DNA of 20,000 nt from an uncultured virus (IMG/VR IMGVR_UViG_3300034062_004002) (taxonomy: Duplodnaviria > Heunggongvirae > Uroviricota > Caudoviricetes): the IMG/VR virus record IMGVR_UViG_3300034062_004002, one strand, 5' to 3'. Both the position numbers and the translations under genes were made by a program. The notes below the pieces were generated by a model. The model did not search any database and had not been told where the DNA came from. It was given only the letters and a program-made list of their open reading frames with translations. Positions 1 through 20,000 of this stretch are shown here, in pieces. How positions within the stretch are numbered: position 1 is the first letter of the stretch; each line of letters opens with the position of its first letter.

Positions 1-328
1 TCATATTCGCGCTACCGATAGCGTTTGCTGAGTGTATTACTACATCTACAACAGGTTCACCATCCATCCATTTTTCCACTAACCATTTAGTACAATCCAT
101 TCCTGTTTTTTCAGTAATGTTATCGTAATTCAATTCGTAGTTGTGGTAAACATTTTTATGCCATTCCGCCATCGCAGTATCACCTAAGTCATGGTCCAAA
201 GAGATTACATCAATATTTTCGAATCCAACTTCAGTCACCAATTTAACGAAATCTTCATAGTTACGAACAACCAACCAACTTTTGTCTTTTGGACTTCTAA
301 CATCGTCCAAGTAAATTTTCTTTTTCAT
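1..328 (-). CDS. Cyclic-phosphate-processing receiver (cREC) domain protein, 3' end outside the window
   Basis: Not in the ORF track. Manual translation from ATG at 328: MKKKIYLDDVRSPKDKSWLVVRNYEDFVKLVTEVGFENIDVISLDHDLGD...KTGMDCTKWLVEK...VVIHSANAIGSANM. It shows the LDDxR, SLDHDLG, TGxD..W and IHSxN..G motifs of the stand-alone receiver-fold family linked to RNA-repair contexts. Confidence 0.85.
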   Translation of the reverse strand, partial: MKKKIYLDDVRSPKDKSWLVVRNYEDFVKLVTEVGFENIDVISLDHDLGDTAMAEWHKNVYHNYELNYDNITEKTGMDCTKWLVEKWMDGEPVVDVVIHSANAIGSANM

Positions 329-332
329 AACA

Positions 333-340
333 CAAATATA
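333..340 (-). promoter_or_regulatory. Bacteroidota-type -7 promoter element TATATTTG
   Basis: Matches TAnnTTTG and lies 4 nt upstream of the ATG at 328. Confidence 0.7.
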
Positions 341-353
341 CAAATAATTTTTG

Positions 354-384
354 AAATAAAAAACCCCTCCGAATAGAAGGGGTT
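354..384 (-). terminator. Intrinsic terminator closing the large ncRNA
   Basis: Minus-strand stem AACCCCUUC/GGAGGGGUU (384-376 with 370-362) followed by UUUUAUUU. Confidence 0.8.
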
Positions 385-390
385 AAAAAA

Positions 391-853
391 GTCAGACACT
401 CACACCGATAGGGTTCACATCGGAACTGACGTTAGGTTATATAGTATCCCTTAACTGCTATTATCCCTCCCGACTATCCCTTTTGAGTTAAAGAGCTTAG
501 TAACCATCCATCGGGGGTTTCTACTTTCACACTCCGTCCATGTTTACTTATCTAATCGATGCGTCATAGAGTTTTCAACATAGCGTTCAGTGCTATCCTC
601 AGAACATCTTCACCCTACCCCCAAAGTTACGTGGTGAGTCTCACTCGGAAGAAGAGTGTATATTGTAAGATTGTTCAGTATTCTTACAACTTGTGGATTG
701 TATTACGACTAATTAAAGCCCCTTACCCCCTTAACCCATAATGGGGAATCCTTACCTAACCTGTGTAGCCTCCCCCATAGCCTTGAAGCCTTCAAGTCAG
801 GTTCACACGCCATAACAGTCGGATATCTCTGTTAATCGTGGGGTCTTATTTTG
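391..853 (-). ncRNA. Candidate large structured non-coding RNA (~460 nt, ~490 nt with terminator)
   Basis: More GC-rich than its flanks and has no credible ORF. Bounded by a full promoter (859-890) and a terminator (354-384). At least nine helices are visible by eye, e.g. 813-818/829-834, 758-763/798-803, 782-787/791-796, 695-699/747-751, 663-670/682-689, 580-584/592-596, 513-518/617-622, 435-439/501-505, 391-395/426-430. Confidence 0.8.
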
Positions 854-858
854 TTCTA

Positions 859-890
859 CAAATGTAGTAATAGTTTTTCAAACTATCAAA
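859..890 (-). promoter_or_regulatory. Complete Bacteroidota primary-sigma promoter (-33 TTTG, -7 TACATTTG)
   Basis: On the minus strand, TTTG (890-887), then a 20-nt spacer, then TACATTTG (866-859). This fits the TTTG-N19-21-TAnnTTTG consensus and no ORF follows. Confidence 0.8.
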
Positions 891-894
891 TATT

Positions 895-988
895 ACCGTG
901 AAATTGGTTAACCACATCGTGAAAGCCGCCCCTCACGCGTTGTTTAAAGGAATCCGATTGCGGCCTCATCCTATTAACTTATCACGGT
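895..988 (-). ncRNA. Candidate 94-nt irregular hairpin RNA directly downstream of tRNA-Leu
   Basis: Nested helices ACCGUGA/UCACGGU (988-982/901-895), GUUAA/UUAAC (978-974/911-907) and GCCGC/GCGGC (964-960/929-925), plus an apical CCUU/GAGG hairpin. Strand inferred from neighbouring genes. Confidence 0.6.
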
Positions 989-992
989 TTTG

Positions 993-1076
993 TACCCTTG
1001 GAGAGATTCGAACTCTCAATGTCGTTATGACTCCTGAACCTAAATCAGGCGGCTATACCAATTTGCCTACGAGGGT
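993..1076 (-). tRNA. trnL: tRNA-Leu (anticodon UAG), CCA not encoded
   Basis: Acceptor ACCCUCG/CAAGGGU (one mismatch), D loop with UGG, anticodon arm CCUGA-UUUAGGU-UCAGG, long variable arm GUC-AUAAC-GAC, T arm GAGAG-UUCGAAU-CUCUC, discriminator A. Confidence 0.95.
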
Positions 1077-1081
1077 ATTTT

Positions 1082-1288
1082 TTATTGTTTCACATACATC
1101 ATCATCTCACGCATTTTGAGAATCAGTAACTCCATTTCATCTTCATTGAGATACATTCTTGGATTTCCTGTTTTATCATCCAATTCTTTTGTTTCTACAA
1201 TGATACCGTCAAATGTTTCTGTTGGATAAACTTCTACATTCTGCTCTTCTGTTGATATTGTTATTTTACACCAAATTTTATTTTTCAT
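1082..1288 (-). CDS. Hypothetical phage protein (68 aa)
   Basis: ATG-initiated ORF packed 1 nt from its upstream neighbour and co-oriented with the cluster. Confidence 0.75.
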   Translation of the reverse strand: MKNKIWCKITISTEEQNVEVYPTETFDGIIVETKELDDKTGNPRMYLNEDEMELLILKMREMMMYVKQ

Positions 1289-1289
1289 A

Positions 1290-1679
1290 TTATTTATTTT
1301 TAGCCATTTCTATTAATCTAATTAGACATTCAAGTTCTGCTTCTTCTGGAGAATGTAAATTAAAACTTTCATCCCAATTATTACTAAAGTCAGTAATCTC
1401 GTAGCACCATTTTTTGGTATCTTGTAATAAGGCAAGTGGATGAATATAACTTATTAAACCATACTTCTCTCTAAACCATCTAAATGATTGAGAGAATGTT
1501 GGTGCATGACAAACATTATCTACCCATTTAAATTGTTCTTTTTCTGATTGAATTTGTATTAATTTAAACGGTATTTCTTTATTATCAGCAAAACTCACAT
1601 AATAACCAAAACAAGGTTCATCAAAGCCTAATTCTTTAAGTGCTAATGCTTGTTCGTATGGTATAAATTCGTTTTTCAT
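1290..1679 (-). CDS. Hypothetical phage protein, paralog of 1872-2342
   Basis: Shares EFxxYxQALALKELGFDEP, APTFSQxFxxFREKY and EEAELxCLIxLIExxKNK with 1872-2342. Confidence 0.9.
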   Translation of the reverse strand: MKNEFIPYEQALALKELGFDEPCFGYYVSFADNKEIPFKLIQIQSEKEQFKWVDNVCHAPTFSQSFRWFREKYGLISYIHPLALLQDTKKWCYEITDFSNNWDESFNLHSPEEAELECLIRLIEMAKNK

Positions 1680-1699
1680 GTTATTTCTTTAAAAGTTTA

Positions 1700-1870
1700 T
1701 TAATTTTGATACTTGTTGTTTAATGAGGTAATAAATACTTTTAAAGTTTTGCCATCATCTTGATAAGACAATACCACTCTGCAATTGTAATTTGTGTATG
1801 CTCTGCCTTCCTCATCAATAACTTCAAATCTTGTTACTTTTGTAGTGTCGGCTTTATTTTCTTTTGTCAT
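1700..1870 (-). CDS. Hypothetical phage protein (56 aa, VTRFEVIDEEGRAY...SYQDDGKTLKVF)
   Basis: Start moved to the ATG at 1870, 1 nt after the upstream stop, which removes the overlap in the ORF track. Confidence 0.8.
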   Translation of the reverse strand: MTKENKADTTKVTRFEVIDEEGRAYTNYNCRVVLSYQDDGKTLKVFITSLNNKYQN

Positions 1871-1871
1871 G

Positions 1872-2342
1872 TTATTTGTTTTTACAGATTTCAATTAATT
1901 TAATTAAACAAGCGAGTTCTGCTTCTTCATAGGTTTCTGATGATTTATGTTTAAAATCTTTTTCTACCAAACTATCATATGTTTCCATTGATTTATCTGA
2001 TGCAATATCATCTTCATCACCTAATTCATCATCAGTAGGTAAAACTAAACTAAAAATATCGTAGTCAAATTCCGACCCACCTTTGTACTTACTCCAACTT
2101 ATTTCATGTACTAAACTATACTTCTCTCTAAAAAACTTAAAACATTGGGAAAACGTTGGTGCAAGAACCTTTAAATTACTTGTTGTGGCTTCATTAATTC
2201 TGTTTAATGAGCTAATGTCCCAGTAATCAGATGTACATTTTTGCAAAACACCTTTGCTATCATATGCTTTAAAAGATGGTTCATCAAACCCTAACTCTTT
2301 AAGAGCTAATGCTTGGTTGTATGTGCAAAATTCTTTATTCAT
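1872..2342 (-). CDS. Hypothetical phage protein, paralog of 1290-1679, with an acidic insertion
   Basis: Same three conserved blocks as 1290-1679, plus an extra acidic segment PTDDELGDEDDIASD. Confidence 0.9.
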   Translation of the reverse strand: MNKEFCTYNQALALKELGFDEPSFKAYDSKGVLQKCTSDYWDISSLNRINEATTSNLKVLAPTFSQCFKFFREKYSLVHEISWSKYKGGSEFDYDIFSLVLPTDDELGDEDDIASDKSMETYDSLVEKDFKHKSSETYEEAELACLIKLIEICKNK

Positions 2343-2360
2343 TTTTATATAATTTATTTG

Positions 2361-2448
2361 TGTTGGAGACAGGATTCGAACCTGTATTCAGGGACTTAAA
2401 GTAAATTCCCCCTCTAAGTTTGTATGGCAACCATTACGCCACTCCAAC
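2361..2448 (-). tRNA. tRNA-like element with a non-canonical D/anticodon region (no assignable anticodon)
   Basis: Perfect acceptor GUUGGAG/CUCCAAC with discriminator A, perfect T arm ACAGG-UUCGAAU-CCUGU, and D-like GGCG-UAAUGGU-UGCC. The centre (AUACAAACUUAGAGGGGGAAUUUACUUUAAGUCCCUGAAU) does not form a 5-bp stem with a 7-nt loop in the canonical position. Confidence 0.7.
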
Positions 2449-2485
2449 TATATTGCTCTTATTCTAATACCCTTTTATTTCGAGC

Positions 2486-2601
2486 TAACCTGCTTATCTA
2501 TGAGAATGTATCCGATGATACTCCGCTCCTCTTTAGTAGAACGTCCACTTCTGAGTGTGGACCCTTTCTCAACAATACGAGTTTTTCAAGGGCACAGGTT
2601 A
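2486..2601 (-). ncRNA. Candidate 116-nt five-way-junction RNA
   Basis: Closing stem UAACCUG/CAGGUUA (2601-2595/2492-2486) encloses four adjacent hairpins: CCCUU/AAGGG, UCCAC/GUGGA, CGUUCU/GGAGCG and GUAUC/GAUAC. Confidence 0.65.
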
Positions 2602-2630
2602 TTAATTTCTATTTTTGTAGAACGTCCACT
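2536..2630. repeat. 14-bp perfect direct repeat GTAGAACGTCCACT (2536-2549 and 2617-2630)
   Basis: Both copies read directly from the sequence. Confidence 0.9.
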
Positions 2631-2857
2631 AACATCGAAGTGTATCATCATTATTCATTGGGAATATTGAATTTGGTTTGTGAATAGCATTTAATTCAGC
2701 TTGGTGTTTGTCATCACCCATACTTGGGTCAATTTCGTGTTTAAAATACCAAATTCAAATGGTTCTTAATCACTTGTGTTTGTTCTTTGGTTATTGTTTC
2801 AGCATTGCTTACTTCAAAAAAACCTTGTAGCCAAAAGGCAAAATCTCTACTTTGCAT
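2629..2857 (-). pseudogene. Small phage gene interrupted by a +1 frameshift (TTT TAA at 2746-2741); pseudogene, sequencing error or recoded gene
   Basis: ATG at 2857 gives MQSRDFAFWLQGFFEVSNAETITKEQTQVIKNHLNLVF then TAA. Skipping one T continues KHEIDPSMGDDKHQAELNAIHKPNSIFPMNNDDTLRC to TAG at 2631-2629 (75 aa in total). Missed by the ORF track. Confidence 0.7.
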
Positions 2858-2858
2858 A

Positions 2859-3137
2859 TTATTTTAAATTAAAGGTTAACAATTTTTGAACTTCTATCAT
2901 GTACTTGGTTACCTCTTCTTCAGAAAGGTGTCCTAATACATCGTTAGTTACAGGTGTTTTGTATGTGATATCCTCACCTGAATCTAATACGGCCAATTCA
3001 TATAGACCCATTTTTCCACCATAAGAGAACGGTGTTTTAATTACCGATACACCGTATCCGTTATCAAACATCATAACTGAATGGATACCATCCGCAGCAC
3101 GATGAGGTCGGAATTTTAAATCTTCGAAAGTTTTCAT
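2859..3137 (-). CDS. Hypothetical phage protein (FDNGYGVSV...SYGG..GLYELAVL family)
   Basis: Clean 92-aa ORF with tight spacing. The motif pattern is familiar from small phage proteins of unknown function. Confidence 0.85.
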   Translation of the reverse strand: MKTFEDLKFRPHRAADGIHSVMMFDNGYGVSVIKTPFSYGGKMGLYELAVLDSGEDITYKTPVTNDVLGHLSEEEVTKYMIEVQKLLTFNLK

Positions 3138-3139
3138 TT

Positions 3140-3727
3140 TTATTTTAATTTAAGTTTTAATTTACAGTTATTACAAAATTCACCATTACATGTCATTATG
3201 TTATGAGTTGCCATAATACATTTGTTATTAACACAATGGTCCATTCCTAACGTATGACCAAATTCGTGAAGAACAGTTTTTCTCACATGATTACCAGTAT
3301 TTGAGATAATAATGAATTTCCCATTTTTTTTTGCTGCCCCCGCTTTATATTTAGAACTAAGAGATTCGTTTGTAACATATACGGTCTTATTTTTTGGGTT
3401 AAGTGAAACCATACATTTATTTTCATCTAATCTATCAGTATTAGTGACATATAATTCAGAAGTAGTTTTAATTGGGTCAATAATTTCACACTTAAACCCA
3501 AAAACCTCCGTAATTTCTTTTGACGCAGTTTCTAAATCAGATTGGTTAAAATCGCCTAAACCTGAGATATAAATAACTTGGTCCTCAACTGAAATATCTG
3601 ACTTAGGGATATCTCCACCATTTGTCATTTTTGAAAATATCTCACTGTAATTTTTACAATGGTATTCTTCTTTCAACGCCACCATAACCCCAAAAGAAAT
3701 AAAAAGAAATCCTAATATATTTTTCAT
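3140..3727 (-). CDS. Membrane-anchored or secreted zinc metallopeptidase, archaemetzincin (M54)-like
   Basis: HEFGHTLGMDHC (HExxHxxGxxH) followed by CxxxxCIM (Met-turn) and FCNNC, with an N-terminal hydrophobic segment. Start moved to the ATG at 3727 because TATCTTTG lies 4 nt upstream. Confidence 0.85.
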   Translation of the reverse strand: MKNILGFLFISFGVMVALKEEYHCKNYSEIFSKMTNGGDIPKSDISVEDQVIYISGLGDFNQSDLETASKEITEVFGFKCEIIDPIKTTSELYVTNTDRLDENKCMVSLNPKNKTVYVTNESLSSKYKAGAAKKNGKFIIISNTGNHVRKTVLHEFGHTLGMDHCVNNKCIMATHNIMTCNGEFCNNCKLKLKLK

Positions 3728-3731
3728 AAAA

Positions 3732-3739
3732 CAAAGATA
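3732..3739 (-). promoter_or_regulatory. -7 promoter element TATCTTTG
   Basis: TAnnTTTG, 4 nt upstream of the ATG at 3727. Confidence 0.7.
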
Positions 3740-3767
3740 CAAAAAAAATTTAACCATCCAAGAAAAA

Positions 3768-4001
3768 TCAAATATTTTTTGTGTCTTCTTTCACATCTTT
3801 ATTAAAAGTCGTTAAATCGTATTTCCACTCCTTCCAATAATCAAAATCTTTTAATCGTTCTAAAGTTTGTTCAGGTATTAAGATAAACCCTTCAGGGGCA
3901 ATCCCATCATATTTGTGATAATGAGAATTTTTAATTTTATCCTTAATCATTTGACAAAATAGTTCGTCATTAACAAACTCATTATGTTCTTGTTTTCCCA
4001 T
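3768..4001 (-). CDS. Hypothetical protein (77 aa)
   Basis: Start moved to the ATG at 4001 (MGKQEHNEF...). The longer call runs into the tRNA minihelix. Confidence 0.75.
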   Translation of the reverse strand: MGKQEHNEFVNDELFCQMIKDKIKNSHYHKYDGIAPEGFILIPEQTLERLKDFDYWKEWKYDLTTFNKDVKEDTKNI

Positions 4002-4015
4002 ATAAATTAAAATAG

Positions 4016-4053
4016 TAGTCCCGACAGGACTCAAACCTGTGACCTACGGAACT
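4016..4053 (-). pseudogene. Collapsed tRNA (acceptor stem plus T arm only, 38-nt minihelix)
   Basis: AGUUCCG-UAGGUC-ACAGG-UUUGAGU-CCUGU-CGGGACU-A: 7-bp acceptor, 5-bp T stem, no D or anticodon arm. Confidence 0.75.
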
Positions 4054-4059
4054 GTTTGA

Positions 4060-4236
4060 CTAAATTTTCTTAACCTCGTATTTGTAACCCGAATCAGAGT
4101 TTTGTTCAAATAGTACTCTCATAGATTCCGCTTCCTCAAGAGTGTCAAACTCCCAAATTTCCGAATCACCATTAATTAAAATTACAGGAACGTTAATACC
4201 TGATTTATTTTTTACGTGTTTAATAATAACAAACAT
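4060..4236 (-). CDS. Hypothetical protein (58 aa), below the ORF-track cutoff
   Basis: MFVIIKHVKNKSGINVPVILINGDSEIWEFDTLEEAESMRVLFEQNSDSGYKYEVKKI*. It fills the gap and is preceded by a promoter-like TACATTTA. Confidence 0.8.
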   Translation of the reverse strand: MFVIIKHVKNKSGINVPVILINGDSEIWEFDTLEEAESMRVLFEQNSDSGYKYEVKKI

Positions 4237-4290
4237 ATCTTTTATTTTTTGTAAATGTAAGAATATTTTTTTAAAAAATCAAAGTTAATC

Positions 4291-6105
4291 TCAACCTTTT
4301 CTTCTGTTATTACTACTAAAAATATTTGGAGGAGAACTTTTTTTATTTTTTTTAACGTCACCAAACTCTCTTGATTGATAGACTAATGAATCTTTTTTAA
4401 TTTCGGTTATCTTCATTCTGTCAACAGGTTTATTTTCTCTAATAGGTTTTATATGATTTACAGGGATATAAACTCCTTTTTGTTGGGTAATTTTATTTAT
4501 TAAATCATAATCAACCTTTGTTTTAGGTAATTTGGGGTTAGTTAGAATATTACTCAACACCTCATTAACAACCATCTTTTTATGTTTAATTTCATCGAAC
4601 CCTTCAATAGGGTTAAAATGATTGACAAAAACTTCGTAGAATTGAGATATCTGTAACATAGGTAAAGGTCCAAATGTTTTTTTATTTTCAATGAGGTTAT
4701 TATATTTAGTCCTCACTATTGACCCATAACCTGTCTGTCTTGATTGTGTTAAACTATTTTGATGTAGTCTTCTATAAAATAAAACTGTTGGGCTATTAAT
4801 TGATTTACAATTATTTTTATATAACCTACCCATAAAATCTGTATCAGCCGATGTTCTCCAACCTTCAAACCCATTCATAGATAAGAATAACTCTTTTTTT
4901 ATACTAAAAACCCCTTCACCCCAAAAGTTTTCTTTACTTACAAAATTATTGTTAGGTGTTTCTCCTGTAAAATTTAAATATTTAGGTCTTACGAAATCAA
5001 TAAACATTTGTAATCTAAGAATTTCTTTAATCATATTTTCCCCCATAACATCATCGGAATCAAAAAATAGAATTATATTTGAATTAGAATTTTTAACTAA
5101 TGTGTTTTTAACAATGTATGGTCCAACATTTTGTTGGAAATAGAAAAATCGTATCCTATCATCAAAAATATTATGTTTAATAAACTCTAAAGTTTTTTCA
5201 CAATTATCGATACCCACTAAAATTTCACAATTCAACGACTTTACCGACTCAATAACTGACGATAAACATTGTATTATAAATTCGGTATTATTAAACGTAG
5301 GTATTATTATTGAAATCTCTTTGTTTGTCAGTATGTTAATTTGAGGTCGGTTAATATATTTTAATTTAATATCATTAAAAGACTCACCATTAACTTCAAT
5401 AAAAGGAGCAATCTTTAACACATTTAAAGGTCCATGTTGGTTTTTTATTTGTTTTATTTTCTTTTTTTCGTGATATTTTTTTCTTAAAGGAGAATTCATA
5501 CCAGTAATACCACCACCCGTTAAATTCGACTCATGTCTTCTATAAAAAAGACCCACCGTATTTAAAGTTTTTATTTTTTTTCCACTGGACAACATCCTCC
5601 AATAAAACTCACCATCCGAAGCACAAACCCACGGCTCAAACCCATTTGAGTCAGTAAAAACTTTTTTAATTATTCCAAAAGTACCTGAATGGTAGTTGGA
5701 ATCAGTCATAACCAATTCTATATTAGTAGGTAATGTAAGTTTTCCTTGGAATGTCCTATACCCATATCTAACATAATCATAAGATTTTAAAGAGTCGATA
5801 ACCTTAGTTACTAACGTAGTTAACATAACATCATCAGAATCAAAAAATAATAGTTTATCATATTTTGAAATTGATACCAAAGTATTACGAATAATATACG
5901 TCCCGACTTTTTCGGTAAAAAAAAGAATTTTAATATTTGGGGGGAATGTTTTCTTAATTAAATTAAGATATGTTAAGGTTTTTTCACAGTTATCAATACC
6001 AACAAGTAACTCATATTCAGTATTTCCACAAGACTTTACTATAGAATCTAAAGCCTCTTTAATATAAAGAGTGTTATTGTGTGCGGTTACAATTATTGAT
6101 ATCAT
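4291..6105 (-). CDS. Glycosyltransferase with two tandem GT2 (GT-A) domains
   Basis: Two copies of ISII(V/I)xxxNN...EI/LLVGIDNC...VGxYI..NTLV...LFFDSDD...NGFExW..xD..F..R...FYRR, followed by a basic C-terminal tail. Confidence 0.93.
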   Translation of the reverse strand: MISIIVTAHNNTLYIKEALDSIVKSCGNTEYELLVGIDNCEKTLTYLNLIKKTFPPNIKILFFTEKVGTYIIRNTLVSISKYDKLLFFDSDDVMLTTLVTKVIDSLKSYDYVRYGYRTFQGKLTLPTNIELVMTDSNYHSGTFGIIKKVFTDSNGFEPWVCASDGEFYWRMLSSGKKIKTLNTVGLFYRRHESNLTGGGITGMNSPLRKKYHEKKKIKQIKNQHGPLNVLKIAPFIEVNGESFNDIKLKYINRPQINILTNKEISIIIPTFNNTEFIIQCLSSVIESVKSLNCEILVGIDNCEKTLEFIKHNIFDDRIRFFYFQQNVGPYIVKNTLVKNSNSNIILFFDSDDVMGENMIKEILRLQMFIDFVRPKYLNFTGETPNNNFVSKENFWGEGVFSIKKELFLSMNGFEGWRTSADTDFMGRLYKNNCKSINSPTVLFYRRLHQNSLTQSRQTGYGSIVRTKYNNLIENKKTFGPLPMLQISQFYEVFVNHFNPIEGFDEIKHKKMVVNEVLSNILTNPKLPKTKVDYDLINKITQQKGVYIPVNHIKPIRENKPVDRMKITEIKKDSLVYQSREFGDVKKNKKSSPPNIFSSNNRRKG

Positions 6106-6716
6106 TTCACGGGTTTTTCTCCTTCGTTTAATTTTGATAATGTATTATTATCATGAATAACTAATTTTACATCACCAATTGCTGGAATGTAAATAATATT
6201 TCTAGTTATTCTAGGTAACAAGTCGTGTACTTGGTCAAAAATCCCATTTTTTACTTTTTTCTGTATTAAAGTTGAAAACATAGAACATACTTTACTATAA
6301 TCCCTACTATGAAAATAATCTTTTCCTGTTAAATCATCATGTTTATAGGGGTGAAAGTTTAAAATAAAATCATCATATTTAGATTTATTATTTTCATACA
6401 ATTGATGTATTTTTTCTATATAATTAGGTGACATATAATCATCACAATCATGTCTTGTTTGGATTGTAATATCATTATTTATCGCATATTCTCGATAATC
6501 GTTTTTAACGTCCCCAAACATTAAAATCTCAATATTTTTATCAATAGAATCTCTTATTGTTTGATAATGTAATGGGTTCACTATTAAAGCAATTTTAAAA
6601 TTTTTATCTGTTTGAGAATTTATTGAGGGTATATAATATTTTTTTATTGCTGAAAAATACTTATTAAACCTTTCATCATCTTTAAAATTACATCTGGTTA
6701 CTATTAAATGTTTCAT
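6102..6716 (-). CDS. Putative GT-A fold glycosyltransferase (putative rhamnosyltransferase-like)
   Basis: LIVTRCN...YYIPSINSQTDKNF...QTRHDCDD (DxD) pattern. 4-nt ATGA overlap with the GT2 gene. Confidence 0.7.
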   Translation of the reverse strand: MKHLIVTRCNFKDDERFNKYFSAIKKYYIPSINSQTDKNFKIALIVNPLHYQTIRDSIDKNIEILMFGDVKNDYREYAINNDITIQTRHDCDDYMSPNYIEKIHQLYENNKSKYDDFILNFHPYKHDDLTGKDYFHSRDYSKVCSMFSTLIQKKVKNGIFDQVHDLLPRITRNIIYIPAIGDVKLVIHDNNTLSKLNEGEKPVK

Positions 6717-6725
6717 ATTGTTAAT

Positions 6726-7406
6726 TTAACTATTAAAAAATTTATTTCTTACATTATACAATTGAGCTTTATTCCCTAATTTTTGGAATTTTAATACAGG
6801 ACTATACGTTAAAATATCTTTTTTAGTTGAGTTCTCTTTCCCAATCCATCGTTCCCAATAATACCTATGACTTGTTGGTTCAGGGGGAGTAAGATGTTCT
6901 TTAACATACCTTGACCTAATCCAAAAAAAATTATACCAAATAAACCCAAATTCACTAGGAAAAATTCCACCAATGTCTAAAGTTTTATTTTTTAAAAATT
7001 CGTTTAAATATTCTTCATAATTTTCAATTGTGTATTTAAATAATTGTCCTCTTAAAATATTCCTTTCAGGATATTTTACATTAGAAAACATACCTTTAGT
7101 ATGAAAATATAAAATTATTGAATCCTCTTTTTGGGATAAGTCGTAGATTGATTTAATTCCTGGATATTCATACATATTTTTTTCAACTCTATTGAATATT
7201 TGAATCTTCTTAAACTTACTCCATAAATGTTGTTTTATTCGTTTTAACTGTTGGTCATTACACTGTAGACTAATATAAATTTCATCGGCATCATCATATA
7301 TCTTAGAATTTTTTAATGACCATAATTGTTCTAAAACAATTTCCTCCCATTTATCCTCTAATAAGGATGCGAAATATACTATTTTTACTTTTTCGTCACC
7401 AATCAT
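6726..7406 (-). CDS. Putative glycosyltransferase-associated protein (YEYP...LYFHTKG...NFFW...YYWERWIG)
   Basis: Clean ORF heading the glycosyltransferase operon. The motif set resembles uncharacterised GT-like proteins of large viruses; function is inferred from context. Confidence 0.55.
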   Translation of the reverse strand: MIGDEKVKIVYFASLLEDKWEEIVLEQLWSLKNSKIYDDADEIYISLQCNDQQLKRIKQHLWSKFKKIQIFNRVEKNMYEYPGIKSIYDLSQKEDSIILYFHTKGMFSNVKYPERNILRGQLFKYTIENYEEYLNEFLKNKTLDIGGIFPSEFGFIWYNFFWIRSRYVKEHLTPPEPTSHRYYWERWIGKENSTKKDILTYSPVLKFQKLGNKAQLYNVRNKFFNS

Positions 7407-7481
7407 AATATCAATCTCTTTATATCAATTAAATATACTTTCGTTTCGAATCTTGTAAATTATTACTCGGTGGAGTTATAT

Positions 7482-7511
7482 AAAACACAAAAGGGTGTCT
7501 TTCAACACCCT
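7482..7511 (-). terminator. Intrinsic terminator of the 12163-7583 operon
   Basis: AGGGUGUU-GAAA-GACACCCU followed by UUUGUGUUUU. Confidence 0.8.
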
Positions 7512-7523
7512 ATTTGCTTGATT

Positions 7524-7578
7524 TGGATACCCCCTTTCTTTAATTTGGTTTATCCCGTGTGAGTAATTACCTCACAGG
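7524..7578 (-). other. Structured 3' UTR containing an extended Shine-Dalgarno-like sequence with no downstream AUG
   Basis: Hairpin UGUGAG/CUCACA (7576-7571/7563-7558), then AGAAAGGGGGUAUCCA (7539-7524), which is complementary to the 16S rRNA 3' tail. Confidence 0.55.
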
Positions 7579-7582
7579 TATT

Positions 7583-9304
7583 TTAAGAAGTTGCTAACGC
7601 TTTTTGTTTTAACGTGTCGGTAGCAACATTCATCTTATTTTTAACTCCTCCAAGTAACGGACAGATAAAACTTCCTAACGCTTCTTCGATTTTAGAACCC
7701 AAAGAAGTTTCGTCTAACATATCAACAATTGAGTTTCTAAGTATATCGTAGAACGGACCTTCAAGACCTTTTTCGTGAGTTAATTTTCTAACCGTCCCTT
7801 CAGCAACTGACTTTGAAATTAATTTTGTTAAGAAATTACAATCAGTTAATTTAGGAATGTCCCCAATCGGTAAGTTACCAATAGCGGTGATAACAATACT
7901 TCCTAACCATCCGTTAGAATCCATAGGAGTTAAATGTTCAACTAACCATTTAGCAATGTATTCTTTAAAATATTCCATAATACCATCAGGTGCATGACCA
8001 AATAAACCTTTCAATGTATCCCAAAATCCTTCGTTAATAATTTTTTTGTCAAATCCTTGTGAGTTTAAATAAGTCATTTCAGATAACAATTCATCAAAAA
8101 ACTTATCTTTTTGTTTTTTAGTTTTAAGACTAACATTTTCTGAAATAATTGATAATCTAGCCTTAACTATTTTACCCTCACTTAACACATTTCTTTCTTT
8201 AGTTTTTTTAGTTTCAATTAAACTTTCTCTAATTAGATTTTTTAATTGTTTTTCTTTACTTTCTCTTTGAACTGTTGACCCTGCATTAACATTTAAACTA
8301 TAGTCAGTTAGACCACCTGTTTGTGTTTGTACGGGATTCGCAAATTGTAATCTTTCCGCCGATTTTGCAAATTTAGGGTAATTATTTATACAATTTCTAA
8401 TTACAGGTTTCATCATTTTAAGTCTTTCGGGACTTAACTCTAATTTTTTATCATACGCATTACCGTAAAGTTCAATCGCATTTTTACAAGAAACTTTTCT
8501 TGTTTTTTCATCACCTGATTTAGCACTGTTCACCGCTACATCTAATTTTTTAATAACGTCCGCATCAGCTAAAATATTAGGATTGTAGTACATGTAATAC
8601 GTTGTTTGAAAATCCTTATAAGTTTCAGGATTATCCGATTCAAGTGATAAGTCAGCAACGATATAACCAAAAGAACTTCCTTCAGGTAAATCTTTTTTCT
8701 CAATCCAACCTAATGTTTTCCTTCTTTCAACAGTTTTAGTTGATAAGTCTAAATCGTATTGTTGCGCCCCTTTTTTAACCCAAACTTTTGCGACACCAAT
8801 ATTATTTCCTAAGATTTTAACAAGTTCCTCAGCATAAGGTGAATTCTTATTTTCAATAGTTGTAATTGCATCGGATAGTTTAACTAATGTCCAACCTTCA
8901 CCTACAGGTTTTTCAACACCCTCGTTCCAAGCAACAACTTGATTTGATGTAAATTCAGCTAAACGGCCTAAAGCTTTTTGTTGGTCAGGAGTTAAAATAG
9001 AATCTTGAGTTTTATTTAATTTTTCGCAATACCATTTTGTTGTTCTAACAATTTTACCTGCTTTATCTCCTGTGGTTCTCCACTCTCTTTTTCCATCAGG
9101 GAAGTCAAATACGTGAGGATTAGCTTTATTATCGGGGTTTGTTGATTGTTGGTAAACAACCTCTCCACCCCCCTTTGGGTCAATAAATGGTCCGGTGACT
9201 TTAGGCCAACATCCTGCGGTAAACGCTTTTTGAAGTTTTTCTTCTTTGAATTGAGCTGCCCCTGGATTAAGTACGTCTTCTTTTATAAATCTTTTATTTT
9301 TCAT
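7583..9304 (-). CDS. Hypothetical protein (573 aa), probable virion/internal head protein
   Basis: Long ORF in the TATTTAT-driven operon, with a cluster of [IL]xE sites (LIRESLIE, VLSE, IISE, IINE) ahead of a helical amphipathic C-terminal domain. Confidence 0.6.
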   Translation of the reverse strand: MKNKRFIKEDVLNPGAAQFKEEKLQKAFTAGCWPKVTGPFIDPKGGGEVVYQQSTNPDNKANPHVFDFPDGKREWRTTGDKAGKIVRTTKWYCEKLNKTQDSILTPDQQKALGRLAEFTSNQVVAWNEGVEKPVGEGWTLVKLSDAITTIENKNSPYAEELVKILGNNIGVAKVWVKKGAQQYDLDLSTKTVERRKTLGWIEKKDLPEGSSFGYIVADLSLESDNPETYKDFQTTYYMYYNPNILADADVIKKLDVAVNSAKSGDEKTRKVSCKNAIELYGNAYDKKLELSPERLKMMKPVIRNCINNYPKFAKSAERLQFANPVQTQTGGLTDYSLNVNAGSTVQRESKEKQLKNLIRESLIETKKTKERNVLSEGKIVKARLSIISENVSLKTKKQKDKFFDELLSEMTYLNSQGFDKKIINEGFWDTLKGLFGHAPDGIMEYFKEYIAKWLVEHLTPMDSNGWLGSIVITAIGNLPIGDIPKLTDCNFLTKLISKSVAEGTVRKLTHEKGLEGPFYDILRNSIVDMLDETSLGSKIEEALGSFICPLLGGVKNKMNVATDTLKQKALATS

Positions 9305-9326
9305 ATTTCTTATGTTGTTTTTAATT

Positions 9327-10700
9327 TTAATCTACGTTAGTATATTCCGTTTCTCTATCGGGACCTGGTGACGTTGTAGTAGTAGTTCCACCACAATTAG
9401 CCATAATTTTATCATAAATTTCTTGAGTGATTATCACATCATATCCTTTACTCTTAAGGGCTTTTTCTGTGTCAGAACCAAATTTACCGTCAGACGTTAT
9501 TCCTAAACAATCTTGGATTTTTTTGATGTCATCATTTTTACATCCTTTTTTGTATGGGAATGATGTACAGTTAGTCCATGTGGTTCCACCTCCGTTTGAA
9601 ACACATTTTTCACCATCCCAAGTTTGACCTTCGGGACATTTATCAACATCAGAGACTAACCCTTCACAAGACATCGCATAATCAGTTCCATTAACAGTTA
9701 TAACTATACCACTATCCGTTTCGTCCCATTTTCCTGTATATTTGTCATTTCCTGTGACAAATTTTTTATCATCAAAAAATTTACCACCACCATTTGTATC
9801 AATAGCCTTATTACCCGTATCAGTTATTAACACATAGTCCAAACCTTCTTCACCCATTTTTTGTAAATCCTCTTCTGGAATATTTTTACTAATACAGTCA
9901 GGGAATGGTTTTGAGCCTTCGTCCATCCACCATCTATATAAAAGATATAGTCCACCTGCGGCTAACAGATATTTAAATATTTTACCTCTTGTCATACCAA
10001 CAATTTTAGTTTTGAAACTTTGCCACATTGTTGGTTTTCCTGGTATCGGTTTTAAGTTTTTAGGTCTTTGTTTTACAGGTAGTTTTGTATTTTTTACAGG
10101 AGGGGTTTTACCACCTTTGACAGGAGGGGTTTTACCACCTTTGACAGGGGATATTTTACTAAGACCTTTTTTATTTGCAAATTTTGCAGCAATTTCGTCC
10201 GCGATTGCTGGGTCGTATCCTTTTTTAACTAAACTCTTACTAACTTGGGTCTGAGTCATGTTCGCATATCTAACGTCTTTAACCGCCATGTCCGCGGCTT
10301 TATTAGTAAGTGTAGTTCTTAAACTACCTGTGGCCTTACCTGTTTTCATAAGTCCTTTTGCTAATTCACTTAATTGGGCTTTATTTAACGTATTTTTGAT
10401 TAACGCGGTCATAACTTCATCACCACTACTTAAACCTATTTTTCCGTATATTTTAACATCATTAAATAACGTAACACCAGCCGTATATTTAAGGTTTCTT
10501 GTTGTTTTTAAAGCTAAAGCCGCCGCTTCATCACTAGTTCCCAAAATCGATTTAAGCAAGGCTTTACCCGTTTGTTCGGAAATTATTTTTTTGGACTCAA
10601 CCAATTTAATTATCTCTATGTTTTCACTTAACGTGTTTTTACTATCATAACTCATTAATAGTTTTACTCTGTTAAGTTCTTCTAATACTATGTTTTTCAT
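9327..10700 (-). CDS. Probable virion protein with a transmembrane helix and a C-terminal peptidoglycan-binding-like domain
   Basis: N-terminal EELNRVKLLMSYDSKNTLSEN leader, Lys/Pro repeats, hydrophobic IFKYLLAAGGLYLLYRWW, and C-terminal KKGCKNDDIKKIQDCLGITSDGKFGSDTEKAL matching the PG_binding_1 pattern (G....V..lQ..L...DG.FG..T..A). Confidence 0.7.
   Translation of the reverse strand: MKNIVLEELNRVKLLMSYDSKNTLSENIEIIKLVESKKIISEQTGKALLKSILGTSDEAAALALKTTRNLKYTAGVTLFNDVKIYGKIGLSSGDEVMTALIKNTLNKAQLSELAKGLMKTGKATGSLRTTLTNKAADMAVKDVRYANMTQTQVSKSLVKKGYDPAIADEIAAKFANKKGLSKISPVKGGKTPPVKGGKTPPVKNTKLPVKQRPKNLKPIPGKPTMWQSFKTKIVGMTRGKIFKYLLAAGGLYLLYRWWMDEGSKPFPDCISKNIPEEDLQKMGEEGLDYVLITDTGNKAIDTNGGGKFFDDKKFVTGNDKYTGKWDETDSGIVITVNGTDYAMSCEGLVSDVDKCPEGQTWDGEKCVSNGGGTTWTNCTSFPYKKGCKNDDIKKIQDCLGITSDGKFGSDTEKALKSKGYDVIITQEIYDKIMANCGGTTTTTSPGPDRETEYTNVD
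10096..10148. repeat. In-frame 24-bp tandem repeat (2.2 copies) encoding PVKGGKTP
   Basis: ACAGGAGGGGTTTTACCACCTTTG at 10096-10119 and 10120-10143, then ACAGG. Confidence 0.9.
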
Positions 10701-10720
10701 ATCTATTTTGTTTTATTTTT

Positions 10721-12163
10721 TTAAAGTTCGAATTCTAAATCATCCACATTTATATTTTGTTGTAATTGGTCTTGTATTTCTTTTTCCGCTTGTTTAATTT
10801 GTTCAGGTGTAACTTCACCATTTTCTATTTTTTCAGTACATGTTGCCCCATTTAATCCTAACGCCGCACAAAGTGCCGTTGTGACTAAAAATGCGTTACC
10901 CGCTGATTTAACAATAACACCTTTAGCAGGAATTACCTTACCTAAATCAGGTCTATAGGATTTATTTAAAAAGTCCTTAGCTTTTTGTCCAGTACTAACA
11001 GGTTTAATTTTGGTTGACGCCTTTGTGGCGATTTTGCCTCCACTACCCGCAACCATATCGTCAGTTATTTTACTTAATTGAGCGGTAGCTCTTGACCCCC
11101 AACTTTTTAATGTTGTCATTCCTAATTTTTCACCAAGCCAAGTAGCGGCTTGGGTTATATAACCACCCAATTTAACTATTCCACCTTTAATGGCGTTAAA
11201 TACTTTTAATAATACTCCTCCTTTAGAAACCGCAGCTTTACCTAAACTAGCAAAACTTTTAATCCCCATGGTTGCCGCTTTAACAACTTTACCCAAGGCA
11301 GGTAATAATAATGAAATAGCGTCAATCACAATATCCATAACAGACCATTGATATTCACCCGATTCATATTTACCACTCATCATTTTATATAAATCCCAAA
11401 GAAGTAATGCTCCAAAAATAATAACTGTTGGTATTTGACCGATTGCAGGAATCATAGATATTCCTGTTAATACAGCAACACCACCTGCAGACATAACTGC
11501 TCCTCTAATACCCTCCATTAAACACTCAACAAAATTATTTGATAAACATTTATATGCGGATTTAACGGCATTTTTAACGGTGTCCCAAAGAGCGGCACCT
11601 TTTTCTTTAGCGTAATTCCAAATACCTTTTTGTTGTATTTGATTTATTTGTGATGCTCCCCATTTTGCAAATTGTTGGGTTTTTTCTTTACCATAATTGT
11701 AAACATTTTTAGCTCCTTTGACAACTGCCCTACCCCAATCCGCAGGATTATACCATTGTTCTAAAAGGACCTTAAACGATTCCCATGACTCAGTAATTCT
11801 TGATTCAATAATAAGTCTATCGACAGATTCGTTAATTAATAATAAATCACCACCAAATATATTCTCCCATTCTTTAATTAAGGTTATGGAATTTTTGGGT
11901 CTGTATATTTCAATAATATTGGCTAAAAATTTTCTTGGTGCTGCGGCGTACTCGACAAGGTCTAATTGACCTGTCTTAAATTTAAAATCAAAATTTTCTT
12001 TCATAATGTCTATAGCGACATTTAAATTATTATAGGTATATGAAAGGTAATTTTTACCATTTAAGTCGTTTAACTGTTCAGAAAGTTTTACAACGCCTCT
12101 ATTTGTAAAAACATATTGTAAATTATGTGACACTCCTTCAAAGGATAGTTTTGTTTTTTTCAT
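10721..12163 (-). CDS. Hypothetical membrane-interacting protein (480 aa), probable virion/ejection protein
   Basis: N-terminal third rich in [IL]xE sites. Later parts have a hydrophobic hairpin (GGVAVLTGISMIPAIGQIPTVIIFGALLLW) and Ala/Gly/Lys-rich amphipathic helices. TATTTAT lies upstream. Confidence 0.6.
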   Translation of the reverse strand: MKKTKLSFEGVSHNLQYVFTNRGVVKLSEQLNDLNGKNYLSYTYNNLNVAIDIMKENFDFKFKTGQLDLVEYAAAPRKFLANIIEIYRPKNSITLIKEWENIFGGDLLLINESVDRLIIESRITESWESFKVLLEQWYNPADWGRAVVKGAKNVYNYGKEKTQQFAKWGASQINQIQQKGIWNYAKEKGAALWDTVKNAVKSAYKCLSNNFVECLMEGIRGAVMSAGGVAVLTGISMIPAIGQIPTVIIFGALLLWDLYKMMSGKYESGEYQWSVMDIVIDAISLLLPALGKVVKAATMGIKSFASLGKAAVSKGGVLLKVFNAIKGGIVKLGGYITQAATWLGEKLGMTTLKSWGSRATAQLSKITDDMVAGSGGKIATKASTKIKPVSTGQKAKDFLNKSYRPDLGKVIPAKGVIVKSAGNAFLVTTALCAALGLNGATCTEKIENGEVTPEQIKQAEKEIQDQLQQNINVDDLEFEL

Positions 12164-12170
12164 CTATTTT

Positions 12171-12177
12171 ATAAATA
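12171..12177 (-). promoter_or_regulatory. Putative phage late promoter TATTTAT
   Basis: The same heptamer lies just upstream of seven genes; here it is 7 nt before the ATG. Confidence 0.6.
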
Positions 12178-12184
12178 TCGTGGT

Positions 12185-12433
12185 TTACAATAAAGTGTTG
12201 GCTTTTCCTCGGTTAACTTTAACAATATCCGACCATTTAGTTTTTGTCACTTGATTTGCCGGTCCTGTTCTTGCAACACCTGTCTCCCATTTGGTCACAG
12301 TAGGATATTTTGCACCACCTCCACCACCACCACTTGGTGATGCCGCAGCATCTTGTTCTCCAAGTTCCCCCTCATTTTCTTTTAGGGTATATTCCTTCAT
12401 TAAGGAAATTATATAGTCAACATCATTTATCAT
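12185..12433 (-). CDS. Small hypothetical protein with a Gly-rich linker
   Basis: 82-aa ORF, TATTTAT 4 nt upstream, LKE and LGEQ sites, then WETGVARTGPANQ...RGKANTL. Confidence 0.8.
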   Translation of the reverse strand: MINDVDYIISLMKEYTLKENEGELGEQDAAASPSGGGGGGAKYPTVTKWETGVARTGPANQVTKTKWSDIVKVNRGKANTLL

Positions 12434-12437
12434 ACTA

Positions 12438-12473
12438 ATAAATATTTTGTTTTGAAAAAAATACGTATATTTG
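12438..12473. promoter_or_regulatory. Divergent promoters: TATTTAT (minus, 12438-12444) and TATATTTG (plus, 12466-12473)
   Basis: Each motif is oriented toward its adjacent gene. Confidence 0.6.
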
Positions 12474-12493
12474 TAGAAATATAAATTATAACT

Positions 12494-13000
12494 ATGAAAA
12501 GACTAATATTTGTTTCTCTATGTGTGATGTTTTTAACGTCTTGTTTAAAATATTCTGAACCAACATTATTAAGTTTAAGTGGTGAATATGTTGTAGATAG
12601 GATTACTTACTCAAAAGTTGAAAACTCAACTTCACATGGAGATTCCACATATCTTCCAGGAACAACATATATTAACCCTAATGATGTTTTTCCTATGGAT
12701 AGTGTTAGTGTTGGGTTTACCAAATGGCATTTGGATTATAGTGTTATTTCATTTTGTCCAACAACATTACTATCGGGCCAAGTAATTTGGGGTAAACAAT
12801 ATTTTTATAAGACTATCGGGAACCATACTATATACGACTTAGGATACATTCAATTCGATGTTAACTCAAGTTCAAGAACGTTTAAAATTATTAGTGATGA
12901 TGTTGAAAGTTTAACATTACGTACAACAGGGTTATGGTCGAGCGGTAGTTCGGGTCCTGAAGAGTCCGTTACAATACACTTAACGAGAATCGGTCCTTAA
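12494..13000 (+). CDS. Lipoprotein, possibly a lipocalin-like beta-barrel
   Basis: Signal peptide MKRLIFVSLCVMF with lipobox LTSC, then LSGEYVV at the start of a beta-rich domain. Confidence 0.75.
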   Translation: MKRLIFVSLCVMFLTSCLKYSEPTLLSLSGEYVVDRITYSKVENSTSHGDSTYLPGTTYINPNDVFPMDSVSVGFTKWHLDYSVISFCPTTLLSGQVIWGKQYFYKTIGNHTIYDLGYIQFDVNSSSRTFKIISDDVESLTLRTTGLWSSGSSGPEESVTIHLTRIGP

Positions 13001-13308
13001 AATAAATCTGAGTTAGGTAGTTTAGTCGGGTAGATTAAATAGTATTCATTTAAGAATGATGTGATTTCTTGGTCGTCAACAACTTTATTGTCTTCTTCAT
13101 AATTGTCATCCTCATAATCTTCATCGAGTAATGTTCTGTAGTTATCTGTTATGTCTGAAACAAAGTCATAACCAAAATCGGTTATTTCGTCAAAGTCAAT
13201 TTTATCTTCTCTAATTTCATCCTCTCCATCTAAAGTGGTTCTAAATGTAACATCAAGAGTTTTTGATGAATCATTTAAGTAATATGATACTAATTCTTTA
13301 ATTTCCAT
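12997..13308 (-). CDS. Acidic hypothetical protein (103 aa)
   Basis: Clean ORF, strongly Asp/Glu-rich. Confidence 0.85.
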   Translation of the reverse strand: MEIKELVSYYLNDSSKTLDVTFRTTLDGEDEIREDKIDFDEITDFGYDFVSDITDNYRTLLDEDYEDDNYEEDNKVVDDQEITSFLNEYYLIYPTKLPNSDLF

Positions 13309-13367
13309 GTTTTTTTAATTTAAATAATTTAATTATACATAAGAAATATCTCAAAAATATTGAAAAG

Positions 13368-13922
13368 TTATAGATTTTTAAATCTTCTGAACATATCTAA
13401 TGATTTGTTAACTTGTTCTTGTAGAGAACTAATGATTTCATCATCCTCCTCATCATCGTTAGATAAACCTAAAACATCTTCAATATCCATATCCTCAAAT
13501 TCAGGTTCTTCATCATCACCGTAATATGGGTTATACATACTTAAATCTTTATAATCGTCTTCCTCGTTGTCACCATAATCTGTTCCTGGCCAAGTACTTG
13601 CGTCATCATCTTCAAACGTTCCATGTTCTAAATCATCGTCACCATCACCAATCATATCCAATTGTTCTCCAACACTCACCATGTAAGATTCTTCCTCCTC
13701 ACTTTCAAGGACACTTTCGTTAATTCCCATATTTTTATATGTGGTAACCTGACCTTTATTATTAATAGTTATACCCTTTTTATCATTCGCAAAATCTTGA
13801 GTATATAACGGTTGTTCATTTGGTTTGGCGTAGTTTGTTACATATCCGTCATAGACATGTTTATGTTGGTCAAGAATACTAGTTTTTTCCTCATTTGTCA
13901 TTTTAAAAAAATATTGGTTCAT
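13368..13922 (-). CDS. Highly acidic hypothetical protein (184 aa), possible scaffold/head protein
   Basis: TNEEKTSILDQH leader, INESVLES sites, long acidic tract, TATTTAT at 13940-13946. Confidence 0.8.
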   Translation of the reverse strand: MNQYFFKMTNEEKTSILDQHKHVYDGYVTNYAKPNEQPLYTQDFANDKKGITINNKGQVTTYKNMGINESVLESEEEESYMVSVGEQLDMIGDGDDDLEHGTFEDDDASTWPGTDYGDNEEDDYKDLSMYNPYYGDDEEPEFEDMDIEDVLGLSNDDEEDDEIISSLQEQVNKSLDMFRRFKNL

Positions 13923-13983
13923 AATGATTTGTTTTAAATATAAATATGTTGATTTGATGGAATATTTTTTTTATCCTTAAACT

Positions 13984-14274
13984 ATGAAAGTAGATATAGA
14001 CGAATACGCAGAAGGAGCAATCTTATTAGACGGTTTAGAGGAAGCAATTATTGGTATTGTTGAGGAATTTGGTAATGGTAGACGAATACTTTATTCAAAA
14101 TCTAAGATTTTATCTATATTACAAATTAGAGACGGAATGACTGAACAAGAGTCCGAAGAATTCTACGATTATAATATTTTAGGACTCTACGCTGGTGAAC
14201 AGAACGCTGTCTTTTTAGACTTAAATGTTACCCCAACAAAAAAGAACGATGTATGGGATTTTATTTTAGAATAG
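13984..14274 (+). CDS. Hypothetical phage protein (LLDGLEEAIIG...DGMT..E..EFYDYNILGLYAGE)
   Basis: Clean 96-aa ORF with promoter-like TATCCTTA 4 nt upstream. Confidence 0.85.
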   Translation: MKVDIDEYAEGAILLDGLEEAIIGIVEEFGNGRRILYSKSKILSILQIRDGMTEQESEEFYDYNILGLYAGEQNAVFLDLNVTPTKKNDVWDFILE

Positions 14275-14883
14275 GTGAAAATAAGTCTCAACTACCATAG
14301 TAGCGTATCTTGAGATGTATCTATTAATATTCTCAAGACTCTCTTCTTTACCTTGAGCTTCTAACGCTTTAATTGTTCCATTAATCATTTCTGATTGAGA
14401 TTGGTCAGCTCTCTCTAAAACCTTTTCAGATACGTCCTCATCAATATCTTTGTATTTGAATTCGTGTTCAATTCTATCCTTACCCATATATAAGTATGGT
14501 GCCGCTCCAAACATATTTGTAATACCTGATTCTCTAATGTCCATTAAATAACTTTTTAAAAACCTCATATTAAAGTGTTTAAAAATATCAATATTTTTTA
14601 AGAATACTCTATTTTGGTCGTCAATTTCTGTAATACTTTTTTTAGTAATTACTCTCTCCTTAACAGGATTAGATTTTTTTTTATCTTTAGGAGTGTCCCA
14701 TAAATCAATACTTGATATTAACGCTAATTTACTACCACCATCCCAAGATACAGTATATTGGTCATCACCGAATACTTCTGAATGGGCAATTACGGTTCCT
14801 TGTTCTCCTGGTGATACGGAAGTTTCTCCATCCATATGAAGTAATACTACTCTATCACCGACATTTAATTTAGGGTTTATCAT
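14266..14883 (-). CDS. DUF4314-like SH3-type domain fused to a DUF5049-like helical domain
   Basis: N-terminal GDRVVLLHMD...PGEQGTV...DDQYTVSWDGGSKLAL...D and C-terminal IRESGITNMF. Family assignments are from recalled motifs. Confidence 0.6.
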   Translation of the reverse strand: MINPKLNVGDRVVLLHMDGETSVSPGEQGTVIAHSEVFGDDQYTVSWDGGSKLALISSIDLWDTPKDKKKSNPVKERVITKKSITEIDDQNRVFLKNIDIFKHFNMRFLKSYLMDIRESGITNMFGAAPYLYMGKDRIEHEFKYKDIDEDVSEKVLERADQSQSEMINGTIKALEAQGKEESLENINRYISRYATMVVETYFHLF

Positions 14884-14904
14884 TTTTTCACTATTGTTAT
14901 GACA

Positions 14905-14927
14905 ATAAATATAAACAAAGTATTTAT
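14905..14927. promoter_or_regulatory. Back-to-back TATTTAT motifs (minus 14905-14911, plus 14921-14927)
   Basis: Each copy points toward one gene of a divergent pair. Confidence 0.6.
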
Positions 14928-14933
14928 TATCAT

Positions 14934-15566
14934 ATGAGTGTTACCATTTTAATTACCGAAGAACAAAAAAGAAAATTATTATCCGAATCATCTGGTGATG
15001 GTCTTGGGGACATTATTAAACAAAATTACAAATTTGCGGAAAAAATTATTAAAGATTCTTCACAACAAATTGGTATTAATCTAGAATTTTTAATTACTTG
15101 GGGAGCAACTATTGGTGGTTTTGTTGGCCCGTTGGAAGATTTTCTTGCAAATAGACATCCTGAACTTTCAGACCTTGAGATTAGTTTAATCTTGATGGGC
15201 GTTATTGCGACCTACTATATTGATAATAAAATATTTGTAACTAAAATACACAATAAAATAAAAGAAGAAGGGTTAATAAAACCGTTTAAAACAGTTCTAA
15301 CAAAAAGTGAAGAACTAAAAGAAGTTTTTTTAGATTTTATTAGTAGTTTAGGGATTACTCTTCATAAGGTGACTAACATCATGAGTTACACTTTTATTAT
15401 TCCACTAATCCCAATGATTTATAATTTATCCAAAGGGTCTCCTGATTCGGTTGAGCCATCACATATTGCACAACGATTATTTGGTTTTGGACTTCTAACT
15501 ATTTCAGGAATAATTTTAAAAGAATTAATCAATAAGTTGATTAAACGGTTCCGAAGTAAAAGTTAA
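14934..15566 (+). CDS. Hypothetical membrane protein (210 aa)
   Basis: ILITEEQKRKLLSE leader and three to four hydrophobic segments. Confidence 0.8.
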   Translation: MSVTILITEEQKRKLLSESSGDGLGDIIKQNYKFAEKIIKDSSQQIGINLEFLITWGATIGGFVGPLEDFLANRHPELSDLEISLILMGVIATYYIDNKIFVTKIHNKIKEEGLIKPFKTVLTKSEELKEVFLDFISSLGITLHKVTNIMSYTFIIPLIPMIYNLSKGSPDSVEPSHIAQRLFGFGLLTISGIILKELINKLIKRFRSKS

Positions 15567-16537
15567 GGTTTTTTATACTTCAACAATTTATTAATAACGA
15601 TTTTTTGTTCCTTATCATTTAACTGGTGAATTTCTCCATGAGTTTTAAACCAATTTCTAACAACCGTTTCAAACGGCACTTTTCGTAGTCTTGAAAGTCG
15701 TTTAAAACCTGCGACTTGGGCAGGAATCTCATGAGCCTGTAAGTAATATTTTAATGGGACAGTTTCTTCTTCATCATCATCATCAAATTCTCCACGATAT
15801 TCTTGTAATGAATGTTCCAACTCATGAGCCAACACCTCATTCAATTCACCAATTATCTCATATAATGACGTTTTTAAATCTGATGGATTATACACAATAC
15901 TAATTTCAATAGTGTCGTCCTCTGGCGAATATTCAGCATTTAATTTATATCCATCAAAACTATCGTCATGACTAACATATAGGTCAACAGAAAATTCAAC
16001 AGGGAACCTATCGAATTCATACCCACCACCATAATCATTGTCGGGTAAGGTGTAATCACCTTCCTCTTCGGTTTTTAAAATCTTTACAATGTCTTTAACA
16101 ACATTTCTAATCGCATATCTTGTCATTTTTTGTTCTTGTATATTTTCTTTTTCAGGTAATTCTATATTAATTTTACCAATATGAATTTTAATATTAGGGT
16201 CAAAGTTAATCAAAATATTTCTAATATCTCCAAGTATTTGTTGTTTAAAGAAAAATAAATTATTGTCAAAAAAACTCTTCCAAAACTCTTGTTCTTTCGT
16301 ATCATTAGAACTAAATATTAGTTGACTTAACTTATCTCTAAAATTAAATATTGTTAAGGAGATGTTGATATAATCATAATACTGTCCAACACTAATCCTT
16401 TTTGTATACCCAATGATTTCAAATTTATAATCTAAATCCACAATTGTTATGGTGTTAAAAATCATAAGTCCTTGGTAGTTAAAGGTCTTATTCTCTAAAA
16501 ACTTATTAAGTCTATTAATCTCTTGGTTGGTTAACAT
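15563..16537 (-). CDS. Two-domain protein with a C-terminal zincin-like (HExxH) domain
   Basis: EVLAHELEHSLQ with a downstream YYLQAHEIPA supplying a candidate third ligand (Glu). TATTTAT lies 4 nt upstream (16542-16548). Confidence 0.65.
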   Translation of the reverse strand: MLTNQEINRLNKFLENKTFNYQGLMIFNTITIVDLDYKFEIIGYTKRISVGQYYDYINISLTIFNFRDKLSQLIFSSNDTKEQEFWKSFFDNNLFFFKQQILGDIRNILINFDPNIKIHIGKINIELPEKENIQEQKMTRYAIRNVVKDIVKILKTEEEGDYTLPDNDYGGGYEFDRFPVEFSVDLYVSHDDSFDGYKLNAEYSPEDDTIEISIVYNPSDLKTSLYEIIGELNEVLAHELEHSLQEYRGEFDDDDEEETVPLKYYLQAHEIPAQVAGFKRLSRLRKVPFETVVRNWFKTHGEIHQLNDKEQKIVINKLLKYKKP

Positions 16538-16590
16538 TATTATAAATATATTTAGTTGTCTTTAATGTTCGTTTTTACTATACTTTAATT

Positions 16591-17010
16591 ATGGAATTAT
16601 TAAACACTCACCCAATCAAAAAATCCGACTTAGGGTTTCATGGTAACCTATTTGGGGGTAAGTTATTAGCTTGGATTGATGCTGCTGCGGCAGGATACTC
16701 AATGCAACTATGTGATTCGCCAAGAATGGTTACCGTCTCAATTGATAAATGTAACTTTGAGAAACCCGCAAGGGAAAGTCAATTATTAAAAATTTATGGG
16801 TTCCCAACGGAAGTTGGTAATACATCAGTTACCCTTTATATGGAGGCACGAGCTCACAATGTGTATACAGGTAAACAAATATTAGTTCTAAAAACACATA
16901 TTAAATTTGTCCATATTGATGAAGAAGGTAACCCAATTCCAATCGGAGAAAAAGGTAAAAATAGAATTAATCAATTAATTGAATTAAATACAATAAAAAA
17001 TGATGAATAA
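16591..17010 (+). CDS. Acyl-CoA thioesterase (hotdog fold, YciA-like)
   Basis: SDLGFHGNLFGGKLLAWIDAAA, VTVSIDKCNFEKP, VGNTSV and FVHIDEEGNP motifs. Confidence 0.9.
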   Translation: MELLNTHPIKKSDLGFHGNLFGGKLLAWIDAAAAGYSMQLCDSPRMVTVSIDKCNFEKPARESQLLKIYGFPTEVGNTSVTLYMEARAHNVYTGKQILVLKTHIKFVHIDEEGNPIPIGEKGKNRINQLIELNTIKNDE

Positions 17011-18025
17011 AAAATTTGACTTCAAAGACATTACGTTAGTTCCTGAAACTATCTCCTCAATCAATAGTCGTTCACAAATTGACATTTTTACCGAGGACAA
17101 TAAATTACCAATTTTTGTATCCCCGATGGACACTGTAGTTGATGATGAAAATTACAATTTATTCTTAGATAAAAAATTGGAGGTCTGTTTACCTAGATTT
17201 CAACACGGTAATAATACATTTTCGTCAATTTCATTAGATGAATTTGAATATGTGCTTGAATGGTATGGTAACGATGAATCAGACGAGGAGATTAATATTC
17301 TCGTAGATATCGCAAATGGTCATATGGTAAAATTATATGACCTATGTAAAAAGTTTTGTGAAATTAGAACAAATCCAAAACATAGACTAATTGTTGGTAA
17401 TATCGCAAACCCAAAAACCTATGAAAAGTTTGCAAAACTTGGTGTTGATTTTATTCGTGTGGGTATTGGTGGTGGTAGTGGTTGTTTAACATCAGCAAAT
17501 ACAGGTGTTCATTACCCAATGGCGTCATTAATTAACGAGTGTTATCAAATCAAAAAAAACGGTGGATATACGACTAAGATTATTGCTGATGGTGGGTTCA
17601 GAAATTATGACGATATTATTAAAGCGTTAGCTCTTGGTGCGGATTATGTTATGTTAGGTGGAGTATTAAACAAAACATTAGAGTCTTGTTCTCCAACTAA
17701 ATTATTCAAATTGATTACATTGTCTGATGAGCGTTCTTCATATCTTTGGAAAACCTTCCCAAAAACTAGGAAGTATTTTTATAAAGAATTTAGAGGAATG
17801 AGCACTAAGGAAGTCCAAAGAAAATGGGGTAAAAAGAACCTAACAACGTCTGAAGGAATTGTTAAATATAATCAGGTGGAATATACTTTAGGGTCTTGGA
17901 TTGACAACTTTAAGGATTATTTAAAGTCAGCAATGTCCTACACAAATTCATCTACTCTTGAGGAGTTTAAAGACTCTGAATTTATTTTCATAACTGAGAA
18001 CGCATTAAAAAGATTTAATAAATAA
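17000..18025 (+). CDS. guaC: IMPDH/GMP reductase family protein, most likely GMP reductase
   Basis: FDFKDITLVP, SPMDTV, VDIANGH, RVGIGGGSGCLT (catalytic Cys), IIADGG, GADYVMLG, FRGMST...SEG and LKSAMSY. No CBS domains, and no Arg-Tyr dyad in the flap as IMPDH would have. Confidence 0.8.
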   Translation: MMNKKFDFKDITLVPETISSINSRSQIDIFTEDNKLPIFVSPMDTVVDDENYNLFLDKKLEVCLPRFQHGNNTFSSISLDEFEYVLEWYGNDESDEEINILVDIANGHMVKLYDLCKKFCEIRTNPKHRLIVGNIANPKTYEKFAKLGVDFIRVGIGGGSGCLTSANTGVHYPMASLINECYQIKKNGGYTTKIIADGGFRNYDDIIKALALGADYVMLGGVLNKTLESCSPTKLFKLITLSDERSSYLWKTFPKTRKYFYKEFRGMSTKEVQRKWGKKNLTTSEGIVKYNQVEYTLGSWIDNFKDYLKSAMSYTNSSTLEEFKDSEFIFITENALKRFNK

Positions 18026-18042
18026 CTAACATATTTAATCTT

Positions 18043-18135
18043 GTGAAAAATTATTCTAAAATATTATATGACATATATGTCAGAGTCTATTTAACTACAA
18101 TTAAAGTTACCGAAATACTTAAAATTTTCCTATAA
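18043..18135 (+). CDS. Possible 30-aa microprotein (GTG start)
   Basis: MKNYSKILYDIYVRVYLTTIKVTEILKIFL* fills the gap and follows TATTTAAT. Weak support. Confidence 0.3.
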   Translation: MKNYSKILYDIYVRVYLTTIKVTEILKIFL

Positions 18136-18163
18136 TTCACTATCTATTACCATTATAATCCCT

Positions 18164-18171
18164 TATCTTTG
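18164..18171 (+). promoter_or_regulatory. -7 promoter element TATCTTTG
   Basis: TAnnTTTG, 4 nt upstream of the ATG at 18176. Confidence 0.7.
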
Positions 18172-18175
18172 TTGT

Positions 18176-18595
18176 ATGAAAAAAATACTGTATATTGTTA
18201 GAGGGATTCCGGGTTCAGGAAAATCAACTTTTGCCGAAAAATTAGTTGGTGAAGACTTTTTAGTTTGTGAGGCGGACAAATATTTTATTGATAAAGAAAC
18301 GGGTGAATATAAATTTGACGTTTCTAAAATCAAAAATGCTCATAAATTCTGTCAAGATAGGGTGGAAACCTATATGAAAGATTCATTATTGAATGACCAA
18401 TTTTATCGAGAAATCGCGGTATCTAATACGTTCACACAAGAGTGGGAAATGGAAATCTATTTCAAATTAGCGAAACAATATGATTATACTGTTTTTACGG
18501 TGATTGTCGAAAATCGTCATGGTGGGGTAAATCAACACGGAGTTCCTGAAGATAAGATTCAATTAATGAAAGATAGGTTTGAAATAAAATTATAA
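18176..18595 (+). CDS. P-loop kinase (AAA_33 / N4BP2-like polynucleotide-kinase type)
   Basis: Walker A RGIPGSGKST, EADKYF, AHKFCQ, VSNTFTQEWE and NQHGVPEDKIQLM. Confidence 0.88.
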   Translation: MKKILYIVRGIPGSGKSTFAEKLVGEDFLVCEADKYFIDKETGEYKFDVSKIKNAHKFCQDRVETYMKDSLLNDQFYREIAVSNTFTQEWEMEIYFKLAKQYDYTVFTVIVENRHGGVNQHGVPEDKIQLMKDRFEIKL

Positions 18596-18599
18596 AGAC

Positions 18600-18806
18600 A
18601 TGGAAAAATCATCAAAAATATTATGGTTGATACTATTAGTGTCAAGAATCTATATTACATATAAATTAATTACTTTATTGTATTTAACCCAATTAAATCC
18701 TGTTGAATATCCGATGGATAAATTAACTTGGTGGGGTTATTTATTGTTATTTGATATTTGGTTACAACTCGTGTTACCACCAATGGAAAAGAATAAAGAA
18801 GATTAA
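18600..18806 (+). CDS. Small membrane protein (two hydrophobic segments)
   Basis: 68-aa ORF 4 nt after the kinase stop codon. Confidence 0.75.
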   Translation: MEKSSKILWLILLVSRIYITYKLITLLYLTQLNPVEYPMDKLTWWGYLLLFDIWLQLVLPPMEKNKED

Positions 18807-18829
18807 TTTTTTTTATAACCCCATCGAAA

Positions 18830-18861
18830 AACCCACAAATCTTTACTTTATGGGATGTAAG
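18830..18861 (+). mobile_element. Possible degenerate IS200/IS605 (IS1341-type) end hairpin
   Basis: CCCACAAA-TCTTTAC-TTTATGGG-ATGTAAG resembles recalled CCCAC..CTTTAG..GTGGGATG termini. No tnpA or tnpB nearby. Confidence 0.35.
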
Positions 18862-18918
18862 ATAAATTCAGATGAATAATTCAGAATAAATGAATATTTA
18901 TAAATAAAGAAATTTCAA

Positions 18919-19428
18919 ATGAAAAAAATTACTATAGACGAGCAAAAACTTCGTAAAATAATTAGACAACATATTTTAGAAGAACAACGCATCGAACCTA
19001 AAAAAGACGGTGAACAAAAACAAAGATGTGTTCCTGAGAATGTTATCCCATTAGACCATATTGTTGGTCCTTCTAAGAACTTTAAAAACTACACTTCAAG
19101 TCTCTATAAAAGAGACGGTGGAATTAACGGTATGGTCGATACTTTAGATATGTTAAAAACATTAAGACTTCATGACGTTAATGATGGTGGAGAACATTTA
19201 TCATATAACCTAATGAACCATATCAACGGTTTTAGAAATAAGAATTATCATGATGAGACAAACAACGAATGTATTAAAGCAATGGATAAGGTAATTGAAT
19301 TATACAAAGAAAATGAGCACGGAGAAGAATTGGTTAAGGATATTGAAAAAGTATTAAAACATTCAGACCCAACACCAAGAGCTAAAGAATATTTAAAGAG
19401 ATGTTTAACATTAGTAAAAGAAAAATAA
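18919..19428 (+). CDS. Hypothetical protein (169 aa), probable late/head protein
   Basis: MKKITIDEQKLRKIIRQHILEEQ leader, TATTTAT at 18895-18901. Confidence 0.8.
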   Translation: MKKITIDEQKLRKIIRQHILEEQRIEPKKDGEQKQRCVPENVIPLDHIVGPSKNFKNYTSSLYKRDGGINGMVDTLDMLKTLRLHDVNDGGEHLSYNLMNHINGFRNKNYHDETNNECIKAMDKVIELYKENEHGEELVKDIEKVLKHSDPTPRAKEYLKRCLTLVKEK

Positions 19429-19476
19429 TCCTCGAAAGAGGGCTTTTTGGACCGTTATCGTTATGATAACAAAATT

Positions 19477-19508
19477 AAGGGGGAAGTTCGCTACTACCCC
19501 TTTTTTTA
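19477..19508 (+). terminator. Intrinsic terminator, last of three consecutive hairpins
   Basis: AAGGGG...CCCCTT followed by a T run. Confidence 0.65.
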
Positions 19509-19568
19509 TGCGAAGATGAATAATAGGAATAAATTGATAAATGTAAATATTTATTAATAAAAAAGACT

Positions 19569-19877
19569 ATGGAAAACAAAACTTATTTTTTAGGGTGGAC
19601 AAACATTAAATGGTTTATTAGTGAGATTGGTAAAATCTATTCAGGAGAAAATTCTTATTTCTCCAAGAAAAGAATTGAATCAGGAATCGCATTTATCGTT
19701 GCACAATGGGGTATGATTTATTTTTTACTTGAGAAACTACCAACAATGACATCATCTGATATGGCAATTTGGTCAGGTATTGAATTTGCGGTTTCGGGGT
19801 ATATTATAAACCAAATCCAAAAAGAAAAAAAACAAGACCCAACGACTGAGGAACCAACTCAAGACGTAATTAATTAA
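19569..19877 (+). CDS. Small two-TM membrane protein, holin-like topology
   Basis: YFSKKRIES followed by two hydrophobic helices and a charged C-terminal tail. TATTTAT at 19548-19554. Confidence 0.6.
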   Translation: MENKTYFLGWTNIKWFISEIGKIYSGENSYFSKKRIESGIAFIVAQWGMIYFLLEKLPTMTSSDMAIWSGIEFAVSGYIINQIQKEKKQDPTTEEPTQDVIN

Positions 19878-19897
19878 ATAAAAATATTACTTTCATG

Positions 19898-20000
19898 TTA
19901 TTTAATTTCAAATGCGTTTAATATAACACGTTTTAGTTTTTTAGCATCTTCTTTATTACCAATCACAACACCATCTTTAATAGTGAACGCGTGTCCTTTA
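19898..20000 (-). CDS. 3' end of a hypothetical protein entering from outside the window
   Basis: ...KGHAFTIKDGVVIGNKEDAKKLKRVILNAFEIK* with TAA at 19900-19898. Confidence 0.75.
   Translation of the reverse strand, partial: KGHAFTIKDGVVIGNKEDAKKLKRVILNAFEIK

Follow-up and report, generated by a model that had tools for sequence, protein, structure and literature searches.

The question raised by this locus is what an uncultured tailed virus (IMG/VR record IMGVR_UViG_3300034062_004002) encodes in roughly half a kilobase of DNA lying between a tRNA-Leu gene and the next protein gene. The stretch of 20,000 nt that was analysed, hereafter the window, had been given an initial annotation in which this interval was read as a stand-alone, highly structured RNA with a promoter and terminator of its own, and either as a short variant of GOLLD or ROOL or as an undescribed class of large RNA. 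Taken together, the evidence makes it very probable that the minus strand from about 853 to 385 (or 356) is the gene of a structured non-coding RNA belonging to a new family. The elements of the locus are as follows.

887..890, minus strand: -33-like TTTG of a Bacteroidota-type promoter, read from the sequence, 20 nt ahead of the TACATTTG box
859..866, minus strand: -7 box TACATTTG (TAnnTTTG), read from the sequence
356..853, minus strand: predicted transcript, from the promoter and terminator reading and RNA-library contigs over ~391-848
385..847, minus strand: conserved RNA core, running from AAGACCCCAC through the 3' hairpin and the U run after it, from the family HMM and alignment A1
362..384, minus strand: extra canonical intrinsic terminator, 9 pairs of which 5 are G-C, with a U run at 361-356
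891..990, minus strand: optional upstream structured element, type 2 (~99 nt), kept in L006, L009, L010, L039 and L101
992..1076, minus strand: tRNA-Leu (anticodon UAG), upstream on the same strand, found by Rfam (51.8 bits) and ARAGORN

The promoter of the form TTTG-N20-TACATTTG that had been claimed for the interval is indeed present on the minus strand, with TTTG at 890-887 and TACATTTG at 866-859, the latter lying 11 nt ahead of the conserved start AAGACCCC (847-840). The 5' end of the transcript should accordingly be sought a few nucleotides past the -7 box, and the 3' end would fall either at the U run 390-385 or at that of the second terminator (361-356). The clean terminator of the initial annotation was likewise recovered, as an intrinsic terminator at 384-362 followed by a U run. 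A terminator scan returned 3 terminator-like sites against 0.5 expected, and a sigma-70 promoter scan stayed at chance level (2 found, 2.1 expected). In A1 the extra terminator occurs only in rows ending in ...AACCC(C), namely those of the window, L059, L064 and L067. In comparison with the closest relatives (L006, L009 and L010), the type-2 element is split from the core in the window by an insertion of ~45 nt that bears the promoter. That the RNA is transcribed early, by the host RNA polymerase, is what the promoter motif by itself would suggest. The qualification "stand-alone" holds for the window only, since in relatives the RNA sits inside tRNA operons.

Related loci were sought with exact and degenerate patterns of the core, which yielded 11, 21, 51 and 60 loci in successive scans of viral contigs and 55 in metagenome contigs; the degenerate pattern was found in none of 185,579 cellular genomes (one per bacterial or archaeal species). 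One record, G001 (22 kb), is identical to the window across 300-1100. The pattern scans together with an nhmmer profile gave 138 related loci, every one of which is matched by the family HMM, and these include 75 distinct full-length copies of 404-537 nt, to which a later scan added 10 more distinct copies. RNA identity between loci amounts to 80-94%, and the flanks are mostly unalignable. All carriers are viral or metagenome contigs from lakes or freshwater, and the DNA runs containing the stretch are lake and freshwater metagenomes, 14 runs having at least 0.86 of the sampled words. Because the carrier contigs reach 299-312 kb and two of them are CheckV-complete, the carriers are regarded as jumbo phages; each of five large contigs has a single copy of the RNA. 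So far, the family is confined to giant lake phages. In the GenBank collection of isolated phages only the tRNA-Leu part of the window has matches, in 5 Pseudomonas jumbo phages, and the 573-aa protein of the window is unmatched among isolated phages. The nearest relatives of its 341-aa dehydrogenase-like protein belong to uncultured huge phages, the crAss-like phage cr108_1 and the Prevotella Lak phages; these relatives and the type of promoter point, weakly, to a Bacteroidota host.

The secondary structure was evaluated by covariation in A1, an alignment of 75 sequences comprising 14 named helices and 76 pairs. Standard pairs fill 95.6% of the cells, compared with 84.3±0.2% after column shuffling, and none of 500 shuffles reached so high a value. 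Both sides change in 52 of the 76 pairs against 31.5±2.1 in shuffles. When the partners were slid by 1-3 columns, pairing dropped to 34-45% and double-sided pairs to 15-22. Covariation thus supports all 14 helices, of which nine are nested (H1-H7, plus H8 enclosing H9) and five are pseudoknots. Many conserved G-U pairs establish the minus strand as that of the RNA. The helices, together with the 3' hairpin and one tentative hairpin, are listed below from 5' to 3'.

813..834, minus strand: hairpin H1 (834-829/818-813); 99.3% of cells pair, with double-sided changes in 4 of 6 pairs
748..824, minus strand: pseudoknot PK-A, H1 loop AUCC (824-821) with GGAU (751-748); double-sided changes in all 4 pairs
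767..801, minus strand: H2 (801-797/786-782) with pseudoknot PK-B (loop 790-787/770-767), supported by covariation
694..747, minus strand: H-type pseudoknot, H3 (747-743/730-726) interleaved with PK-C (738-733/699-694), supported by covariation
within the connecting loop of 694..747, minus strand: hairpin H4 (720-717/710-707), its loop with an invariant UUAA
within 602..690, minus strand: H5 (690-682/670-662); double-sided changes in 7 of 9 pairs
602..690, minus strand: pseudoknot PK-D, H5 loop GAACA (676-672) with UGUUC (606-602); pair 675-603 occurs as AU (41 copies) or GC (31 copies)
within 602..690, between the PK-D strands, minus strand: H6 (658-654/646-642), supported by covariation
618..637, minus strand: tentative local imperfect hairpin (637-632/623-618, loop CGUAACUU), examined in 85 rows
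529..593, minus strand: hairpin H7 of variable length (base 593-589/533-529); double-sided changes in all 5 pairs
466..517, minus strand: H8 (517-511/473-466, A468 bulged) enclosing H9 (495-490/483-478); 6 of 7 and 6 of 6 pairs, respectively, change on both sides
410..453, minus strand: pseudoknot PK-E, AGGG (452-449) with the 3' hairpin loop CCCU (413-410), a register read from the window's own sequence; double-sided changes in all 5 pairs
385..433, minus strand: 3' hairpin H10 (outer stem 433-426/395-388, inner stem CCGAU/AUCGG) with a U run, from a 53-sequence alignment

As can be seen from this list, the pseudoknots tie down nearly every hairpin loop, and all five, PK-A to PK-E, are sterically plausible within one molecule. 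In PK-A the combinations AUCC/GGAU, ACUC/GAGU, AUCU/AGAU, ACCA/UGGU and GCUC/GAGU all occur in A1; in PK-B, pair 789-768 is GC in 58, UA in 11, GU in 4 and AU in 2 sequences; and in PK-E, which spans A1 columns 530-534/578-582, the centre pair is CG in 38, UA in 20 and GC in 13. Pair 797-786 of H2 is AU in 58 and GC in 17 copies, while pair 800-783 of the same helix is non-standard in 70 of 75. The identity of base 700 (C or U) follows that of pair 744-729 in H3 (CG in 43, UA in 31); this three-way covariation may reflect a base triple or, just as well, linkage within clades. The outer stem of H10 covaries in 7 of 8 pairs of the earlier 53-sequence alignment, and most rows of A1 carry its U-rich tail. 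In the tentative hairpin at 618..637, the 85 rows have CG (83) or UA (2) at pair 634-621, and pairs 633-622 and 632-623 are invariant; at 635-620, 58 of 82 rows lack a standard pair, and the divergent copies have GGUCA with UGACU. Three sites differ in length between copies. One follows ACACAGG, where either 0 nt or 40-80 nt are inserted; another is the loop of H6, of unusual length in a single copy; and the third is H7, found in four alternative forms that include a stub of 16 nt. Long stretches of the junctions, on the other hand, are the same in all 75 copies.

The initial annotation had described the interval as packed with helices. With respect to covariation this description stands, yet it does not extend to thermodynamic stability, given that minimum free energy folding gave no excess over shuffled sequences (z = -0.41 for the minus strand and -0.10 for the plus strand). 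Moreover, the three particular pairings put forward there, GGGGGU 622-617 with ACCCCC 518-513, ACCCUA of the 3' hairpin with UAGGGU 617-612, and the loop UUCUUCC with GGAGGGA 470-464, fail when tested jointly: in the 75 sequences 59.1% of their cells pair compared with 58.5% in shuffles, double-sided changes are seen in only 2 of 18 pairs, and a slide by +1 pairs better (68%). The partners backed by covariation are different ones. ACCCCC pairs with 473-466, the 3' hairpin loop with 453-449, and GGGGG 622-618 tentatively with 637-632 in its own neighbourhood. Several further candidates were rejected, namely a helix 839-834/691-686, which conflicts with H1 and H5, and the pair 811-517 along with many high-scoring single pairs of the 3' domain, which were attributed to clade hitch-hiking without stacking. 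As regards the 5' ACCCC (844-840) and GGGGU (621-617), one side is invariant and the G run changes uncompensated in a few rows.

The presence of the RNA in nature was followed in lake RNA libraries. In six lake metatranscriptome runs, 26-32% of the sampled words of 300-1100 are present. Assembled contigs from four metatranscriptomes of four studies, compared with 200-1200 at a likeness of at least 90%, cover only ~391-848, with a peak word depth of 802 (X15), 21.8 (X16), 24.5 (X17) and 14.9 (X18); word depth is 0-2.3 at 200-335 and 0 at 982-1200, the uncovered parts not being evidence of silence. One RNA-library contig of 523 nt corresponds to 391-841 of a variant with an 80-nt insert, and contigs of the insertion-free form link 912-973 to 848. 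When interpreting such depths, one must bear in mind that the conserved core collects the reads of many relatives and is therefore not comparable with phage-specific flanks. The contigs are restricted to the element, but they reveal neither strand nor ends, and RNA libraries can contain DNA. The contigs are evidence that the RNA accumulates in nature as a discrete block.

The surroundings of the distinct copies suggest how such an RNA may be made. A tRNA gene lies on the same strand within 150 nt in 42 of the 75 copies; in 32 there is a downstream tRNA within 40 nt, starting 0-16 nt past the U-rich tail, and 7 copies begin 0-5 nt (within 10) after the 3' end of a tRNA. A TAnnTTTG box ending 9-14 nt before AAGACCCC is found in 16 of the 75. 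Optional 5' elements are of two types, type 1 (~60 nt, with covarying stems) in 18 copies and type 2 (~99 nt) in 5, and several copies have the promoter box upstream of the optional element. The tRNA islands of the carriers also contain a freshwater-1 RNA (84.2 bits in L009 and 68.7 bits in L085), as well as a YrlA-like match of 37.9 bits, which is sub-threshold.

With these data in mind, we lean towards a reading in which the window holds the gene of a stable non-coding RNA of ~470 nt, from an uncatalogued family of giant lake phages, which is produced by two routes and may act in trans as a particle resembling GOLLD or ROOL. In the window, the host RNA polymerase would start at the Bacteroidota-type TTTG/TAnnTTTG promoter and stop at the U run past the knotted 3' hairpin, or else at the back-up terminator. 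In most relatives, the RNA stands head-to-tail with tRNAs and would presumably be excised from the operon transcript by tRNA-processing enzymes, with RNase P acting at the downstream tRNA. The same RNA would seem, then, to be obtained either from a promoter and terminator of its own or by release from a tRNA operon transcript.

As to what the finished RNA does, it might act in trans, as a compact folded particle and not as a cis regulator. A mode of action like that of GOLLD and ROOL is proposed tentatively, by analogy; the likeliest form, in our view, is a scaffold or assembly built from RNA, of the same kind as those two, that would serve the phage tRNAs and the takeover of translation. Some of the covarying "pseudoknots" may form between copies, as in ROOL and GOLLD, pairing within and between molecules not being distinguishable by the covariation obtained here. 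A more speculative and rather doubtful extension is that the RNA represents a new functional class, either a building block that self-assembles or mixes with GOLLD, or a large ribozyme punctuating phage tRNA operons, which in the latter version would free itself or the tRNAs without host enzymes. We place the particle resembling GOLLD or ROOL ahead of a protein-binding decoy, and the decoy ahead of a ribozyme.

A decoy or sponge, that is, a folded RNA that binds and retains a protein of the host or the phage (for example a nuclease, defence sensor or translation factor), seems rather unlikely. It would fit the high conservation of the unpaired G-rich junctions and the abundance of the RNA in RNA libraries, and the other small RNAs of the same tRNA islands (freshwater-1 and the sub-threshold YrlA-like match) suggest a cluster of RNA tools; however, no protein gene is consistently adjacent, the flanks varying between loci, and no known protein-binding motif was identified in the RNA.

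Less likely still is a ribozyme, whether it cleaves itself to free its own 5' end from an upstream tRNA or leader, or acts as an enzyme on phage pre-tRNAs. HDV-like, hatchet and glmS ribozymes cleave at their own 5' edge, and conservation here starts abruptly at (A/U)AGACCCC irrespective of the preceding sequence, which may be a promoter, an element of 60 nt or the 3' end of a tRNA. The invariance of the long junctions in 75 sequences whose stems covary, and the multi-pseudoknot fold with variable peripheral arms, are in keeping with such a function as well, as is the fact that contigs extending upstream beyond 848 have a depth 10-30 times lower than core contigs. No known ribozyme family, however, matches the window or the 10 homologues searched, the leader of the copies with a promoter of their own is just a few nucleotides long, making cleavage unnecessary there, and tRNA-processing enzymes can account for both ends.

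It is very improbable that the RNA is an extremely divergent member of a known group (RNase P RNA, tmRNA, GOLLD, ROOL, a group I intron or a fragment of rRNA). At gathering scores, only tRNAs were recognised by Rfam 15 in the window, with no full-length match of the kind envisaged in the initial annotation; at E<=10 the region 250-1100 gave nothing but terminator-like chance matches at 355-425, and at E<=5 no family matched the RNA in 10 diverse homologues. A few short strings do recall known RNAs when checked against the E. coli sequences: GGUAGGGUGAAG resembles GGUAAGGGUGAAAG of RNase P, and AAGACCCC and GUGAACCU resemble strings of 23S rRNA. Nevertheless, the RNase P class A model RF00010 matched none of 5 carrier contigs at E<=10, its controls matching in 11 of 14 genomes. 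The topology of the similar string differs, moreover, in E. coli rnpB as aligned in Rfam, where it is a helix strand followed by a junction: there, GGUAAGGGUGAAAG forms the 3' strand of a long hairpin and is followed by a 7-nt junction and the next hairpin, while here the string precedes a pseudoknot strand. A P4-type CR-I/CR-V pairing was not found in the lake-phage RNA. The idea of an RNase P S-domain, which had arisen from GGUAGGGUGAAG and GUAGAAACCC, was dropped on account of the unmatched model and the different topology. That of a mimic of 23S rRNA or its L1 stalk was also rejected, as there is no significant similarity to the E. coli 23S rRNA: nhmmer with loose filters found no match to it, and the Smith-Waterman score against this one 23S sequence was 30 compared with 29.2±3.4 for shuffles, 73 of 200 of which scored as well. 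With regard to tmRNA, ARAGORN finds in the window only the tRNA-Leu, the Rfam tmRNA models are unmatched on the RNA, and several copies lack the variable hairpin that could have housed a tag.

The weakest readings, a cis-regulatory leader or riboswitch of the downstream minus-strand gene (343-2) or a protein encoded in another code, are extremely improbable: that gene does start ~13-28 nt past the terminator, but two terminators separate it from the RNA and the downstream neighbour varies between copies (32 of 75 have a tRNA there, at most 40 nt away), while the longest minus-strand ORF downstream of the promoter has at most 34 aa and the stretch homologous to the longest ORF of the region (559-741, plus strand) can be read through in frame in just 12 of 75 copies, its indels not coming in threes (length modulo 3 of 0, 1 and 2 in 21, 37 and 17 copies). 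The absence of a plausible ORF reported in the initial annotation was thereby upheld.

The lack of an Rfam 15 match, the strong covariation and the confinement of RNA contigs to the element bear out the "undescribed large RNA class" of the initial annotation. The RNA is a new family, absent from Rfam 15, within a known kind, the ornate phage RNAs of tRNA islands, and is a candidate for a new Rfam family. To our knowledge, very few large and intricately folded RNAs of bacteria and phages have been described, and each of those we are aware of, RNase P, tmRNA, OLE, GOLLD and ROOL, revealed unexpected chemistry or architecture once it was studied. As a case for work on structure and function, the lake-phage RNA offers 75 natural variants, five pseudoknots backed by covariation, a possible base triple and clear domain boundaries. 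No description of it was found in the literature, including the available text of bioRxiv 10.64898/2026.09.22.753630. The ids of six carrier contigs are absent from the six supplement files compared from Fremin et al. 2023 (PMC10690425), a study whose 8,495 unnamed IMG/VR candidates may nevertheless include the RNA.

The alternative class assignment, a short GOLLD or ROOL variant, did not hold as family membership, because neither model matches the RNA and GOLLD proved to be a separate gene. The GOLLD model (RF02032) has no match on the RNA at E<=10 in the window or at E<=5 in the 10 homologues, and the family HMM (nhmmer, E<=10) has none in five GOLLD loci with 1.5-kb flanks. Genuine GOLLD genes, scoring 317-327 bits and above the cut-off, do occur elsewhere in 5 of 10 carrier contigs (3 of 5 and 2 of 5). 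In G001, GOLLD occupies 9060-9464 on the same strand, ~7 kb beyond position 1 of the window, and one of the two CheckV-complete carrier genomes is without it. The ROOL model (RF03087) is unmatched on the RNA in the window and in the 10 homologues; it also matched none of 5 carrier contigs, a result which is not evidence of absence, given that its controls matched nowhere. The co-residence of GOLLD in the same uncultured jumbo phages allows one to ask whether both RNAs cooperate, and bears on the role of phage tRNA islands, a question dating from the description of GOLLD.

Set beside the known large RNAs, that of the lake phages is of similar size to class A RNase P RNA; both have pseudoknots and peripheral hairpins that vary, both are linked to tRNA genes, and one short string is alike, but the covariance model is unmatched and the string has another structural setting. 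With tmRNA it has in common a length of ~350-450 nt, several pseudoknots and, in some cases, a position among the tRNAs of a phage, but it is devoid of a tRNA-like domain, a T arm and a tag frame. The likeness to GOLLD is closer, both being large RNAs encoded by phages in or near tRNA islands, with many covarying helices and pseudoknots, and both being found in lake metagenomes; they differ in that no sequence or model match connects them and in that they are separate genes 7-30 kb apart. In size, the lake-phage RNA (~470 nt) is about half, many GOLLD RNAs exceeding 800 nt according to the available text of PMC12286853. ROOL, too, is an RNA of phages and prophages near tRNA islands, with multiple pseudoknots and high abundance, which can equal that of 16S rRNA (PMC12286853, available text); its habitat is the rumen and the Lactobacillales, whereas that of the present RNA is lakes. 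As described in the same text, GOLLD and ROOL, with their many pseudoknots, form RNA-only nanocages, and several tertiary pairs predicted from covariation turned out to be intermolecular. The junctions of the lake-phage RNA are far more conserved than those of GOLLD and ROOL as portrayed there, a pattern that would suit a core devoted to catalysis or binding no less well than a particle of the GOLLD or ROOL type. The resemblance to GOLLD and ROOL is nonetheless one of kind: a phage RNA of tRNA islands, rich in pseudoknots and abundant.

Directly 5' of the large RNA (the ~470-nt multi-pseudoknot RNA gene), an optional small structured element is found:
891-990, minus strand: small structured 5' element

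This element occurs in two types, neither of which has an entry in Rfam. Type 1, of ~60 nt, with the conserved sequence GAACCGUGAG... and covarying stems, precedes 18 of the 75 distinct complete copies of the large RNA (e.g. in the relatives L004, L005 and L072), while type 2, of ~99 nt, is present in 5/75.

Bioinformatics analysis of the window also revealed a weak tRNA match and a pair of neighbouring small ORFs:
2361-2448, minus strand: weak tRNA match of 88 nt (32.5 bits)
1290-1679, minus strand: ORF of 129 aa
1872-2342, minus strand: ORF of 156 aa

No tRNA was called by ARAGORN at the site of the 88-nt match, which may represent an unusual or interrupted tRNA. In several relatives (e.g. 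L025, L037, L054), long tRNA-like genes starting with GUCAGGU... are located immediately 3' of the large RNA. The tRNA-like genes in this position harbour an extra internal arm, and some genes downstream of the large RNA are labelled 'tRNA-???' by ARAGORN. Both small ORFs, which have no match in PHROG, share an N-terminal (…ALALKELGFDEP…) and a C-terminal (…EEAEL.CLI.LIE..KNK) stretch, and look like paralogues.

Towards the other end of the window, a P-loop protein is encoded:
18176-18595, plus strand: P-loop protein of 139 aa (match to phage ATPase family phrog_2071, 2.4e-37)

Weaker matches (~1e-7) to polynucleotide-kinase and RNA-ligase families were also detected, and this protein may take part in RNA repair in a phage rich in tRNAs.

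In two relatives (L009 and L085), the phage tRNA array with the large RNA also contains the freshwater-1 RNA motif (RF02979), and in the array of one relative (L035) a sub-threshold YrlA (Y RNA-like) match lies upstream of the large RNA:
L009 2141-2202: freshwater-1 (84.2 bits)
L085 388-449: freshwater-1 (68.7 bits, slightly below the 72-bit cut-off)
L035 1286-1418, minus strand: YrlA match (37.9 bits, E 3e-5)

In addition, a full-scoring GOLLD RNA is carried by the same phage record as the window (G001), outside the window and ~7 kb past its position 1:
G001 9060-9464, minus strand: GOLLD (319 bits)

GOLLD was also identified at four other loci (L143-L146), and tRNA-Met adjoins it in 3/5 GOLLD loci.

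What the first reader, a model, noticed from the sequence alone, without database searches (positions are those of the whole stretch)
7482..7582. Orphan extended Shine-Dalgarno (16S 3'-tail complement) in a 3' UTR just before a terminator
Seen: the plus strand reads TGGATACCCCCTTTCT, close to the 16S rRNA 3' end (TGGATCACCTCCTTTCT; TGGAACACCTCCTTTCT in many Bacteroidota). The minus-strand mRNA therefore carries AGAAAGGGGGU, able to form 11 contiguous pairs (one G-U) with the anti-SD. It lies between a hairpin and the terminator with no AUG/GUG at normal spacing (only AUC AAG CAA AUA GGG UGU UGA), and I saw no such SD before genes in this window. Known: Bacteroidota ribosomes occlude the anti-SD through bS21/bS18/bS6, and some of their large phages encode bS21. 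Inference: a 30S-binding element or small RNA that senses, captures or titrates ribosomes with an exposed anti-SD late in infection.
Basis: partly seen in the sequence, partly recalled or inferred. Interest (0 to 1): 0.72.

Follow-up and report, generated by a model that had tools for sequence, protein, structure and literature searches.

The report
Phage RNA mimicking ribosome-docking signal
A family of giant lake phages keeps a small folded RNA at the end of one gene that carries a start-codon-less copy of the long ribosome-docking signal their hosts reserve for one ribosomal protein gene, so it probably grips the normally hidden tail of the host's 16S ribosomal RNA, though no binding has been shown.

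Summary
The minus strand carries AGAAAGGGGGU (7529-7539), able to form 11 pairs with a Bacteroidia 16S tail. 88 of 90 loci chosen by the upstream protein have a site of -12 kcal/mol or stronger just after the stop, against 5 of 296 and 12 of 315 gene ends in two complete relatives. All 5 complete relatives searched encode bS21, and 0 of 59 aligned copies have AUG/GUG/UUG behind the site. Against the simple reading: P2 covaries and hides part of the site; one large group lost the site's 3' half but kept P2; the pairing energy alone is not unique genome-wide; no discrete RNA was seen. Best reading (0.45): a late, non-initiating trap for 30S subunits with a freed 16S tail, competing with host rpsU feedback. 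Rivals: protein-binding RNA, ribosome-coupled terminator. No Rfam family and no paper found. This scan noted what appears to be the same RNA on other DNA six times.

The parts
7583..9304 (-). Upstream gene (573 aa, P0001), function unknown; conserved all-helical C-terminal domain. The RNA element starts a few bases after its stop codon.
   Evidence: No Pfam or PHROG family; no fold match at E<=0.001.
7558..7576 (-). P1 hairpin (UGUGAG / CUCACA, loop beginning GUA)
   Evidence: 5 of 5 pairs show changes on both sides, 92.9% of cells paired.
7547..7555 (-). P2 5' strand: GGAUA, unpaired AA, CC
   Evidence: The AA is invariant in 59 of 59 rows.
7534..7546 (-). P2 loop, ending in the exposed AGAAAG(G), complement of the last 16S nucleotides (about 1538-1544)
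   Evidence: Unpaired probability 0.8-1.0 in the window sequence; column table.
7529..7539 (-). Extended Shine-Dalgarno-like sequence AGAAAGGGGGU, 11 possible pairs with the Bacteroidia 16S tail
7525..7533 (-). P2 3' strand: GG (paired with CC), GG (internal loop), UAUCC
7520..7522 (-). AUC at start-codon spacing (6 nt after the U). In most relatives it is followed at once by a stop codon; here it opens 6 codons, to 7502.
   Evidence: ATC in 58 of 59 rows, a stop as next codon in 48 of 59; spacing 5-9 nt against 6-12 for 9 host rpsU leaders.
7482..7511 (-). Intrinsic terminator hairpin (7511-7492) and U-rich tail; terminator-like on both strands
12169..12183 (-). Approximate place of a TATTTAT motif, a candidate late promoter at the head of the three-gene run (12163 to 7583) that ends in the element
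   Evidence: the motif is about 15-fold enriched upstream of genes; it lies upstream of terminase, portal and prohead protease in G004. The promoter role is inferred.

Best explanation
Shown: a single-copy, conserved, structured RNA at the 3' end of one gene of large (269-322 kb) bS21-encoding phages, on the strand that carries the SD-like site, with no normal start codon behind it. Inferred: it ends a late polycistronic mRNA. Its loop (AGAAAG/G) acts as a toehold for the last nucleotides of the host 16S tail. Pairing then opens P2 and gives a 9-13 bp helix like that of host rpsU mRNA, with AUC (usually followed by a stop) at the P-site position. In these hosts mainly 30S subunits lacking bS21 or with a loosened tail can use such a site. 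The RNA would therefore hold those subunits in a complex that makes no protein, compete with host rpsU mRNA and damp the feedback that restores host bS21, favouring loading of phage bS21.
For: Conservation: 88 of 90 protein-selected loci at -12 kcal/mol or stronger, against 5 of 296 and 12 of 315 gene ends, counts that include the element itself. Positions facing C1539 and C1538 are G in 59 of 59 rows; every change at positions 0-6 keeps pairing (A to G facing U; one G to A that suits U-ending tails); no pyrimidine at positions 0-8, while the 5 upstream loop positions vary freely. Sampled host rpsU leaders show the same variants (CGAAAGG, UGAAAGGGGGU, GAGAGG). Net pairing after unfolding is -11.8 here, median -10.3. 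bS21 is in 5 of 5 complete relatives and 16 of 35 fragments. 17 of 18 phage bS21 genes have no site at -7 or stronger. SD sites before genes of 80 aa or more are rarer than mock sites (6 vs 18 of 298; 14 vs 21 of 317). Strand: 83 G-U cells against 12 A-C cells in the stems. Mechanistic basis: PMC9976891 and PMC7797042, read in passages.
Against: Only 45 of 90 loci reach -13, the rpsU-type threshold, and my energies come from a different program than the paper's. One large group has AGAAAGGGGA(A/G)AAU at -12.5: it changed the 3' half so as to keep P2, not 16S pairing. The partner of C1535 is A in 19 of 59 rows and that of A1534 is U in only 31 of 59. L003 reaches only -8.4 with the main tail and L299 lacks the element. 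The deep member in G129 has U facing C1543. Purine-only changes are also just transitions and fit any purine-rich protein site. The rows are related, so events are few. No bS21-less complete relative was found, so the link to bS21 is untested, and bS21 in the window's own phage is unknown. G004 has a run of small ORFs with strong SDs that my 80-aa cut-off left out. There is no binding or expression evidence.
Confidence: 0.45

Rival explanations
1. A protein-binding RNA. P2 with its AA/purine internal loop and purine-rich loop is recognised by a protein: host or phage bS21 (as an SD-anti-SD duplex mimic, like P6 of OLE RNA), bS18, bS1 or the upstream gene product. Pairing with 16S is secondary or incidental.
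For: P2 is kept when the SD 3' half is lost. The unpaired AA and AUCU are conserved. OLE P6, an SD-anti-SD mimic, binds bS21 (PMC12054373, passages). The element always follows the same gene family, even a truncated form.
Against: The 5' strand lacks the CCUCCU that OLE uses. Loop changes all keep 16S pairing. AUC sits at start-codon spacing. The model of the upstream protein's conserved domain matched no known fold.
Confidence: 0.22
2. A cis switch. A ribosome docked at AUC on the nascent RNA covers the terminator's 5' arm and allows read-through, so the phage senses ribosomes with a free tail.
For: The terminator 5' arm lies at +12 to +15 from the A of AUC in 59 of 59 rows, within an initiation footprint (recalled: about +16).
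Against: The next gene is convergent in 36, co-directional in 34 (several unrelated families) and unassigned in 20 of 90 segments. In G004 the convergent gene is an HNH nuclease. There is no constant regulated gene.
Confidence: 0.13
3. A STAB-SD-like stabiliser: a bound 30S protects the mRNA or a 3' fragment from decay.
For: There is precedent for a non-initiating SD that binds 30S (PMC4113751, passages).
Against: STAB-SD lies in a 5' UTR and blocks 5'-3' decay of what follows. Here only about 45 nt and a terminator follow, and normal host ribosomes do not use SDs.
Confidence: 0.08
4. An unrelated structured RNA (processing or packaging signal, or partner of another phage RNA) whose likeness to an SD is coincidence; or an antisense 16S-tail mimic read from the plus strand.
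For: Sites of similar energy occur by chance in whole genomes. The 3' half of the site is not universal.
Against: The core is kept from 99% down to 33% protein identity. No conserved complement was evident in G003 or G004. G-U pairs point to the SD strand.
Confidence: 0.12

Closest known systems
Extended SD of rpsU (bS21 autoregulation) in Flavobacteriales and other Bacteroidia (PMC9976891, PMC7797042)
   Same: Long pairing with 16S nt 1532-1544; the same sequence variants; similar spacing to the codon position; an otherwise SD-poor genome.
   Different: No AUG and no ORF; at a 3' end rather than in a leader; partly locked in a stem; encoded by a phage; weaker in half of the loci.
STAB-SD of Bacillus thuringiensis cry3A (PMC4113751)
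   Same: An SD that does not start translation and is thought to bind 30S.
   Different: STAB-SD is in a 5' UTR of an SD-using organism and blocks RNase J1. This element is 3'-terminal, structured, and in a host whose tail is sequestered.
P6 of OLE RNA, an SD-anti-SD mimic that binds bS21 (PMC12054373)
   Same: A stem in which an SD-like strand is paired within the same RNA; a link to bS21.
   Different: OLE is about 600 nt, in Bacillota, and carries a perfect CCUCCU. This RNA is about 100 nt, lacks it, and has no Rfam match.
bS21-encoding freshwater phages (PMC9723584)
   Same: Relatives are 269-322 kb and encode bS21; in G004 it lies beside terminase, portal, prohead protease and capsid genes.
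   Different: The parts of that paper I read describe no such RNA; term search gave 0 hits for 'intergenic', 'non-coding' and 'small RNA'.

Membership tests
rpsU-type extended SD initiation region | 9-13 bp pairing with 16S nt 1532-1544, stronger than -13 kcal/mol | tested here: met
   Window: 11 bp, -16.8. Family-wide only 45 of 90 reach -13.
rpsU-type extended SD initiation region | AUG start codon and bS21 ORF downstream | tested here: not met
   0 of 59 have AUG/GUG/UUG; AUC in 58 of 59.
rpsU-type extended SD initiation region | Preferential use by bS21-lacking ribosomes | not testable with these tools
   Needs toeprinting or a reporter.
STAB-SD | SD-like site that directs no normal initiation | tested here: met
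   No normal start codon; AUC initiation cannot be excluded.
STAB-SD | Located in a 5' UTR, protecting a downstream gene | tested here: not met
   Lies after a stop codon and before a terminator.
OLE RNA P6 bS21 site | Perfect anti-SD (CCUCCU) paired to an SD-like strand, within OLE RNA | tested here: not met
   The P2 5' strand is GGAUA-AA-CC; no such Rfam match.
OLE RNA P6 bS21 site | Direct bS21 binding | not testable with these tools
   Needs a binding assay.
Any Rfam 15 family, including abiF (RF03085) | Covariance-model match | tested here: not met
   Nothing over the core at E<=10. One 22.7-bit overlap at 7559-7675 is far below its gathering score of 219.
Ribosome-controlled attenuator | A constant co-directional gene behind the terminator | tested here: not met
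   36 convergent, 34 co-directional and varied, 20 unassigned of 90.
bS21-encoding freshwater phage clades | bS21 gene in the genome | tested here: inconclusive
   5 of 5 complete relatives have it; the window's own genome is not held.

The most novel reading that the evidence does not exclude
The RNA is a phage-made ribosome-remodelling tool. Its toehold pulls the 16S tail out of the bS21/bS18/bS6 pocket, and the AUC-stop unit lets the ribosome load and release in cycles. This loosens host bS21 for exchange with the phage copy while keeping tail-exposed subunits off host rpsU mRNA. Similar minimal SD-AUCUA-terminator units in unrelated phage contigs may make this a wider class of phage anti-SD RNAs.
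Probability: 0.2. Interest if true: 0.9.

Novelty: categorically new. Interest (0 to 1): 0.7.

Why it matters
How phage bS21 gets into host ribosomes, and how the phage avoids the host's rpsU feedback, is open. McNutt et al. speculate that such phages encode products that help bS21 exchange and that autoregulation is a counter-defence (PMC9976891). A conserved phage RNA that copies the rpsU docking site without a start codon is a concrete candidate and can be tested with existing F. johnsoniae strains and reporters. If true, it would be a viral RNA aimed directly at the 16S tail.

Tried and rejected
Own genome: not held. The nearest record G001 is a 22-kb fragment without the element or bS21. 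GenBank phages: no match for the protein, only chance-level DNA matches. Metatranscriptome contigs (4 of 8 listed runs laid): one 151-nt contig at depth 3 covers 7426-7576 and runs through the terminator; three other runs cover only the gene, one reaching 7563. This shows neither a discrete RNA nor its absence. RNAalifold did not predict P2 and gave a 2-bp GG/CC hairpin instead; MAFFT misregisters the G run, and I named P2 by eye from these same sequences, so the slid control favours it. For P2a the count of pairs with double changes (3 of 6) was reached by 138 of 500 shuffles; only percent paired, cells changed and covariation score beat all shuffles. The 'net' column was a script error and was redone. 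A conserved peptide was rejected: the codon after AUC is a stop in 48 of 59 rows, but UAC, AAG or UCG in 11. An own promoter was not found: TATTTAT in 1 of 92. A cellular copy was not found: 1 weak match in 101 Flavobacteriaceae-level genomes, running into an ORF start; the 19 pattern hits in genome contigs lack the architecture by eye. abiF RNA: no Rfam match (passages). An integration-site copy of the 16S end was rejected by inference, because the G-U-type differences are mismatches in DNA. Function of P0001: no family, Atlas hits under 0.9 and unnamed, no fold match. The protein tree (39 of 59 rows, 20 left out by my filter) has many open forks and was not used to count events. Relatives cannot be drawn for a virus record, so no bS21-less complete relative was tested. 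The distant look-alike contigs are fragments without bS21 (0 of 5), which is uninformative.

Full report
Setting. The window is about 31% GC, with tRNA genes and mostly unannotated ORFs. No own genome is held. Relatives of the gene before the finding (7583-9304, P0001) lie in contigs of up to 322 kb. All 4 complete records searched encode bS21 (a fifth locus was not held), as does the complete G129, where the element was found by model. In G004, bS21 lies among terminase, portal, prohead protease and capsid genes. This matches the bS21 phages of PMC9723584, predicted to infect Bacteroidetes (parts 1-2 of 6 and passages read). Whether the window's own phage has bS21 is not known.

Observation. 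AGAAAGGGGGT is at 7529-7539 on the minus strand. I took 16S 3' ends from 30 Bacteroidia loci; 16 of 30 have the tail used as the main one. The window site forms 11 pairs at -16.8 kcal/mol and is the best on either strand of the window. This alone is not decisive. The pattern with one mismatch is expected 0.66 times by chance. In whole relatives the orthologous site ranks 4th (G004) or outside the top ten (G003).

Conservation. I selected loci by the protein, not the motif: 19 viral and 77 metagenome loci, of which 6 were dropped because the contig ends too early. Of the 90 left, 88 have a site at -12 or stronger within 90 nt of the stop and 45 at -13 or stronger. The exceptions are L003 (-8.4, element present) and L299 (element absent). 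Among all gene ends in G004 and G003, 5 of 296 and 12 of 315 reach -12, counting the element itself. The loci are redundant: alignment A2 has 59 distinct rows, some found by motif, and 30 distinct 22-mers around the site. The element persists down to 33% protein identity and behind a truncated form of the gene. Model R1 finds one strong copy in each of G003 and G004, plus a weak terminator-like hit in G003. It found no convincing copy in 101 Flavobacteriaceae-level genomes. Rfam has no family for it.

Anatomy. P1 covaries at 5 of 5 pairs and the terminator at 6 of 7. GGGAUA/UAUUCC changes to GGGAUU/AAUUC, GGUAUU/AAUACC or GGAAUA/UGUUCC, and CC/GG changes to CUC/GAG. In P2a 91.1% of cells pair, against 82.7 +/- 1.2 in shuffles, but the number of doubly changed pairs is not above shuffles, RNAalifold did not find P2, and I named it from these sequences. 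Folding the trimmed element gives P2 in the window sequence, with AGAAAG unpaired, two Gs paired, two unpaired and the U paired. G-U cells outnumber A-C cells 83 to 12, and the SD strand folds better in 54 of 59 rows, so the SD strand is the structured one. AUC follows 5-9 nt after the partner of A1534, against 6-12 nt for AUG in 9 SD-bearing host rpsU leaders. It is followed by a stop in 48 of 59 rows but not in this window.

Does it pair with 16S? The two positions facing C1539 and C1538 are G in all 59 rows. The few changes at positions 0-6 all keep pairing, and no pyrimidine occurs at positions 0-8. My anchor pattern constrains those columns, but an unanchored list of purine runs from the protein-selected loci gives the same cores. 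Host rpsU leaders show the same variants. The tail nucleotides matched by the loop are those held by bS6 and bS18 in the F. johnsoniae structure (PMC7797042, passages). Net pairing after unfolding is -11.8 here and -4.8 to -15.2 in the family; this ignores the protein pocket. Against: one large group changed the 3' half to keep P2 and lost 16S pairing there, the G129 member has a mismatch opposite C1543, and purine-only changes also suit a protein site.

Transcript context. A TATTTAT motif is about 15-fold enriched before genes and precedes terminase, portal and prohead protease in G004. It precedes the first gene of the 12163-7583 run and is nearly absent just before the element (1 of 92). 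I infer that the element ends a late polycistronic mRNA; whether it is cut out is unknown. The next gene is convergent in 36 and co-directional in 34 of 90 segments, with 20 unassigned, which argues against control of a downstream gene. Genes of 80 aa or more in these phages rarely have SDs, nor do 17 of 18 phage bS21 genes. A run of small G004 ORFs does have strong SDs.

Mechanism. In F. johnsoniae, ribosomes lacking bS21 translate rpsU through its extended SD, and the authors speculate about stable 30S-mRNA complexes and about phage products that aid bS21 exchange (PMC9976891: parts 1 and 4 of 9 and passages). My best reading (0.45) is a non-initiating trap for tail-exposed 30S that competes with rpsU mRNA. 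Every step from binding onward is inference. Rivals: a protein-binding RNA, with OLE P6 as precedent (0.22); a ribosome-coupled terminator (0.13); a STAB-SD-like stabiliser (0.08); an unrelated role (0.12).

Novelty. It fails the membership tests for rpsU leaders, STAB-SD, OLE P6 and attenuators. Literature searches listed no paper on such a phage RNA. The library lacks most subscription journals, and I opened no supplements; the RNA-mapping tables of PMC9723584 and Figure S7 of PMC9976891 could bear on expression and on the rpsU comparison. Six earlier notes of this scan describe what appears to be the same RNA on other DNA. I saw them after finding the conservation and before testing bS21 and rpsU; they gave me the rpsU-decoy wording and are not independent support. 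Verdict: a real, conserved, uncatalogued phage RNA with a plausible but unproven ribosome target; interest 0.7.

Noticed in passing
window 992-1076 and 2361-2448, minus strand: tRNA-Leu(TAG), and a second tRNA-like match (32.5 bits in Rfam) that ARAGORN does not call.
   Followed up: no
window, upstream of 12163, 12433, 13922, 14883, 16537, 14934, 18919, 19569; G003 and G004: ATATTTAT/TATTTAT motif, about 15-fold enriched before genes and present before virion genes; a candidate late promoter.
   Followed up: partly
L394:19300-20000 (G004): Four consecutive junctions of small related ORFs, each with GGAGGTGA followed by an ATG overlapping or adjoining the previous stop: strong SDs in an otherwise SD-poor phage.
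   Followed up: no
L153, L158, L160, L161, L171 (2470-2573 in L153/L171); L154, L194: Two other phage groups carry a perfect SD, then 6-7 nt, ATCTA and a terminator behind a gene for a small hydrophobic protein. R1 scores three L153-group loci at E 5e-4 to 8e-3 and L154 at chance level.
   Followed up: partly
L149, L150, L204, L216 (near 2500): Minimal units of SD, 7-8 nt, ATCTA and a terminator, two of them right behind a TATAAT box, with the SD paired in a hairpin; possibly ~65-nt RNAs in phages of other hosts. Found with a pattern that demanded SD and ATCTA.
   Followed up: no
L038, L059, L079, L098: The upstream gene ends at the start of the conserved C-terminal domain, yet the RNA element is intact.
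   Followed up: partly
L148, L181, L198, L214: In these distant members the P1-like hairpin lies inside the coding sequence and the stop codon is only 10 nt before the core.
   Followed up: partly
window 4291-7406: A glycosyltransferase cassette follows the terminator here, where many relatives have a convergent HNH nuclease gene.
   Followed up: partly
L381 (G130): One phage bS21 gene has a moderate SD-like site (-9.6), unlike the other 17.
   Followed up: no
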